A stretch of 64,000 bases of DNA from a virus: positions 1 to 64,000 of the IMG/VR virus record IMGVR_UViG_3300032954_000005. The stretch is one strand, 5' to 3'. The position numbers were made by a program, and so were the translations under genes. Positions 1 to 64,000 of the stretch are shown here, one piece after another. The notes beneath the pieces were generated by a model. That model did not search any database. It saw nothing but the letters and a program-made list of their open reading frames with translations, and was not told the DNA's origin. Each line of letters opens with the position of its first letter. The stretch's first letter is position 1.

Positions 1-1966
1 TAAGTGGCCCTGGTTGTTTTCCCTTTTCAGTGACAGCATAACCCCTTGGTGATTCTGTTATTTGGAAGTTTTTTGTCTGAAAAAAGGGCTTATTTGTACT
101 GCTACCAGAAGTAAACTCCCCGCCCTCGTTGCGCGGGTGCTCCTCTTCCTTAAACTCCGCGTCACGGGTCGCGCGGCGCCACAGCGCCTGGAACAAGGGA
201 CGCAGGCCGCGCGCCACGGCGCGTCGATCGTCCTGGGTTTTGCGCGCCCTGCGATCCGCGTGGCTTGCCAACGCCGCGCCCAGCGCGCGCAGGCCCGCGT
301 CCCTTGTCTCGGGCGCCGGGGCGGTCGACGTCCACAGCCGTCTGACCGTCGCGCGCACCGCGTCCGTCACCGAGCGCTGCGCCTCCAGCTCTTCGGGAGC
401 TGCCTCGGGCTCAATGTTTTCCTCCGCGCCCTCGCCGGGCGGGAGCTGAAGCGGCTCCTCGCTCCCGGCGCCCAGCAGGCCCTCCATCCCGGGCTGCGCG
501 ATGTCGTTCGTCGCCTCAGCAATGTCCTCGTCGGTGATGTTCGTGCCGAAGCCCGTCACGTCAGCCGCCTGCTTAATCTCCTGGAGGCACGTCCGGCGGC
601 CGATGATACCCGCGTTGAACAGCGCCGTCACGGATGCTGTCATGCCGTTCGCCAGCTCCGCCATCTCCTTGTTTGTCAAGGTCCGCGTCGGAAGCCAGCG
701 GTAGTCAAAGTCGTCGGGAATCTCCCCCAGGGTCGACATCGCGATCACCGGCAGCAGCTTGTCGAGCTGCGGCGAAACCTCCCGCGCCTGCTTCGACGCC
801 AGCAGCCCGTGGTAGAGGTACTCGTCCCCCTCGTTCGACTGGCTCAGGCCCGTGGGCGTGCGCCCAAACAGGCGGCTGAACGGGTACTCGGTCGCGCCGC
901 AGATGTCGAGCATGAACGACTGGTACACGTCGTTGATCCCCGGGAAGCTGTACTGGTGAGTCTCCAGCCCGCCCTTCTCAGGAAGTATCAGCATGCTCTG
1001 GTTTGAGATCAGCTGGTTCTGCACCTGGAGCGCCGCCATCAGGCGCTGCGTCGCGAGGCCCGATGACCCAGCCCCCGCGAGGAGCTGCGCCAGGTCAGGC
1101 TGCTTGTAGGCCAGGATGTTCGCCCGGAAGATAAGGTTCGCGATGTTCCAGCTCGTGTTATCCCGCTTGCGCAGCTCCTCGTAGATGATCTCGTAGACCG
1201 AAATCCCCCACATCTGCTCGACCTGCTTCTCCCAGTTCGGGAGGTCGCCGCCGATGAACCGCAGGATGCGCGAGCAGTGCACGTTGAACGTTCTAGTCGG
1301 GGACTGCGTCGTGACCTGGTAAAACTCAGGGAGCCCGAAGTCAGCGCAGTTCTCCACGTCGTCCACGCGCTTCGCCCCCGGGTAGATCCCGCTCCAGCGG
1401 TCGAACACCAGGAGCCCGCGGTACGTGTCGAGGCCCACGTCGTCGTAGTCCAGCGGCTGGTCGAGGATCTCCTCGTGCCCCTTGATGATGATCAGCGCCG
1501 CCGCCCCGCCGAACAGGCGCCCCCACTTCAGCGCCCGCAGCAGCGCCGCGTTGGTCTGCGTCTTTCGAAGAACCTTATCAAACTTGTCGATCTGCTGCGG
1601 CGTCGCACCGCTGGTCAGCGCGTAGCCGTTCTTCAGCATGTCCTCGGCCATGCAGTCCACGATCTTCCGCGCGATCCAGTTCGACCGGTAGAGCGACTGC
1701 ATCAGCACGTAGTTGCGCGTCAGCCGCGTCAGCGGGTAGGCCGTCGACTCCAGGAGCGACGGCGTGCCGAGCCCCATGCGCGCCAGCGTATTGACGAAGG
1801 CGTCGAGCGTCTGCGCGTCGACCGTGTTCAACGGCTGCGATCGCGTCAGCGAGGGCGCGACCTGCCGCGCTACGCGCGCATCGAGGGCCGCCGCGTCCTC
1901 CAGCAGACGCTGCGCCTCCGACGCATCCACGGTCGGAACGTCCGCCAGCATGATCCGATTATCCAT
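1..1966 (-). CDS. Phage portal protein (DUF1073-like) with C-terminal extension; 3' end outside window
   Basis: Not in the ORF track; translated by hand from ATG 1966: DAFVNTLARMGLGTPSLLESTAYPLTRLTRNYVLMQSLYRSNWIARKIVDCMAEDMLKNG, typical of DUF1073 portals. The same frame is open at the window edge (...DAEFKEEEHPRNEGGEFTSG...). Confidence 0.85.
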   Translation of the reverse strand, partial: MDNRIMLADVPTVDASEAQRLLEDAAALDARVARQVAPSLTRSQPLNTVDAQTLDAFVNTLARMGLGTPSLLESTAYPLTRLTRNYVLMQSLYRSNWIARKIVDCMAEDMLKNGYALTSGATPQQIDKFDKVLRKTQTNAALLRALKWGRLFGGAAALIIIKGHEEILDQPLDYDDVGLDTYRGLLVFDRWSGIYPGAKRVDDVENCADFGLPEFYQVTTQSPTRTFNVHCSRILRFIGGDLPNWEKQVEQMWGISVYEIIYEELRKRDNTSWNIANLIFRANILAYKQPDLAQLLAGAGSSGLATQRLMAALQVQNQLISNQSMLILPEKGGLETHQYSFPGINDVYQSFMLDICGATEYPFSRLFGRTPTGLSQSNEGDEYLYHGLLASKQAREVSPQLDKLLPVIAMSTLGEIPDDFDYRWLPTRTLTNKEMAELANGMTASVTALFNAGIIGRRTCLQEIKQAADVTGFGTNITDEDIAEATNDIAQPGMEGLLGAGSEEPLQLPPGEGAEENIEPEAAPEELEAQRSVTDAVRATVRRLWTSTAPAPETRDAGLRALGAALASHADRRARKTQDDRRAVARGLRPLFQALWRRATRDAEFKEEEHPRNEGGEFTSGSSTNKPFFQTKNFQITESPRGYAVTEKGKQPGPL

Positions 1967-2300
1967 TTCGCACCGTCACCGTCGCCTTCTCCTCCCAGTG
2001 CGCCACGCCGGCGCTCGTGCTGTTCGCGTCCACCACCAGCGTGTAGTTCGCACCCAGGGTCGTCGCGAGGTCCGTACCCAGCACCACCGTCTGGTATACT
2101 CCTGCCCCCTCGTGTACGAGAACGACGCCCGTCAGCCCCGCCACGGGTGCGCCGCCGTAGCCGTTCACGCGCCCCTGGTAGAGCGTCGCGGTGACCAAGG
2201 CGTCCGTCACCGGGTCACCCGTCACCCCGTTCACCACCGGCCCCCACTGAAGTGTCTGGTCGTTCCCCAGGGTAAACACGAACGTGAACGGCAGGATCAT
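1959..2300 (-). CDS. Hypothetical beta-rich virion-associated protein
   Basis: 113 aa ORF overlapping both neighbours. Confidence 0.6.
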   Translation of the reverse strand: MILPFTFVFTLGNDQTLQWGPVVNGVTGDPVTDALVTATLYQGRVNGYGGAPVAGLTGVVLVHEGAGVYQTVVLGTDLATTLGANYTLVVDANSTSAGVAHWEEKATVTVRNG

Positions 2301-2665
2301 GCTGACACCCCCGCTCCCTGGGCGATCAGGTTCGGAACCAGGCTCGCCCGCGCGCAGACGAGGCAGTTGATCTCCCGCATCTCAAACGCGTAGTCGGCAC
2401 CGCGAACGTAAACGTTCCACCCCTGGTCGTTCTGGTCGCGCAGCCTCACCCCGATGGGCTGGTCGGTGAAGGCGACCGGCGAGTTGAAGAACGTGCCGTC
2501 GTCGTTCACCCCCACCTGCCACGCGAGGCTCACGCCGTCGCTCAGCTCGAGGGTGATCGCCACCCCCGCCGCGGGAGTGGCGTTCAACGCCGGGGTCCCG
2601 TCCGCGGCCACGTACACCGTGACCGCCCAAACGGTTAAGTTCTCCGACCTAAGGTAGAGGCTCAT
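2297..2665 (-). CDS. Hypothetical protein
   Basis: 122 aa ORF, stop/start overlaps with neighbours. Confidence 0.6.
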   Translation of the reverse strand: MSLYLRSENLTVWAVTVYVAADGTPALNATPAAGVAITLELSDGVSLAWQVGVNDDGTFFNSPVAFTDQPIGVRLRDQNDQGWNVYVRGADYAFEMREINCLVCARASLVPNLIAQGAGVSA

Positions 2666-5600
2666 CAGTGAACGATCGCGCTGTTAAACCTACCGCTGTT
2701 GATGGTTTTGACCACGTTCGACGTGGCGAACGTGTAGAGCGCCCCAAAGTTCGAGTTACACCGCTCCTGGCTGACGATACCCGCGTCGCTCTCCGACCGC
2801 GGCGCGGCGTAGTAGGTCACGCCCGCGCCCGCGTTGTTGATCACCACCACGTGCTGCCACGTCCAGTCGTTGACCTTCGTGTTCAACGTCGAGTCGAGCG
2901 AGAGCTGCGCACAGTTGTTCGGGTCCGTCCCGTACGCCACCCAGTTATGCGGCGCCGACTCCGGGGTAAGCCAGGTGAACGTGCACCCCACGGAGTTACA
3001 GTTTGAAATCACGGGAGTCCCCACCCGCGCTCCCCCGGAGACGTTGAAGTTAAACGGGTACGTCGCGTCCCCCACGGTCGAGGCGATCGTGCACGGCCAC
3101 GCCTCCCCGCTGTTGCACGGGTTCGAGTCCTGGAACACCCCGTAGGGCGCGTACACGTGCCCGTTGACGGTCGTGACGCGCGCCCCGTTGCGCACCTGAA
3201 GGTAGTCGTAGTAGTTCCGCTGCTGCCCCAGCGCCTTAGGCGCGTACACGCTCGACGGGCTGTTGAAGGCGTTCCCAAATACCAGGTCCCCGCGCGTGCG
3301 GTACGTCGCGTTCGAGGTCAGCGCGTACAGCCACGCGAACGGGGTCGCGTTCAGCAGGTTCAGCTCGGTCGTCGTGTAGTCGAACGGCATGAACGGCGGA
3401 AAACTCGCCCCCGTGTAAAGAAAAGCCGCCGGGTCGCCCGCGTTGTAGCCCGTTGACCCGCAAACCGCCCCCGGTGTCGTGCACCACTCGTGCGCCCACG
3501 ACCAGTCCAGGTACGCCTTCACCGCCGTGGGAATCTCAGGGTGATAACGGTTGAATAGTAGCTCCTTGTTGTAGTAGTTGATCAGCGACTCCACCAGGAG
3601 GCCGTTGTACAGCGTCTTCGCCGCCGTCCCCAGCACGAAGCTGTTCGACTGGTAGTCCACGTCCGCGTAGCTGCGAAGGTTAATCGCCTCTTCTAAAATA
3701 GCCAGCTGCGAGTCGACCCGCGTCTTCTCCATGACGTCAGTAGTGCCGTTGATAAGGTCGCCGGCGTCGGAGTACTGCAGCATGTCGCTCACGAACCGCA
3801 CGTCAAACCCGTCCGCCACCACAGCGTACTTGTAAGCGTTGGGAAGCGCCGCCCCTGTGCTTGTGTAGAACTGCGCGAGAGCGTTCGCGTCGTTCGCCAC
3901 CACGGCGCTTCCCCCGCCGCACCCGGCCTGCGTGCTCCCCTTGCACTTCAGGTCGTTCGTGCGGTAGTAGTCCATCAGCATCGAAAAGTTCGTCGTCGCC
4001 GACCACTGCTGAAGATAGTTAGGGGACACCTGTAAAAAATTCCGAAACGGGTCTAGGTTCGCCTGCGCGCACTTGTAGTGCATCTGCGATGTTCCCACGT
4101 TGAAGTAGCTGGTGCCGTTCGCGTCGCTTACCGTCGACCCCCACGCCGTCGCCGACGCCCAGCTGGGCGCCGTCCCCGCGGAGGTCGACGCGCCGTTGAT
4201 TCCCCCGATCGCTCCCCCGCCCGTGGGAAACGTGTAGTAAACGTAGCCCCCACTGTTCCCCGTCACGGGCTTGATAAGCGTCCCGTACGGGTACGCGTGG
4301 TTCGCCTGCCAGTCCATCGCGACCGCCCCTACGAGGTCCCCCTGGCCAAGCTCCTCGCGCGAGCCATCGTAGTAGTAGAGCCCGACGTTCGACGCCGGGT
4401 AGGCTCCGTTGTCCAGCACGCCCTGTGAGTAACGCCACAGCTGCCCCACGTTCGTCGCAGCGCAGTAGTCCCAGGAAAAGTAGCCCATGAACCCCTGGGA
4501 GTTCACCTGGTTGTTGATCGCAGGAAACGAGGTCGCCTTCATCTCCGAAAAGGTCGGCGATGCCAGCACGGTAAACGCGTAGTTCGCCGCCGCGCCTGCG
4601 CCCACATCGACACCTCCCGTGATCCCCTGCATCGTAAGCTTAAACGTGTACGCGCCGGGTGTCGTCGTCCCGCTCGTCGTCTTTACCCAGACAAAGTTCT
4701 GCGTCGTGTAGCTCGGCGTTCCCGTCCCGTTGTCGAACGAGTCGAGCCCCACCTGGTAGTCAGCCGCGTAGTCGCACGGAGCGGTGGGCCCGCAGGACGT
4801 GGCGGTGTAAAGGTAATCCGTCGATGGGGACCCCGACTGGTAGCTGAGCAGGCTCGTAACAACCCAGAACGAAACGCCGTCCACGCAGCTCCCGCCGTGG
4901 GTGGTCAAGGCGCACGTGTGGTCCGACCCATCGTTGAGAATCGCCTGCTTCAGGTAGATCTGGCTCGTGGCGACACCCGCCACCTTCGCGGTCGCCAGCT
5001 GAATTGGAAACGCGTGCCCCAGGTAAACGCTGGGAGGACCAAACGTGTAGAGCCTCAGGTCGTAGGAGCCCGCCGGGTTCGCCTCCACGGGGGTCAGCGG
5101 CATGAGCATTCCGCCCCCGCCCACGATGTCCACCAGGTGCCCGAGGGTCGCGTAACCACCCGTGTCCGTGCGGATGGACGCCACCCAGAAGCCCCACACC
5201 TGGTCGAACGCGCTGTTGTACGCATCCACCAGGGGGAACACCTTCTTAACCTTCACCGCGTGCGTGGTCACCGAGTCCCCCGCCGCTCCGGTCAACGGGC
5301 ACGGGTCGACGACGGCGCAGGCCCAGCGCTCCGGGTTGATCCCCAGGCTGTTGTAGATGTTCCGCGACATCACCACGCGTGAGTCGGAGGCGTGCGCCGA
5401 CCGCCAGCCCACGCAGACCTCGGTCGCGTCCGCGGGCGCGCAGCCCGTGATCGCCTTGTACGTCGAAACGTCGGGCGCCCAGTAGAGCGTCGTGTTCGCC
5501 CCGTACGCCTGCGCCAGCCCGGGCGTGATGGTCAGGGTTACCGGCCCGGCGCCCGTCGCGGTCACGATGCGGTAAAGGTCCGTGTGGTTCGAGTTCTGTG

Positions 5601-5814
5601 ACAGCGTAAACCTGCTCCCCACGGTGGGCGCGTTCGTTCCCGCCTGGATGACAATCGTCGTCGTGCCCGCGTTGTACGACGCCATCAGCATCCAGCCCAC
5701 GGCGCCGTCCTGGTTCGTCAGCTCCACGTTGTTCGTGTTGTTAAGGTCCTGCGCCCAGGCGCAGCCCATGCTCAGCAACAGAACCCCGAATGTCGCCGTT
5801 AAACGTAAGCGCAT
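2665..5814 (-). CDS. Large signal-peptide protein; possible glycan-degrading receptor-binding protein with C-terminal FN3-like domain
   Basis: 1049 aa. N-terminus MRLRLTATFGVLLLSMGCAWAQ; aromatic helical region (PFAWLYALTSNATYRTRGDLVF) suggestive of an alpha/alpha-barrel; many Cys pairs. Confidence 0.6.
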   Translation of the reverse strand: MRLRLTATFGVLLLSMGCAWAQDLNNTNNVELTNQDGAVGWMLMASYNAGTTTIVIQAGTNAPTVGSRFTLSQNSNHTDLYRIVTATGAGPVTLTITPGLAQAYGANTTLYWAPDVSTYKAITGCAPADATEVCVGWRSAHASDSRVVMSRNIYNSLGINPERWACAVVDPCPLTGAAGDSVTTHAVKVKKVFPLVDAYNSAFDQVWGFWVASIRTDTGGYATLGHLVDIVGGGGMLMPLTPVEANPAGSYDLRLYTFGPPSVYLGHAFPIQLATAKVAGVATSQIYLKQAILNDGSDHTCALTTHGGSCVDGVSFWVVTSLLSYQSGSPSTDYLYTATSCGPTAPCDYAADYQVGLDSFDNGTGTPSYTTQNFVWVKTTSGTTTPGAYTFKLTMQGITGGVDVGAGAAANYAFTVLASPTFSEMKATSFPAINNQVNSQGFMGYFSWDYCAATNVGQLWRYSQGVLDNGAYPASNVGLYYYDGSREELGQGDLVGAVAMDWQANHAYPYGTLIKPVTGNSGGYVYYTFPTGGGAIGGINGASTSAGTAPSWASATAWGSTVSDANGTSYFNVGTSQMHYKCAQANLDPFRNFLQVSPNYLQQWSATTNFSMLMDYYRTNDLKCKGSTQAGCGGGSAVVANDANALAQFYTSTGAALPNAYKYAVVADGFDVRFVSDMLQYSDAGDLINGTTDVMEKTRVDSQLAILEEAINLRSYADVDYQSNSFVLGTAAKTLYNGLLVESLINYYNKELLFNRYHPEIPTAVKAYLDWSWAHEWCTTPGAVCGSTGYNAGDPAAFLYTGASFPPFMPFDYTTTELNLLNATPFAWLYALTSNATYRTRGDLVFGNAFNSPSSVYAPKALGQQRNYYDYLQVRNGARVTTVNGHVYAPYGVFQDSNPCNSGEAWPCTIASTVGDATYPFNFNVSGGARVGTPVISNCNSVGCTFTWLTPESAPHNWVAYGTDPNNCAQLSLDSTLNTKVNDWTWQHVVVINNAGAGVTYYAAPRSESDAGIVSQERCNSNFGALYTFATSNVVKTINSGRFNSAIVH

Positions 5815-5816
5815 GC

Positions 5817-8800
5817 TCAGTTGACGATTAGGTAGCTAAAGCACGCCGGGTTGGTGGCCGGCGCCGCCACGAGCCCGATCGTAAAGCTTGTTCCCGCCGT
5901 GCGCGCGGTCACCACGGGTGACCCCAGCGTAAGCGGCGACGTGGTATCACAGGTCACGCCCAAACGCGCGCCCAGGCTCTGGTCCTCGGTAAGTAAGATC
6001 TGACTGTTCGCCGTCACGGCGGTCGTGTCCACCACCACCGTCGTCGCGCTCGCCGCAACGACCACGGCGCCACTCGTGGCGGCGCCGCAGACCGCGGGGC
6101 TCCCCGCGCTGGCGCAGTTCGCCGTTTGGTACCCGGTGATCGCCGTATGCGTAAACGTTCCGCCGCTGTACGCGCAGACGTGCGTCGCGTCGCCGCACGG
6201 GCTGGGGATCGCTACCGCCGTCGGCGCCGCTAAGCTTCCCGTGCCGTTCATGACGATCGTGTTTGCGGCCTGCTTCGCAAAGTTCGCCAGCGGAAGCGCG
6301 TTGTACGCAAACAGCGAGTCGGTCCAGGTGCACGTGCTCAGGGTACAAGAAAGGTACATCAGGTCGTTCCCGGCGGGCGCCCCCACCGGGGCGTTGAGAA
6401 TATAGTTGCTCGTCGCCTTCGTCCCGAGGGTCGTCATGCCCCCGCTCGCGCCGTTAAATAACGTCAGCGTTCCCGAGTGCGTTGCGTCCCCCAGGGTCGG
6501 CGTGCGCGTCAGCGCGGGAGTCGTGCCCGCGAGGATCATGCCCGCGGAGCCCGCCACGTCCAGCGTCGTATTCGAGGATGTTCCCCCCACCACGACCGTT
6601 GCGTTCGGACTCGTGATCGTGTCACCACCCGCCCCGGCAGGTGTGTCACAGCCCGTGCCGCCCGAGCCCTGGTAGGGATAGCACTTCGCGCCCACCGCGG
6701 CGACGGCCGACAGTGGGCTCCCGCCTAAAACGTAGCCCGACAACGTCGTCCCCGTGCCCGTGCCGCCCTGGCCTACGGGAAGCGCCGCCGACAGGTGCGT
6801 CGCGTTCACCGTCGGGTTCGGATAACTCCCGCTAAGGTCCCCCGACGCCGCGCCGTTCGGCGGAAGCGCCGTGGGCGGCGCCCCCGCGTCGGTCAGCTGA
6901 ATGATGTTCGTCGAGACGGTCACCCCCACGAGGTCCCCCGTCGTCGGGGGCGTCGCGAACCCCTTGACGATGCTCGACGAGATCGCGCCCGACGCCCAGG
7001 TAGTGAAGGCCCCCGACGCCCCGTTGTACTCTGTCAGCGTCCCGGAGTGCGTTGCGTCCCCCAGGGTCGGCGTGCGCGTCAGCGCGGGAGTCGTGCCCGC
7101 GAGGATCATGCCCGCGGAGCCCGCCACGTCCAGCGTCGTGTTTGTCGGGGTTCCGCCCACGGTCAGGGTGCCATTCGGGGTCGTGATCGTGTCGCCCCCG
7201 CCGCCCCCGCCGCAGCTCTGCTGCGTCCACGTGTTCGTCGAGGAGCACTCGTAGAGGTTACAGCCCGCGGTCGCGTCAGTCGCGAAGTACAGCTGGCTTA
7301 CCGAGCAGGTCGCGGGCCTGCTGGCCGCTAGGCCGTACAGAAACGTATTCTGAAAATCGGAGCTTCCGTCGTTGTTGTGTCCCAGGCCCACCAACGCCGG
7401 GCTGTTGTGGTTCAGCGCGAGCACCGAGCTATCAAGCAGCAGGTTGCCGTAGATGGACTGCGTGCCCACAGAGTTGGCGACGTCAGCACCGCCGCTGTCC
7501 CCGTTCCGGGTCGATGCCGGGTCCACGTTGGTTACGATCGCGGTCGCGCCCCCCGCGGTGTACACGCCCCACGTGTGGTTCCCACCCGAGGGCGTCAGGT
7601 TCCAGTACGGGTGATCCACCTTGAGAACGGCCGTCGAGGCCGATGACGGGCAGCCCGCCTGGTTCATCTGGTACGCGTGGGAGCCGGTGACCGCCCCGGT
7701 GTTGATCGACGTGATTCCGGTAAAGCTGTACACGCTGTTGTTCGGGTACGCCCCGGTCGAGCAGTCCAGCCCCGCGAACTCGTCATCGTTCGAGACGAAC
7801 GTGCTGTCGCTACCGTACACCGTATTCTGCTGCGTCCCGCCGTTCCGATACACGACCACGTCAGCCTGGCCAACCGCGTACAGGTTCGTAAACTTAAAAT
7901 TTTTCGTCGGGGCCGTGCTGTCGCCGCCGATGGGAGCGGTCAGGCAGCTTGTGGTCGGGGTTATGTAACCCACCCCGTGGGTAAGTAAGTTCGTGGTGCC
8001 GTTCGTGTTCAGCAGGTACGACGACCCACCGCAGGACGCTGATCCCGTCACGATCTGCGCCTGGTAAGGGTTATCGCAGATCGAGTCGACCGTAACGTTT
8101 TTTAAGCCGCTCAGGCTGGGGAGCAGCGCGGAGCCGCAGTCGTACAGCACGGACGCCGGGTTCCCGCAGCTTAACGTAACGGTGTCGCCGCTCGCCAAGG
8201 TTCCGAACGCCATCGCGGTCAAGAGGGCCGTACAGCGGTCGGCGTTCGTGTTCGTGGCCGCGTCGTAAACCGTAGGAGACCCCGTCGCGTGGTAGACGAT
8301 GACCCCGCCGTTCACCAGCCCTGGACCTGCCTGGATCGTGGACGTGGGCCCTGTAGGGGAGGTGATGGTCACGCCACCCGTGCCTACCAGCGTAGTAATT
8401 CCAGCGCCTGCGCTGCCTGAATAAGGGCATTCACCGCCGACGCCCAACAAACAGTGCAGCTTATTGTCGCTTCCCAGGTAAAGCCCGAAGTCGACGCCCC
8501 CGTCCAACGTTGGTGTCCCGGACTGCTTCCAGCCCTCCCACAGGGAGGGCGTCGCGCTCGACCCGACCTGAACGCCCGCGTCGAAGTAGGTCTCCTGCGC
8601 AAAATGCTGGCCCGACGCGTTCAGAAACGCCTTGGAGGCCAGGTCCGCGGGTAGGTTCGTCACCTGACTCTCCGCGATGTTCGCGCTCAGGCCCCCGGCC
8701 GTCCCCGTCGTGCTGGCGGTGTTGTTCGGGATGTCGGCCGACTGTAGCACGGGAAGCTGCGCGTGTGGAAGCGTCCCCGTCGTGAGGTCGGACGCCGACC

Positions 8801-9914
8801 CGGAGGTCGCGACCGCCGTCAGCGCGGGCTTGTTCTTAATAAACGACCCGCCCGACGCGGCGTTCCAGTCAACGTACGCCGCCGCGAGCCCACCCGCCGT
8901 CCCCGTCGTGTTCGCGCCGTTGTTTGGAATGTCCCCCGACTGTAGCGCGGGAAGCTGCGCGTGGGGAAGCGTCCCCGTCGTAAGGTCCGACGCGCTGATT
9001 GTCACGTTCGAGGTCAGCGCGTGCCCGTTGACGGTCAGGCTTGAGGGCACCTTTCCGTTCAGCTGCGTCTGAACGCTCGACGTCGGGTCGAGGTACCCAA
9101 ACGTCGTGGGCGTGACCCCGTCCACCGTCTTGTTCGTCAGCGTCTGCGTGTCGGTCGTTCCCACGATCGCCCCCGCGGGAAGCGTCGGCTTGTTCGCAAT
9201 CGACGCCCCGCCCGAACCAGCGTTCCAGTCGATATACTGGCTGGTGAGCCCGGCGGCCGTCCCGGTGGTCGACTGGTTCCAGGTCGGCGCCTCCGACAGC
9301 TTCAGCTTCGCCGACGCGTCTAGCCCGGCGTACCCTGACGCCGCGTCCTTCGCCGCGACGTTCTCCGGGGTGTAACCAACGTAGGACGACACGCTCGGCA
9401 GGAAGTTCGCGGGGAGCGGGTTCAAGGCGTTGTACGTCGCTCCCCAGGACTGCGACCCCGTGTAGGCCGGGACCCCCGCGTTCGCGGGCCAGGACTGCGA
9501 GCCCGCGCAGGAGATCGAAAACGCCGGAGCGGTGCCTGACACGGTACAGTTGACGAAGTTGAGCGTCCCCGCCGTCGACAGCGTTCCGTAATCGACCCCA
9601 TTGTTCTGGAAACCGATCGACGCGACCCCCGACGACCCGCCGCCAAACAGCGGCTTCCACGTGTAGGTGTTGTCCGTATTTTCCGTACACACCTGCGCCA
9701 CGTCGGCGACCCCCGACCCGCCGCGCACGAAGTTCATAAGACCCGCGTTGGGGTGCGTGTTGTCGCAGTTCGCCGCATAGTTCTTCAGGGTAAGCTGCGT
9801 GAACGTGTTCAGCGCCGTAAAGTTGTTCGCGCCCTCGCGCACCGCCGTCGTGTAGGTCTGGGCGAGGGCCAGAAGGGGCAGCCAAAGGAGCAGCAGGGTA
9901 AGCTTCGTCTTCAT
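5817..9914 (-). CDS. Long tail fibre-like protein with signal peptide
   Basis: Likely start ATG 9914 (MKTKLTLLLLWLPLLALAQ). G/T/S/A-rich, with fibre motifs (GTTDTQTLTNKT, ASGDLSGSYPNPTV) and internal repeats. Confidence 0.75.
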   Translation of the reverse strand: MKTKLTLLLLWLPLLALAQTYTTAVREGANNFTALNTFTQLTLKNYAANCDNTHPNAGLMNFVRGGSGVADVAQVCTENTDNTYTWKPLFGGGSSGVASIGFQNNGVDYGTLSTAGTLNFVNCTVSGTAPAFSISCAGSQSWPANAGVPAYTGSQSWGATYNALNPLPANFLPSVSSYVGYTPENVAAKDAASGYAGLDASAKLKLSEAPTWNQSTTGTAAGLTSQYIDWNAGSGGASIANKPTLPAGAIVGTTDTQTLTNKTVDGVTPTTFGYLDPTSSVQTQLNGKVPSSLTVNGHALTSNVTISASDLTTGTLPHAQLPALQSGDIPNNGANTTGTAGGLAAAYVDWNAASGGSFIKNKPALTAVATSGSASDLTTGTLPHAQLPVLQSADIPNNTASTTGTAGGLSANIAESQVTNLPADLASKAFLNASGQHFAQETYFDAGVQVGSSATPSLWEGWKQSGTPTLDGGVDFGLYLGSDNKLHCLLGVGGECPYSGSAGAGITTLVGTGGVTITSPTGPTSTIQAGPGLVNGGVIVYHATGSPTVYDAATNTNADRCTALLTAMAFGTLASGDTVTLSCGNPASVLYDCGSALLPSLSGLKNVTVDSICDNPYQAQIVTGSASCGGSSYLLNTNGTTNLLTHGVGYITPTTSCLTAPIGGDSTAPTKNFKFTNLYAVGQADVVVYRNGGTQQNTVYGSDSTFVSNDDEFAGLDCSTGAYPNNSVYSFTGITSINTGAVTGSHAYQMNQAGCPSSASTAVLKVDHPYWNLTPSGGNHTWGVYTAGGATAIVTNVDPASTRNGDSGGADVANSVGTQSIYGNLLLDSSVLALNHNSPALVGLGHNNDGSSDFQNTFLYGLAASRPATCSVSQLYFATDATAGCNLYECSSTNTWTQQSCGGGGGGDTITTPNGTLTVGGTPTNTTLDVAGSAGMILAGTTPALTRTPTLGDATHSGTLTEYNGASGAFTTWASGAISSSIVKGFATPPTTGDLVGVTVSTNIIQLTDAGAPPTALPPNGAASGDLSGSYPNPTVNATHLSAALPVGQGGTGTGTTLSGYVLGGSPLSAVAAVGAKCYPYQGSGGTGCDTPAGAGGDTITSPNATVVVGGTSSNTTLDVAGSAGMILAGTTPALTRTPTLGDATHSGTLTLFNGASGGMTTLGTKATSNYILNAPVGAPAGNDLMYLSCTLSTCTWTDSLFAYNALPLANFAKQAANTIVMNGTGSLAAPTAVAIPSPCGDATHVCAYSGGTFTHTAITGYQTANCASAGSPAVCGAATSGAVVVAASATTVVVDTTAVTANSQILLTEDQSLGARLGVTCDTTSPLTLGSPVVTARTAGTSFTIGLVAAPATNPACFSYLIVN
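6463..7196. repeat. Intragenic direct repeat of about 165 bp (6463-6626 and 7033-7196)
   Basis: Near-identical DNA encoding GDTIT.PN.T..VGGT..NTTLDVAGSAGMILAGTTPALTRTPTLGDATHSGTLT twice, offset 570 bp. Confidence 0.9.
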
Positions 9915-9918
9915 CTTT

Positions 9919-10140
9919 TTAAGGTATGCACACCTTGTACTCACACGGCCACTGCCAGCCGTGATAGGTTGGGTGGTCCGCGTTGTCCGAGTAGCCCGAC
10001 GCACCCACCGCAACTCCTGGCGAGCCGTCCGGCTTCTGAAACAGGACGTTATTTCCGCTGAAGCCCGTTACGATGCCGCCGATCGCCGTAGGAACGAAGA
10101 TGTCGCCTACCTGGATTTCGCGTCCGTTGAGGTCTGTCAT
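9919..10140 (-). CDS. Hypothetical protein
   Basis: 73 aa ORF overlapping the upstream stop. Confidence 0.55.
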   Translation of the reverse strand: MTDLNGREIQVGDIFVPTAIGGIVTGFSGNNVLFQKPDGSPGVAVGASGYSDNADHPTYHGWQWPCEYKVCIP

Positions 10141-10517
10141 TTACGCTTCGCCTCCTCCTCGATGCGCTTGTCCGCCTCCTGGAGGTCGTGGATCTCCTGG
10201 TCCACCGCCCGCCAGTGCTCCAGCGCCACATCCTTGTTCATCTTGCCGTCCTGAAGCACGATGATCTCCTGCTGCTGCTGCGCCACCTGGTCCATCACGC
10301 CGCGAATCTGGATGATTCCGCCCAGCGCGGGGATGATGAGCGACAGCGCCCACGCGATGAGAATCTGCCAGCCCGCGAACCGAGGCTTATGGTTTTCCCC
10401 GAGGGACCGCCTCACGACCTCGGCGATCTGGCCAAGCTGAAGCTCGGTAAACACAGGAACGGCGTGGTTCGACGACGAAGTTACGCGGGGGTTCACCTCG
10501 TCAGCTCCCCAGTCCAA
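10137..10517 (-). CDS. Single-TM coiled-coil membrane protein (possible lysis accessory protein)
   Basis: Hydrophobic segment WQILIAWALSLIIPALGGII followed by a Q/E-rich coil; start uncertain. Confidence 0.5.
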   Translation of the reverse strand: MDWGADEVNPRVTSSSNHAVPVFTELQLGQIAEVVRRSLGENHKPRFAGWQILIAWALSLIIPALGGIIQIRGVMDQVAQQQQEIIVLQDGKMNKDVALEHWRAVDQEIHDLQEADKRIEEEAKRK

Positions 10518-10550
10518 TCGCTACGTTTGCCGTCATCAGGCTACATCCTC

Positions 10551-12161
10551 CTACTTAATTCGCAAGCCCGAGTCCACCCAGCTCCCACCCGAGCAGGAGC
10601 AGCCCGTTCCCCGGCACATGCTCCCCGCCGACGCCCCGCCCGAGCAATAATACAGGATATTCGTCCCGCCCGCCTTGACGTAGTAGCCGCTGACCGTCCC
10701 ATTGTCGGCGTGGATCGACGCGCCCGCGCCCGCGGATCCCGATGAGTCGACGAAGATGTCGGCGGTCGTGTCGGCGGGGACGGTATACGGCGTGGCGTGG
10801 GTCGTCGTGTCGGTGTACGTGACGACGTTGTAGCCCGAGAAGCTCCCGCCGATGTTCGTCCCGCTGCAGGGCAGCGCCAGCGCCACCTGGTACCACGTCG
10901 CGCCGTCCGCCGAGACGATGAGGTCGGCGGACTGATACCACGGGTAACAGACGAACGTGACCGTGTTGTTCGGCGAAGCGTTTCCATTCGTAATGTGGGC
11001 CGACGCCCCCGGCTTCGTTCCCAGGCCGTTGTCGTGCCCCACGATTTCGTAGTAAACGGTCGTCGACCCCGTCGTGTTGGGCAGGATGGTCGGCGCCGCG
11101 ATCGCGTTCGCCTTCCCGGTCACGATCCGCCCGTTGAACCCGGTGCCTCCGTTCAACGTGTTCCCGGCGAGGGTCCAGAGCTTACCCGCCCCGACGATCA
11201 CGCTTCCCGTGGTGTTACAGTCCTGGTCGCCGCAGTAAAAGTAGCCCGCCAGCGTGCTAAGGCTCACCGTCGGGTACGCCGTCGTGTCGTTGTCCGTCCA
11301 GTTGCAGTACTCGTTCGGCGCGTTAGCGGGGGTCAGCTCCTCGCACGCGCTAAATGAGCTCAGGACGCCGCCCGACACATGGGTTGGCGTCGACACCGGC
11401 CCGACCTTGCTGCTGTCGCTCGTGAACAGCGCATCGGCCGCGGCGCACGGGTACGCGCCCCGCGAGATGATGACGTTGCTGTAGCCGCCCATGTACTGTC
11501 CTGTGGCCGCGGCGGTCGCTTCCGTCCACGTCAGGTAGTTGTAGTGCGCGCTGTCGATCTGGTCAGCCGACCACGCGCCAGGGGCGGAGCAGGAGATGGG
11601 CAGCGAGTACCCTGAGTTGGAGTCGACGAAGCGAAACCAGTAGCACGCGCCCGACGGGCTTCCTGTCCCCACGTGCGTAACGGTCGCCGGGCACTGCGTC
11701 GGGTCGGGGAGCTGGTACGTGTTCAGCCTTCCCTGGGTGACGAGACCCCCCACCGCGTCATACATCAGCACCGGGACGGAAAAATCAGCCTGCCCCTTGG
11801 TCGTCGGCCACGGGCTCAGCCAGGGGCGGTACGTCAGCTGCTTTGAGTAGCTGGGGTCGGAGGGCGTTCCGTCGGGCTTTAGGAAAATCCAGTCGAGCTC
11901 ACCGGTGTTCTGCATCTGCGTCTTAAAGTAGCGGTAGGTCGCGCTCCCGCCGCCCACGGTGACCGGGCCCTTCGTCAGGAGGCTGGGAAGCGCCTGCCCG
12001 CCCGACAGGTAAGAGTCGAGCGAAAGAAAATTCTGGTTCACGACCGTGTCCCAGTTCGCCGCGTTGTGCGACGGAAGCGTGAGCCCCAGGTTGGGCGTGG
12101 TGCTCTGCGCCCCCGCGGCGAGCGCCGCGAGCAAAAATAGGATAATGCACATTATTTTCAC
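10551..12161 (-). CDS. Cys-rich fibre/spike-like protein with signal peptide
   Basis: MKIMCIILFLLAALAAGAQ followed by STTPNLGLTLPSHNAANWDTVVNQNFLSLD, a motif common at fibre N-termini. Confidence 0.7.
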   Translation of the reverse strand: MKIMCIILFLLAALAAGAQSTTPNLGLTLPSHNAANWDTVVNQNFLSLDSYLSGGQALPSLLTKGPVTVGGGSATYRYFKTQMQNTGELDWIFLKPDGTPSDPSYSKQLTYRPWLSPWPTTKGQADFSVPVLMYDAVGGLVTQGRLNTYQLPDPTQCPATVTHVGTGSPSGACYWFRFVDSNSGYSLPISCSAPGAWSADQIDSAHYNYLTWTEATAAATGQYMGGYSNVIISRGAYPCAAADALFTSDSSKVGPVSTPTHVSGGVLSSFSACEELTPANAPNEYCNWTDNDTTAYPTVSLSTLAGYFYCGDQDCNTTGSVIVGAGKLWTLAGNTLNGGTGFNGRIVTGKANAIAAPTILPNTTGSTTVYYEIVGHDNGLGTKPGASAHITNGNASPNNTVTFVCYPWYQSADLIVSADGATWYQVALALPCSGTNIGGSFSGYNVVTYTDTTTHATPYTVPADTTADIFVDSSGSAGAGASIHADNGTVSGYYVKAGGTNILYYCSGGASAGSMCRGTGCSCSGGSWVDSGLRIK

Positions 12162-12302
12162 GGCCGCGCAACCATCCTTCCACCAAGAATTTTTCGCGTG
12201 TTTTGGAGGTACGGGTACTGGCCCTCTTTGAGCAGGTCGGAAGCCGTGACCGTGACCATGCCACCAACGTTCTCGAAGATCATTCGCGGCGAGTTTGGCA
12301 TC

Positions 12303-15300
12303 TTAGTTCACCGGCTGAACACTCAGCCCTACAAGCTGTATTGCTGTACCCTGCGCTCCGCCGAAGGTGCTGCCCGTGAGTGTAGGCGTTCCGCTGCAAG
12401 TCGCCGTTCCGCTATGTACGGTCGCACCCGTCACAGATGTGCAGGCGTAGCCCGTGTTGGTGATCGTAATCGCTCCCGGTGTCCCGCCACTGACTGCAAT
12501 AGTGCCAGACGCCCCGGTGCAGGTCGGCGTAAAAGTGTCGATGGTGCAGGAACCCGTTCCCGAGAACGATCCGCCAGAACTGTAAGTGGTAGTTGAAAGG
12601 CCAGTCGCGGAGAAGAACAATTCGACTTGGGCATTGTAGCTGCCCGTTCCGGGTGCGGTCGGCTGCGCTGTAGCATTGACCGTTCCGGCGGTAGACGACG
12701 GCATGACGATAGCCGTGTAATCCGAAATAACGTGACCATCGGCTGCAGCGGTTGCCGTCTCCTGAAAGGTTACTGATGCTAGGTACTTCGTTATAGCATT
12801 ACCGAGCGCCATCGTCTGCTGCGGATTGACCGCCAGCGTACTCCCGTTGTACAGACGCAGAGTGAGCGTAGGGGCGGTAGTCGGAGTCCAGATGGCAAAA
12901 TCGGCGCGTATCAGCAGTTGCTTGCCGGCAGAAGTAAAGTAGTTCGCGCTTACCGGGTAGTTGGTAGCAAACGTGGCAATCGTGCCACCACTAATGGGGT
13001 CCGTTACGTTAGGACAGCTCGTCGCGCCACCAATAAAAGTTACTGAGGTATCGCCTGCGTGCGCACTAATACAGTCACTGGATGGAACCTGCACGTTTGC
13101 CGTCTGCGCCAGCGCCGCACCTACCGGAATAATGGGAAGCTGATTCCACGTTCCGGGGGTTCCGGCGGAAACACACGTCCACCCGGCCACGCCGCTCCCA
13201 GCCGGGGCTGTGTTCCAAACCGTATCGCCTACGTTGTGTGCTCCGCTAATGGGCACCGCCGTTCCATAGGAGACATTGAACCATGTCGTGCCGCCACTCT
13301 TCGCCGTCCACGCGGAGGCGTTCGTGCCGTCCTTGAAGGTCGAGCCCGCAACCACGGCGTTCGACGGAAACATGGCCGTGGTCAAAGCTAGAGCGTTTTG
13401 CGTCAGGCCATCAATCAAGATCGTCGAGCCAGAACCTGCATAGACCGGGCCGACGTAGTTAGTGGTCGTGCCACCCGTAATTGAAACCGTTCCACCCTTG
13501 ATGTTAAGAACGCTGCCAGTCGTGCCGGACAGGTTATAGCCGTAGACCATCTGCGTCGTGCTCAGATCATCATGGATGTCATTGTTCTCCATGTACTGAG
13601 TCAGCGCGTTGCTGGGGTTGTATTCGTAGATACCCGCACGGTACGCCGAGGTCACGGTTGCAGACTTGGCGGAGCCGCAATTAAACAAATGGTTGTTCTT
13701 GATGACTGCGTTTGGGGTCGTTGCGGCGTTCCAGAAACATGCGCCCGTTGGGTTTATCGCCGTATTGCCATCGAACACGAAGTGAGTAACGGTAGTGCCG
13801 TTCACATCCATCAGTCCGAACGCCTGGCCTCCAGTAACATAGGTGGTCTCGCTTCCCGACTGCGCATCGTAGCCGTCGTACTCCACGAGGTTGCCTGTCC
13901 ACGACATGCTCTCGATGGGCAGGTTCGTAGAGCCGTCCGTATAGATGCCGCGTGGGTAGCCAGTCAGCGCTCCGCCGTTGCTTGGCTTAGTTGTCCACGA
14001 GGCGTTGGCGATCTTGATGTTGTTATTCGCTGCTATGACGTTGTGCAGTCCGTATCCAGAATTATGAGAGCTGTACGTTTCAGAAATGAGACGGATGCCG
14101 TTGTAGAGGTCTTTGCCGACATTGTTCGAGACGTTGATGAGCACACTGTCGGTAATAGCTACGCCCGTCACGTTCATAAACTGATAGAAGCCCACTGCGT
14201 GGTTTCCCTGAATGACTGTGTTGCCACTGTGAGTCTCAATCGCCGCCACACATCCGGCCTTGTTTATCGCGCAGAGAAAGTGATTGTTCGTAATAGAAAC
14301 ATCGTCATTCGTGGTGTAGACGATGGAAGAGTCGAACCAATACGTGCTCCCCGAAGTGTTGACCGAGAAAATGTTGTTATCTATGACGGTGTGATCGGTG
14401 TGGAGCGAGAAGGCATTGGCTGTAGCTAGGTCTATCAACTGCGAGTTCAGCACGCGGTTGTTGCTTCCCGAGGAGGCATAGAAAATCGTGCGCCGATAAG
14501 TCCCGGTGTTCGATGTAGTAGGGTTCCCGGTTGTGTTCGCATTCACGATCAGGTTACTGAACGTGACGTTGGAATACGCTCCGCCGTTGGTGCCAAAGAT
14601 GGATTGATAATCGCCTGTAGAGTCGGCAACCTTAACCCCACCTATACCTTGCCCCTCGAATGTCACACTTCCTCCCGACATAGCAATTAGATGGTCAGAA
14701 AGGTTTGAGGCTTGGGTGATGGTCACAACACATGGGAATAAGACTGTACCGGACGCGGCAATTGCGGCACTCGTGGCGGATTGCACCGCTGCCGTGCTAT
14801 CCCCACTGCCGCATGTTGCGCCATAGCCAACGACATTGAAAGTGCTTCCGGCTCCTCCTGCTGTGGCCTGACCCCACGTACCTGTTCCTGCCGTGATGTT
14901 CTGGCACGTCCACAACTGCCCTGTGGAGTTGACGAGGTTCCCCGGCGCTCCCTGTGGGCAACTCCCCGAGGGCGCGGCCGCCACAGTAATCACCGCGCTA
15001 GGCGGAAAATTCGGGTTCGGGCCGGGAAGCGCCTTCGCCGCGGCGCTCAGCACGGCGGAAAGGTCCTGCGTCGCGCCGTTTATCGTCGCGACGACCGACG
15101 CGCAGTACTGCCCGGTGCTGTCGCAGAAAGCGATGGTCCACGTGGTGTTCGCGGGCGTGATCCCCGCCGCCGACCAAAGGCGCTGCGTAAAGCTCCCGCC
15201 GCCGCTCAGGATGCCGCTGTAGTACTGCGGGGTCACCGCGCCGTCGCCCACGAACGTCGCGCGATCGACGCCCGTGTTGAGCGTGGCGGTCCACGTCCCG

Positions 15301-15416
15301 CCCGCGTACGCCTTCCCGTTCGGGTCGACGATCGTCGCACTGACCGTGGTGTACTGCTGCGCCCGCGCGGCCAAGGAAAGTAAAAACAGCGCGAGGAGCA
15401 AAAGCCTAGATCGCAC
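12303..15416 (-). CDS. Tail spike / depolymerase with right-handed beta-helix (pectate-lyase-like), with signal peptide
   Basis: MRSRLLLLALFLLSLAARAQ; FNVVGYGATCGSGDSTAAVQSA beta-helix entry motif; Asn-rich coils. Confidence 0.8.
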   Translation of the reverse strand: MRSRLLLLALFLLSLAARAQQYTTVSATIVDPNGKAYAGGTWTATLNTGVDRATFVGDGAVTPQYYSGILSGGGSFTQRLWSAAGITPANTTWTIAFCDSTGQYCASVVATINGATQDLSAVLSAAAKALPGPNPNFPPSAVITVAAAPSGSCPQGAPGNLVNSTGQLWTCQNITAGTGTWGQATAGGAGSTFNVVGYGATCGSGDSTAAVQSATSAAIAASGTVLFPCVVTITQASNLSDHLIAMSGGSVTFEGQGIGGVKVADSTGDYQSIFGTNGGAYSNVTFSNLIVNANTTGNPTTSNTGTYRRTIFYASSGSNNRVLNSQLIDLATANAFSLHTDHTVIDNNIFSVNTSGSTYWFDSSIVYTTNDDVSITNNHFLCAINKAGCVAAIETHSGNTVIQGNHAVGFYQFMNVTGVAITDSVLINVSNNVGKDLYNGIRLISETYSSHNSGYGLHNVIAANNNIKIANASWTTKPSNGGALTGYPRGIYTDGSTNLPIESMSWTGNLVEYDGYDAQSGSETTYVTGGQAFGLMDVNGTTVTHFVFDGNTAINPTGACFWNAATTPNAVIKNNHLFNCGSAKSATVTSAYRAGIYEYNPSNALTQYMENNDIHDDLSTTQMVYGYNLSGTTGSVLNIKGGTVSITGGTTTNYVGPVYAGSGSTILIDGLTQNALALTTAMFPSNAVVAGSTFKDGTNASAWTAKSGGTTWFNVSYGTAVPISGAHNVGDTVWNTAPAGSGVAGWTCVSAGTPGTWNQLPIIPVGAALAQTANVQVPSSDCISAHAGDTSVTFIGGATSCPNVTDPISGGTIATFATNYPVSANYFTSAGKQLLIRADFAIWTPTTAPTLTLRLYNGSTLAVNPQQTMALGNAITKYLASVTFQETATAAADGHVISDYTAIVMPSSTAGTVNATAQPTAPGTGSYNAQVELFFSATGLSTTTYSSGGSFSGTGSCTIDTFTPTCTGASGTIAVSGGTPGAITITNTGYACTSVTGATVHSGTATCSGTPTLTGSTFGGAQGTAIQLVGLSVQPVN

Positions 15417-15708
15417 GCCTTACCGCCTCCTCGTTGGCGCCCAGCCTCTCCATGAACCTCGCAAACTCAGTTTGGGCGCGGGCGCTCCTCGACCTGCGCT
15501 TTACGTTCGATGTCTTCGCCCCCTCCGCGTCGAGCGTCTTCGCGTTCGCGGGCGGAACGACGGGGGCGACGATCTCCAACCGAAGCGCGATCACCCCGTC
15601 GCTGGGGGTCACCTCCCGCTGCAGGCGCTTGAAGCGCGCGGAGTCGACGCCGAACGCCCGCACCATCTCATCGAGGTAGGCCAGGAGAAGCTTTTCGTCC
15701 TTCGTCAT
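15406..15708 (-). CDS. Hypothetical protein
   Basis: Start MTKDEKLLL at 15708 overlaps the terL stop (ATGA). Confidence 0.55.
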   Translation of the reverse strand: MTKDEKLLLAYLDEMVRAFGVDSARFKRLQREVTPSDGVIALRLEIVAPVVPPANAKTLDAEGAKTSNVKRRSRSARAQTEFARFMERLGANEEAVRRAI

Positions 15709-17090
15709 GCCTGCTGTAGCCTCCACGGCGCCAGCTTCGTGTGTACGCCGTACCGAAGGCAATCCTCCGGGTCGTCGTCCTTCTTCAGCGGCTGCTCCAC
15801 CCCGCGCGCCGCGGCCTTTTCGTCCCACTGGTAGTTCGGCAGGTGCGCGACCAGGACGGGACAGTTGTCCTTGTGAATCCTGATCAGGCGCCGCGTGAGC
15901 GCTGACGACACGGTGCGGATTCCGTCCATCACGTCGTTGTTCGCAATACAGTACCAGATTCCACGCTGAACGAGCTCCGCCTCGAACGACGCGCACTCCG
16001 GGGGAAGAATCACCTGCGCGTCGGGCGCGACGTTCTTGTTGCCCGGCTCCCAGCGGCCCGTCGCGTGGTTGAAGCGCGCGTGAAGAAACTCCTCCAGGTC
16101 GTCGGCGTACTGGGCATCGGTTTTTTGGCGCACGGTCTGCTGCGTGTGCGAGTCGCGCGGAACCCAGCGCGCGTCGTCGTGGTCGAAGGTCGACGCGTGC
16201 GAGTCCCACACGTACTCACGCTCCACCCAAAGCGTCTTCCCGTCGTCGAAGATGTCGAAGTACACCTGCGGGTGGTCGGTCCCGTAGTCCACGGGCACGT
16301 ACCGTTCAGCGTAGCCCCCCGCGACGAGGAGCCCCTTCGGGCGCGTCGCGTCGTCGTACAGCAAATCGTCCGACCACGAGTCGCGATAGATCGCACCCGA
16401 CGCCACGACCCACCGGCCGAGGACGAAGCGCTCACGAAACACGCCCGCGTACAGCGAGTTGAGGTACGCCTTGTACGCCTCCGACACGTGCGGGTTGTCG
16501 GCGAGCGTAAAGTGCATGCTGAACAGCGTCCCAGCGTCGATCAGCTTACGGTTGTCGAGAAGCTCCTTCTTCACGTAGTGCTGCGGATTGTCGGGGTTCG
16601 TCGTGAAGTAGGCGCGCGCGTTGTCGGGCGACATGCGGTTGAGGAGCATCATCACGAACGACTTCGGCATCAACGTCAGCTCGTCGCCGATCACGCGCCC
16701 CACGGTCGCGCCGCGCACGTACTTCTCCGACCCCTCGTCCTTCGCGCCCATCACGAGCCACCGCGAGCCGAACAGCGTAAGCTCTCCCGACTGTCGGTTA
16801 TAGGTGTAGTTCTCCGGCCCGATCAGCGTGAACAGGTCGTTCAGCACGTTCGTGTAGATCGTCTGCTTCGACACGCCGGTGAAGAGGCCGACGCCCCCCA
16901 CGTCGTAGCGCGTGAGCGCCAATGCCTTCGGGTGAAGCGCCCAGGTCTTCGCCGAGCGCACCGCGCCGTGAAGGACGTTGATGCGCGCGTCGTACTCAGG
17001 CGGGCGCAGCGCGAAGCGCGCCACGCGCGGCGTGAACGGCTTCAGCGCAGACATAAGAAGCAGCGCGTAAAGAAAAGGTAAGGCGCGCAC
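15705..17090 (-). CDS. terL: Terminase large subunit (PBSX/Terminase_6-like)
   Basis: Walker A GAVRSAKT, Walker B VIGDE, TTNPD coupling motif, nuclease VDYG and C-terminal DDDPEDCLRY. Confidence 0.93.
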   Translation of the reverse strand: MRALPFLYALLLMSALKPFTPRVARFALRPPEYDARINVLHGAVRSAKTWALHPKALALTRYDVGGVGLFTGVSKQTIYTNVLNDLFTLIGPENYTYNRQSGELTLFGSRWLVMGAKDEGSEKYVRGATVGRVIGDELTLMPKSFVMMLLNRMSPDNARAYFTTNPDNPQHYVKKELLDNRKLIDAGTLFSMHFTLADNPHVSEAYKAYLNSLYAGVFRERFVLGRWVVASGAIYRDSWSDDLLYDDATRPKGLLVAGGYAERYVPVDYGTDHPQVYFDIFDDGKTLWVEREYVWDSHASTFDHDDARWVPRDSHTQQTVRQKTDAQYADDLEEFLHARFNHATGRWEPGNKNVAPDAQVILPPECASFEAELVQRGIWYCIANNDVMDGIRTVSSALTRRLIRIHKDNCPVLVAHLPNYQWDEKAAARGVEQPLKKDDDPEDCLRYGVHTKLAPWRLQQA

Positions 17091-17115
17091 ATTTAGCCTT
17101 CGAGCGTGATCCTAC

Positions 17116-17381
17116 CTAGCCGACCAGCTCCTCGAGCTCCCGCCAAAAGCTTCTGCGCAACCACGAGGTTCGACTGCGCGGAGGAGTGAAAGGCGACGAT
17201 CCCCACCGGCTGCGTAGCTTCCTTCGGCTCCCCCGACGAGCCCCTGCCCGCGGCAGCGGTCGAGCAGGCTTCGAAGGCGCACTGAGACGTTCGCCGAAAG
17301 TTCGTCGAGCTCGCGCGCCACGCCATGAAGCGACGCGTCGTTAGGTATCTTGGTGGGGATTGAATCGTTTAGAACGAGCAT
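17116..17381 (-). pseudogene. Small ORF interrupted by two apparent +1 G insertions (pseudogene or sequencing error)
   Basis: Removing one G from each of two G runs gives MLVLNDSIP...GLVGEPKEATQPVG...QKLLAELEELVG*. Confidence 0.4.
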
Positions 17382-17403
17382 ATTGATTCTCCTTCTTTGT
17401 TTG

Positions 17404-17733
17404 TCATTGAACCTTCGGTCCTTCCCCCGTGGAAGACGGCACATCATCGGTGGCGGGGACCGCGATCTCGCCGAACTGCCGCTCGTACTCACGCAGCTGA
17501 TTCACGAGCGCCGCGCAGAACGCCTTCGCGTGCGCGGGGGTCATCACGACGTTCGCGCGCAGCGCGTGGCGCATCGCGGGCTTCGGGAACCTGACGGTCA
17601 CGACCTCGCTGAGCAAAAACCGAAAGTCCCAGGCCGTGGTCTGCACCTGCGCGAAGTTACAGTACGCCGCCGCGGCGATCGCATCCCCCTCGAGGGGTGT
17701 CATTACGAACAGGTCGTCAGGCTTCGTCGTCAC
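17404..17733 (-). CDS. DUF3467-like protein
   Basis: YCNFAQV..T.WDFRF.....VVMTPAHAKAF...L...LREYERQFGEI pattern. Confidence 0.75.
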   Translation of the reverse strand: MTTKPDDLFVMTPLEGDAIAAAAYCNFAQVQTTAWDFRFLLSEVVTVRFPKPAMRHALRANVVMTPAHAKAFCAALVNQLREYERQFGEIAVPATDDVPSSTGEGPKVQ

Positions 17734-18262
17734 CAGGTTTCTCCTTCGTCAGTATAGCGTACTGCTTCCTAAACTCCGCGAGGAGGTCGTCCAAGGCGCC
17801 GCGGTCCTTAAGCTCGCCCTCGAACAGCTTGAGGTACTTCCCGAGCATCTCGAGCGCGGGCACGCGGTTCGCCAGCTTATACTTAACGATCGCCCCGTCC
17901 GAGGACACGTCGATCGCGGCGAGGGCATAGGCCGTCGTCTGGTCGAGCTCGTTGACGCGCTTGAGGGAACCGTCGAAGGCGTACACGTTGCGTGGGTCGT
18001 AGAACGCGATCCTCGCGAGGTGCCGCAGCACGTTCTCCGGCGTAACGTCGAGCGCGACGGGCTCCGCCACGCGCTCACGGCGTTCGCAGAGGGCGCGGCG
18101 CGCCTCCTTATCCTCGTCCCATCGGGTCGCGGCATGCGTTTCCGGGGGAGGATCTGGCCCGGCGCCGCGACGCCACAAAGATGGTGCAGCACCACGCCCT
18201 CTGCGCGCGTCGCCAGCGGTCGTAGGCGGAGCGTCCTTATTCTTTTCACGTTTACGGGCCAC
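17717..18262 (-). CDS. terS: Terminase small subunit
   Basis: DVTPENVLRHLARIAFYDPRNVY..DG.LK and YKLANRVPALEMLGKYLKLFE; upstream of terL. Confidence 0.8.
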   Translation of the reverse strand: MARKREKNKDAPPTTAGDARRGRGAAPSLWRRGAGPDPPPETHAATRWDEDKEARRALCERRERVAEPVALDVTPENVLRHLARIAFYDPRNVYAFDGSLKRVNELDQTTAYALAAIDVSSDGAIVKYKLANRVPALEMLGKYLKLFEGELKDRGALDDLLAEFRKQYAILTKEKPGDDEA

Positions 18263-18269
18263 ACCGTCT

Positions 18270-18545
18270 CTAGCGCGTCCTCATCTGCCACACGATGACC
18301 CCGGCCGAGGGGCGTTGGTGCCACGCGCTGCGAAATTCGCCGTTGTGCCAAGCGAGCTCGTCGAGGGGCTTAGGAGGAGGAAGAAGCTGGAGGGCGACGA
18401 TCGTCGAGTCGTCGTCGGTAGCGGTAAAAATGCGGTACCGGCCCTGACGCGCGCGAACCGCGGCGTCGGCGCGCGTAACGTAAAAGAGCGCGGGATCAAC
18501 CCGCGGGTTCACGTCGCTCGCGAAGACAGCGATGGTCTTGGCCAT
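18270..18545 (-). CDS. Hypothetical protein
   Basis: 91 aa first ORF of the leftward operon. Confidence 0.55.
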   Translation of the reverse strand: MAKTIAVFASDVNPRVDPALFYVTRADAAVRARQGRYRIFTATDDDSTIVALQLLPPPKPLDELAWHNGEFRSAWHQRPSAGVIVWQMRTR

Positions 18546-18630
18546 TTTTTAGCAGGACCGCCGTCGGTCGGGCGGGGCGACGAAGCAGCAACGCGCTGCG
18601 CTCATTTTAGCTTTGGAACGGCGAAGGTCA

Positions 18631-18659
18631 AATGTAGCACAGGGGTGGAAAATTGTAAA
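18631..18659 (-). promoter_or_regulatory. Sigma70-like promoter for the packaging/structural operon
   Basis: Minus strand TTTACA-17 bp-TACATT with TG extended -10. Confidence 0.65.
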
Positions 18660-18693
18660 CAACAAAATGCGAAGCGCGCGGCGCGGGGCTCTT

Positions 18694-19227
18694 GTTATCA
18701 CGTTATCACGTTATCAATAAAAATATAGGTTAAGGTAGGATATAGGGGTAGATTAACAGTTAATGTTTGTGTTAACTGTTTGGAGCGTAATAATATACCG
18801 GTAGGTAGGCTACAGGCCTTAAAAAGTTGATAACGTGATAACGTGATAAAAATCACTATTTTGTGACTCATCGTAGGCCATATGTGATAACGTGATAATG
18901 ACAAAAGCCGCGCCCCTGCGGGCTGCGCGCTCAGAATTTATCACGTTATCACTTAAAACTGAGTTTTAAGGCGCCTGGGCTCCCCTAAAAACGATCGTGA
19001 TAATAAGTGCACAAACGCGCACGATTCTTTACGTCGCGGGCCGGGACTTTTCGTTTTTCGGCCAATTTTTAGGCCCCCAAAATTGAAATTTTCGTTATCA
19101 CGTTATCACCTTAGTGTTAAGCTCCGACCAGGCCTAGCCTTTTCGCCCGTTCTATTGATAAAATGTGATAAAACTATTTTCGCGAACCGGCCCCGTCGAT
19201 TTATAAATTAAGGTGATAACGTGATAA
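18694..19227. repeat. AT-rich region with about 17 GTTATCAC/GTGATAAC 8-mer iterons; putative replication origin or pac region
   Basis: Blocks at 18694-18716, 18828-18849, 18884-18898, 18938-18952, 18996-19003, 19093-19109, 19156-19171 and 19213-19227, in both orientations, between the terS operon and the primase operon. Confidence 0.8.
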
Positions 19228-19238
19228 AAACTTTGTGG

Positions 19239-19268
19239 TTTACAACGAGTCCGCCGCAGGTTTATTAT
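19239..19268 (+). promoter_or_regulatory. Sigma70-like promoter for the replication operon
   Basis: TTTACA-18 bp-TATTAT. Confidence 0.55.
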
Positions 19269-19309
19269 TTAATTTCTTTAATAAAGTCCTCTCGCGAAAG
19301 GAAAAACGC

Positions 19310-19588
19310 GTGGCCGTTAACGTTCGCTCGCTTCTTGCGTCGCTCGATCGCCGCCCCGCCTCTGAGCTTTTTCCACCCGTGACGTTCGGCGTCCAAAGGT
19401 ACGGGCGCCCGCACCAGGCGCTCGGCTACAAGACGGGCGAGGCGCTCGCGCGCCACGTTCGCGCCGCTCACCCCGACCTCGCGGCGCCTGACCCGGCGTG
19501 CGCAGCCTGCCGCGAGATCCAACAACGCTCCGACGCTCTAAAAAAGGATAAAAGATGCCCGTCGTCAACTGGATCAACCTCCCCCTGA
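19310..19588 (+). CDS. Hypothetical protein (possible zinc-binding H..H..CxxC)
   Basis: GTG start downstream of AAAGGA; HVRAAH...CAAC. Confidence 0.5.
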   Translation: MAVNVRSLLASLDRRPASELFPPVTFGVQRYGRPHQALGYKTGEALARHVRAAHPDLAAPDPACAACREIQQRSDALKKDKRCPSSTGSTSP

Positions 19589-19920
19589 ACGTCGAGCTGT
19601 CGTCGGCGCTCGACGAGCTGGTGTATGAGTACAATAAGATCTACCTCGAGCGCGCCCGTCGCGCGATCGCTGCTAACACCCCCGCCGAGCTTGAGGAGGC
19701 GAAGCTGCGCCTTCGCCGCCCGACGCGCCTCTCGGTCGCGCTTGGGCTCCTCGCCCACGCCCTTCGGCGCGATGGGCTCACACCCGCGCGGATGGCTGAG
19801 CTCCTGGCCGACGCCCCGCCCCCCGCGCGCCCTGACCTTAAGCGACGAGCGGAGTTTCACGCTACGACCGCCGTCATGTGTAAACCCCGCCGCGCGCGCC
19901 GTCCACGCGCCGCCGCGTAG
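19555..19920 (+). CDS. Hypothetical basic protein
   Basis: 121 aa ORF directly before the primase gene. Confidence 0.55.
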   Translation: MPVVNWINLPLNVELSSALDELVYEYNKIYLERARRAIAANTPAELEEAKLRLRRPTRLSVALGLLAHALRRDGLTPARMAELLADAPPPARPDLKRRAEFHATTAVMCKPRRARRPRAAA

Positions 19921-19926
19921 GCGCCC

Positions 19927-22032
19927 GTGGCCAGGCGGTCCCCAGCACCGAACGCTGCTCCCGACGTGCACGCGCTCGCGCGGAAAAAGCTCGCCGCCTC
20001 GGGGCTTGACGCGCGCGACGCGCGCCTCCTCAGGGTCGAGGCGTGCTCCGCTGATGTGCTCGACAGGCGCCTGAACGCCGCGCACGGGCGCGCCGGGCTC
20101 TGGCTTCCTTACTTCGAGCTCGACGGGAAGGTGAACTGCTTCGGGCGCGCGCGCTTTCTCGAGCCCCCGCCTGGGTTCGCGGGGCTCGTCGAGAAGCCCC
20201 AGAAGTACGCGCAGCGCGCGGGAACGACCAACCACTTCTACCTTCCGCCCTTCGCCGACTGGCGAAAGATCGCGAAGGACGTCGAGACCCCCGTCATCTT
20301 TACCGAGGGGGAGCTAAAGGCCGCCGCCGCGTCGAAGGCGCAGCTCCCGGCGATCGGGCTCGGGGGCGTGTACAGCTTTTTGTCGAAGGGCAGGCTTCTC
20401 GACGACTTCAAGTGGTTCGAGTGGCGGGGGCGCGCCGCCTACGTCGTGTTCGACTCCGACGCTGCGCTGAAACCCCAGGTGCTCCAGGCGGAGAACGCCC
20501 TCGCCGAGAAGCTTCTCGAGCTCGAGGCGCGCCCCTACGTCCTGCGCCTGCCGGGCGACCCTGACAACGAACAGGAAAAGGTCGGGCTCGACGACTACCT
20601 CGTCGTTCACGGGGCGGACCGTTTCTTCAAGCTCCTGACAGAGTCGTCGATCCTCTACGAGGGGGCGCGTGAGCTTTTTCAGCTGAACGCCGAGGTGCTG
20701 GTGATTCGCAACCCGGCCTGCGTCCTCGAGCTCGTGACCGACCACCGGCTCTCGGTGTACGAGTTTACGCGCCTGAACTACGCCAACCGGCGGTACCTGA
20801 AGCCCACGGGAAACGCGAAGAAGGGTGCGGCCCAGTACCAGGAGGTGTCCGCCCCCGACGCGTGGCTCCAGTGGCCGGGGCGCAGCGAGGTGCGAAACTG
20901 CGTGTACAAGCCCGGGGAGCAGCGCATCATCGGGCGATCGTTAAACCTGTGGCGCGGGTACGGGGTTGAGCCAAAGAAGGGAGATGTCGGGCCCTGGCGC
21001 GAGCTCCTCGACGTCCTGTTTTGCCCGGACGAGGCGGCGTCGCGCGAGTACTTCGAGCGGTGGCTCGCGTATCCGCTCCAGCACCCGGGGACGAAGCTGA
21101 CGGTCGCCGTCATGGTCTGGGGCGCCGACACCGGGACGGGGAAGTCGATGGTCGGCGAGACGATGAAGCGGATCTACGGTGCGAACTACGCGATGATCGG
21201 CTCCCAGCAGCTTCACTCCTCGTTCAACGAGTGGGCGGAGGCGAAGCAGTTCATCATGGTCGAGGAGCTCGAATCGTCGGAGAACAAGCGCTCGGTCGCC
21301 GACCGGTTTAAGACCATGATCACGCAGCGCGAGGTGCGGATCGAGCGCAAGTATATCTCGTCGTACGTCCTGCCCGACTACACCAACTACTACTTTACGT
21401 CGAACCACGCCGACAGCCTGTTCATCGAGGATAAGGACCGTCGTTACTTTATCCACGAGGCCTCGCAGCCGCCCGCCCCCGCGAAGTTTTATGACGCGTA
21501 CGTGCGCTGGCTCGACGAGGAGGGCGCTGCCGCGCTCTTCGACTACCTTCTTCGGCTCGACCTGAAGGGGTTTAACCCGTTTGGGCACGCCCCCGAGACG
21601 CGCGCGAAGCTTGACATGCGCGACATCGGGCGCTCGGACCTCGCCGCCTGGGTCGCGACGCTGCGTGAGGCCCCGGAGACGGTGCTCACCGCGGCGGGTA
21701 AGCCCGCCGACTTTGACCTCTGGACGATCGAGGAGCTCCTGCAGGCGTACGACCCGCTTGGCGCGTCGCGCGTGACCGTGAACGGGCTCGCCCGCGCGCT
21801 GCGCAAGGGCGGCTTTCGCAAGGTGTACGGCGGGAACATCCTGCCCGGCCTCGGGCGCCGGGTCTGGGCCATCCGCCACGAGGAGAAGTATGCGGCTCAC
21901 GCCGGGTACCAGGAGCTGTACCGGGCGTACTGCGCGCCGCGCGGGATCCAGCCCGTGAACTTCAACACCGCGCGCGCGGCGCTGGCCGAGCAGCGGCGGC
22001 GTAAGCATGAGAGCGCGAGGGGAGAAAAGTGA
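19927..22032 (+). CDS. Primase-helicase (Toprim DUF3854-like plus D5/SF3 NTPase)
   Basis: Toprim motifs TEGELKA, VFDSD, GLDDYL; Walker A GADTGTGKS; FTSNH; DRRYF. Confidence 0.9.
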   Translation: MARRSPAPNAAPDVHALARKKLAASGLDARDARLLRVEACSADVLDRRLNAAHGRAGLWLPYFELDGKVNCFGRARFLEPPPGFAGLVEKPQKYAQRAGTTNHFYLPPFADWRKIAKDVETPVIFTEGELKAAAASKAQLPAIGLGGVYSFLSKGRLLDDFKWFEWRGRAAYVVFDSDAALKPQVLQAENALAEKLLELEARPYVLRLPGDPDNEQEKVGLDDYLVVHGADRFFKLLTESSILYEGARELFQLNAEVLVIRNPACVLELVTDHRLSVYEFTRLNYANRRYLKPTGNAKKGAAQYQEVSAPDAWLQWPGRSEVRNCVYKPGEQRIIGRSLNLWRGYGVEPKKGDVGPWRELLDVLFCPDEAASREYFERWLAYPLQHPGTKLTVAVMVWGADTGTGKSMVGETMKRIYGANYAMIGSQQLHSSFNEWAEAKQFIMVEELESSENKRSVADRFKTMITQREVRIERKYISSYVLPDYTNYYFTSNHADSLFIEDKDRRYFIHEASQPPAPAKFYDAYVRWLDEEGAAALFDYLLRLDLKGFNPFGHAPETRAKLDMRDIGRSDLAAWVATLREAPETVLTAAGKPADFDLWTIEELLQAYDPLGASRVTVNGLARALRKGGFRKVYGGNILPGLGRRVWAIRHEEKYAAHAGYQELYRAYCAPRGIQPVNFNTARAALAEQRRRKHESARGEK

Positions 22033-22253
22033 TGGACGATATCAGGGTAAACGTGGAAACGCGCGTAAGCCCTCTACCGGGGTGGGTGAATAAGCGGGTG
22101 CGGGTCGAGGGGCACTGGTTGGGTGACTTTGAGGGAACGCTCGCCGAGGCGGGGCGCGCGCTCGCGATCGTTCGCAACGGCGAGGGCGTGGCGCGTGAGG
22201 TGTGCTACCTTCGCGGGGTCACGTTCACCTTTCTCGAAAGGAGCATGCTATGA
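22029..22253 (+). CDS. Hypothetical protein
   Basis: 74 aa, coupled to the primase stop. Confidence 0.5.
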   Translation: MMDDIRVNVETRVSPLPGWVNKRVRVEGHWLGDFEGTLAEAGRALAIVRNGEGVAREVCYLRGVTFTFLERSML

Positions 22254-22453
22254 TCAACGCCCTGGGCTACGTCATCAAGTGTCAGAACCGGATCGAGCTC
22301 GGGAACGGCGCGACGACGACCTGCACCCTCGACGAGGGGCACGCCGGCGCGTGCGCGCCCCCGCGCCCGCCCTGCGACCTCTGCCTCAGGCTCGTCGAGT
22401 ACTGGCGGGAGCACGACGCGCGTGAGAAGAAGAAAATGGAGGCGCAACCGTGA
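22250..22453 (+). CDS. Small Cys/His-rich protein
   Basis: AGGAG RBS, ATG 22250, CTLDEGHAGAC motif. Confidence 0.5.
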   Translation: MINALGYVIKCQNRIELGNGATTTCTLDEGHAGACAPPRPPCDLCLRLVEYWREHDAREKKKMEAQP

Positions 22454-22995
22454 GGCCGCTTTTCGTATTGTTGCTGCTGGTGGGCTGCGCGACGGCCCAG
22501 GACGACGCTCCGCCGATGACCCGCCTAACGCTCTTTCCCAACGTTTTACGTTCCCAGGGCACGAAGGAGCTGTACGTCAACGACGTTGACTGCTCAAAGG
22601 ATTGGGCGTACTGCGAGGAGCAGCTAAAGAGCCTCATGGCTGCGCCTACGCCCGCGGCGTCGCAGTGTTCCGCCGATATGCCTCATTGCGTGATTGGCGA
22701 CCCGGCACCGTGGCTCTATGTGCCGCAGCAGTGGGATACCCCGTTCACTTGTACCTATGTGCTCCAAACCCATACGTTTCAAGCCGACCTGAAGGCTCCC
22801 GCGCCTGAGCCGTTCGACGTGCCGGCGGTTGGACATCCTGACCCATGTGGGCCTAACCCCGCTCACAGGAACACAACTGCGGACTTTTGTAATTCAAGAA
22901 CGCCGCTGTGGACTTGTGCCGACCCGCTCCGCATCCTGTTAACGAGCGAAGATGGCAAGCATCACTGCTATGCCTTTTGGATGGTGAAACCATGA
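22450..22995 (+). CDS. Exported Cys-rich protein (signal peptide, possible lipoprotein)
   Basis: MRPLFVLLLLVGCATAQ. Confidence 0.6.
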   Translation: MRPLFVLLLLVGCATAQDDAPPMTRLTLFPNVLRSQGTKELYVNDVDCSKDWAYCEEQLKSLMAAPTPAASQCSADMPHCVIGDPAPWLYVPQQWDTPFTCTYVLQTHTFQADLKAPAPEPFDVPAVGHPDPCGPNPAHRNTTADFCNSRTPLWTCADPLRILLTSEDGKHHCYAFWMVKP

Positions 22996-23210
22996 AAACC
23001 GCTGTCTATGTTTTGGGGTTGTTACTTGCCTACCTGTATGTCATCAACGGGCAAGCCTACATTGCGTACCTCTGGCCTTCTCGCTCAGGAGAATGGGACG
23101 CAGGAGTTACTTACAAAGTAGTCATAACTTACGTCGAGGGCGGTGAGCATACTTTTGCCGCTACCAAGATTCGTCCGCCTTTTCGATTCGTGCCGAGGAT
23201 GAAACCATGA
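22992..23210 (+). CDS. Small membrane/exported protein
   Basis: MKTAVYVLGLLLAYLYVING; ATGA coupling. Confidence 0.5.
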   Translation: MKTAVYVLGLLLAYLYVINGQAYIAYLWPSRSGEWDAGVTYKVVITYVEGGEHTFAATKIRPPFRFVPRMKP

Positions 23211-23512
23211 GCGCCCTATTATGGCTTCTCTTCGGAATAGGATCAGGCCCGATGCCGCCTCCACCACAGGGACAACACCAAATCTTACTGATAGACAAAA
23301 CTTTATTTTTTACTGCAGATGGGACATTAGTATCTCCGCTGCACAATGCTGCTTGCATGATGCGGCATATTACGCTTCCATCCACGTATCCCCAAACTCC
23401 ACCAGTATCTTACATAGTGCTGACATGCAAAACAGCCAAAGCCGTTTGCCAAACACTATTAGGGCAGCCTTGCAGGTGGACTTATTATGCGGAGGTTCGC
23501 AATGAGCGATAG
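23207..23512 (+). CDS. Exported hypothetical protein
   Basis: MSALLWLLFGIGSGP; N-terminus paralogous to the ORF at 25561. Confidence 0.55.
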   Translation: MSALLWLLFGIGSGPMPPPPQGQHQILLIDKTLFFTADGTLVSPLHNAACMMRHITLPSTYPQTPPVSYIVLTCKTAKAVCQTLLGQPCRWTYYAEVRNER

Positions 23513-23650
23513 CCCCGCACTCATCTGCTTAACCTGTAAAGAGCACAAGCCACGATTGCTGTTATGCCAACAATGCAGCAAGGGCTTGTGCGAGAACTGC
23601 TATTACAGGCACAGCGCCTGTGAAGTTACTGGCGAAAGGAAGAGATGCAA

Positions 23651-24367
23651 ATGAGCGATAAGCACCAACTTGCAGTGAAATATGCCGAGTCTATAGCTGG
23701 TAAAATCACTACCCTTGACGTACTCACAGACCTATTTGAGCGAGCCATCGACGAGGCGGAGGGCACAATGAGCGATAGCCTATGGGAACTAGCGGCTTGC
23801 GGCAGACATGCTGATCGTTATGGAGAAGAAAATTGGGGGTGGGATATAACGTGTCGGCACTGCCAACGTAACTATACTAACCTATCTGAACACGCCGCCG
23901 CCGAGGTCTCACGCGCAACCGAAGGGCTGCAAGCGGAAATACTCAAGCGTGGGAATCAGTGCGCCGTTTCAATCACAGGCTTTCCCGAAGATGCCAACAT
24001 AGCAGACATTAAGACGGCTCTTGCCGCAATAGACGCTGCTTTGCAGCTTGGCATAGAACGTAACAACGAACGAAACCAGTTGCAAGCGGAGTGCGAGAGG
24101 CTGCGGGAGAAGCTACAGTTTCTCAGCCTTCACGCAAGGATGTTATTGAATAAGTTAGAGGAGCACAAAGACCATCGGCACCTAGAAGAAGGTGCGTTAT
24201 GGCAAGCTGTGAAAATGATTGACGCTGCGCTCTCGGAGCCAGCCCCGGCCAAACCTCCCTGCTGGTTTATGAACCATGAGGAGAGTCTGAAGCCCGAGAT
24301 ACAGGTATGCCCATTTTGCAACAAGCCACGGTCGGAGTGGGAGCCAGCCCCAAAGGAGAAACCATGA
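23651..24367 (+). CDS. Hypothetical mosaic protein with coiled coil and CxxC motifs
   Basis: Long ORF in a lower-GC island. Confidence 0.55.
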   Translation: MSDKHQLAVKYAESIAGKITTLDVLTDLFERAIDEAEGTMSDSLWELAACGRHADRYGEENWGWDITCRHCQRNYTNLSEHAAAEVSRATEGLQAEILKRGNQCAVSITGFPEDANIADIKTALAAIDAALQLGIERNNERNQLQAECERLREKLQFLSLHARMLLNKLEEHKDHRHLEEGALWQAVKMIDAALSEPAPAKPPCWFMNHEESLKPEIQVCPFCNKPRSEWEPAPKEKP

Positions 24368-24771
24368 GTGACGGTATGAGCGACAACTGTGGGATGAGGT
24401 CAGAAGCATCTGCCAACAACTACGCTGACCCTACACCCCAGCAGCAGATGGAAGCGAGAGCGCGGGACTGCCTTACTAAATTGCAGCAGCAGTTTGGTTC
24501 CTCAACCGCTCCACGTGGGCTAGTCGTTAGGGCGGAGAATGTAGTAACAGCAATGTGTACCTTCGCCCTGCGCGAGATCGAGGCACAGAACAGGCAGGAA
24601 GCAACCCGATGTGACCGCCATTGGCTTTCTGGTCTCCGGTATGGTTGGAATATGGGCCAACTCAACGACCGGGCCGCATACATTGAAGCGCAGGAGTGTA
24701 GAGAGCGTGAAATCAGGGCATCGCATCCTAACCCCAGCCCCCCAGGGAGGGAAAATGAAAGTGATAGTTGA
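24364..24771 (+). CDS. Hypothetical protein
   Basis: AAGGAG RBS and ATGA coupling at 24364. Confidence 0.55.
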   Translation: MSDGMSDNCGMRSEASANNYADPTPQQQMEARARDCLTKLQQQFGSSTAPRGLVVRAENVVTAMCTFALREIEAQNRQEATRCDRHWLSGLRYGWNMGQLNDRAAYIEAQECREREIRASHPNPSPPGRENESDS

Positions 24772-25171
24772 ATTTAATGTACCAAATGGTGTTCCGTTTC
24801 GCAGTGAAGATGCCGAGGATGAGTTTTTGGAGCACGTGGCCGAAGCATCAGAGGGCTGCTTTATGGAATACGAGACGGGAGTTCCACACTTGGTCGAAGC
24901 CCAAATATTATCTATCAAGTGTGAACCAAAAGCTAACCTGCGTCTGGATGAGCAACGCTTGTTAATGGAAGCTCAAGCATCCGTGCGCGACAAGAGCAAG
25001 TCTGTAAATCCATACGATGTTATTGACGTGCTCTCTCGTCTCTCAGAGTTGCGGGAACGCGACAAGGATAAGCGCGAGTTCGCAGCGGAGCAACTGAAGG
25101 AGTTGGCGGCTGACGCCACACGCGACTATGCTAGGGTTCTCCGCGCCCGCGCCGAGGAACTACTGAAGTGA
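24755..25171 (+). CDS. Hypothetical protein
   Basis: GGAGG RBS, ATG 24755. Confidence 0.55.
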   Translation: MKVIVEFNVPNGVPFRSEDAEDEFLEHVAEASEGCFMEYETGVPHLVEAQILSIKCEPKANLRLDEQRLLMEAQASVRDKSKSVNPYDVIDVLSRLSELRERDKDKREFAAEQLKELAADATRDYARVLRARAEELLK

Positions 25172-25560
25172 CGCGCGCACCTGCGCACGGAAGGGGGTGA
25201 ACAAACTGAAGATGGAAACTCCAGATATACGCGCAATACGTGTAAGTCGAGCGTCCCAGTACCCGGCCCCATGATCGGCGGCGTCGTGGGCAGCGGGAGA
25301 CAAGAGCCGCCAAACTGAAAGGAGCCATACATTTTCTCCCCCGCACAGATGCCAGGCCGGCCTAGTTCCAACTCGAACCTGTATCGTGAGATCGTGGCGA
25401 TCGTAAAAGCCACGGGATCTCACAAGATGCGCTTTCTCACACCTGAGGAGCGCATGAGATTCCATTGGAATTTCGCGCGGGTGGCCCGCGAAAACGGACT
25501 GAAGGCATTCTGGCGGGGGCTATGGTTGACGGTGTACGAGAGAAAGTCGAAGGGGATGCC

Positions 25561-25830
25561 ATGACAATTCTACTCTGGCTGTTATTCGGAATCGGCGCGG
25601 GCCCGACGTTACCGATGCCGAAGATTGAAGCGCCTGGGCCTCCGGTCACGGCTGCGCTCTATGCTTCATTCATTCGCGCTCGGGCGACAGCTATTCAGGA
25701 CGGTTGGCCTGTTGTTTCATGGGAAGCCAGTGCAGACGGGAAACATTGGGAAACAATCAGGAACTTGCCGCCGCCAGTATGGCTGAAATCGGCAGCACTG
25801 GCTGAGGCCATGCGGAAAGGGAAGAAATGA
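25561..25830 (+). CDS. Exported hypothetical protein
   Basis: MTILLWLLFGIGAGP. Confidence 0.55.
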   Translation: MTILLWLLFGIGAGPTLPMPKIEAPGPPVTAALYASFIRARATAIQDGWPVVSWEASADGKHWETIRNLPPPVWLKSAALAEAMRKGKK

Positions 25831-26076
25831 GCTTGGCGGAAGAAGTTGCAAAGCTGGCATTCCAGCAAGGCGATACTTGGCGGCAAATGGTCATGTGGGC
25901 AGTTGACGAGACTCTGGAACGCGCTGCGCAGGAGTGGCGACAAGTTCGCAACCGAACCGCATGAGACGGCGATGCAGATCGGCGGTGACGTTTGTGCTCA
26001 ACGTGTTCGCGCACTGAAGAGCCGCGCAAACGAAAGAGCTAACCAAGAGATTCGCGCCCTGAAGAGCAAGCCATGA
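25827..26076 (+). pseudogene. Small ORF with an apparent +1 frameshift near 25936
   Basis: MSLAEEVAKLAF...LERAAQE continues as CDKFATE...CAQRVRALK if one G is removed from GAGTGGCGAC. Confidence 0.4.
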
Positions 26077-26307
26077 GCGCACACATGGACATGTTATGAA
26101 CGCTGAAGAATGCCGGGATGAACGAGATTCTTTTGACTATCTCCGTAAAGAGGCAGTTGAACCTATTGAACTGCTGATGAAGCTGCGCGCGGAGGCGACG
26201 AAATGAGAATGAAGCGGTACTGGCCCGAGCCGCTTCTCCACGAGGAGTGGGAGGACGACGTGGCGTATTATTGGAACAACTACTGGTGCTGGTGAGGGGA
26301 GAAAAAA

Positions 26308-26637
26308 ATGGACACGAATCAATGGTACTTGGCGAACGAGGCGCGGTTCAGCGTCTACGACGCCGAGGGGAACTTCAAGAGCTTCGACGCGCAGGCGATG
26401 CTTCAGGCCTTCGCCGACGCGCTGCGCGCCGAGAAAAAACTAGCAACCTATCAAGTGCTGACCCACGAGTCGGCGGGGCGCCTGGAGCTGATGGTTAACG
26501 CCCACGCCGCTGATGGCTGGCGCCTCGTTAAGGGGGGAACGTACGGCCTCCAGTGCCTCAGGTCAAACGCGTTCGACCCGAAGCTCGTGACCCAGGTGAT
26601 CGAGCACGTGGCGTGGCTGGAGCGGGAGGTTGAGTGA
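26308..26637 (+). CDS. Hypothetical protein
   Basis: 109 aa ORF with RBS. Confidence 0.55.
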   Translation: MDTNQWYLANEARFSVYDAEGNFKSFDAQAMLQAFADALRAEKKLATYQVLTHESAGRLELMVNAHAADGWRLVKGGTYGLQCLRSNAFDPKLVTQVIEHVAWLEREVE

Positions 26638-26948
26638 CCCTCTATGCGATCCTTGAGCTTCCCCCGGGGGCGACGCGCGAGGAGCTCCACGCGCGGTGGA
26701 AAAGCCTAAGCGGCCTTTGGCACCCCGACCGCGCCGACGGAGGGGACGTCGAGCGGTACAAGGAGCTCCAGGAGGCGTACGCCGTCCTAAAAAACGACGA
26801 GGCGCGCGCGGTGTACGATCGCCGCCTGCGGATGGACGGCGCGAACTGCCCGGCGTGCGCGGGTGCGGGCCGCGTCCAGCGGACGCTGTCCTTCACCCGC
26901 GTGGAGAACGTCGCTTGTGCTGCGTGCGCGGGCACCGGACGAAGATGA
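26634..26948 (+). CDS. J-domain protein with mini zinc finger
   Basis: TLYAILEL...WHPDR...ELQEAYAVL...R..YD; two CxxCxGxG repeats. Confidence 0.85.
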   Translation: MTLYAILELPPGATREELHARWKSLSGLWHPDRADGGDVERYKELQEAYAVLKNDEARAVYDRRLRMDGANCPACAGAGRVQRTLSFTRVENVACAACAGTGRR

Positions 26949-27386
26949 ACGCGCGCATTCTCGCGATCGCGCACTGCGTGGAGATGATGACGTGGGCGAT
27001 CGAAATGCAGAACGAGCACCGCGCGCTCATCGCCGTCGTGGGAGAGCTCGACTGGTACTTTGAGCTTCATGACTTGCTGTACGAGGAGGTAAAAATTATG
27101 CCGCAGCAAACTGAAGACTTTATCTGCGCGTACTGCGCCGCTGCGTGCCGCGTTACGCGCCTGCTCTCGCTCGAGCTGTACCTCGAGCACCTTGACGTGG
27201 CGCACCCGGAAGAAGCGCAGCTGCCCACTTCCCTGCTGGTGCTCTTCGAGCGCGACGCCAGTTGGCACGAGCGCTGGCGCCGTCACCGCGAGCGCCACCA
27301 CTACGTTCACCACACGTTCCCCGCGCGGTTAGCTATCGCGTGGGGGAAACCGCAACCTTTAACCCGTACCTCCTAGGAGAAGTAAA

Positions 27387-27716
27387 ATGTTTAACCTGAA
27401 CCTTGGGTTCACCGTCGCGGCCACGGACAACGTGGTCGATAAGAACAACAACCTCGTCCTGAACGCGACGCAGACCGGGCAGGCGTGGTCGGTCGCCGAC
27501 CCGTCGATCGCGACCGTCGTCACCAACCCCGACGGAAGCGCGACCTTCACCCCCGTGGCGGTGGGCTCCACCACCGCGTCGGTTACCGCGACCGTCACCG
27601 CCCCGGGCTTCGGGCCCACGCAGCTGTCGGGGTCTGACACGCTGAACGTCGTCGACACCCCCGCGGGCCTCCAGATCGTGTGGGGCGCGCAAACGCAGAC
27701 GGCGAAGAAGGCCTAG
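27387..27716 (+). CDS. Ig-like (Big_2-type) domain protein
   Basis: WSVADPSIATV....G.......VGSTTASVT motif; AGGAG RBS. Confidence 0.7.
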   Translation: MFNLNLGFTVAATDNVVDKNNNLVLNATQTGQAWSVADPSIATVVTNPDGSATFTPVAVGSTTASVTATVTAPGFGPTQLSGSDTLNVVDTPAGLQIVWGAQTQTAKKA

Positions 27717-27736
27717 CTTTTTCTACCTTTAACCTA

Positions 27737-27766
27737 GCGCGGAGCCTTCAAAAAGAGGTTCCGCGC
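27737..27766 (+). terminator. Hairpin (probable terminator)
   Basis: GCGCGGAGCC-loop-GGTTCCGCGC after the Ig-like gene, followed by AT-rich sequence. Confidence 0.5.
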
Positions 27767-27783
27767 GACAAATTAAATTTTTA

Positions 27784-27812
27784 TTTACAAAGTTATTCGG
27801 CCGAATTATAAT
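27784..27812 (+). promoter_or_regulatory. Near-consensus sigma70 promoter
   Basis: TTTACA-17 bp-TATAAT with AT-rich upstream element. Confidence 0.75.
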
Positions 27813-28182
27813 TGACGTCGAAGCTTAAACTAAAGAAAACGAGGACAAACCTACCTTTGAAGCTCAAGCCCCACGCCTTCGTGGCGGCTCTCTTCCGCGG
27901 GGGCTGCGACCGCTGCGGGCGCCCGCCTGACGACCTCGCGCACGCCGGCGAGCTGCGCGTGATCGCGCCCGTGTATGCCCTCGAGACCGTGCGCTACGGG
28001 ACGGCGAAGGCGCCCGGGAACGTCGCGTGGGTAGAGGGCACGGAGCTTACGCTGGTGGTGGGAATGAATGGCACCAAGTACGTGTACCTGGGGCGCGTGA
28101 CGGAGAAGCAGATCCGCCGAAGCAATCACCTGCGCTACACCTACCACCCCACGCAGGCGATCGAGCTTGACGGAGACTTGAT

Positions 28183-28374
28183 ATGATCATCGTGTTCATC
28201 GCGTTTATGGAAAAGATCAGCGGCCGCGAGATGCTTATCGAACTAGGAAGCATTGAAAGTGTATTTCAAGACGTGACCTGCGTTCTCATAAAGACGAAGT
28301 CCGGTCAAAGCTTTCAGGTCACGAACCCTTACGCTCAGATACTGGAGCGCCTAACCCGAAAAATACCAACGTAG
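28183..28374 (+). CDS. Small hypothetical protein
   Basis: 63 aa, GGAG RBS. Confidence 0.5.
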   Translation: MIIVFIAFMEKISGREMLIELGSIESVFQDVTCVLIKTKSGQSFQVTNPYAQILERLTRKIPT

Positions 28375-28395
28375 TTCTTAAAAGGAGAACATCGT

Positions 28396-28890
28396 ATGAA
28401 GAAGCTACTATCGATAATCGCGGTTACGCTAGCCGTCGCCCTGACGCTCGCCACGTGGACGGCGTGCACGGGGCTCAACGCGAGCAACGCCAAGATCTGG
28501 CTCACGGCGGCGACCAACGCCTTCGTTGCCGGGATGTCACTGTACAACCCGGGCTGGAGCGGGACGGCGATCGTCACCGACGTCAACAACGCCATCGCCG
28601 CGTGGGAGGTCGGCGCGGGCTGGCAGAACAACGTGATCGTGGAGCTGAACCAGGCGCAGAAGGACGTTCTCACCATCCAGGGCTGCAACAGCAAGTGCCA
28701 GGGGCTCACCACCATCTTCCTGGGGTTCATCGAGACGGGGATTCAGCTGGCGCAGCAGTCCTCGAAGTCACCCGTGCCCGCCTCGGCGTCGCGCGTCGCT
28801 CTCCCGGCGGGCACGCACGCCTACGCGAGCTACGATGACTACAAGCGGGAGTGGAACGCTCAGGCGCCGCCCGTGGCGAGGCTGAAGTAA
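28396..28890 (+). CDS. Putative lipoprotein/exported protein
   Basis: MKKLLSIIAVTLAVALTLATWTAC; AAGGAG RBS. Confidence 0.65.
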   Translation: MKKLLSIIAVTLAVALTLATWTACTGLNASNAKIWLTAATNAFVAGMSLYNPGWSGTAIVTDVNNAIAAWEVGAGWQNNVIVELNQAQKDVLTIQGCNSKCQGLTTIFLGFIETGIQLAQQSSKSPVPASASRVALPAGTHAYASYDDYKREWNAQAPPVARLK

Positions 28891-28893
28891 GCC

Positions 28894-29880
28894 ATGAAAC
28901 CAGGCGCGATCGTTCAGCTCAGGTCGGGAGGGCCGCCGATGACGGTCCTCCGCGTTTATAGCAACAACGTCGTTCAATGCCGGTGGTTTAGCGGCAACGA
29001 CATGCGCGTAGACATGCTTCCCCTGGCGACGTTAAAGGAGATGGTGACATCCTCGCCGCTCCTCGCTGCCCCGTACGGCGCGGCCTCGGGCGCCCGCCGG
29101 TACGGCGCGCGCAAGGACGCGGCGGACGTGCGCGACCTCAGGCTCAGCCTGAGCGCGCTGTCGCCGCTGCCTACGCCGCCGTCGCATGACGAGTCGCGGT
29201 GGCTGGGCCCGGTGCGCGATCAGGGGGCGGAGTCGTCGTGCGTCGGCCACGCCTGGGCCGCGCACGCCAGTTGGCTGTTTAACAAGTTTGGCGATAAGGG
29301 GTCGCTCGACTTCAGCCCTCAGTTTCTTTATTACCTCGCGCGCCAGCTCGAGGGGACGCTTCCCGCTGACGGCGGGTGCCAGGTGCGGTCGGGCGCGAAG
29401 GCGCTTAATCAGTACGGGGCGGCGCTGGAGACGGACGACCCCTACGAGGCGTCGACCCTGAACCAGGCGCCGACGATCGCGGCCGTCAAGGACGCGCTCA
29501 ATTTCAAGGGCGGCGCGTACCATCGCCTCACGAGCGTTCTCGACATGAAGGCGTGCCTCGCCTCGGGCTACGCGTTCGTAGACGGGATCGAGGTCTACGC
29601 CAGCTTCGAGTCGGCGGCGGTCGCGCGATCGGGCGAGGTGCCGCTGCCTAACGCCGCGGCGGGTGAGTTCTACTTAGGCGGCCACTGCGTGCTGACGTTC
29701 GGGTACGACGACAACCACGTGAACCTGGACTCGACACGCGGCGCGTTCCACAAGCGCAACTCGTGGGGCGCGGCGTGGGGAGAGGGCGGGGACTTCTGGC
29801 TTCCGTACGCTTACATGCAGAAGTACCTGATGGACGCCTGGGTCCTGCACCTCGGGCCGGCGTGGGTAAAAAAGCCGTGA
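28894..29880 (+). CDS. Papain-like C1 cysteine peptidase with N-terminal DUF2158/YodC-like domain
   Basis: DQGAESSCVGH (Gln/Cys), GGHCV (His), KRNSWG..WG..G (Asn); N-terminal GAIVQLRSGGPPMTV...VQCRWF. Confidence 0.85.
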   Translation: MKPGAIVQLRSGGPPMTVLRVYSNNVVQCRWFSGNDMRVDMLPLATLKEMVTSSPLLAAPYGAASGARRYGARKDAADVRDLRLSLSALSPLPTPPSHDESRWLGPVRDQGAESSCVGHAWAAHASWLFNKFGDKGSLDFSPQFLYYLARQLEGTLPADGGCQVRSGAKALNQYGAALETDDPYEASTLNQAPTIAAVKDALNFKGGAYHRLTSVLDMKACLASGYAFVDGIEVYASFESAAVARSGEVPLPNAAAGEFYLGGHCVLTFGYDDNHVNLDSTRGAFHKRNSWGAAWGEGGDFWLPYAYMQKYLMDAWVLHLGPAWVKKP

Positions 29881-30476
29881 GCGGCTCCGACCTTAGCACC
29901 GCGGAGGCCGTCGCCTTTTTAACGATGGTGACGGTGACGGCCGCAGTGGTGGCCGTGGCGGCGGCGCTCGTGGTAGGCGCCGTCGTCTTAAGGATAATCA
30001 GGTGAGCGAACTTTGCCACAACCCGCCGCGCGTTGACTGCGCGGCGTGCTGCGCGCTGGTCAACCAAAGAAACGCCGCGCAGCGCGCGTGCCCGCACTGC
30101 CTGAGCGGACACGGCACGCTCGTCTGCGACTGCGGGTGCCCGCACGCCGACCACGTGCGCGGCGGCGGGTGTCGTAGGCATAACGACTGCGACGCGTACA
30201 GCCAGCGGCTCCTGAACAGGCGCGCGGGTGTAGACAAGAGCGCGCCGCTGGCCGCACGGCGCAGCGCTGCCTTGGAGGACGTATGAGTTTGAATCAAAAC
30301 GAAGAGCTTCAGGGTGTTGGATGCTACTGCTGCGGTGCGCCGTTTGAGAACGGTAATAAGACCTGCGACTGCACGCTCGCGATGTGCCAAGATACGTCGG
30401 GATTGCGTTGCTGCAACTGCTGCGAGCACGGGCACCCGGAGCTAGTAACGAATCTATCTTAAGAAAGCGAGGACAA

Positions 30477-30908
30477 GTGAAGAAGGTTGAGGAGTTCAAG
30501 GTTCCCAAGCAGCTGCCGAAGTCGCTGGCGCAGTGCGCCGACCTCCTGTACCTGGCGCGGCAGCAGCGGCTCGAGGTGCAGAAGCGGGTGGACGCGATCC
30601 AGGAGCTTGAGGTGAGGCTCAAGGACAGGATCATCGCGGAGCTCCCGAAGTCCGAGGCCTCGGGGATCAGTGGGCGCGTGGCGCGGGCGCAGCTCGACCG
30701 CAAGTCCGTTCCCCAGGTGTCGGAGGAGGCGGGCGGGTGGCCCGCTTTCTACGCGTTCGTCGCGCGGGAGAAGGCGTTTGACCTCCTGCAGCGCCGCTTG
30801 AACGAGGCGGCGGTGAAGGAGCGGTGGGAGAACAAGAAGCGAGTGCCGGGCGTGACGGCGTTTCACGTCGTCACCGTCAGCTGCACGAAGCTGGGAGGGA
30901 AGAAATGA
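30477..30908 (+). CDS. Conserved-looking phage replication-module protein
   Basis: GTG 30477 after GAGGA; W.AFYAFV....AFDLLQRRLN..AVKERW pattern. Confidence 0.65.
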   Translation: MKKVEEFKVPKQLPKSLAQCADLLYLARQQRLEVQKRVDAIQELEVRLKDRIIAELPKSEASGISGRVARAQLDRKSVPQVSEEAGGWPAFYAFVAREKAFDLLQRRLNEAAVKERWENKKRVPGVTAFHVVTVSCTKLGGKK

Positions 30909-32110
30909 ATTCGGACCTTAAAAGCTTAGAAATTCTACGCGTGCTTGAGGGGCGCGCGCGCCTAAAGGGCGCAGAGAGCTTCGTGAAGCGCTTAAGCGAA
31001 ACCGGCTGTTGGTTTCAGGCCGATTATCTCTACCAAGCAAGGAAGCGCGTGCTGCGCCGGCGGCGGTTCGTCGCCACGCGGCGATACCGGTACCCGCGGG
31101 GGTCTCGGTGAGCAACGTGGAGAAGCTCGTGGCGACGCTTCAGAAGGACAAGGAGCTTGAGCGCCGCCTGCTTAGGCTATCGCCTAACGACCATGCCGCG
31201 ATCGCACGGGCGCTTCAGCAGAACCCGGTCACGGCGGCGCAGCTGAGGCTCCTTTACGACCGCGTCGCCGTGGCGAAAACCTCCGACGAGGTGATCAACC
31301 TTCTCGGCGCGGCGCTTCAGTTCGGGGTCACGCTAGGGTACCTGATCGGGAAACCGGAGGAGCTGTATGCCGTCTGACGTGAACGCGGCGATCGAGCGTG
31401 AGCGGCTCGTACGTCTGCAGGAGCTTTATGAGGCGCGGCGCGCCCAGTGGCGGCGCGAGGCCGCGGCGCACGTCTGGCGGTGCGACCTTTCGCGGGAGCG
31501 TCCAGGCTTTTGGAGGCGTTTAATTCAACGATGGAGGACGAAGTGAAAACGGAAATCTACCGGGAGGGTGACCTCCTGATTATTCAGCGGCAGGCTGAGC
31601 CGTTTAGCGGCGCGCTGCTGGTGCTTCCCGCGCAGCGGGTGCACCTCGACGACGGGAAGCTTAGCTACCAGGGAAACGCGGTACGACTTTACGAAAGGAG
31701 GAAAGATGGCGCAGCGCGCTAAGACGAAGCTTCCGCCCAAGACGATGAAGTTCGAGGTGTGGGTCGACGACAAGCCCGCGGACGGCGAAGACTACCTGGC
31801 GACCGCCGACATCGCTGACCGCTTAAAGAACGTGGACCTAGGCGTGGCCGGGGTCAGCGTGGGGCGCGCGCTGTTTCAGAACAACGTCACGCGTAACGGC
31901 GACGCCACGCCGGAGCCTGAGCGATGAATAGTGAAGAACGTTTACGGCGCATCGCCTTTTACGCGAATAAGGTGCTAGAGATTTCACTCCTTAATACGCG
32001 TGTGAGCTACCTAGCTGACAATATTCGCATGTTGGCGGTCGCGTCTGACCAAGTTCTTTTCGCTAATTTAACAAATTTCGCAGACTCAGATTTGAATAAG
32101 GAGAACGCAG

Positions 32111-32917
32111 ATGCCGACAAAGCAAAAACCAGTAACAAGTAACTCCCTAACCAAGTGGGACCAGCGCCTCGCTGACCTCGCCAAGAAAAAGGTGCAGACG
32201 GTCGCCGACATCGGGGGCGGCGCGTTCATCTCGATCAAGGCGGGCGTGATGACGTGGAACGGCGCCGAGATCCCCGGAAACAAGGCGAACGTCGTGATCC
32301 TGTGCGACACGAAGGAGAACGACTACTACACGGGCGGGTTCGACCCGGACAACATCGCCGTCCCGGACTGCTTCGCGTTCGGGCAGACGCTCGCCGAGAT
32401 GCGCCCACACGAGCTGGCGACGAACCCCCAGGGCGGCGAGTCGGGCGGCTGCCGTGACTGCCCGCAGAACGAGTTCGGCACCTCGGATCGCGGGAAGGGG
32501 AAGGCGTGCCAAAATCGTATCCGCATGGCGCTGATCACGGAGGGCGACCTGAAGAAGGACATCGCTACCGCCGAAGTGGCGTACCTAAAGATCCCGCCGA
32601 CGTCCCTCAAGGGGTACGCGGGATACGTGCGCGATTTAGAAGCCACGTATCAGCGCCCGACGTTCGCCGTTGTGACTGAGGTGGCGGTCGTTCCCGACGC
32701 GAAGACGCAGCTCAAGGTAACGTTCAAGCTCGTGTCGACGATCGACGACGCCGACGTGCTTGAGCAGCTCTTCAACCGAAGCGAGCGGGTGGCGAAGGAG
32801 ATTGACTTCCCCTACCAGCCCATCGCGGAGGACGCCGCCCCCGCGCCGCGGAAGCCGCTCAAGGGGCAGCGCGCGCCCGCTCAGCCGGCGCAGCCCGCGC
32901 GCGGCGCGCGGCGGTAA
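32111..32917 (+). CDS. Putative ssDNA-binding/annealing protein
   Basis: YY...FDPDN...PDC, C..CPQNEFGT...GKGKAC.N; typical position upstream of the polymerase. Confidence 0.65.
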   Translation: MPTKQKPVTSNSLTKWDQRLADLAKKKVQTVADIGGGAFISIKAGVMTWNGAEIPGNKANVVILCDTKENDYYTGGFDPDNIAVPDCFAFGQTLAEMRPHELATNPQGGESGGCRDCPQNEFGTSDRGKGKACQNRIRMALITEGDLKKDIATAEVAYLKIPPTSLKGYAGYVRDLEATYQRPTFAVVTEVAVVPDAKTQLKVTFKLVSTIDDADVLEQLFNRSERVAKEIDFPYQPIAEDAAPAPRKPLKGQRAPAQPAQPARGARR

Positions 32918-33807
32918 AGGTGTCCAGCTGTTGGGACAGCAAAGGCTGTTTGTAGCGCGATTAGATCGTGTGCAACCAGTACAACTGCCAACGAATACGC
33001 AATGGCAGCTTAAAGTGACGGCAGGGGCGCGGACTAATACGCGCCCTGGTCGTTCGGAGGTTTTAATGTGAAAGAAGAGGCTTGTCCGCACTACAGCACC
33101 GTTACAGCGCGTACGTGCCGCGTTATGTTCTTTGAGTGCCGCGGCGCCGGGTGCTACTACCGCGGGTGCGAGCCGTGCATCGAGGAGCACGAACGAACGT
33201 GCCCAGAGGTGCTATTAACGCGAAAGCGCGAGGCGCCCGCGAAGGATGACGTATGAACGCGCCGAAGCGAACCCGCTTTCTTCATTCGCCCACGCCCGGC
33301 ACGCTCCTGTTTGAGCCGGGGCTGACGGTGAACCTGACGCTCTTACCGCATCCACGCCCGGTGCTTGGGCTGCTGTTCTGCCGGCACCGCGACCGCGGGC
33401 ACTTTACCTGGGTCAACGCGACAGCGCACTGGGCGGTGACGGGCGACTACTGCCGCGCGTGCTTCCGCGTGCTGCGGTGGGAAAGGATCTACTGATGAGC
33501 GACGACCGCTACGTGTGGATGAATGCGCGCTACCGCGGCCGGTGCCACGAGTGCAGGCGCGCGATCGCCACGGGCGAGCGCATGCTGTACGACGCCCTTG
33601 ACCGCGTGGCGTACTGCGAGGAGCACGGCGAGGAGATCCAGCCAGGAGTGGTGAAATGACAGAAAAGCAATGGGCCTTACTTTGTAGGTTTATGCTCACC
33701 GCGCTGCGCTTAATCGCATTGACCGCGGCTAAGCTTGAGGTCGAGATCGCCCAAGACGTCAGAGGTGATTTTTACCGGCTAAAGGAAGACCTAACAAGCG
33801 AGCTGAG

Positions 33808-35712
33808 ATGAGCGCGCCCAAGGTCACGATCGTCGACTTCGAGACGGAGCGGATTCAGCCGCGGCCGCACTATCCTCCTAAGCCCGTGGGCGTGGCGCTG
33901 CGCTACCCCGGGCGGCGGGCGAAGTACCTGGCGTGGGGGCACTCGTCGGGGAACAACACGACGCGCGACGCGGCCGTGCGCGAGCTGCGCGACGTGTGGC
34001 ACGGCGATCTTCTTTTTCAGCACGCGAAGTTCGACCTCGACGTGGCGGAGACCCACCTCGGGCTGCGCCCGCCGCCCTGGGACCGCGTTCACGATACGAA
34101 GTACCTTATCTTCTTCCGCGACCCGTACGCGCCGTCACTGTCGCTGAAGCCGAGCGCTGAGCGCCTCCTGGGCATCAAGCCCGAGGAGCGCGATCGCCTG
34201 CGGGAGTGGGTGCTCGGGCATGTGCCCGAGGCGCGCCGGAAGCCAACAGAGTGGGGCGCGTACATCGCGCGCGCCCCGGGGAACATCGTGGCGCCTTACG
34301 CGTGCCAGGATGTTGACGATACTGCAGCGCTGTTCGACCACCTGTGGCGTGAGGTGGTCGAGGGCTGGTCGATGCGTGAGGCGTACGACCGCGAGCGCCG
34401 GCTCATGCCGATCCTCCTTGAAAATGAGCGCGCGGGTGTGCGCGTCGACCTCGACGCGATGCGGCGCGACCTCGTCGTTTATAAGAAGGCGCTCGAGACG
34501 GCGGACGCGTGGCTACGTAAACGCTTAGGCCTACCAAGGGACGCAAACATCGACAGCGACCCGCTGATGGCGCAGGCGTTCGTCAACGCGCGGGTCGTTA
34601 CCGGCCTCAAGCGCACCGCGCCTACGAAGAAGTTTCCCGACGGGCAGCCGTCGGTGTCGGGAAAGAACCTCACGCCCGACATGTTCCTCGACCCGCAGGT
34701 GGCGTCGGCGTACGCATATCGCAATAAGCTGTCGACGTGCCTGGGGACGTTTCTTGAGCCCTGGATCGAGCTGGCGCAGGAGTCGGCTGGCGACCCGCGC
34801 ATACATACCTCGTGGAACCAGGTACGCGCGTCGGAGTCGGGTGGAAAGTCGTCGGAGGGCGCGCGCTCGGGCCGCATGTCGAACCAGCCCTCGCTGTCGA
34901 ACGTTCCCGTGGACTGGTCGAAGGCGAAGGGAGAGGGGTACGTCCACCCTGGGTTCCTCAAGGTTCCAAAGCTTCCGCTCATGCGCGTCTACTTCCTGCC
35001 CGACCCCGGGGAGCGGTGGGGAAAGCGCGACTACAACGGGCAGGAGCTGCGCATCCTCGCCCACTACGAGGACGGGCCGCTCCTCGCGCGTTATCAGGCG
35101 AACCCGCTCGTCGACATCCACCAGGAGGTGCGGGAGGGGTTCATTCAGTACGCGAACGTCGACCGCCCCAGAAAGTCGGTAAAAAACGCGAACTTCGCCG
35201 ACATCTACGGCGAGGGCATCGGCCAGCAGGCCACGACCCTGGGAATCAGCGTGGCGCAGATGCGTCTGCTGCGCCACATCAAGGACACGCAGCTCCTGCC
35301 CGGCGTGGCGTCGCTGCGCCACGAGCTGATGCGGATCTGGAAAACGGGCGGCGCGATTAGGACGCTGGGCGGGCGGGAGTACTACTGCGAGCCCGCGCGG
35401 TTCGTTAAAAAGCAGAACCGGGTGATGGACTTCGCGTACAAGGCGCTGAACTACCTCATCCAGCCCTCGGGGGCCGACATGATCAAGCAGTCGATCATCG
35501 ACTATCATGAGCACCCGAAGAGAGAAGCGCGGTGGCTGCTCTCGGTCCACGACGAGAACGACGCGTCGATGCCGCGGTCGAAGGCTGGGCACCGGGAGCA
35601 GCAGCGCGTCCTTGCCGAGGCGATGGAGGGCGCGTTTAAGCTCGACCTGAAGATTATTACGGACGGCGAGAGCGGGCCCAACTGGGCCAAGCTCGAAAAG
35701 TGGGAGGACTAG
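33808..35712 (+). CDS. DNA polymerase, family A (3'-5' exonuclease plus polymerase)
   Basis: ExoI DFET, ExoII HAKFD, ExoIII YACQD; motif A DYNGQELRILAH, motif B RKSVKNANFADIYG, motif C VHDE. Confidence 0.95.
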   Translation: MSAPKVTIVDFETERIQPRPHYPPKPVGVALRYPGRRAKYLAWGHSSGNNTTRDAAVRELRDVWHGDLLFQHAKFDLDVAETHLGLRPPPWDRVHDTKYLIFFRDPYAPSLSLKPSAERLLGIKPEERDRLREWVLGHVPEARRKPTEWGAYIARAPGNIVAPYACQDVDDTAALFDHLWREVVEGWSMREAYDRERRLMPILLENERAGVRVDLDAMRRDLVVYKKALETADAWLRKRLGLPRDANIDSDPLMAQAFVNARVVTGLKRTAPTKKFPDGQPSVSGKNLTPDMFLDPQVASAYAYRNKLSTCLGTFLEPWIELAQESAGDPRIHTSWNQVRASESGGKSSEGARSGRMSNQPSLSNVPVDWSKAKGEGYVHPGFLKVPKLPLMRVYFLPDPGERWGKRDYNGQELRILAHYEDGPLLARYQANPLVDIHQEVREGFIQYANVDRPRKSVKNANFADIYGEGIGQQATTLGISVAQMRLLRHIKDTQLLPGVASLRHELMRIWKTGGAIRTLGGREYYCEPARFVKKQNRVMDFAYKALNYLIQPSGADMIKQSIIDYHEHPKREARWLLSVHDENDASMPRSKAGHREQQRVLAEAMEGAFKLDLKIITDGESGPNWAKLEKWED

Positions 35713-35922
35713 AGTGAAGCACAAGGGCTGCGGCGGCGAGGTGATTTTCGATGCTGATGAGGTATTTTTCAAAGGATACCGCTTTACTGGAGAAGAGGCA
35801 AAGCAGTTCGGCGCGTTCGTTTCGGCGACTGTTTGCCTGAGATGCAAGCAAGAGGTTATCGGCGACCGCGATGATTGACCTGGGAGAGAACGAATTTATG
35901 TACAATGAGACGAAGGAGAAGA

Positions 35923-36627
35923 ATGCCAACCCCTAAGCTGGTGACGATTACGGCGTGGTCGTACTCGCGCTACAACGACTACGTAAAGTGCCCGGCGCTC
36001 GCGAAGTACAAGCATGTGCTGCGCATCCCCGAGCCCTCTAACCATGCCATGGAGCGTGGCGGCGTGATCGATCAGCTCGCGGCGGACTACGCGCTGAAGA
36101 AGTTGCCCGCAGCGCCCGTGCCCGCGGAGCTCGCGCGGTTCGCGGAGGAGTTCAAGCTGCTGCGCCGGGAGAAGTCGCTCGTGGCGCAGGCGGAGTGGGC
36201 GTTCACCGCGACGTTCGACCCCTGCGGGTGGAAGGACTGGGGGCGCGCCTGGGTCAGGATCAAGACGGACCTCCACTACCTGACGGGCAGGGGGAAGGCG
36301 TGCGTCGTCATCGACGTCAAGACTGGGCGCGAGTACCCGGAGCACAAGAAGCAGCTGTCCCTCTACGCCCTGGGGGCGTTCCTCACGTACCCGAACGTCG
36401 AGCGGGTAACGGTGGCCGATTGGTACGTTGACCAGGGAACGATCGGGGGGCCGGAGGCGTGGGAGTGCAATCAGCTCGACGCGCTGAAGCTGGAGTGGAT
36501 CAAGGCGACGAAGCGCCTCCTCAGTGACACGGCGTTCGCACCCACGCCCGGCCCGCAGTGCAAGTGGTGCTTCTTCCGGAGGAGCAACGCGGCGGCGGGC
36601 GGCGGGCAGTGCAAGTTTGACGGCTAA
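35923..36627 (+). CDS. PD-(D/E)XK Cas4-like exonuclease
   Basis: WSYSRY....KCP, KTD, IDVKTG, QLSLYA, C-terminal CKWC..C. Confidence 0.85.
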   Translation: MPTPKLVTITAWSYSRYNDYVKCPALAKYKHVLRIPEPSNHAMERGGVIDQLAADYALKKLPAAPVPAELARFAEEFKLLRREKSLVAQAEWAFTATFDPCGWKDWGRAWVRIKTDLHYLTGRGKACVVIDVKTGREYPEHKKQLSLYALGAFLTYPNVERVTVADWYVDQGTIGGPEAWECNQLDALKLEWIKATKRLLSDTAFAPTPGPQCKWCFFRRSNAAAGGGQCKFDG

Positions 36628-36634
36628 GGAGGGT

Positions 36635-36964
36635 ATGACGATGCGTTGCTTCTACTGTGGCACCGTGCTGACGACGGCCCCCGCGGCGCGCAGTCCGCGC
36701 CGGGCAAGTGTAGATCACCTTACGCCGTTGAGCCGGGGCGGGCGCGATAAGCGCAACAACAAGGTGCGGGCGTGCCAGGCGTGCAACCGCGACAAGGGTC
36801 CGCTGACGCTCGAGGAGTACCGCGTAATTAAGTTGTTTCGCGCGGGCAAGCTTAACACTAATAGCTTGGACAGTCTTCAACTTGTAGATCGCCCCTGTTA
36901 TGAGTTTTGGGGCGAGCGGCAGCTTCGTGAGCGGAAGGAAAAAAACGCTGAATGCGATTCATAA
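36635..36964 (+). CDS. HNH endonuclease
   Basis: CFYCG...VDHLTPLSRGG...N...ACQACN..K. Confidence 0.9.
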   Translation: MTMRCFYCGTVLTTAPAARSPRRASVDHLTPLSRGGRDKRNNKVRACQACNRDKGPLTLEEYRVIKLFRAGKLNTNSLDSLQLVDRPCYEFWGERQLRERKEKNAECDS

Positions 36965-37278
36965 TGAAGCGAGAGTCGGCGATCGAGCAGAACATCGTCA
37001 GCTACTCCCTGGAGAGGTACCGCGTGGGGTCGATCAAGCTCAACGTGATGTCGAACGCTGGTTACCCCGACCGCCTCTTCCTGTTCCCCAGGCGCCCGAC
37101 GTGGCTGGAGATCAAGAAGCCCGGGGAGGAGCCGACGCCCCTCCAGTACACGCGCCTCCAGGAGCTTGAACAGCTGGGCTACACGGCGGCGTGGGTCGAC
37201 AACGAGGCGGATGGGCGCGCGTTCGTCGATCGCTGCGCGACGTTGGCGTTACGCAAGAGGAAAGATGCTAAACGATAA
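36964..37278 (+). CDS. VRR-NUC nuclease
   Basis: ESAIE...GYPDR...WLEIK.PGE.PTPLQ. Confidence 0.85.
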   Translation: MKRESAIEQNIVSYSLERYRVGSIKLNVMSNAGYPDRLFLFPRRPTWLEIKKPGEEPTPLQYTRLQELEQLGYTAAWVDNEADGRAFVDRCATLALRKRKDAKR

Positions 37279-38755
37279 CGGAGCAATTACGCCGCAGGAG
37301 TGGAGGCCGGAGCCCTACCAGGTGCACGGCGTGGAGTTCTTGGTCGGGCAGGGCGCCGCGGGCCTCTTCTTCCCGCCCGGCATGCGAAAGACGTCGGTCG
37401 TGCTCAAGGCCCTGAAGACGCTGCGCGACGCCGAGCAGGTCGGGTCGGCGCTGGTGGTCGCGCCGCGCCGCCCCTGCCACCTCGTGTGGCCGCGTGAGAT
37501 CCAGAAGTGGCGTGAGTTCAACGACCTCACGTACGTCGTCCTTCATGGCCTGACCGAGAAGCAGCGCGGGCGCGCGCTCGAGGAGAAGGAGAGAAAAGAT
37601 TTATACATCATCAATCCGGACGGGCTCCCCTGGCTCCTCAAGGACAAGCTGCGGCTCCGCCGGCTGGGGATCGACGTGCTAATTGTGGATGAAAGTAGTA
37701 AGTTTAAGCACGCGAACACGCAGCGCTTCAAGCTGGTGAAGCCGTTCCTTCCGCAGTTCAAGCGGCGCTACATCATGACGGGAACGCCCAACCCGAACGG
37801 GTACCTCGACCTTTTCGGGCAGATCTACCTCCTCGACCTGGGGGCGGCGCTGAGCCCGTACTACTCGCACTACCGCAACACCTACTTCTACTCGGTCGAC
37901 AAGTTCGGCTGGAAGTGGAACCTGATGCCCGGCGCTGACCAGCTGATCCAGAGGCAGATCAAGCCGCTGATCCTCTGCCTCGACGACAAGGACTACATCA
38001 AGCTTCCGCGGTTCGTCGGGACGGCGGGCGACGCGACGGAGCACCAGATTCGGGTGGAGCTCCCGCCCGACGCGCGTAGAATCTACGACCAGCTCGAGGA
38101 AGACATGATCGCGCGCGTGGGGGGCGAGACCGTGCTGGCGGTGAACGCGGGTGTCGTCACCCAGAAGTGCGCGCAGGTGGCGAATGGTGGCATCTACTAC
38201 GATGAGGCGCCGGGGGCGGACCTGCGCGAGCGCGCGCCGCGCCGGACGGTGCAGCTGCACGACGCGAAGACCGAGGCGCTTCAGGAGCTGATCGACGAGC
38301 TGAACGGCGCGAGTCTTCTCGTGCTGTACGACTATCATCACGACCTGGAGCGGCTAGCAGCCGCGTTCTTTCCCAGGGTACCATTGAAGGACGTTCCCTA
38401 CATCGGCGGGCAGGTGACTGACCGGCGCACCGCCGAGCTGTGCGACCGCTGGAACGCGAACCAGCTCCCGCTTCTTCTCGGTCACCCCGCGGCGATGGGG
38501 CACGGGCTGAATCTCCAGGACGGCGGGCAGCACATCTGCTGGTACTCGATCCCGTGGGACCTCGAGCTGTACGATCAGACGAACCGCCGCGTCAGGCGTA
38601 GCGGGTCACGCCACGCGCGGGTGTTCGTTCACCACCTGGTGGCGGAGGCGACGGTGGACGTGGCGAAGATGGCGGCGCTGCGCCGCAAGGATAAGACCCA
38701 GCGCGGGCTCCTTGACGCGCTGCGGGAGTACATTGGCAAGAAGAAAGGACGATGA
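37265..38755 (+). CDS. SNF2-family helicase
   Basis: PGMRKT, IVDESS, MTGTP, GHGLNLQ, Q...RVRRSG. Confidence 0.9.
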   Translation: MLNDNGAITPQEWRPEPYQVHGVEFLVGQGAAGLFFPPGMRKTSVVLKALKTLRDAEQVGSALVVAPRRPCHLVWPREIQKWREFNDLTYVVLHGLTEKQRGRALEEKERKDLYIINPDGLPWLLKDKLRLRRLGIDVLIVDESSKFKHANTQRFKLVKPFLPQFKRRYIMTGTPNPNGYLDLFGQIYLLDLGAALSPYYSHYRNTYFYSVDKFGWKWNLMPGADQLIQRQIKPLILCLDDKDYIKLPRFVGTAGDATEHQIRVELPPDARRIYDQLEEDMIARVGGETVLAVNAGVVTQKCAQVANGGIYYDEAPGADLRERAPRRTVQLHDAKTEALQELIDELNGASLLVLYDYHHDLERLAAAFFPRVPLKDVPYIGGQVTDRRTAELCDRWNANQLPLLLGHPAAMGHGLNLQDGGQHICWYSIPWDLELYDQTNRRVRRSGSRHARVFVHHLVAEATVDVAKMAALRRKDKTQRGLLDALREYIGKKKGR

Positions 38756-39111
38756 CGATGTCGGGTTTCGTGGTAGTAAAACTGCGGTGGCCCAGGTCGG
38801 TGCCGCTTGACCAGATTAGCGAGAAGTTCCTGCAGGGCATGCTCGACCGCATGGCGATGGGGTTCCACACCTATGGTCATGTTATGCGTGACGAGAATGT
38901 GCCCGACGCACTGGCGTCCCTCGACGTGCGGCTGAAGAAGTACCGCGTCACCGGGAACACTGAGTTCCTGATGGACTGCGCGAACTTCTGCATGATGGAG
39001 TTTATGCGCCCGTCGGTCGAGGACGCGTACTTCGAGCCGACAACGAAGCGGGAGAGTCCGGGCGCGGTTCTCCTCGACAAGCGGCGGGTGAAAGGCAAGG
39101 AGGACTACTAA
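38752..39111 (+). CDS. Hypothetical protein, possibly an all-alpha nucleotide pyrophosphatase-like protein
   Basis: RMAMGFHTYG...GNTEFLMDCANFCMME; first gene of the nucleotide-modification cluster. Confidence 0.5.
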   Translation: MTMSGFVVVKLRWPRSVPLDQISEKFLQGMLDRMAMGFHTYGHVMRDENVPDALASLDVRLKKYRVTGNTEFLMDCANFCMMEFMRPSVEDAYFEPTTKRESPGAVLLDKRRVKGKEDY

Positions 39112-39244
39112 TGAAGATCGTACGGCCGTACATGCGAATGCTGACGACGGGCGACGTCTTATTCGTCAGGCACCGTCTTGCGTCGTACACCCAGGAGGAC
39201 ATCGAACCTGAGGGGCGCCAGATCGACAACCTAAGGAGGGCGCG

Positions 39245-40009
39245 ATGAGGATTGGAATTATCGGAAACGGGGTTCTCGGGTCCACGCTTCACAGGTGGTT
39301 CCGTGAAAAATTTGTTGACGTTGCAGTCTACGACGCGAACCCTGAGCGGTCGCTGAATACGTTCGACGAGGTGGCGGCGGCCGACTGGGCGTTTATCTGC
39401 ATCAACATCCTCGACAACTGCGCTTCGTTGGAGTCACGTTGGTCGCTGCTTAACTTGACGCGTGAGCTTTCGAGGGTGAAGACGATCGTTGTGCGCACGA
39501 CGGTCGTTCCGGGAACAACCGACTTTCTTCGCACGCGGACGGGGTTGACGATCCTGTTTTGGCCCGAGTTCCTGGTCGAGCGCGCGCCGTGGCGGTCGTT
39601 CTCCGAGCCTGCGCTTCAGGTCGTCGGCGCGGCGCGGGAGGACCTTGCAGTCGCCTATACGCTGCAGCGGATGGCGCCCGCCGCGAGCTGCTGCGCGCGC
39701 GTCGTTACGCCGCGCCAGGCGGAGATTCTAAAGCACGCGCTCAACGCGTGGCTCGCGACAAAGGTGAGCTTCTTTAACCAGCTCTACGACTACTTCGGCG
39801 ACGACCTTGGGCCGGTGGTCGAGGCTCTGCGGCATGAGCCGCGCGTGGGCGCGACGCACATGGACCAATATCAGGACGGCTACCGCGGCTGGGGCGGCAA
39901 GTGCTTCACGAAGGACGTTCCTGCGCTCGCCGCGCTCACAAAGGGAACGATCCTCGATGCGGTCGTAAAGTATAACGACGCGCTGATAAGGAAGGGAGAG
40001 AAGGGATGA
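39245..40009 (+). CDS. UDP-glucose/GDP-mannose 6-dehydrogenase family protein (short form)
   Basis: GNGVLG Rossmann motif, RTTVVPGT, PEFL, AEILKH..N, catalytic GWGGKCFTKD; no C-terminal domain. Confidence 0.88.
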   Translation: MRIGIIGNGVLGSTLHRWFREKFVDVAVYDANPERSLNTFDEVAAADWAFICINILDNCASLESRWSLLNLTRELSRVKTIVVRTTVVPGTTDFLRTRTGLTILFWPEFLVERAPWRSFSEPALQVVGAAREDLAVAYTLQRMAPAASCCARVVTPRQAEILKHALNAWLATKVSFFNQLYDYFGDDLGPVVEALRHEPRVGATHMDQYQDGYRGWGGKCFTKDVPALAALTKGTILDAVVKYNDALIRKGEKG

Positions 40010-41040
40010 GGATACTCCTAACGGGCTTCAACGCCCGCTCGACGGGCTCCAAGCTTCTGCGGATGACGTACGTATCGACCTCGGGCGCGCTCCTCCGCGG
40101 CCTCAGCGACCTCGGGCACGAGGTCGACATGCGCCCTCCCGTGTTCGGGGAAGACCTGTCGGCGTACGACCTCGCGCTCATCGCGCTCGCCCTCCTGGGG
40201 GCGCGCGGGACGTACCACCACGAGAAGTGCGCATGGGTCTTAAAGGCGATGGCGGACCGCTGCGTCCTCTACTTCGACGACTGGTCGACGTACCTCCTCG
40301 CCTACGACATGGACTACCGCCTCAACGTGATCCGCGACAAGTACCTCAGGTGGCGCGGCTGGGAGAACCTCCCGAGGAACGTGCGCACGACGCTCGTCGA
40401 GGAGATGAACCGTATCATCTCTCCCTCCTGCCCGTGGCCGCTCCTTCTTCCGACGTTCGCGTGGGGCGACCACTCCCTGATCACAACAGCGCGCCCCGGG
40501 TTCGCGCTTCACCCGTCGCGGGTGTACACGCTCGACCCGACCTACCTCGCAGAGCTTCCCCCGGTTCCCGTTCCCGCTCCCGCGGCGCGGCGCGAGCACG
40601 CGTGGGTGCACGCGACCCTCCAGGACAACGACCGCTGGCTCGAACGCCAACAGTGCGGGTGGCCCGTGAAGCGCTTCGGGAACGTTCGCCTCGGTGACCC
40701 GTGCGTGGACGAAGAGATGGTCGTCAACGAGTACGCGCGCGCGTGGGGCATAACCTGCCCAGAGTATAAGATCTCCGGCTCCGGCTGGTGGCGCATGCGT
40801 TACCACTACGCGGCCGCACTGGGGTGTGTGATGCTGACGACGGGGGCCGACGCTCGAGCGCTGGGCGAGGCGTTTCAGTTCACCGCGCGTGACTACGAGG
40901 CGATGGCTCTGAAAAGGCTGCGGGAGGTCGCGCAAGCGCAGGGCGATCGCGTACGCGAAACGATGGACACGCGCAGGCAGGCGCTCGCGAAGCTCGCGCG
41001 CATGGTCGACGATAACGCACGGAAAAGGAGATCACGTTGA
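40006..41040 (+). CDS. GT-B glycosyltransferase resembling T4 beta-glucosyltransferase (putative DNA glycosyltransferase)
   Basis: Size (344 aa) and pattern L.DLGHEVD...DLSAYDL, LYFDDW, KRFGN, WW..R..AA..GCV parallel T4 BGT; gene context. Confidence 0.6.
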   Translation: MRILLTGFNARSTGSKLLRMTYVSTSGALLRGLSDLGHEVDMRPPVFGEDLSAYDLALIALALLGARGTYHHEKCAWVLKAMADRCVLYFDDWSTYLLAYDMDYRLNVIRDKYLRWRGWENLPRNVRTTLVEEMNRIISPSCPWPLLLPTFAWGDHSLITTARPGFALHPSRVYTLDPTYLAELPPVPVPAPAARREHAWVHATLQDNDRWLERQQCGWPVKRFGNVRLGDPCVDEEMVVNEYARAWGITCPEYKISGSGWWRMRYHYAAALGCVMLTTGADARALGEAFQFTARDYEAMALKRLREVAQAQGDRVRETMDTRRQALAKLARMVDDNARKRRSR

Positions 41041-42140
41041 AGCCCGTACTTTTAATCAACAGCTACGCCGGGTCGCTGAACATTGCGGCCCACGCCGTCG
41101 GGGCGAAGATCGTCGGCTCCTACGAGGACTGCGGGTTCGGGCTCAGCGCGCAACAGCTCAACTATCCGGGCCTCGACTACCGCGCGACGACCGCCGACTG
41201 GCCGCGGCGTCCTGACCTCGCGGGTTGCGTTGTGATCGCGCACCCGCCCTGCGCAGCGTTCTCCGTAATAAATAGTTCATACGGTAAAGATATTCGTGGA
41301 GTTAAAGCTAATAGCTTTCAGCCGCACAAGGTCGTGATGCGGTACGCGCTCGGCGCGGGTTGTGATGGGCTGGCGATCGAGTCGGTGCCGGGTGTGCTGC
41401 GCGCCGCGTCCGTGTACCTCGATTACGCGCGCCGCTACCGGTACAATGCGTTCTTCGTGAAGCTGAACTCCGTGACGTTCGGTTGTCCTCAGTGGCGCCC
41501 GCGTGTCTGGATTCTCTTCAGCCGCGAGCCCGCGCTCGCCGTGGAGTACACGCCGAACGTTCAGCCGCTGTCAACCGTCATGCGCGTGAAGGGGACGCCC
41601 GACTTTAACACGATCTTTTACCAGAAGACGATCGCCGCCTTGGCGAAGATCACGCGCGTGTCGGAGAACGAGGCCTACGAGACGCTCTACTCGGGCGAGC
41701 GCATCGCTACCGTTCGCAAAATTGTTCAAGATACATACGGAGAAAAAATACATGAGCGTTGGCTTCAAGCGTGCGGAAGTTTTTTCGACATGCATTATCC
41801 GCGCGTTGTAAGCTCAGAACGTTGGGCGACGACGATCCTGCACAGCACGTTCTTCGTCTGTCACGGGCGCCCGCTCTTCGTCGAGGAGTACGAGGGAATC
41901 ATGGGGTTCCCGCGCGATTGGCGGTGGCCCGACAAGCTGCGGCGCAGCTACAAGCTTTACCTCTCAAAGGGCGTCTGCCCGCCCGTCGCGGCGTGGGTGC
42001 TGCGCGCTTTGGGCGAGGAACCCGCGCACCCGAACCTGCAGCTGCTTCCACGGCAGCTGTGCGACATCACCGTTACCCAGAAAGAGGCCGTCGAGCTTCT
42101 TACGCAGCAGCGAAGGAGAAAAAATGCGGGCGTTAAATAG
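41037..42140 (+). CDS. Divergent DNA cytosine-C5 methyltransferase-like protein
   Basis: Motif IV HPPCAAFS, VI IESV, VIII PQWRPRV, IX MGFP, X KGVCPPVA; motif I degenerate (INSYAGS). Confidence 0.8.
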   Translation: MKPVLLINSYAGSLNIAAHAVGAKIVGSYEDCGFGLSAQQLNYPGLDYRATTADWPRRPDLAGCVVIAHPPCAAFSVINSSYGKDIRGVKANSFQPHKVVMRYALGAGCDGLAIESVPGVLRAASVYLDYARRYRYNAFFVKLNSVTFGCPQWRPRVWILFSREPALAVEYTPNVQPLSTVMRVKGTPDFNTIFYQKTIAALAKITRVSENEAYETLYSGERIATVRKIVQDTYGEKIHERWLQACGSFFDMHYPRVVSSERWATTILHSTFFVCHGRPLFVEEYEGIMGFPRDWRWPDKLRRSYKLYLSKGVCPPVAAWVLRALGEEPAHPNLQLLPRQLCDITVTQKEAVELLTQQRRRKNAGVK

Positions 42141-43053
42141 GGTCGTCATCGTTGAGGGGCCAGACGGCGCGGGCAAGACCACGCTGTGCCGTGAGCTGAA
42201 GGAGCGCTACCGCGAGTGGGGAGCGTCCGTCGCCCCGATCATGGAGCACGAGGGCGTGCCCGCGGCGGGCGTCGACCCGTTCACCAGCTATACGGAGAAG
42301 CTCCTGCGCTACCTGACGGCGCGCGTCCCGCGCGTCCTCGACCGCTTCCACCTCGGGGAAACGGTCTACGGCCCGATCTGCCGCGGCGAATCGAAGCTGG
42401 GCGCCTACGGCGTGCGCCTTCTCGACCGCCTCTGCGCGGCGTACGGCGTCGCGATCATCGTCGCGCTTCCCGCGCGCGCGACGTGCGTCGCGAACTGGCG
42501 CCTGAAGGATGACTACGTCAAGACGGAGGCGACGTTCAGTGCGGTCTATGACGCCTACGTGTCCTTAAAATTTCGCTACCTAGCCTACGACTACGAACGC
42601 GAGGGTAGCCTGACGGATCTCTTCGAGTATCTAAATAAGCCGCGGCCGACGCTTCCGCTGGGGGCGGCGGGGAGCCCCGCCGCGCGCGTCCTCCTCGTGG
42701 GCGAGCGCCCGAATGGGGCGCTTGACCTGCCGTTCCACGCGCTCACGAACAGCTCACGCTATCTAAACGACGCCCTCGAGCGGGCGGGGCTCCCTGAGTA
42801 CGCGCTCGCCCTGGCCAACGCGCGCCGCTGGGACAACCAGCCGTTCGACCTGCACGCGTTGGCCGCGCAGCTACCGAACCTGCGGCTCGTCGTTCCACTG
42901 GGAAACGTCGCGGCGCGCGCCGTTCACGCGCTGGCGCACAACGGGGTCGACGTTCTCCCGCTTCCCCACCCGCAGCACTGGAAGCGGTTTCACGCGCGGG
43001 AGGCTGAGGCCTATGTTCAAATGCTCAAGGAGGTGAAGCGTGTCGCGCTTTAA
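42124..43053 (+). CDS. dNMP kinase fused to a uracil-DNA-glycosylase-like domain
   Basis: N-terminal VEGPDGAGKTT and LDRFHLGE.VYG; C-terminal VLLVGERP, LGNVA, LPHP. Confidence 0.8.
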   Translation: MRALNRVVIVEGPDGAGKTTLCRELKERYREWGASVAPIMEHEGVPAAGVDPFTSYTEKLLRYLTARVPRVLDRFHLGETVYGPICRGESKLGAYGVRLLDRLCAAYGVAIIVALPARATCVANWRLKDDYVKTEATFSAVYDAYVSLKFRYLAYDYEREGSLTDLFEYLNKPRPTLPLGAAGSPAARVLLVGERPNGALDLPFHALTNSSRYLNDALERAGLPEYALALANARRWDNQPFDLHALAAQLPNLRLVVPLGNVAARAVHALAHNGVDVLPLPHPQHWKRFHAREAEAYVQMLKEVKRVAL

Positions 43054-43894
43054 CCAGGTCAGTGAAACGTTTGGGCAGGCGTGGTACAACCTCGTTGACC
43101 ACATCGTCTACGAGGGGAAGGTCACGTGCCCCCGCGGGCTCGAGACGCGTGAGACGACGGCCGTGTCCCTGACCGTGACAAACGCCCTTCAAAACGTGCT
43201 CGTCGACCCGACGCGCAACCTGAACTACAGGTTCATGGTCGCCGAGTGGCTGTGGATCACCGCGGGGCGCGCAGACGTCGCCTCGATCGCCGCGTTCAAC
43301 AAGGAGGTCGCGAAGTTCTCGGATGACGGCATAACGTTCGCGGGAGCCTACGGGCCGCGGCTCCTTCCTCAGTGGCCGTGGCTCCTGTCGCTTCTTCGGC
43401 GCGAGCCCGACACGCGCCAGGCGGTGGCGACGATCTTCACGCCCACGCCCGCGTCGTCGCGCGACGTCCCCTGTACGCTCTCCCTCCAGCTCTTGCGGCG
43501 CGACGCGCGCCTCCACGCGATCGTCACGATGCGCAGCAGTGACGTGTGGCTGGGGCTCCCCTACGACTTCTTTAACTTTTCGATGCTCCTCGCGTCGTGC
43601 GCCGCGGCGCTCGAAATCGACGTGGGCGCGTTGACCTTTAACCTCGGGTCGTCGCACCTGTACGCGGCGAACCTCGACGCGGCGCGCGAGGTGCTGCGGA
43701 GGCAGGAGACGACGACCCTCCCGTCGCCGCGGCTTCCGCGGTACGTGACGGCGACCGCGGCGGAGGTGACCCTCCTGGACGTGGACCTCGTCAACGGCCT
43801 GAGCGCGGAGCGCCTGCCCGTTTATTACGACGCGCTCCACGTCGCGAAAACCCGCCGGGAGGCGCTGGAGGTGCTGCGTGCCGCGCGAAAGTAA
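43040..43894 (+). CDS. Thymidylate synthase homologue, probably dCMP hydroxymethylase/methylase
   Basis: GAYGPR, DTRQA, catalytic DVPCT, MRSSDVWLGLPYD (Asp at the E. coli ThyA Asn177 position), SSHLY. Confidence 0.85.
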   Translation: MSRFNQVSETFGQAWYNLVDHIVYEGKVTCPRGLETRETTAVSLTVTNALQNVLVDPTRNLNYRFMVAEWLWITAGRADVASIAAFNKEVAKFSDDGITFAGAYGPRLLPQWPWLLSLLRREPDTRQAVATIFTPTPASSRDVPCTLSLQLLRRDARLHAIVTMRSSDVWLGLPYDFFNFSMLLASCAAALEIDVGALTFNLGSSHLYAANLDAAREVLRRQETTTLPSPRLPRYVTATAAEVTLLDVDLVNGLSAERLPVYYDALHVAKTRREALEVLRAARK

Positions 43895-44342
43895 AAACGC
43901 GTACTACCTCGCGATGCTCGCGCTCGTCGCGACGCGCGGCACGTGCCCGCGGCGGCGGGTGGCGGCGATCCTCACCGACGCGGAGGGGCGCGTCCTCGCA
44001 ACCGGGTACAACGGGCCCCCGCCCGGATACCCGCACTGTATCGACGACCCGTGCCCGGGGGCAAGGGACGCGGCGGGGGACACGTCGCGCTGCGTCGCCA
44101 TCCACGCCGAGCAGAACGCGATCGTCCAGGCGGGGCTGGGCGGAAACCTGGCGCGGGCGCGGCACCTGTACACGTCGGCGTCGCCGTGCTTCTCGTGCTG
44201 TAAGCTGCTGTGCGCGCTTCCCGCGCTGTGGGAGATCTACGCGCTCGACCTGTACCCCGACGCCGCGGGCCTCGACCTGCTGCGGCGCAGGAGAATTAAG
44301 CTTTTCGTTAAGACCAACGACGGCCTAAAGGAGATCTTATGA
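43878..44342 (+). CDS. dCMP deaminase
   Basis: TC.RR.V.A, TGYNG, HAEQNA, PCFSC zinc motifs. Confidence 0.92.
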   Translation: MPRESKNAYYLAMLALVATRGTCPRRRVAAILTDAEGRVLATGYNGPPPGYPHCIDDPCPGARDAAGDTSRCVAIHAEQNAIVQAGLGGNLARARHLYTSASPCFSCCKLLCALPALWEIYALDLYPDAAGLDLLRRRRIKLFVKTNDGLKEIL

Positions 44343-44926
44343 ACGACGACTACACCGCGTGGGAGCTGGTACGCGCGTTCCACCTGCGGTACGGCCACGC
44401 TGCGCCCGACGCGCTGACCGCTCTTTCGCCCGAGGTGCGGCTTCTTCGGCAGCGCCTAATTTTGGAAGAGCTCGGCGAGCTCGCGGTCGCCGTTCACCAG
44501 CGCGACCTCATCAAGATCGCCGACGCGGGGTGTGACCTCGCGTACGTCCTTCACGGGACGGCGGTCGCCGCGGGCAAGCTCTCGCGCTCGATGTGGACGT
44601 ATGACCCGGTAAAGAGCGCGATCGAGCGGCCGTCGCTCACGCGGGTCGCGCTGAGCGCCGCGACGTGCTGCGCGAAGCTCGACACCGACGGCGTCGCGTA
44701 CTACGTGGAGGCGGCCGTCCTCGACGTGGGGCTGCTGCTGCGGAGTCTTCGGATTCCGTTCGAGGCGTGTTTTCGCGAAGTGCACGCGTCGAACATGACG
44801 AAGGCCGTTCCCAGCGCGACGAAGCCCGGTGAGAAGTACGGCGACGGCGAGAAGACTGGGAAGGGCGCGACGTTCGTCCCGCCTGACCTGCGCGCGATTC
44901 TTCGCGACGCGGGACTTACAGTTTAG
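44339..44926 (+). CDS. MazG-like (PRA-PH type) NTP pyrophosphohydrolase
   Basis: VRAFH, LILEELGEL, IADAGCDLAYV, FREVHASNMTK. Confidence 0.85.
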   Translation: MNDDYTAWELVRAFHLRYGHAAPDALTALSPEVRLLRQRLILEELGELAVAVHQRDLIKIADAGCDLAYVLHGTAVAAGKLSRSMWTYDPVKSAIERPSLTRVALSAATCCAKLDTDGVAYYVEAAVLDVGLLLRSLRIPFEACFREVHASNMTKAVPSATKPGEKYGDGEKTGKGATFVPPDLRAILRDAGLTV

Positions 44927-44942
44927 AAACTCCTTAACCAAC

Positions 44943-44972
44943 ATCGGCGGGCATCGAGCGACGCCCGCCGAT
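44943..44972 (+). terminator. GC hairpin ending the replication/modification operon
   Basis: ATCGGCGGGC-loop-GCCCGCCGAT; no strong U tract. Confidence 0.4.
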
Positions 44973-45004
44973 ATTGCCCCGCCTGATTCGCAGCCCGTAA
45001 CCCG

Positions 45005-45067
45005 TTGAAAATAAAGAAAATAAATCTTTAATTATTTTGTGTACAACGCTGAGAAAGGGTTTAGAAT
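45005..45067 (+). promoter_or_regulatory. Promoter with AT-rich upstream element driving the ribozyme-punctuated operon
   Basis: A/T tract 45005-45038, TGTACA-16 bp-TAGAAT; shares TACAACG...GGTTTA with the promoter at 19239. Confidence 0.55.
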
Positions 45068-45437
45068 TATCTTTCCTTACGGAATGGTTGTTCGGTTCGT
45101 TGAAAACAAAGGCAGGCGCGTAGGGCCCGAGAGAATCGGAGCCGCTCAGGGTGGTGCCTATCGTCGCGACGACGAGGGATGCAAGCGGGGCAGGCGCGGC
45201 CGGAATACGAAGCTGAAAAGCAAGACGCGGAGAATACGACGACGCGGGCGGCGCGAAAAACGGATGCTGTGAGCGAACGCGGGAGGCGAGGTCACGAAGG
45301 TCGACCTCAACGGCGGGAGCGGGCAATATGGTTCGGTCGCGGGGTGGGCGTACGGGTTGCGGACGTTGGCTGCTTTCAGTCGCACGAACTTTTCAAAACG
45401 TGTGAAGCCCCGCACCGGCATCGGGCGGGCAAATTTT

Positions 45438-45499
45438 GCAGAGGACGACCGCGGCGCAGACCGCGGCGGAATGCGCGGCCCAGGTTCCAAGCCCTGGGC
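45438..45499 (+). ncRNA. Twister ribozyme copy 1 (permuted, variant)
   Basis: GCA-GAGGA-P1 hairpin-G^AA-TGC...CCAGG-TTCCAAGC-CCTGG; G instead of U at the cleavage site and altered T2 spacing. Confidence 0.65.
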
Positions 45500-45548
45500 G
45501 ACATTTAACCCCAAGCGACGCGGCGCACGTACCGCGAAGGAGAACAGT

Positions 45549-45815
45549 ATGATGAATCAATACAAGTGCAGCAACTGTCACAGCTCCAACCTTCACCAAA
45601 GCAAGAGCAGCGAGCACGACGTTGTCTGTAACGACTGCCACATGACGACGGACAAGGTCACTGCCCTGAAGGCGCCCTGGGCGTACTGCGGTTTCGACGA
45701 GGTTCACGTGCCGCAGCACGACGGGGCAGAGCGCATCATCACCCGAAAGCAGGCGAAGGCGGAGGGAATCAAGCTCGCGCCTTACAAGTATTTTTACACA
45801 GCTTTGAAGTTCTAA
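45549..45815 (+). CDS. Small zinc-ribbon protein
   Basis: AAGGAG RBS; CSNC...CNDC. Confidence 0.7.
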   Translation: MMNQYKCSNCHSSNLHQSKSSEHDVVCNDCHMTTDKVTALKAPWAYCGFDEVHVPQHDGAERIITRKQAKAEGIKLAPYKYFYTALKF

Positions 45816-45816
45816 G

Positions 45817-45878
45817 CGCAGAGGACGACGATCGCCACGCGATCGTCGTAATGCGGCGCGCCGGTTCCAAGCCCGGCG
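45817..45878 (+). ncRNA. Twister ribozyme copy 2 (type-P5-like permutation)
   Basis: CGCA-GAGGA-CGACGATCGC/GCGATCGTCG-T^AA-TGCG-GC..CCGG-TTCCAAGC-CCGG; predicted cleavage 45849/45850. Confidence 0.88.
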
Positions 45879-45930
45879 GGTTCGTATAATAACGATGCGA
45901 CGCGGCGCACGTACCGCAGAGGAGAGCAAG

Positions 45931-47448
45931 ATGAACACAACGCAGTTCAGTCCGCTTCAGCAGCGCATCTTCAAGTTCGTCGCGGAGGAAACCGGGAACG
46001 CATCGATCGAGGCGGTCGCCGGGTCAGGCAAGACGACCACGATCGTGGCCGCCGCGTCGTACCTTCCGCCAACGTCGCGCAACCTCTTTCTGGCGTTCAA
46101 CAAGTCGATCGCCGAGGAGCTCGCGACACGCCTTCCCGCGCACGTCACGGCGAAGACGTTGAACAGCCTTGGGCACGGCGCGTGGGCCGCAAAGCTCCGC
46201 CCAGCCCGCCTAAAGCTCGACGCCAACAAGACGCGCGCCATCCTCGATAAGCGCGTCGTCGAGGCAGACAGAAAGCTGTACGGCTCCCTGGTGACGCGCC
46301 TCGTTGCGCTGGCGAAGTCCGCGGGCCTCGCACCCGCGGGTGCCCCAAACGCATATCCCCTGGTGGACGACACCCTCGATGCGTGGCTCGACATGATCGA
46401 GTACCACGACCTGGAGGTGCCCGAGGAGGGAAACGTCAACCGCGCGATCGACCTGGCGCGCAAGGTGCTCAGCGAGTCGATTCGGCAGGCGTTTCTTGGC
46501 TGCATCGACTTTGACGATCAGATCTACATGACGGTGGTCTACCGCGCTCCGATGAGCAGGTTTGACTTCGTGTTTGTCGATGAGGCGCAGGACCTTAACT
46601 GCATCCAGCACCAGCTGATTGCGATGGCAATCAAGTCGGGCGGTCGGCTCATCGCGGTGGGGGACCCCCGCCAGGCAATCTACGGCTTTCGTGGGGCGGA
46701 TGCGTCGAGCATGGAAAACCTGCAGCGGCGCTTTCGCACAGTAACGCTTCCGCTGTCGATCAGCTACCGCTGCCCACAGGCCGTGGTCCGCGAGGCGCAG
46801 AAGCTGGTTTCGCACATTCAGTCAAGCGAGACGGCGCCCGTCGGGGTTGTTGAAACGCTTGACGCGTACAACGCCGATACGTTTAACGACAGCGACGCAA
46901 TCGTGTGCCGCAACGCGCGACCCCTGGTCGCGCTCGCCTTCCAGCTGATTCGCGCCGGGCGTGGCTGCCGCGTCCTTGGGCGGGACATTGGCCAGGGCCT
47001 TCAGGCGCTCATAAAGAAGATGAACGCGGCCGACGTTGACGCGCTCGAGACCAAGCTTGACGCCTACCTCGACCGTGAAACGCGCCGCCTGCTCGCGAAG
47101 AACCAGGACGCGAAGGTCGCGGCGCTCGAGGACAAGGTCGACACCATCCGCCTGTTTATCGACCAGCTGGGCGAGGACGAGCGGACGATCGACGCGCTGT
47201 TTGGGAAGATCGACGCACTGTTCACCGACAACGGCCACGGAAAGCTTACGCTGTGCACCGTCCACAAGGCGAAGGGCCTCGAGTGGGAGCGCGTGTTCAT
47301 CCTCGACGCGCACCTCATGCCGTCGAAGTACGCGCGACAGGATTGGCAGCTGGCGCAGGAGACGAACATCCACTACGTGGCGATCACTCGCGCGAAGCGC
47401 GAGCTGCGCTACATCGACAGCGAAGGATTCAAAGCTAAGAAGCAGTAA
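45931..47448 (+). CDS. UvrD/Rep-like SF1 helicase
   Basis: AVAGSGKT, DEAQD, VGDPRQAIYGFRG, SYRCP, TVHKAKGLE, YVAITRA. Confidence 0.93.
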   Translation: MNTTQFSPLQQRIFKFVAEETGNASIEAVAGSGKTTTIVAAASYLPPTSRNLFLAFNKSIAEELATRLPAHVTAKTLNSLGHGAWAAKLRPARLKLDANKTRAILDKRVVEADRKLYGSLVTRLVALAKSAGLAPAGAPNAYPLVDDTLDAWLDMIEYHDLEVPEEGNVNRAIDLARKVLSESIRQAFLGCIDFDDQIYMTVVYRAPMSRFDFVFVDEAQDLNCIQHQLIAMAIKSGGRLIAVGDPRQAIYGFRGADASSMENLQRRFRTVTLPLSISYRCPQAVVREAQKLVSHIQSSETAPVGVVETLDAYNADTFNDSDAIVCRNARPLVALAFQLIRAGRGCRVLGRDIGQGLQALIKKMNAADVDALETKLDAYLDRETRRLLAKNQDAKVAALEDKVDTIRLFIDQLGEDERTIDALFGKIDALFTDNGHGKLTLCTVHKAKGLEWERVFILDAHLMPSKYARQDWQLAQETNIHYVAITRAKRELRYIDSEGFKAKKQ

Positions 47449-47453
47449 AGGGA

Positions 47454-47512
47454 CGCAGAGGACGCCGGCGATCGCCGGCGTAATGCGGCAGGCTGGGTTC
47501 CAAGCCCCCGGC
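47454..47512 (+). ncRNA. Twister ribozyme copy 3
   Basis: CGCA-GAGGA-CGCCGGC/GCCGGCG-T^AA-TGCG-GC..GGG-TTCCAAGC-CC; predicted cleavage 47481/47482. Confidence 0.88.
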
Positions 47513-47561
47513 GCGCAGAACACCAAGCGAGGCGGCGCGTGTACCGCCGAAGGAGAATGAA

Positions 47562-47741
47562 GTGACTAGCAAGCAAAAGAGCCAAAACTTCAAGCTGCGT
47601 ACAGCCTTGAAGCTGATCAAGCTGCACATCACGGAGGAGGCGAACGATCAAAACCGCCACCTTCACAACGCCGTTCAGCTCATCGTAGACGTGGCGAGGG
47701 AGCATAACCTTTTAATTGAGGAGGTGCGCCGTGCAGGTTGA
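47562..47741 (+). CDS. Small hypothetical protein (59 aa)
   Basis: GTG start after AAGGAG, translated by hand. Confidence 0.55.
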   Translation: MTSKQKSQNFKLRTALKLIKLHITEEANDQNRHLHNAVQLIVDVAREHNLLIEEVRRAG

Positions 47742-48222
47742 GATCGGGCAGGGCGGCAGGCTTACCACCGCCGCGGACGCGCTGAACTTCATCCTGGCCG
47801 GGAACGCCGTGTTCACGCTGGTGTCCCGGGCGACGAGCGCGCGGTACACCTACAAGGTGTCGCGCGCGGTCGACCGCGTGGGCAGGCCCAGCGCGACGCT
47901 GTTCAAGGAAGACACCGCCGGCCCGGTCTACTTCGTTTCGCTCCTGGCCGGGCCGGACAACACGGCGGACTACGTCTACCTTGGAATCATCCGGGACGGC
48001 GCGTTCCGTCTGACGCAGAAGAGCAAGCTGACAACCGCGTCGAAGCCCGTCCAGGCGTTCACGTGGACGCTCACGCGTCTGCTCCTCAGCCACCTTCCCC
48101 TGAACGTCGAGGTGTGGCACACGGGCAGGTGCGGGCGCTGCGCGCGGCTCCTCACCGTACCCGAAAGCGTGGCGCGCGGCATCGGCCCAGAGTGCGCGGC
48201 GCGAATGGATGGCGCCGCGTGA
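47731..48222 (+). CDS. DUF6011-like zinc-finger protein
   Basis: GRCGRCARLLTVPESVARGIGPECA. Confidence 0.8.
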   Translation: MQVEIGQGGRLTTAADALNFILAGNAVFTLVSRATSARYTYKVSRAVDRVGRPSATLFKEDTAGPVYFVSLLAGPDNTADYVYLGIIRDGAFRLTQKSKLTTASKPVQAFTWTLTRLLLSHLPLNVEVWHTGRCGRCARLLTVPESVARGIGPECAARMDGAA

Positions 48223-48530
48223 GCGGGCTGTATTTGCTCCACTTCGAGCCGCGGTATAGGCACGCCGGGCACTACCTTGGTTACGCAAAAAACATCTCCC
48301 AACGTGTTGCAGAGCATCGTGCGGGAAGAGCGCGAACGCCGCTGACTACGGCCGCGGCGCGCGCCGGGTGCTGGATGTTCCTGGTGCGCACGTGGGAGGG
48401 CGGGACACGCGACGACGAGCGCAGGCTCAAGGGCACGTCGCGCCCAACTACGGGAAGAACGGGCAGCCTCGCACGCCTCTGCCCGGCGTGCGCGGCGCTC
48501 AAACAGAAAGGAGAACGAAGTGGAAGTTGA
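48219..48530 (+). CDS. GIY-YIG family nuclease
   Basis: LYLLHF....RHAGHYLGYA....RVAEH...ERRLK. Confidence 0.75.
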   Translation: MSGLYLLHFEPRYRHAGHYLGYAKNISQRVAEHRAGRARTPLTTAAARAGCWMFLVRTWEGGTRDDERRLKGTSRPTTGRTGSLARLCPACAALKQKGERSGS

Positions 48531-48760
48531 GCAGCTGATCGAATTTTTATCGACCGTAACAGACAAGGAGGTGCGCATGGCGCAGCAGACGTTGTGCAGG
48601 GGGCCTGCGGGTATTCACCGCATCACGCGGGAGGGCGTCGCGCCCGGCTACCGCTGGCGCTGCGTGGACTGCAACGGGCAGTTCAAGATCGCGCCATCAG
48701 CCTACAACCTAGACCTGGCGCGCGAGCGTCAGCTTAACCAAACAACGAAAGCGAGGTAGC

Positions 48761-48943
48761 ATGAACGTCTCAATCAAGAACGGTGTTCTCACGATCACCA
48801 TCCCCGTCAACAAGGACCCGCTCCCGGAGTCGAAGTCGAAGAAATCGCTCGTCGTCGCCTCCACCAACGGAAACGTCGTGACCAAGGAGCTTGTCAACGG
48901 CAAGCCCCTGGTCATCGGCCTCAACGCCTACGTGAAGGTGTAA
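48761..48943 (+). CDS. Small hypothetical protein
   Basis: GAGG RBS; L.ITI......SKS.KS..VASTNGN...IGLNAY. Confidence 0.7.
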   Translation: MNVSIKNGVLTITIPVNKDPLPESKSKKSLVVASTNGNVVTKELVNGKPLVIGLNAYVKV

Positions 48944-48946
48944 CTT

Positions 48947-48990
48947 CGCAGAGGACGGCGCGCGCAGTACGGCGCGCCGTAATGCGGCGG
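48947..48990 (+). ncRNA. Truncated twister ribozyme copy 4 (P1/P2/L1 only); 44-bp exact repeat of 49187-49230
   Basis: Identical 44-mer CGCAGAGGACGGCGCGCGCAGTACGGCGCGCCGTAATGCGGCGG; no P4/L4 hairpin follows. Confidence 0.8.
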
Positions 48991-49024
48991 AAAATAAGGC
49001 GAAGCTTAAGCTAAAGGAGGCAGT

Positions 49025-49186
49025 GTGATTACAGAGCTGAAAGCCGTGGAAACTGCTATGCGCAGCTTTATCAGCAATTGGAGCCAAGGGCTAAAAGATG
49101 ATGGGCTTTTCGACAAAGCTCGTGCGATCGCTGACAGCCTTTCAAATCTAGCTGCTGCGATTGAATCCAGCGAGGACAACGTATAA
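49025..49186 (+). CDS. Small lower-GC hypothetical protein (53 aa)
   Basis: AAGGAGG RBS, GTG start, TAA directly before ribozyme copy 5. Confidence 0.6.
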   Translation: MITELKAVETAMRSFISNWSQGLKDDGLFDKARAIADSLSNLAAAIESSEDNV

Positions 49187-49249
49187 CGCAGAGGACGGCG
49201 CGCGCAGTACGGCGCGCCGTAATGCGGCGGTCGCGGTTCCAAGCCCGCG
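49187..49249 (+). ncRNA. Twister ribozyme copy 5
   Basis: CGCA-GAGGA-CGGCGCGC/GCGCGCCG-T^AA-TGCG-GC..CGCGG-TTCCAAGC-CCGCG; predicted cleavage 49220/49221. Confidence 0.88.
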
Positions 49250-49279
49250 CACGCAGAGCCTAGAAAAGGAGGTAGTACA

Positions 49280-49471
49280 ATGTACCAGCGAATCATAAGG
49301 CAGACCCTGGGCTGTAACGCGCTGATGGCGGCGCTCGTCGAGGGCGTCATCCGCCAGGAGGCCCCCAACCACAACCTGGACGCGCTGTCGCGCGTCGAAC
49401 TCGAGGACGCGATCGTGACGGCGTACCGCGTCGTCGAGTACGGCTACAACGTCGTCATCGGGGAGGCGTAA
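49280..49471 (+). CDS. Hypothetical protein
   Basis: AAGGAGG RBS, 63 aa. Confidence 0.65.
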   Translation: MYQRIIRQTLGCNALMAALVEGVIRQEAPNHNLDALSRVELEDAIVTAYRVVEYGYNVVIGEA

Positions 49472-49472
49472 C

Positions 49473-49796
49473 GTGGCGACGAACAAGGTGCACCAGAAGG
49501 ACGTGCGCGTCGGCGCGGTCTACGCCGTGAAGGTCAGCGGCGCGATCGCGCCCGTGCGCATCGACGCACGGGACGAGTACTTCATTCGCGGTAAAAAGCT
49601 CGTGCGCTGGAATGGTACGAGCCTACGCACGAACCTGAAGGTCTACGTGCGCAGCGCCGCGAAGCTGCGCTACGAGCTTATTAGATGCGAGGGCGGGTGC
49701 GGGCGCTGGATTGAAAAGCTCACCACGCCCTCACGGTGCAGGGCCTGCAAGGGCCGCGCGCTCATCAACGAGGAAAATAATGCGGCGCCCTCGTAG
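49473..49796 (+). CDS. Hypothetical protein with C-terminal Cys cluster
   Basis: 107 aa; V.VGAVY.VKVSG pattern. Confidence 0.6.
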   Translation: MATNKVHQKDVRVGAVYAVKVSGAIAPVRIDARDEYFIRGKKLVRWNGTSLRTNLKVYVRSAAKLRYELIRCEGGCGRWIEKLTTPSRCRACKGRALINEENNAAPS

Positions 49797-49987
49797 AAAG
49801 CGCCGCCACCTGACCCTTGAGGGAGTAGTCGCGCGCGCCCTGCGCGACTACCTCCTGGGCGTCCGCCGCGGCGACGCGTCGCGGACGCCGCGCGCCCGCG
49901 CGCGAACCCTCGAGCGGCGCGGCCCGCGCTACGGCTACCGCCGCCGCGTCAACAACCCCCTGAGCTGGTTTTGAAAAAGGAGAACGC

Positions 49988-50290
49988 ATGAACCTGTCGG
50001 CGCTACTACGCAACGCGGCGCAGAAGCTGTTTTACCGCACAAGGCACGAGGCCCAGTTCAGCGACCAGCAGCGCGCCGCGCAGGCCGTTGCCCAGGAGAA
50101 GGCGGCGGAGGCTGAGCAACACGAAACGTTTAAGGACGCGCGCCCACTCCACCACGGCAACAAGCGGACGCGAGGAGGCGGCACGGCGCGCTGCCGCTGC
50201 GCATCGAAGGCGCTCATTCCCGTGTGGTGCCCGCGGCACCGGGCCTACGTGCTGAACGGCGCCGCCGACCGCGAGCTGACTCACAAATAA
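49988..50290 (+). CDS. Hypothetical protein
   Basis: AAGGAG RBS, 100 aa. Confidence 0.6.
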   Translation: MNLSALLRNAAQKLFYRTRHEAQFSDQQRAAQAVAQEKAAEAEQHETFKDARPLHHGNKRTRGGGTARCRCASKALIPVWCPRHRAYVLNGAADRELTHK

Positions 50291-50293
50291 TTA

Positions 50294-50322
50294 TTTCAAT
50301 TTTACGCGGCCTGTGGTACAAT
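50294..50322 (+). promoter_or_regulatory. Extended -10 promoter
   Basis: TTTCAA-17 bp-TACAAT with TG at the extended -10 position. Confidence 0.55.
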
Positions 50323-50385
50323 GGTCGTCGTTGAACAAACCATCCGGCGCCGACCGCGCCGCTCAAAATCAAAAGGAGAACCACC

Positions 50386-50688
50386 ATGCCAACCGAAACC
50401 GCCACCCCGCGCGCGAAGTTCACGTCCGTCGCGCCCACGAAGAAGACGAAGAAGAGCGCGAAGGCCGTGAAGAAAAGCGCGTCGACCGGCGCGCGCAGCA
50501 CGTACGCCACGGACCAGCGGAAGATCAAGGTACTGGCGAAGGAAAACCCCAAGCGGAAAGGGTCAGCAGCCTACCAGCGCTTCGAGCTGTACAGGAAGTC
50601 GACGACCGTCGCCGACTTCATCGCGAAGGGCGGGCGCACGATCGACCTCGCGTATGATCAGTCTCATGGGTTCATCAAGCTGGATTAG
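50386..50688 (+). CDS. Basic putative DNA-binding protein with Lys-rich N-terminal tail
   Basis: KKTKKSAKAVKK tail plus ENPKRKGSAAYQRFELY...DLAYD..HGFI domain; AAGGAG RBS. Confidence 0.7.
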   Translation: MPTETATPRAKFTSVAPTKKTKKSAKAVKKSASTGARSTYATDQRKIKVLAKENPKRKGSAAYQRFELYRKSTTVADFIAKGGRTIDLAYDQSHGFIKLD

Positions 50689-50768
50689 GTAAACCACGTC
50701 GGGTCTCTAAAACGCGCCCCTGGGTCACCGGAGCGCACTAGCGACAGGCCTTACGCGCCCGTCGCCGC

Positions 50769-50798
50769 GGCCCTGGCCAACGCGGCCAGGGCCTTTTT
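50769..50798 (+). terminator. Rho-independent terminator
   Basis: GGCCCTGGCC-AACGC-GGCCAGGGCC-TTTTT between convergent arms. Confidence 0.85.
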
Positions 50799-50950
50799 AA
50801 GGCCCAATATATGACCTAAAGTCAACTATGATGGCCCAGGCGCGTCCCGATTTGAGAGGCTTAGGAAAACCGCACGTCGTCCCGGGCGGGGCGTTGAGGA
50901 GTGAGCCGGCCGGCACAGGCCGTGACGTCTGCGCGTCGCGGCGATCGCGC

Positions 50951-51286
50951 CTACTGCTGTACCAGGTTGGTCGGCGTCAGCGGAATGTTCTTCACGTCCA
51001 CCTGGTTCGACGGCAGCGACTCAAGCTGCGTGGCGTTGTCCACCGCTGTCACCTGATAGCAATATCGCCCCACAGCGAGACCCACGTCCACGTAAGTCTT
51101 GGGAACGATCCCCTCTTTTACGGCCGCGAACTGCGGGTTCTGCGCGCACGCCTGTGGCGCACGGTAAAGCGTGTAGGTCACCGAGTTCGGCGGGTTCTGC
51201 GTATCCTGCCACGCCAAGGTGACCGACGCCGCAAACACGTTGCCGCCGTAGAGCAAGGAAGCGAACAGCATAAGTTTCACAAGCAT
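50951..51286 (-). CDS. Fibronectin type III domain protein with signal peptide
   Basis: GGAGG RBS; MLVKLMLFASLLYGGNVFAA then SVTLAW...Y.LYR...YVD...YCYQVTAVD...ES.PSN. Confidence 0.75.
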   Translation of the reverse strand: MLVKLMLFASLLYGGNVFAASVTLAWQDTQNPPNSVTYTLYRAPQACAQNPQFAAVKEGIVPKTYVDVGLAVGRYCYQVTAVDNATQLESLPSNQVDVKNIPLTPTNLVQQ

Positions 51287-51320
51287 TTCATCGAACCTCC
51301 AAGCGGTGCGTTTAGTCCTG

Positions 51321-52907
51321 TCATGGCTGAGTGCATCCTGTCCCATAAATATAGTCGAGACAGACGGCTCCGTAATACCAGTCGGCACCAGTACTCCAAG
51401 TGTCGTTGCCCCCATTGCCAAGGTGTATTTGATCTGCGGGGCCACCGCCAGAAATGGTACAGCTAGAAGTAATGTGCAAAAGCAATGGTGGACTAGCGCC
51501 GCATCCTGTATAAATATAGATTTCGTGCTGCCCCGCTTGGTGGTATTTATTAACAACAAAATACTTAGAGTTTGCCGCCCATAAATTTGTGCCAGTGTAC
51601 GTAGGAGTACCACCGCACTTGGGTTCCATTTGCCACGGATGTGCTGCGCCTGCGCCCCAAGCCAGATTGACATAATCAGCGTTCCCTGTGTTATCACCGC
51701 CGAAAATAACAAACGAATCTAACCCGCAACTACCACCCGGACAGGCACTGGATACTCCGGGTGATGCCGTAGTTTGGATACACGTACTCGCTGTCGTGTC
51801 TCCATTTGTAGTATCAAAGTAAAGAGCTAACCCGCCTGCTGTACCACTAGCATGATCTAGGCCAAGAGTATTGCTTCCAGCGCCGGTTCCAGAATAAAAC
51901 GGGCAACTACGGGTGGTCGCCAGCGGCTGATATGCAGAAGTATTACAAGACAATCCAGTGCCAGAACCTGAGAAAACTATTCCCGGAGGATGAGCCAGCT
52001 TATCTGCATTGGGCTGGGCCTGATCTCCATAAGTTGATGCTTGCACTGTTCCTGTAGTAAACGAGGAGCCACACCCGTTCCAGTCAATAATGGCTGAGGC
52101 TCCGCAAGTTCCAGCATGGTTCTGCCCATAAGCTGCCATGCCGATGCCATAGCTTACCGATGAAGCATCAGTGTATGGGCCAGTCGTAGCTGTTTTTGTG
52201 GTCTGAACCCAGTGCTCCGAGTATAGGTTATTGGTGTTGGCGTCTAAAGTAAAATTTGTTCCTGCTGTGTTTGTGCCGCTCTGAATCTGCCCCGCCGAAA
52301 TCACAATTTCATTGTTCGCAAATGGAGTATAGCTATTGCCGTTAGCAGGGTTAGTGGATGTATTGGTTCTCGATTGCATGACGCTGGAATCCAGCGCATA
52401 GGTTGATGGCGTTCCCCTGAGTTCTTCGCAATAGATTCCACCATTGGTTTCGGCAGGTGAGTAGGTCAGCGTAATGGTGGTATCCGAGGCGGCAACATTT
52501 TCTTTGTAGTAGGAGCCATAAACATAAGAGTGATCTTGACGGCGCAAGCGGCTGATTTCTGGCAAATACACGCCGCTATTTACGTTGTCGGCAACCGAAG
52601 TAAAGGTTGCGCTGTTGCTGTATTTAATGTCGCAACGGATAACGCTTCCGGCATTTGGAGTACCAATATCAACCACAACGGTTGTAGAGCTTGACGAGGC
52701 ATTATCTGTGAAATTGTTAACCCCAACGGTGATCGCGGGATAGCCGGATATCGGCAGGGTAGGAGCAGGAAATGAAATTCCAAGCTGCGGGTCTATGCCA
52801 ACCCTTACCCATTCGTCCGAAATAGGGTCATAGTAAGTCCACGGCTCGGCACTCGCCGCGGCACAAAGAAGTATCAGTATGATAACAAATAGTACAGCCC
52901 GTCTCAT
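51321..52907 (-). CDS. Signal-peptide, Cys-rich receptor-binding-like protein (lower GC)
   Basis: MRRAVLFVIILILLCAAASAE; beta-rich. Confidence 0.65.
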   Translation of the reverse strand: MRRAVLFVIILILLCAAASAEPWTYYDPISDEWVRVGIDPQLGISFPAPTLPISGYPAITVGVNNFTDNASSSSTTVVVDIGTPNAGSVIRCDIKYSNSATFTSVADNVNSGVYLPEISRLRRQDHSYVYGSYYKENVAASDTTITLTYSPAETNGGIYCEELRGTPSTYALDSSVMQSRTNTSTNPANGNSYTPFANNEIVISAGQIQSGTNTAGTNFTLDANTNNLYSEHWVQTTKTATTGPYTDASSVSYGIGMAAYGQNHAGTCGASAIIDWNGCGSSFTTGTVQASTYGDQAQPNADKLAHPPGIVFSGSGTGLSCNTSAYQPLATTRSCPFYSGTGAGSNTLGLDHASGTAGGLALYFDTTNGDTTASTCIQTTASPGVSSACPGGSCGLDSFVIFGGDNTGNADYVNLAWGAGAAHPWQMEPKCGGTPTYTGTNLWAANSKYFVVNKYHQAGQHEIYIYTGCGASPPLLLHITSSCTISGGGPADQIHLGNGGNDTWSTGADWYYGAVCLDYIYGTGCTQP

Positions 52908-55057
52908 CGGAGCACCGCCCAATTCACCACCATAGATGAAGGAGTAATAGGCCCACTAGTACTGTTGCACACCTTGAAATTCACGTGGTCAGCAGTTGGA
53001 TAGGCATAGAGATTGAGTAGCGCTCCGGTTGCGCTCACTCCCCAGCCTGTGTAGCCTGTTGGGTCGGCGTTCGGCGTGTACTCAATCCTGTCTGTCGTTA
53101 GGACTCCCGTAGCCGTTCCACCATCAATGGCACTCGTACAGGTATTGTTGGTCACCGCGCCCGGGTTGATCGTGGCCGTTCCGCTGGCTATACGTACAGG
53201 AGCCGCAACGCATGACCACGTGTGAGTCGAAGTGTTGTAGAGGTCGGCCCCGCTGGTGCAGATCGGCATGGATACCGCTGTCGGAGCCGCACTGCCTCCA
53301 GTTGCGTTTATTACTACCGTGTCAGCAGCTTGGGCGGCTATGTCGGTCAAGGCAACGGTTGCGCAAGTCGGACGCCCGGAACTGTCAATCGAGCGAGTAA
53401 ATTGGTTGGTGCAGGTTCCGCCTGGAGTGTTGCCGTTGACCTTTACGACTGAAACCGCGTTGCTACCGCTGGTCGTCGCGTCACCGCTTAACTCTGCCCC
53501 AGTGAAGGGCGAAGCCCCGCGCAGGATGCCAGTTGGAGCACTCGACGGAATCTGCGCCTCTTGTGCCGTCGTAGTGATCGTTGAAGCTGCGTCCTGCACC
53601 GCAACGTGACGATTCGTAGTGAGTGCGGAGACCGTAAAATCGAAAGACTGATTCGCCGCATTTCCAAGGAACAAGTCGCCAAAAGGCAGGGGGGCCGTGC
53701 CAAGATTCTTGGCTGCGGCCACCGCCGGGGTTATACTTTCCGTTGCTGTGATAGTTGTGCCGTTATCGTTGAGGTGGGCTGCACCGAATCCGCCAGAGCC
53801 GTCATTGTCCTGCAGGTCGCCAGAACTGCCGCCAGGAGAGCCGCCACCACCCCCTGCGTCGCAGCCCGTGCCCCCGCTACCACCGTATAGGTATCCCTTG
53901 GAGCCGCATGAAAATAATGCAGTAACGTCAGTGGCCGTAGCGGCAGACAGTACTCCCGTCGTGGTGGTGTTTTTAAGTAGGCCCGTGGCCAGCGCGCCTA
54001 GGAATTGCGCACCCGATAAGCCGGCGTCTGACGTTCCCTGAACGATGAAGGCGTTGGCGAAGGGGACGTTCGCAGAGCCGTCCACGCTGTTCCCCGCCAG
54101 GCTCCTCGCCGTCGCCCACTTCGCTGCGCTACCCGTCGTATCTTGGTTCAGCGTGGGAAAGTCGCCGGCGACGGCGATCGAAAGAACGCCTGTCGTCGTT
54201 GTGTTCTTCAGAATACCGGTTGAGAGCGCGCCAAGAAACTGAGCGCCGGATAAGCCAGCATCAACTGTACCCTGAACAACGAACTTATTAGAGAACGCGA
54301 CGTTCGCAGAGCCGTCCACGCTGTTCCCCGCCAGGCTCCTCGCCGTCGCCCACTTTGCCGCGGACGTTGCGTTGATCGCGCCCGTTCCGGTCGCGTCTAA
54401 GGTTGAGCCGTTGCCAACGTGGAGCGTCTGACCCGCGTTCGTTCCCGACGTCACTGTGTTCCACGCGGCCGAACCCGCCGCTCCCGGCCCAACTAAGAGC
54501 GGTACGCCACTGTTACAAGAATACAGGTCCCCTGTGGTTGAGTCCGTAATCAGCTGGCTACCAAAGCACGACGGCGGTACGCCGGGATATGACAGCGAGC
54601 CGCCGGAGCCCTGCGCTAGGGTCTCAGTGGTGGTGACCGTCACCGTGGGAGCGGTGCCCCCGGAGAACGTAGGCACCAGCTTGAAGTAGTCGTAGACGTT
54701 AGAAAACGTCACGGCCTGGTTCCCCGTCGAGGTCGACGTGTAGGTCGCAGCCACGCTGTCGCACGCGCCGCCCGCGAGGCAGCCCTGGATTGGGATCGAC
54801 ATCGCGGCGGGGGAGCCCGTGATGCTGATCCCGAAGTTTACCACGAGCGCTCGGATGTTGTTGTTTACGGTGATCGCCGTCCCGCTGACGGTCACCTTCT
54901 GCGCTGGGTTAACGCAGCTCGACGGCGTCGCCACGTACGACCCGCCTGGCGACCCGACTACGTTCAGCACGCAGTCCGTCGGCGCCTGCGCGTAACCATA
55001 AGCGCCGAGCCCGCTTAGCAGACCCAACAGCAGTAGGCCCAGCGTTCTAATTTTCAT
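52904..55057 (-). CDS. Tail fibre-like protein with signal peptide
   Basis: MKIRTLGLLLLGLLSGLGAYGYAQ; fibre repeat SAAKWATARSLAGNSVDGSANV twice. Confidence 0.75.
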   Translation of the reverse strand: MKIRTLGLLLLGLLSGLGAYGYAQAPTDCVLNVVGSPGGSYVATPSSCVNPAQKVTVSGTAITVNNNIRALVVNFGISITGSPAAMSIPIQGCLAGGACDSVAATYTSTSTGNQAVTFSNVYDYFKLVPTFSGGTAPTVTVTTTETLAQGSGGSLSYPGVPPSCFGSQLITDSTTGDLYSCNSGVPLLVGPGAAGSAAWNTVTSGTNAGQTLHVGNGSTLDATGTGAINATSAAKWATARSLAGNSVDGSANVAFSNKFVVQGTVDAGLSGAQFLGALSTGILKNTTTTGVLSIAVAGDFPTLNQDTTGSAAKWATARSLAGNSVDGSANVPFANAFIVQGTSDAGLSGAQFLGALATGLLKNTTTTGVLSAATATDVTALFSCGSKGYLYGGSGGTGCDAGGGGGSPGGSSGDLQDNDGSGGFGAAHLNDNGTTITATESITPAVAAAKNLGTAPLPFGDLFLGNAANQSFDFTVSALTTNRHVAVQDAASTITTTAQEAQIPSSAPTGILRGASPFTGAELSGDATTSGSNAVSVVKVNGNTPGGTCTNQFTRSIDSSGRPTCATVALTDIAAQAADTVVINATGGSAAPTAVSMPICTSGADLYNTSTHTWSCVAAPVRIASGTATINPGAVTNNTCTSAIDGGTATGVLTTDRIEYTPNADPTGYTGWGVSATGALLNLYAYPTADHVNFKVCNSTSGPITPSSMVVNWAVLR
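53950..54360. repeat. Tandem 234-bp (78 aa) intragenic duplication
   Basis: GACGTTCGCAGAGCCGTCCACG... at 54065 and 54299. Confidence 0.85.
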
Positions 55058-55680
55058 CGCGTTTCCTTTCCTGCCGGGACTCCCGGCAACTTAAATTTCG
55101 TCGCTTCGCCAACAATTGAGCCAAAGGCGTGCGCTGCCCCCGCCTGGTAGTACACCGTGATCGAGACGTAGTCGAGGCCCGCCGTCTCCGAGGCGTCGCT
55201 GTTCTGGTTGTGCACCGCGATCGTTAGGCCGAACGAGCTGTCGTCGACCGTCGCCCCCATCGGCGAGCTGACGCCCCAGACGTCGGTCGGCGAGCCGTAG
55301 GTGGCGGTCGACGGCCCGGGCAGCCAAAGTCCCAGCGCCGCCTTGTTGTTTCCGATGGCGACGCCCCCGGACTGAAGCTGAACAGTGTAGTCGCTCAGGT
55401 CCCCGAAGCCCGTAAGGTCCGAGCGGTAAACCGTCACCACAATTCCCTGGATTAGAGCCCCCGCGGGGACGGTAAACCCGAAGCCCTTCGTGACGTTGTT
55501 CGCCGAGTTCGAGCTGGGCAGGATCGACTTCGATGCATACTGGCCGTCCCGCACGAAGATGTACGTCGGGTTCGCCCACCCGCCCGCGGTCACCGTCGGC
55601 CCATTCGGGCCCTGGGAGAGTTGCCCCAGAGCCGCTGCGGCGCTAATCGTTAGAAAAAGTAACGCGCGTATCAGCTTCAT
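55054..55680 (-). CDS. Signal-peptide beta-sandwich protein
   Basis: MKLIRALLFLTISAAAALGQ; FGF.VP.GA.I.GI.V and YGSPTD.WG patterns. Confidence 0.65.
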   Translation of the reverse strand: MKLIRALLFLTISAAAALGQLSQGPNGPTVTAGGWANPTYIFVRDGQYASKSILPSSNSANNVTKGFGFTVPAGALIQGIVVTVYRSDLTGFGDLSDYTVQLQSGGVAIGNNKAALGLWLPGPSTATYGSPTDVWGVSSPMGATVDDSSFGLTIAVHNQNSDASETAGLDYVSITVYYQAGAAHAFGSIVGEATKFKLPGVPAGKETR

Positions 55681-56366
55681 GGAACCGAGCACCTCAGGGC
55701 CATCGTGGCGTGCTGTAACGTGGTCGCGGAGAGGACATAAAACGAGATCAGCGTGTTCTGAGCGACGCTCGTCGACCAGCCCTCCGCCGCGATATTAAAG
55801 TCCTGCGACTTGTAGGCCGATGAGATCACGGGATAGTGCCCGTTTACGATGCTCCCCGACGTGGGAAACAACGAGTAGCTGGTCGCCTGTACGTCCAGCG
55901 CGATCGAACCCGAAAGGTCGATCGAAAGAAGCGTCCAGCCCTGAAGGGTACAGGCGAAGGGCACCTCGAGCGTTCCCTTCCAGCCCGTAGTGATTGGTGA
56001 CCCCCCGCCGTCGAGCACCATCGTTATGTCCTTGTACGTCGTGATGGGAACGATCTGCGCGCTCCCGTTCGTGCCCAGCTGAACGGAGCTCACGCCCGCG
56101 CCCGAGGAAATCAGCACGGGCGAGGTCACGGACGTGGCGGCGGAGACCGTCCCGGCGCTCAACGCGGTGATCGTCGCGGCGGGGGTCGTAACCGACGTGT
56201 TCGCGCTGAGCGTCGTCACCGTCGCCGCCGCGGGGGTGGTGCCCCCGATCACGGTGCTGTCGATCAGCGAGTTAAAGAGGTGCACGGCGTTCATGTTTGA
56301 GTAGCTGAGCGCTGCCACGCCGATCGCGCAAAGTAGCGCCAGGGCTAACCAGTAATATCTTTTCAT
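55677..56366 (-). CDS. Signal-peptide fibre-associated protein
   Basis: MKRYYWLALALLCAIGVAALS; DGGGSPITTG.KG C-terminal domain. Confidence 0.65.
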   Translation of the reverse strand: MKRYYWLALALLCAIGVAALSYSNMNAVHLFNSLIDSTVIGGTTPAAATVTTLSANTSVTTPAATITALSAGTVSAATSVTSPVLISSGAGVSSVQLGTNGSAQIVPITTYKDITMVLDGGGSPITTGWKGTLEVPFACTLQGWTLLSIDLSGSIALDVQATSYSLFPTSGSIVNGHYPVISSAYKSQDFNIAAEGWSTSVAQNTLISFYVLSATTLQHATMALRCSVP

Positions 56367-56368
56367 TA

Positions 56369-56944
56369 TTAAGCTCCCATCATTGGGCCCACCGCGCGGA
56401 GGTTGTTGTCTGGGCAAACCCTGAACCTTTGGATTCCGTACTGGTTCGCCGTGGGCCAAACTGAGCCCCCGCCCAGCACGTTCGCGGGCCACGCGACCGT
56501 GCGCCCGCCCACGCCGTCCTGCTGAAATTGAAACTCGATCGGGAGTCCAGGGGTCGCGTGGATCACCGTGGGTGCGGTGACGTTCCCCGTCAGCAGCATG
56601 TAGAAGTTCCAGCCCAGCGAGCAGTCGAACACCGGGTTGGCGCTGTAGGGGACGACGATGATCCCCGTGATCAACGGAAGCGTCGAGTCCAGCAGCACCT
56701 GAAGGGTCGCCGCCAGGGTCGCGGTGCTGGCGTCAGAGGTAGAGTAGCCGTTGATCGCGAGCATCTGCCCCAGCGCCGCGCACATCACCGACCACTGGCG
56801 AAACATTTTGTTCATGCGCGCGGAGGGCATAATGTCGTCCACGGCGATCCCGTTTAGGCGCTGGGTGTCAGTAAGGTACGTCGAGTCGGACTCCTGGTTC
56901 GCCTCAGTCGGGTTCCACTCCAAAAAGTTTGTGCTTGACGGCAT
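56369..56944 (-). CDS. Short tail-fibre base/adaptor (no signal peptide)
   Basis: N-terminal baseplate-attachment-like segment (SARMNKMFRQ.SVM.AALGQ); C-terminal QQDGVGGRTVAWP. Confidence 0.7.
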   Translation of the reverse strand: MPSSTNFLEWNPTEANQESDSTYLTDTQRLNGIAVDDIMPSARMNKMFRQWSVMCAALGQMLAINGYSTSDASTATLAATLQVLLDSTLPLITGIIVVPYSANPVFDCSLGWNFYMLLTGNVTAPTVIHATPGLPIEFQFQQDGVGGRTVAWPANVLGGGSVWPTANQYGIQRFRVCPDNNLRAVGPMMGA

Positions 56945-56956
56945 TTAGTTCGTCCT

Positions 56957-57595
56957 TTAGGCCGCGTGCCCCAGGTCGGCGCCCGCGATAAACGAGTTGC
57001 TTAGGTCCGCGCCAAAGATCGGCGTCTCACTGAAGATATAGTTGATCAGCACCCCCTCGGGGCGCGGCACGATCAGGTCGTGAGTGATTATCTCCTCGAT
57101 GATCGACGTGAACGAGCCGGTGAGGATGACGTTGAACGTCATGTCCTGGTTGTCCTGCACCACCAGCCGCCCGTTAGGAAATAGGCCCAGCCAGAGTTGC
57201 TGTAGGCCGTCGATCGTGCCGTTCCACGTGTTCCGCCCGATCTGCGCCTGGAGCAGGATCCGGTAGGTCGCGTCGTCGAGGATCGGGGACCCCGACGTCG
57301 GCTGAAACGGAAGCGTTCGGCTTACCCCCACGATCTCGCCGAGAACGTCGAGCTGCGCCCCCACCGCAGTCGCCAGGTCAAACGCGTTGAAAAAGCTGTA
57401 CAGGCAGTTGGTGATGTCGTCCAAAAACTGAAGCGCCGCCGCGGCCCACGCTAAGAGCTTCTGGGACTGCTGGTACTGCGACGTAAAACGCGCCAGGTAG
57501 TACGAGACAGGCTCGGAAAAGGTCGGTTCCCCCCCGCCCCCGTACGGCCCCACGCCGTAGCCCCCCGCACCGTAGCCGATGAAGGTTGGTGGCAT
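56957..57595 (-). CDS. Baseplate wedge protein (DUF2612-like)
   Basis: FDLATAVGAQLDVLGEIVGVSR, LDDATYR, PRPEGV. Confidence 0.85.
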   Translation of the reverse strand: MPPTFIGYGAGGYGVGPYGGGGEPTFSEPVSYYLARFTSQYQQSQKLLAWAAAALQFLDDITNCLYSFFNAFDLATAVGAQLDVLGEIVGVSRTLPFQPTSGSPILDDATYRILLQAQIGRNTWNGTIDGLQQLWLGLFPNGRLVVQDNQDMTFNVILTGSFTSIIEEIITHDLIVPRPEGVLINYIFSETPIFGADLSNSFIAGADLGHAA

Positions 57596-59019
57596 TAGAC
57601 CAGATTCACCGTAACGTTTCCCGTCACGCCCTGTGTTACCTCGTTAAAGTTCACCCCGACGTCCAACGTCTGCGCCGCACCGCTCGCCGTGATGTTTACG
57701 GTGGCGCCCGTTCCCACTCCCGCCCCGGTTTCAAGAAGCGCCACACCCGTCGCCGTCACGTAGTCCGTACCCGTTTGGATCAGTGAGATGCCCGTGATGT
57801 TTCCGCTTCCCCCCACCGAGGTCACCTTGACCTGGGCCGCGTTGCTGGAGTTATTTTGGTTAACGATCAGGACGTCGTTGACCGCGTAGCCCGTGCCCGC
57901 CGCGTTGATCGTCGCCGTCTGCAGGAGCCCGGAGTGTGCCAACGTCAGCGAACGAATGGAGAAGGTAGGTGCCTCAAGGCTCCCAGCCTGCGCCATCACG
58001 TAGGCGCTCAGCGCGCTCAGCGTCAGCGGCTCCCCGATCTGTAGCGAGTTAAGGTAGCCGACGATCGCCGCCTGAACCGCCGCCTGGGTGGCGCTGTTGT
58101 TGCCGCTGATGATGTGGACTTGCGCCACGACCACGATCGCAACATACGTCGGGCGGTCGAAGCGGATGGTCGTCACGAAGCCCGTGTATGGGTCGGTGAT
58201 CGCCACCGAGGAGGCGCCGTTGGTGTAGCACCCGGGGGTCTTATTGTTGTAGATCGTCTGCGCGACGTTCTGGTCGGTGTCCCCTTCGACCACCGCGGTT
58301 ATGGAGTGGGGCGGATTCCCGTAGATGTCGGTGGCGCCCGTCGGGTTCTCCGCCACCGTCGCGCGCGTCACGTTAGGCAGCGCCTTAAGCCCGGCCAACG
58401 TCCCGTCCACGCGCGTCTGCGAGGGAAGCGCCACGCTCAGGTAAAACCGCGCCCGGAGCTGCGCGTCCGTCTCGATGGGTTGCCCAATCGCCGCCGCGCC
58501 CGCGTTGTTGACCGTGCTCCAGCCCGCGGTGGGATTGTTGATGATACTGATGGTGCTCGGCGCAGCGGAGACCGCGCCCAACGTCTCGCACGTCGCGGTC
58601 ACGTCGATCGTGCCGCTCATGGGGATGGTCACCGTTGAGGGAAGGTCCCAGAGAAACCCGTTCACGTCGCGCGCCACGCCGTTCGCAATCACGGTATTCG
58701 CCGTCCCGGTGATGGTCAAGGTCACGGAGCTCGCGGTCGCCTGCTTGCGCGCGATCCCAGACAGCTTCACGATCCCGTCGAGCCCCGCTCCCACCGCGGT
58801 CGCCGGGCTGCGGTTGAGGTAGACCAGCTGAAGCCCCTGAAGCGTGTCATTGATCTTCAGGCAGACGGTGGAGATCCACTGGTACTCTGCCGCGTCGTTC
58901 CCCACGTACGCACCCGGTCCGTAGATGCTCTGAAACGAGTTCAAAAGAGAGTTGAGAATGTCGAGGTACTGCGAGATCGTGAGTCCCGCGGCGCCGATCG
59001 TCGGCGGCGTGTACGCCAT
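57595..59019 (-). CDS. Baseplate J-like protein
   Basis: A.GAGLD...GIARK.AT.S, ETDAQLRAR, PPHSI..VVEG. Confidence 0.9.
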   Translation of the reverse strand: MAYTPPTIGAAGLTISQYLDILNSLLNSFQSIYGPGAYVGNDAAEYQWISTVCLKINDTLQGLQLVYLNRSPATAVGAGLDGIVKLSGIARKQATASSVTLTITGTANTVIANGVARDVNGFLWDLPSTVTIPMSGTIDVTATCETLGAVSAAPSTISIINNPTAGWSTVNNAGAAAIGQPIETDAQLRARFYLSVALPSQTRVDGTLAGLKALPNVTRATVAENPTGATDIYGNPPHSITAVVEGDTDQNVAQTIYNNKTPGCYTNGASSVAITDPYTGFVTTIRFDRPTYVAIVVVAQVHIISGNNSATQAAVQAAIVGYLNSLQIGEPLTLSALSAYVMAQAGSLEAPTFSIRSLTLAHSGLLQTATINAAGTGYAVNDVLIVNQNNSSNAAQVKVTSVGGSGNITGISLIQTGTDYVTATGVALLETGAGVGTGATVNITASGAAQTLDVGVNFNEVTQGVTGNVTVNLV

Positions 59020-59420
59020 TAAAAGCTCCCCGCGCTGGGCGGCTGCGGCATGTTGGTCACGACCACCGCGCCGAACTGCGTTTGAACCACGGCATAAAAG
59101 TCGAAGGTAAGTGTCGCACGGTTAAAGCTCGCGTAGAGGGACTGAATCCCGTTAGGAAGCACGTAGGGCGTACCCAGGATGCGCTGCTGGATCAGCAGCG
59201 TAATCTTCTGCTGGTTCGCCGGGCTCGCGCTCGCGCCTAAAATCTGCTGCCACAGCGGAAGCCCGTCGAGCGTGTTCTCCCACCACTCCCCCACGAAGAG
59301 CAGCAGCCGCGTCTGAATTGCCTGCGCCACCGCGTCCACGTCCGTCAGGTAGTTCGCCCGCCCCTGCCCGTAGATGGGGTCGTGGTTCGCGTCCAGCTTC
59401 CGATAAAGGATGGTCGCCAT
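59019..59420 (-). CDS. Baseplate wedge/sheath initiator (gp25-like)
   Basis: YRKLD...D..G, AVAQAIQTRLLLF.GEWW. Confidence 0.8.
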   Translation of the reverse strand: MATILYRKLDANHDPIYGQGRANYLTDVDAVAQAIQTRLLLFVGEWWENTLDGLPLWQQILGASASPANQQKITLLIQQRILGTPYVLPNGIQSLYASFNRATLTFDFYAVVQTQFGAVVVTNMPQPPSAGSF

Positions 59421-60122
59421 TTAGACCACGCCTCCCGTGTCGCCGCTTCCCGGCTGGACGCCGCTGTGCTTGTGGCTCAAAAAAACCTTGCCGTCGATCG
59501 TCGTGTTGTCGCCGATGGAAACGGCGGAGTTCCCGATGGTCACCTGATCGCTTCCCGTGATGTTAACGGTCTGCGCCGTGACGTTGATCGTTCCCGTCTC
59601 GACCTCCAGGTTGAGCTCCTGGTCAGCGTAGTCGAGCGTGATGACCACCTTCCCGTCGTCGCTGCGCAGCTGACAGTTGTCTGGATCATAGTTCTGAATT
59701 ACATTGGGCTTTGACCAGCAGCCTAGGATCGCAAAGGGGTCCGACAGGCTGTGCCGGCGTGGCACCAGCGGGTCCTGAACTTCCCCGGACTGCCACCACG
59801 TGTCGATGCACGCGTCGGCGAAGACCAGCAGGCACTCGTCCCCCGGCTGGACCGGGATGGTCAGCGAAAATCCACCGCCGCGCGGGAGCACCACGGGGAC
59901 GTCGGCCAGGTCGGGTATCTCCTCCGTCACCAGCTCCTGGTTTTGAATCGTCACCTCGCGCAGCGCCACGCTCACCACGGCCAGCTGCGTGTCAGCGTCA
60001 AAGCTCCGAACGATGCCCGGCACCGCCACGCGCAGCGCGCAGCTAAGCTGCCAGAGCGGCAGCCGGTACTTGTTGACGTCGATTCCCAGCCGGGTCGGAA
60101 AGTTTACCTGCGGCGTCGACAT
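59421..60122 (-). CDS. Baseplate central spike (Gp138-like)
   Basis: DVPV..PRGGG, GDECLLVFAD..ID.WW, RRHSLSD, C-terminal HKH metal motif. Confidence 0.88.
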   Translation of the reverse strand: MSTPQVNFPTRLGIDVNKYRLPLWQLSCALRVAVPGIVRSFDADTQLAVVSVALREVTIQNQELVTEEIPDLADVPVVLPRGGGFSLTIPVQPGDECLLVFADACIDTWWQSGEVQDPLVPRRHSLSDPFAILGCWSKPNVIQNYDPDNCQLRSDDGKVVITLDYADQELNLEVETGTINVTAQTVNITGSDQVTIGNSAVSIGDNTTIDGKVFLSHKHSGVQPGSGDTGGVV

Positions 60123-61102
60123 TACTGCCCCCAGCCTAAGAGCAGCAGCGCTGCGTTCGTCACCCCGTGCACCTCGCTGTACCACTGCGGGCCGCGGGTG
60201 TCCCCCACGTGGCGCACCGCCGCTACCTTGTAGATGCCGTCCTGGTCGAGGATGCTGACCCTCTGCCCGATTTGCGCTTTGATAAATCTGATCACGCTGT
60301 TGTCAATCTTCGCCTGCTGCGGTGGGTACTGCACTTTAAGCCTAGGATCTAAAAGCACGCGAAAGCTAAGGCCGTCCTGCGTCTGCTGAGGGACGCCGAC
60401 GATCGACCCGGGGGCCGACGCCACCTGCCCGCTTAGGCTGGGCGGGGAGTACGTAAAAATTTCCCCGCTCGTCGCGCTGTCGCTCAGGTCGCTCAGGACG
60501 AGGCCGTCGTCATCCACGTAGTAGGCGTACTGGTTGTCGGCCGCGACCCACGCCAGGAACTCGTCGGGAGTCCCAAAGATGGTCTGCGCCCGTGGAAACT
60601 GCGTCGGCTTAATTCCCTTGGGAATCGTCACGTTGCCCAGCGGGTTAAGCGCCTCCTCCACGATGCGCCTCACCAGCTGCGCCTGCGTCGCGTAGGCCGA
60701 CTGCGCGAAGCTGACGAAGTTGTTGCCCAGCTTGTCGGGACCAATGACGCAGTGAAGGGTCATCTTAAAGTCCACCACGTTGTCCCGTTCCCAGAACGGC
60801 TGAAACAGCTTGCCCTTGAAGATCTGTCCGTAGTTGCCGTTTTCGTACCCCGCGCTGACGGTCACCGTCATGCCCTTTTGTAGCAGCGTTTCAGTGGTCT
60901 TCGTGTTCAGGTTGTAGAGCACGATGTCCCCGTACCAGAACTGCACGTAGCCGGGCTGCAGGATGTCGAACGTCGCGCGCAGGTTCGACGTTTCGTTGAT
61001 GGGCGGGTCAAAGATCGCATTCCCGTCCGCGTCGAGCACCTGGATCTCCCACCGGCGCAGGTACCCTGTGGCGCCCGTCGGCTGCTGCGCGGTCGCGCTC
61101 AC
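60122..61102 (-). CDS. Baseplate hub protein
   Basis: YLRRW, LYNLN, AGYENGNYGQIFKG, GDTRG..WY. Confidence 0.8.
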   Translation of the reverse strand: MSATAQQPTGATGYLRRWEIQVLDADGNAIFDPPINETSNLRATFDILQPGYVQFWYGDIVLYNLNTKTTETLLQKGMTVTVSAGYENGNYGQIFKGKLFQPFWERDNVVDFKMTLHCVIGPDKLGNNFVSFAQSAYATQAQLVRRIVEEALNPLGNVTIPKGIKPTQFPRAQTIFGTPDEFLAWVAADNQYAYYVDDDGLVLSDLSDSATSGEIFTYSPPSLSGQVASAPGSIVGVPQQTQDGLSFRVLLDPRLKVQYPPQQAKIDNSVIRFIKAQIGQRVSILDQDGIYKVAAVRHVGDTRGPQWYSEVHGVTNAALLLLGWGQ

Positions 61103-61452
61103 GGCGTGGGCTGGTCCCCCCACACCAGCACGTAGCCGTCGCCCAGGTTGGTGTTGTCAGGAGAGTCGAACGCCGAGGAGGTGTCGTTCCCCGTGTTGAT
61201 CACGTACGCGCTCCCGATGCCTAGGTAGCCGTACTGCCCCAGGATGTTTGCCGCCGGCCACACGCCCGTCAGCAGCGGCACGCTGTCCAGCAGCAGATTA
61301 CCACTCGCGTCGCTGATCGACAGCACCCAGTAGTCAGCCATCTCGCTGTAGCGCAGCGCGCAGTTCAGCGTTACGGTTTTCCCGTTGACGTCGACCGTCA
61401 CCCGAAAGTTCTGGTTCGGCGCGTTGGTCAGCGGCACAACCTGGTTGCTCAC
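61099..61452 (-). CDS. Baseplate-associated protein
   Basis: PLT..PNQ.F, W.L.I.D..G..L...VPLLTG...L.QY.YLGIG. Confidence 0.7.
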   Translation of the reverse strand: MSNQVVPLTNAPNQNFRVTVDVNGKTVTLNCALRYSEMADYWVLSISDASGNLLLDSVPLLTGVWPAANILGQYGYLGIGSAYVINTGNDTSSAFDSPDNTNLGDGYVLVWGDQPTP

Positions 61453-62201
61453 CGCGCAAGCCCCGTAAGCTGCGTGGCGAGCGACGACCACGTTCCCGCG
61501 CCCGGAATATTGGTTGCTTTCTCAACAATGTGCGTAAGTAACGAATCCTTAGGAAGCAGCGGCTGAAGCGACCCGTCGTGCGTTGCCTGAGACGTCTGGT
61601 CCCGCTGGCTCTGGGCCGGCAAAGGCTGCGTCGCCACGTTGACGATCGCCGGAATGATCTGCTGCAGGCTGATCACCGCCCGCAGGCCGCTGATCGTCTT
61701 ATGGTCGTCGATCACGATAATGTTCTCGATGATCATGTTCGTGTAGGTGCGCAGCCGCGTGGTCAACGTCAGCGGCTGGCGCGACGCCTGAACGCTTAAA
61801 AACGTGTTGTAGGCCGACACCGACTTCGGCCCGCTGGCGTACGCCTTTGCATCGTAGCTGTCCATCGCATCCGACATGCCCACGCTCAGCTCCACACGCG
61901 CCGGAAGCAGGTACATGTGATCGGTGATCGGCGCCCCCGACTGCGTCGGATGCTGCGTCGCCACAGCCGGCTGCTGATGCAGGAGACGCAGTACGGCGTC
62001 GAAGTAGTAGTTCGTGGTGCCGCTTCCCGTCGTGGTCGTCATCACCGCGAGGCTCGTCTGCGGGGGCGCGTTCGTCCACTGCGGCGGGCGCCACGGCCCG
62101 CGCTGCGTGCTGGGCGCAGGCGGGGGCGCGATCGAAAAACGCAGCACCGTCCACGGCGCTTCTAAATTTCCCAGGATCGACTGTGAGCCAAAGTTTCCCA
62201 C
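61449..62201 (-). CDS. Tail tube initiator / Dit-like protein
   Basis: FDAV, T.HP...GA.ITDH, TRLRTY.NM. Confidence 0.75.
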   Translation of the reverse strand: MGNFGSQSILGNLEAPWTVLRFSIAPPPAPSTQRGPWRPPQWTNAPPQTSLAVMTTTTGSGTTNYYFDAVLRLLHQQPAVATQHPTQSGAPITDHMYLLPARVELSVGMSDAMDSYDAKAYASGPKSVSAYNTFLSVQASRQPLTLTTRLRTYTNMIIENIIVIDDHKTISGLRAVISLQQIIPAIVNVATQPLPAQSQRDQTSQATHDGSLQPLLPKDSLLTHIVEKATNIPGAGTWSSLATQLTGLAR

Positions 62202-63860
62202 CTAGCGATAAACCCCCGTGGCCTGTGACAGCGTGCGCTGCGTCTTCTTTACCAGAGCGTCCTCGATCGCGTGAAGGACGACCGTCTCGATCTCCTCCTT
62301 TGACGCCCCGGGCTGCGTGATGTTAATGGTCACCCCTCCCACGTTAAGTTCCCGCTCCTCCACGTCGCGGGCATACTTTTGAACGCTCGCCGGGATCGCG
62401 CCGCCCGTGGCCAGCGCCCGCGCCAGCTTGTCGGGACCCCAGTTGTAAGCCTCCAGGGCGAGGGTCTCGTCCTTAAACTGCCTAAGCAGCTGCTGGTAGT
62501 AGCGAAGCCCGCCCGCGATGTTCTGCTCGTAGTTGAACGGGTCCTTCACCCCCTCGCGAAGCGCAGTGTCGGGCATCAGCTGCATCACGCCCTTCTCGCC
62601 TGATGTGCCCACAGCGTTGGGGTTAAAGTCTGATTCCTGCTTCGCGATGCCCAGGGCCAACCCAGGAGAGATCCCCAGGTTCTGCGCCGTGCTAATGATC
62701 GCCCTCACCACGCGGTCGCGCGTCTCCGCCAAGCTTTGTGCCATCGCGCCCGCGGGAACCCCTGGCGCGGGCGGCGCGGGCGGAAGCGTCGGGGGCCCGC
62801 CGATCGTCTCCTGCGGCATGGGCGTTTCGCCGTAACGGTTAAACAGGAACCACTTGGCCCAGTCAACGATCTGCTTATCCTCGCGGGTAACCCCCAGCGC
62901 CCCCGTCGCCCCCGGCGCGGGCGACCTAACGCCGGCGAGCTGGTCCACGCCTTGCCGAAACAGATCACCCGCCTTCTTAAACTCGCCGTGCCGCGCGGCG
63001 TCGAGCGCGTCGCCAAACTTGTCGAGCCCCTGAAACAGCAGCTTGATATCGGCCCACGTCGTCTTGATTGCCGCGTCCACGTCGTCGATCGCCTTTAGGA
63101 GCTTCTCAAAGGTAAGCGGCCCCGCGAGCGCCTTGTCGCCCGTCAGCTCGCTCACCATGTGAACGAGCCCGGTCGCGACCTCCCGCGCCGCGGCGCCCAG
63201 GTCCTTCGCGATCTGCCACGCCTCCTTGAGCGCCGGCACCAGGTCCGTCGCGATCCCCCGGGAGATCTCCGGGATGCGCGCGATAAAGTTGTTAAGGTAC
63301 TCGTCGAGCCGTTTCACGCCCTCCTGGCTGTCGAGCCCGAAGGCCCGCGCCAGGCTTACCACCACGCTCTGCCCCAAGTACTGAAACGCCACGCCCAGCT
63401 TCGTAAACTCAAAACGGATGTCGCGCAGATTGCGCATCTGCCGCTGGTAATCGCCGCCCAGCTGCTTTTGAAGTAAAGCCTGCTCCTGGATCAGCTCACG
63501 AAAGCGCTCACGCAGCTCAGGGTTCCACGCGATCTGGTCGAGGGAGTAGCCCAGCGCCTCGGACGCGATCTTCATCTTTTTCGCCGCGTCCACCGACATG
63601 TACATCTGCATCGCGTAGAGCTGAAAGTCAAGCTCCCCCTGGGACACGCTGTTTGCGAGCCCTACGGTCGCCGTGGCGATCGCCGCATACGCTCCGACGA
63701 TCGAACCCGTCAGCTTTACGAACATGTTGCCCAATCCGACGGTATGGTGCTCCACCTCCCGCTGTACCTTCGCCAGCGTCTGCTCGAACTGCGCCATCTG
63801 GTTGGTATCAATCTGCCAGCCCAGCGCGACGAGATAACTTTTGATGACGTCGGTGTCCAT
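62202..63860 (-). CDS. Tape measure protein with C-terminal lytic transglycosylase (SLT) domain
   Basis: IKSYLVALG N-terminus, helical body; QESDFNPNAVG..GEKGVMQLMP, NIAGG.RY, AYNWG. Confidence 0.88.
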   Translation of the reverse strand: MDTDVIKSYLVALGWQIDTNQMAQFEQTLAKVQREVEHHTVGLGNMFVKLTGSIVGAYAAIATATVGLANSVSQGELDFQLYAMQMYMSVDAAKKMKIASEALGYSLDQIAWNPELRERFRELIQEQALLQKQLGGDYQRQMRNLRDIRFEFTKLGVAFQYLGQSVVVSLARAFGLDSQEGVKRLDEYLNNFIARIPEISRGIATDLVPALKEAWQIAKDLGAAAREVATGLVHMVSELTGDKALAGPLTFEKLLKAIDDVDAAIKTTWADIKLLFQGLDKFGDALDAARHGEFKKAGDLFRQGVDQLAGVRSPAPGATGALGVTREDKQIVDWAKWFLFNRYGETPMPQETIGGPPTLPPAPPAPGVPAGAMAQSLAETRDRVVRAIISTAQNLGISPGLALGIAKQESDFNPNAVGTSGEKGVMQLMPDTALREGVKDPFNYEQNIAGGLRYYQQLLRQFKDETLALEAYNWGPDKLARALATGGAIPASVQKYARDVEERELNVGGVTINITQPGASKEEIETVVLHAIEDALVKKTQRTLSQATGVYR

Positions 63861-64000
63861 CAGCGGTTCCTTATTTCGTCCAGGTATGCGGCCTCGTTCA
63901 GCTTATTTTCCTCGATAACGTCAAGAAGCAGGTTGATCTCGATGAGGTCATCGACCGTGTAGGTGCCGTCCCACGTCTCGTGCTGCCGCCACAGTCCCGC
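63860..64000 (-). CDS. Tail assembly chaperone (partial, 5' end outside window)
   Basis: Hand translation ...LWRQHETWDGTYTVDDLIEINLLLDVIEEN...; position directly upstream of the tape measure gene. Confidence 0.65.
   Translation of the reverse strand, partial: AGLWRQHETWDGTYTVDDLIEINLLLDVIEENKLNEAAYLDEIRNR

Follow-up and report, generated by a model that had tools for sequence, protein, structure and literature searches.

What do self-cleaving RNAs do between the genes of a double-stranded DNA phage? Reports of phage genes flanked by ribozymes go back to 2011 (PMC3088659) and the twister and other ribozyme classes found near phage genes have been reviewed (PMC6765202), but the role of self-cleaving ribozymes in bacteria and phages is for the most part still open (PMC6765202, PMC5408937). 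The locus considered here lies in a stretch of 64,000 nucleotides (the window) of a 77 kb phage genome, in which a helicase gene and a number of small genes are separated by copies of one ribozyme, and for which the original prediction was that the units between the copies could circularise into circular mRNAs. The alternative that we examine alongside it is that the ribozymes cut a long transcript into separate linear messages.

Twister ribozymes in the window and in other phages

The window contains four complete twister ribozymes of type P5, starting at 45437, 45817, 47454 and 49187. All copies are on the plus strand, directly 3' of a stop codon and 44–81 nt upstream of the next start codon, and a search of the remainder of the 77 kb genome with the Rfam Twister-P5 covariance model (RF02684) gave no twister match. 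Taking the RF02684 gathering score of 37.6 bits as the criterion of membership, three copies belong to the family: ribozyme 2 (45817..45879, Rfam match 45817–45876, 55.2 bits), ribozyme 3 (47454..47512, Rfam match 47454–47509, 52.0 bits) and ribozyme 5 (49187..49251, Rfam match 49187–49248), which has the top score of 58.8 bits. Two matches fall below the gathering score, at 45437–45496 (35.2 bits) and 48947–49007 (34.3 bits). The former is ribozyme 1 (45437..45499), the weakest of the complete copies, in which G replaces U at position −1 and P2 is one pair shorter (3 bp). The base preceding the cut is reported not to be conserved among twister ribozymes, and its change to be tolerated (PMC5408937, PMC11662667); the orthologue of ribozyme 1 in a close relative of the phage, L006, scores 40.7 bits and is above the threshold, and ribozyme 1 reaches 53.6 bits with a model (R1) that was itself built partly from ribozyme 1.

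The elements of each copy run in the order CGCA (5' strand of P2), GAGGA, P1 hairpin, N−1, cut, AAUGCG (3' strand of P2), GC and P4/L4 hairpin, which is the permuted layout as first described, and the RF02684 matches agree with it. P1, P2, P4, T1, T2 and the conserved core of the family are all matched by the phage copies, which depart from it in the −1 base and short P2 of ribozyme 1 and in one 5' half that is apparently dead. These ribozymes show no evident P5 stem, because the stop codons abut their 5' ends (gaps of 0–5 nt, the upstream stop codon ending 1 nt before ribozyme 2 and directly adjoining ribozyme 5). With cut positions taken from the consensus and chemistry of the twister family, between N−1 and the conserved A, self-cleavage is predicted after G45469, U45849, U47481 and U49220. 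These sites and the resulting lengths agree with the three monomers proposed earlier, 45470–45849 (unit 1, 380 nt), 45850–47481 (unit 2, 1632 nt) and 47482–49220 (unit 3, 1739 nt). Two points were absent from that proposal, namely that unit 3 includes a half-copy at 48947–48990 and that the left boundary of unit 1 is the weakest ribozyme.

The twister helices are far beyond chance: in an alignment of 22 copies, fitted to the covariance model, 94% of cells pair and 12 of the 17 pairs show double changes, and none of 500 shuffles matched that pairing together with the double changes. Covariation supports P1 and P4, while P2 is nearly invariant. The T1 pseudoknot (junction GGA with loop UCC) has three of three pairs in each of the four full window copies, and the letters of T2 (GC following P2, with the GC in the loop) are present. 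Throughout the phage arrays T1 is fully paired inside its own ribozyme in 63/63 scorable copies, which represent at least ten T1 sequence types.

Such arrays recur elsewhere. The relative L006 has eight twister ribozymes in the same layout as the window phage, an unrelated contig (L099) has six, and in about ten further phage contigs the arrays comprise between three and nine copies. Gene content within the arrays varies even between the window phage and L006, since the interval from ribozyme 1 to the helicase comprises one unit in the window vs six in L006, while unit 3 is found only in the window and has no L006 counterpart, its two bounding ribozymes both sharing flanks with the single ribozyme 8 of L006. 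Around 170 loci of more distant helicase relatives (identity ≤50%) have no twisters near the helicase gene, so that the arrangement is confined to this phage lineage. One helicase with 50% identity comes from a contig assigned to a Terriglobia metagenome-assembled genome in which RtcB is present, a possible hint of the host that is too weak to use.

Probable processing of the operon transcript

The ribozymes punctuate a set of plus-strand genes whose likely start is a promoter-like site at 45040..45067 (TGTACA, 16 nt, TAGAAT), a consensus match only, in an AT-rich stretch; TGTACA and the AT-rich block are also kept in L006. It is followed by an untranslated leader of about 360 nt (45075..45436), which has no convincing ORF but shares long identical blocks with L006; its fold energy is ordinary (z 0.14) and it has no Rfam match. 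Unit 1 has as its sole gene an 88-aa ORF (45549..45815) with weak zinc-ribbon-like Pfam matches below cut-offs, and unit 2 likewise has a single gene, for a UvrD-type superfamily 1 DNA helicase (45931..47448; PF00580 2.8e-23, phrog_1967 3.3e-108). Five small genes make up the coding part of unit 3 (47562..48943), encoding proteins of 59 aa, a DUF6011 protein (47731–48222), a GIY-YIG-like protein (48219–48530, a weak match), and proteins of 79 aa and 60 aa. The terminal block of small genes (49280..50793) is syntenic with the region of L006 downstream of its last ribozyme, and its 3' end has no ribozyme, closing instead at a strong terminator-like hairpin (50769–50793) which, like the promoter, is a consensus match only.

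Units 1 to 3 share a common layout in their processed 5' UTRs, which would be 79, 81 and 80 nt long. Each includes an element GCGG-CGCACGUA-CCGC, a hairpin by fold prediction, which at 45520..45535 lies directly 5' of the GAAGGAGA ribosome-binding site and recurs at 45902–45917 and 47532–47547, the three exact or near-exact copies being confined to these 5' UTRs. In the predicted folds each unit finishes at its 3' end in a flush P1 hairpin (z −1.9 to −3.0) and opens at its 5' end with P4 and this second hairpin.

We consider it probable that this is an early or replication operon punctuated by ribozymes, whose co-transcriptional cutting gives separate linear mRNAs. A single transcript would run, probably from about 45075 to the terminator at 50769–50793, and the four type-P5 twisters would fold during transcription, each cleaving itself in the gap between one gene's stop codon and the ribosome-binding site that follows. 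The first cut would release a leader piece of about 395 nt, and the others would yield linear mRNAs for the zinc-ribbon gene, the helicase, a block of five to six genes and the terminal block. Because the permutation is that of type P5, hairpins would bound the products on both sides of a cut: upstream pieces would terminate flush with the GC-rich P1 hairpin, their 3' end bearing a cyclic phosphate, and downstream pieces would begin with a 5'-OH, followed by the P4 hairpin, the second, conserved hairpin and then the ribosome-binding site. Ends of this kind should withstand both 3' exonucleases and 5'-end-dependent RNase, as expected from the stabilising effect of hairpin ends in general bacterial mRNA decay, and the stability and translation of each gene would be uncoupled from those of its neighbours. 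What is observed is the ribozymes themselves, where they lie with respect to the genes, the covariation among copies and the similar arrays of other phages; we infer cleavage in vivo, the limits of the transcript and the stabilising or insulating effect. Linear processing is compatible with occasional ligation, and the two are not mutually exclusive. There is precedent in tandem hammerheads flanking prophage genes, which are active both in E. coli and in vitro and were interpreted as a means of processing long phage transcripts (PMC3088659), and the same idea has been put forward in review for polycistronic transcripts (PMC6765202).

Within unit 3 lies a truncated ribozyme (48947..48990, plus strand) consisting of the 5' half and AAUGCGGCGG, its 44 nt being identical to 49187–49230. 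With neither P4/L4 nor the partner for T1, it was rejected as an active ribozyme and is probably inactive. The identical 44-nt copies enclose an insert of low GC content (48991..49186, 47% vs 63%), which has a ribosome-binding site of its own and contains a 53-aa ORF (49025–49186) for which protein-family searches gave no match. A search of sequencing runs for the phage listed none of RNA and two wetland metagenome runs of DNA, whose contigs, giving fragmented, low-depth cover, include no clear variant with or without the 48991–49186 insert; one X2 contig is identical to 48868–48942 and divergent beyond. Many foreign GC-rich pieces are also present among the contigs of these runs.

Possible circular messages and other alternatives

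According to the original prediction, units cut at both sides could re-pair their ends through P2 and T1 and be closed by a host RtcB-type ligase, so that an internal ribosome-binding site would translate the circle. We regard this as improbable for the window phage, although RNA circles are chemically possible in it. The predicted ends are as was described, with the 3' ribozyme half bearing a 5'-OH and the 5' half a cyclic phosphate, and the geometry fits. RtcB does join such ends: in E. coli the native enzyme has closed twister-flanked mRNAs with ribosome-binding site, coding sequence and stop codon into circles (PMC12628768), and RtcB circularises 30–80% of ribozyme-cut retrozyme RNAs in vitro (PMC7229834). 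The enzyme occurs in 10 of the 14 control genomes, but the phage genes searched include no RtcB, Rnl-type or 2'-5' ligase.

As to re-pairing, the halves are interchangeable in both the window phage and L006, where chimeric unit-end ribozymes fold as native ones, and any two halves of the window phage can therefore re-pair; T1 and P2 are compatible across the ends in 10/10 units of these two phages. This part of the original claim holds, but apart from the 4-bp P2 and the pseudoknot the ends of one unit have no complementary stretches to bring them together. Binding of half to half amounts to only −3 to −5.4 kcal/mol for nested pairs, and cognate unit ends (−34.95 kcal/mol) show no extra complementarity over non-cognate ones (−36.03 kcal/mol, p = 0.56). 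The probability of end closure through P2 in the folding model is 0.96, 0.45 and 0.33 for the three window units, but these values fall inside the range obtained with shuffled bodies.

Even if closed, a circle would be expected to open again, because the circular MFE folds contain P2 in all three window units and chimeric halves fold like native ones. It would thus contain a complete ribozyme and should re-cleave, unlike the synthetic Tornado circles, whose scar is not a working ribozyme. Rolling translation would be absent, as every ORF stops just upstream of a ribozyme.

Comparison among arrays bears directly on what has been selected. Over all phage arrays T1 pairs perfectly across unit ends in 36 of 47 cases, and in the arrays other than those of the window phage and L006 it is intact across unit ends in 26/37 units vs 51/51 within ribozymes; a double change in P2 of L099 is compensated solely inside its own ribozyme. 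Set against the 63/63 within ribozymes, the 36/47 across ends points to selection on cutting and not on end re-pairing. In the prophage hammerhead arrays circular products were sought and none detected (PMC3088659, data not shown). The 27-nt back-junction word of a circular unit 2 is absent from the metagenome_contigs and viral_contigs collections, a weak test as these are mostly DNA assemblies. The original prediction of circular mRNAs is therefore unsupported, there being neither a phage ligase nor an end-bridging stem and the circle rebuilding an intact ribozyme. If it were true, in a host with active RtcB, the units would be a natural counterpart of Tornado and, for dsDNA phages, the first case of circular mRNAs that encode proteins.

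The ribozyme repeats might instead serve mainly as module boundaries at the DNA level, where recombination inserts, deletes and swaps gene blocks, with RNA cleavage secondary. The repeats are 55 nt long with about 80% identity, all large operon differences between the window phage and L006 are bounded by ribozymes, and the low-GC insert is flanked by identical 44-nt ribozyme pieces. However this comparison is based on a single pair of genomes, and recombination at any repeated regulatory element is an expected by-product. The strict covariation of P1, P4 and T1 moreover indicates that the RNA structure has been under selection, a constraint for which a repeat serving only in recombination would have no use, and we consider this explanation unlikely too. 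That the cleaved ends (2',3'-cyclic phosphate and 5'-OH) or the released leader act on host RNA-repair or defence pathways and not on phage expression seems very improbable, since the tight placement between stop codon and ribosome-binding site before many unrelated genes favours mRNA processing, even though the conserved leader of about 360 nt without an ORF would be cut off by ribozyme 1 and early infection would generate many cyclic-phosphate ends.

Relation to known systems and significance

A close parallel to the favoured reading, processing into linear messages, is the set of prophage hammerheads of Perreault et al. 2011 (PMC3088659), in which, as in the window phage, several same-strand ribozymes flank genes or short blocks and the flanked genes vary. 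For those arrays gene-length mRNA processing was favoured, and circular or spliced products were considered (PMC3088659). The window phage shares with them clustered, gene-flanking ribozymes with variable gene content, but its ribozymes are type-P5 twisters, not hammerheads, its copies all share the same half-to-half contacts, and ahead of the ribosome-binding site lies a second, conserved hairpin.

Tornado constructs (PMC12628768, PMC13622603) resemble the phage units in that a twister cuts on both sides to leave 5'-OH and 2',3'-cyclic phosphate ends, and in having a ribosome-binding site, coding sequence and stop codon with an insulating hairpin before the ribosome-binding site. They differ in that Tornado requires an added end-joining stem and the circle retains just a 47-nt scar (PMC13622603), whereas the phage unit ends have no bridging stem and their joining restores the complete ribozyme. 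Retrozymes and viroid-like hammerhead RNAs, whose circles can be closed by tRNA ligase or RtcB (PMC4918200, PMC7229834), are also ribozyme-bounded monomers with complementary halves at their ends, and the likeness to them that was originally noted stands as far as layout is concerned. It does not extend further: those RNAs are non-coding, 170–1000 nt long, form rods that hide the ribozyme and spread by reverse transcription or RNA replication, whereas the phage units are coding mRNAs of a dsDNA phage without a rod-like fold or a retro-element partner, and no reverse transcriptase was found among the phage genes.

With four near-identical ribozymes in the window phage and eight in L006, in one helicase-containing operon, these phages offer a clean test case for the role of such arrays. 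The comparison of pairing within ribozymes and across unit ends is a general in-silico test of whether an array has been selected for cutting or for re-joining, and here it favours cutting. Should circles form, phages would express genes in a new way; otherwise the arrays would be a natural analogue of the ribozyme insulators of synthetic biology.

Twister ribozymes within one operon

Within the 77,248-nt phage record, which derives from a wetland metagenome and is estimated complete, the window covers the first 64 kb, and the type-P5 twister ribozyme was the sole RNA family matched there in an Rfam scan; the other 13 kb of the genome gave zero twister matches. Three matches lie above the curated threshold (45817-45876, 47454-47509 and 49187-49248) and two slightly under it (45437-45496 and 48947-49007). 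The elements run in the order CGCA, GAGGA, closed P1 hairpin, one nucleotide, AAUGCG, GC and a P4 hairpin with loop UUCCAAGC. Cuts are predicted upstream of AA, after 45469, 45849, 47481 and 49220, as placed from established family chemistry, delimiting units 1, 2 and 3 of 380, 1632 and 1739 nt. This permuted order, the cut sites and the unit lengths had all been called in the original prediction and agree with the Rfam matches and family chemistry. Ribozyme 1 (45437-45496) has a shorter P2 and G instead of U before the cut, a position reported to be non-conserved in twisters and to tolerate change (PMC5408937, PMC11662667); its orthologue in the close relative phage contig L006 scores above threshold. 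Across 22 copies, in an alignment fitted to the model, helices pair in 94% of cells, with double changes in 12 of 17 pairs, a level reached by no shuffle.

All copies lie on the + strand within one apparent operon, which runs from a promoter-like site (45040-45067, +) to a strong terminator-like hairpin (50769-50793, +). Each ribozyme starts 0–5 nt past a stop codon, except ribozyme 1, which is preceded by an untranslated leader of ~360 nt (45075-45436, +), and 44–81 nt separate each cut from the next start codon. Unit 1 encodes a protein of 88 aa that matches zinc ribbons weakly, and unit 2 a UvrD-type helicase (phrog_1967, 3e-108). Unit 3 holds five small genes, among them those for a DUF6011 protein and for a weakly GIY-YIG-like product, as well as an ORF within an insert. 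The leader contains long blocks 100% identical to L006, compared to only ~68% identity for neighbouring genes; it has zero Rfam matches and an ordinary folding energy. Cleavage would release it with a cyclic-phosphate 3' end, possibly as a non-coding RNA.

The processed 5' UTRs of units 1–3 (79, 81 and 80 nt) share a common plan: P4 hairpin, spacer, conserved hairpin GCGG-CGCACGUA-CCGC, GAAGGAGA and start codon. This second hairpin occupies 45520-45535, 45902-45917 and 47532-47547 (GUGU in the last of these), immediately upstream of the GAAGGAGA ribosome-binding site. It is confined to the UTRs after ribozymes 1–3: it has no other mismatch-free occurrence in the window and was not found after ribozyme 5, nor in the L006 UTRs inspected. 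A uniform 80-nt UTR with such a second hairpin ahead of the ribosome-binding site recalls the insulating hairpins built into Tornado-type constructs, in which twister-flanked RNA is circularised by RtcB (PMC12628768).

Gene blocks bounded by ribozymes

L006 encodes a helicase 86% identical to that of the window phage and carries eight type-P5 twisters above threshold inside 6 kb, every one with a stop codon before it and a ribosome-binding site after it, as in the window. In this one genome pair, all large operon differences have ribozyme boundaries (window 45495-45930 and 47482-49220 against L006 2205-5980 and 8019-8085, where all large indels both start and end at twisters). Between ribozyme 1 and the helicase there is one unit in the window and six in L006, while L006 has no unit 3, and the two window ribozymes on either side of that unit have flanks in common with just one L006 ribozyme, number 8.

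The copy at 48947-48990 is the 5' half only, without P4/L4 or the T1 partner, and its 44 nt are identical to 49187-49230. Next comes an insert of 196 nt and 47% GC, compared to 63% nearby, which has its own ribosome-binding site and a 53-codon ORF, the 53-aa product of which matches no known family. Across 48947-49230 the insert is flanked by a 44-nt repeat, direct and exact, made up of the ribozyme 5' half and AAUGCGGCGG. The arrangement resembles a gene captured recently at a ribozyme. In another wetland sample (run X2, record 12), a DNA contig of 312 nt matches 48868-48942 exactly (75 nt) and then diverges, right at the start of the truncated ribozyme, a possible sign of a variant in which other sequence adjoins this boundary. 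Together, the ribozyme-bounded differences and the exact duplication around the low-GC insert suggest, as a lead, that the repeats also act as recombination points exchanging gene blocks.

Arrays in other phages and conservation of pairing

Same-strand twister arrays in unrelated phage contigs were identified by scanning a viral collection first for the sequence pattern and then with a covariance model derived from these copies, with six copies in L099, nine in L249, seven in L244 and five each in L233, L206, L211 and L226; the layout is thus recurrent in phages. The contigs L249 (377-5346, - strand), L244, L233, L206, L211, L226/L220, L246 and L259 belong to uncultured phages and carry 3–9 type-P5 twisters spaced 350–1300 nt apart. 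Helicase relatives at ≤50% identity have zero twisters near the gene. The nearest in the genome collection (50% identity) lies on L196 (DATKMG010000180.1), a 13-kb contig whose bin, a Terriglobia MAG, includes RtcB, a faint hint at the host.

P2 and T1 alone connect the 5' half of the ribozyme to its 3' half. Were it important that unit ends pair again, each ribozyme's 3' half should be kept compatible with the 5' half of the next. Among 20 array-bearing loci we found at least 10 T1 sequence types (GGA/UCC, GGG/CCC, GUG/CAC, GCA/UGC, UGG/CCA, CGG/CCG, GAG/CUC, AAG/CUU, GCG/CGC and GUA/UAC), with many different ones within arrays, always compensated inside their own ribozyme. T1 was fully paired within the ribozyme in 63/63 scorable cases, compared to 36/47 across unit ends (26/37 excluding the window phage and L006), and with P2 and T1 taken together the rebuilt junction would equal the native ribozyme in only 27 of the 47 units. 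One L099 ribozyme has a P2 pair changed from A-U to C-G, compensated internally and mismatched to both neighbours. These comparisons argue that selection acts on cutting of the continuous transcript rather than on reassembly of unit ends. A protein needing no ribozyme fold might still ligate such ends, and the comparisons do not decide the case of the window phage itself, since its copies are all alike.

Circular or linear messages

The original prediction held that the units could close into circular mRNAs, with end chemistries that RtcB-type ligases join; its geometry and end chemistry stand, but the circles themselves are unsupported. P2 (CGCA/UGCG) and T1 (GGA/UCC) are common to all copies in the window phage and L006, and a chimeric ribozyme formed from the two ends of one unit should therefore fold like the native one. 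There is also precedent, as native RtcB in E. coli circularises twister-flanked mRNAs carrying a ribosome-binding site, coding sequence and stop codon (PMC12628768), and ribozyme-cut retrozyme RNAs are efficiently circularised by RtcB in vitro (PMC7229834). The folding model also lets P2 close the ends of units 1–3, with probabilities of 0.96, 0.45 and 0.33. However, the phage genome lacks genes for RtcB, for any ATP-dependent or 2'-5' RNA ligase and for a reverse transcriptase. The closure probabilities, from an energy model with no length penalty on long-range closure, fall inside the range obtained when unit bodies are shuffled, and nested pairing between the two halves amounts to only -3 to -5.4 kcal/mol. 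Tornado requires an added end-joining stem (PMC13622603), whereas complementarity outside the ribozyme halves is no higher for cognate than for non-cognate ends here (-34.95 vs -36.03 kcal/mol, p = 0.56). The circular MFE fold includes P2 in all three window units, so that with a native-like fold of the chimeric halves a closed circle would hold an intact ribozyme and be expected to cleave again. The 47-nt scar of a Tornado circle is presumably not a working ribozyme. That scar is all the circle retains (PMC13622603). Every ORF stops directly before a ribozyme, and continuous translation round a circle is therefore impossible. A study of hammerhead arrays in prophages considered splicing and circularisation but detected no such products (PMC3088659, data not shown). 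The unit-2 back-junction word was not found in metagenome and viral contig collections, which are mostly DNA assemblies, and a search of sequencing runs located the phage in two wetland DNA metagenomes and in no RNA run.

The feature is one of clustered self-cleaving ribozymes in phage transcripts, a kind already known. Judging from sequence, the operon transcript is most likely cut co-transcriptionally into separate linear messages, and the type-P5 permutation would place a stable hairpin at each of both new ends, with P1 (z -1.9 to -3.0) flush with the cyclic-phosphate 3' terminus and P4 within a few nucleotides of the 5'-OH end. Hairpin ends of this kind should hinder both 3' exonucleases and 5'-monophosphate-dependent RNase attack in bacterial mRNA decay, and would thereby protect the linear messages.
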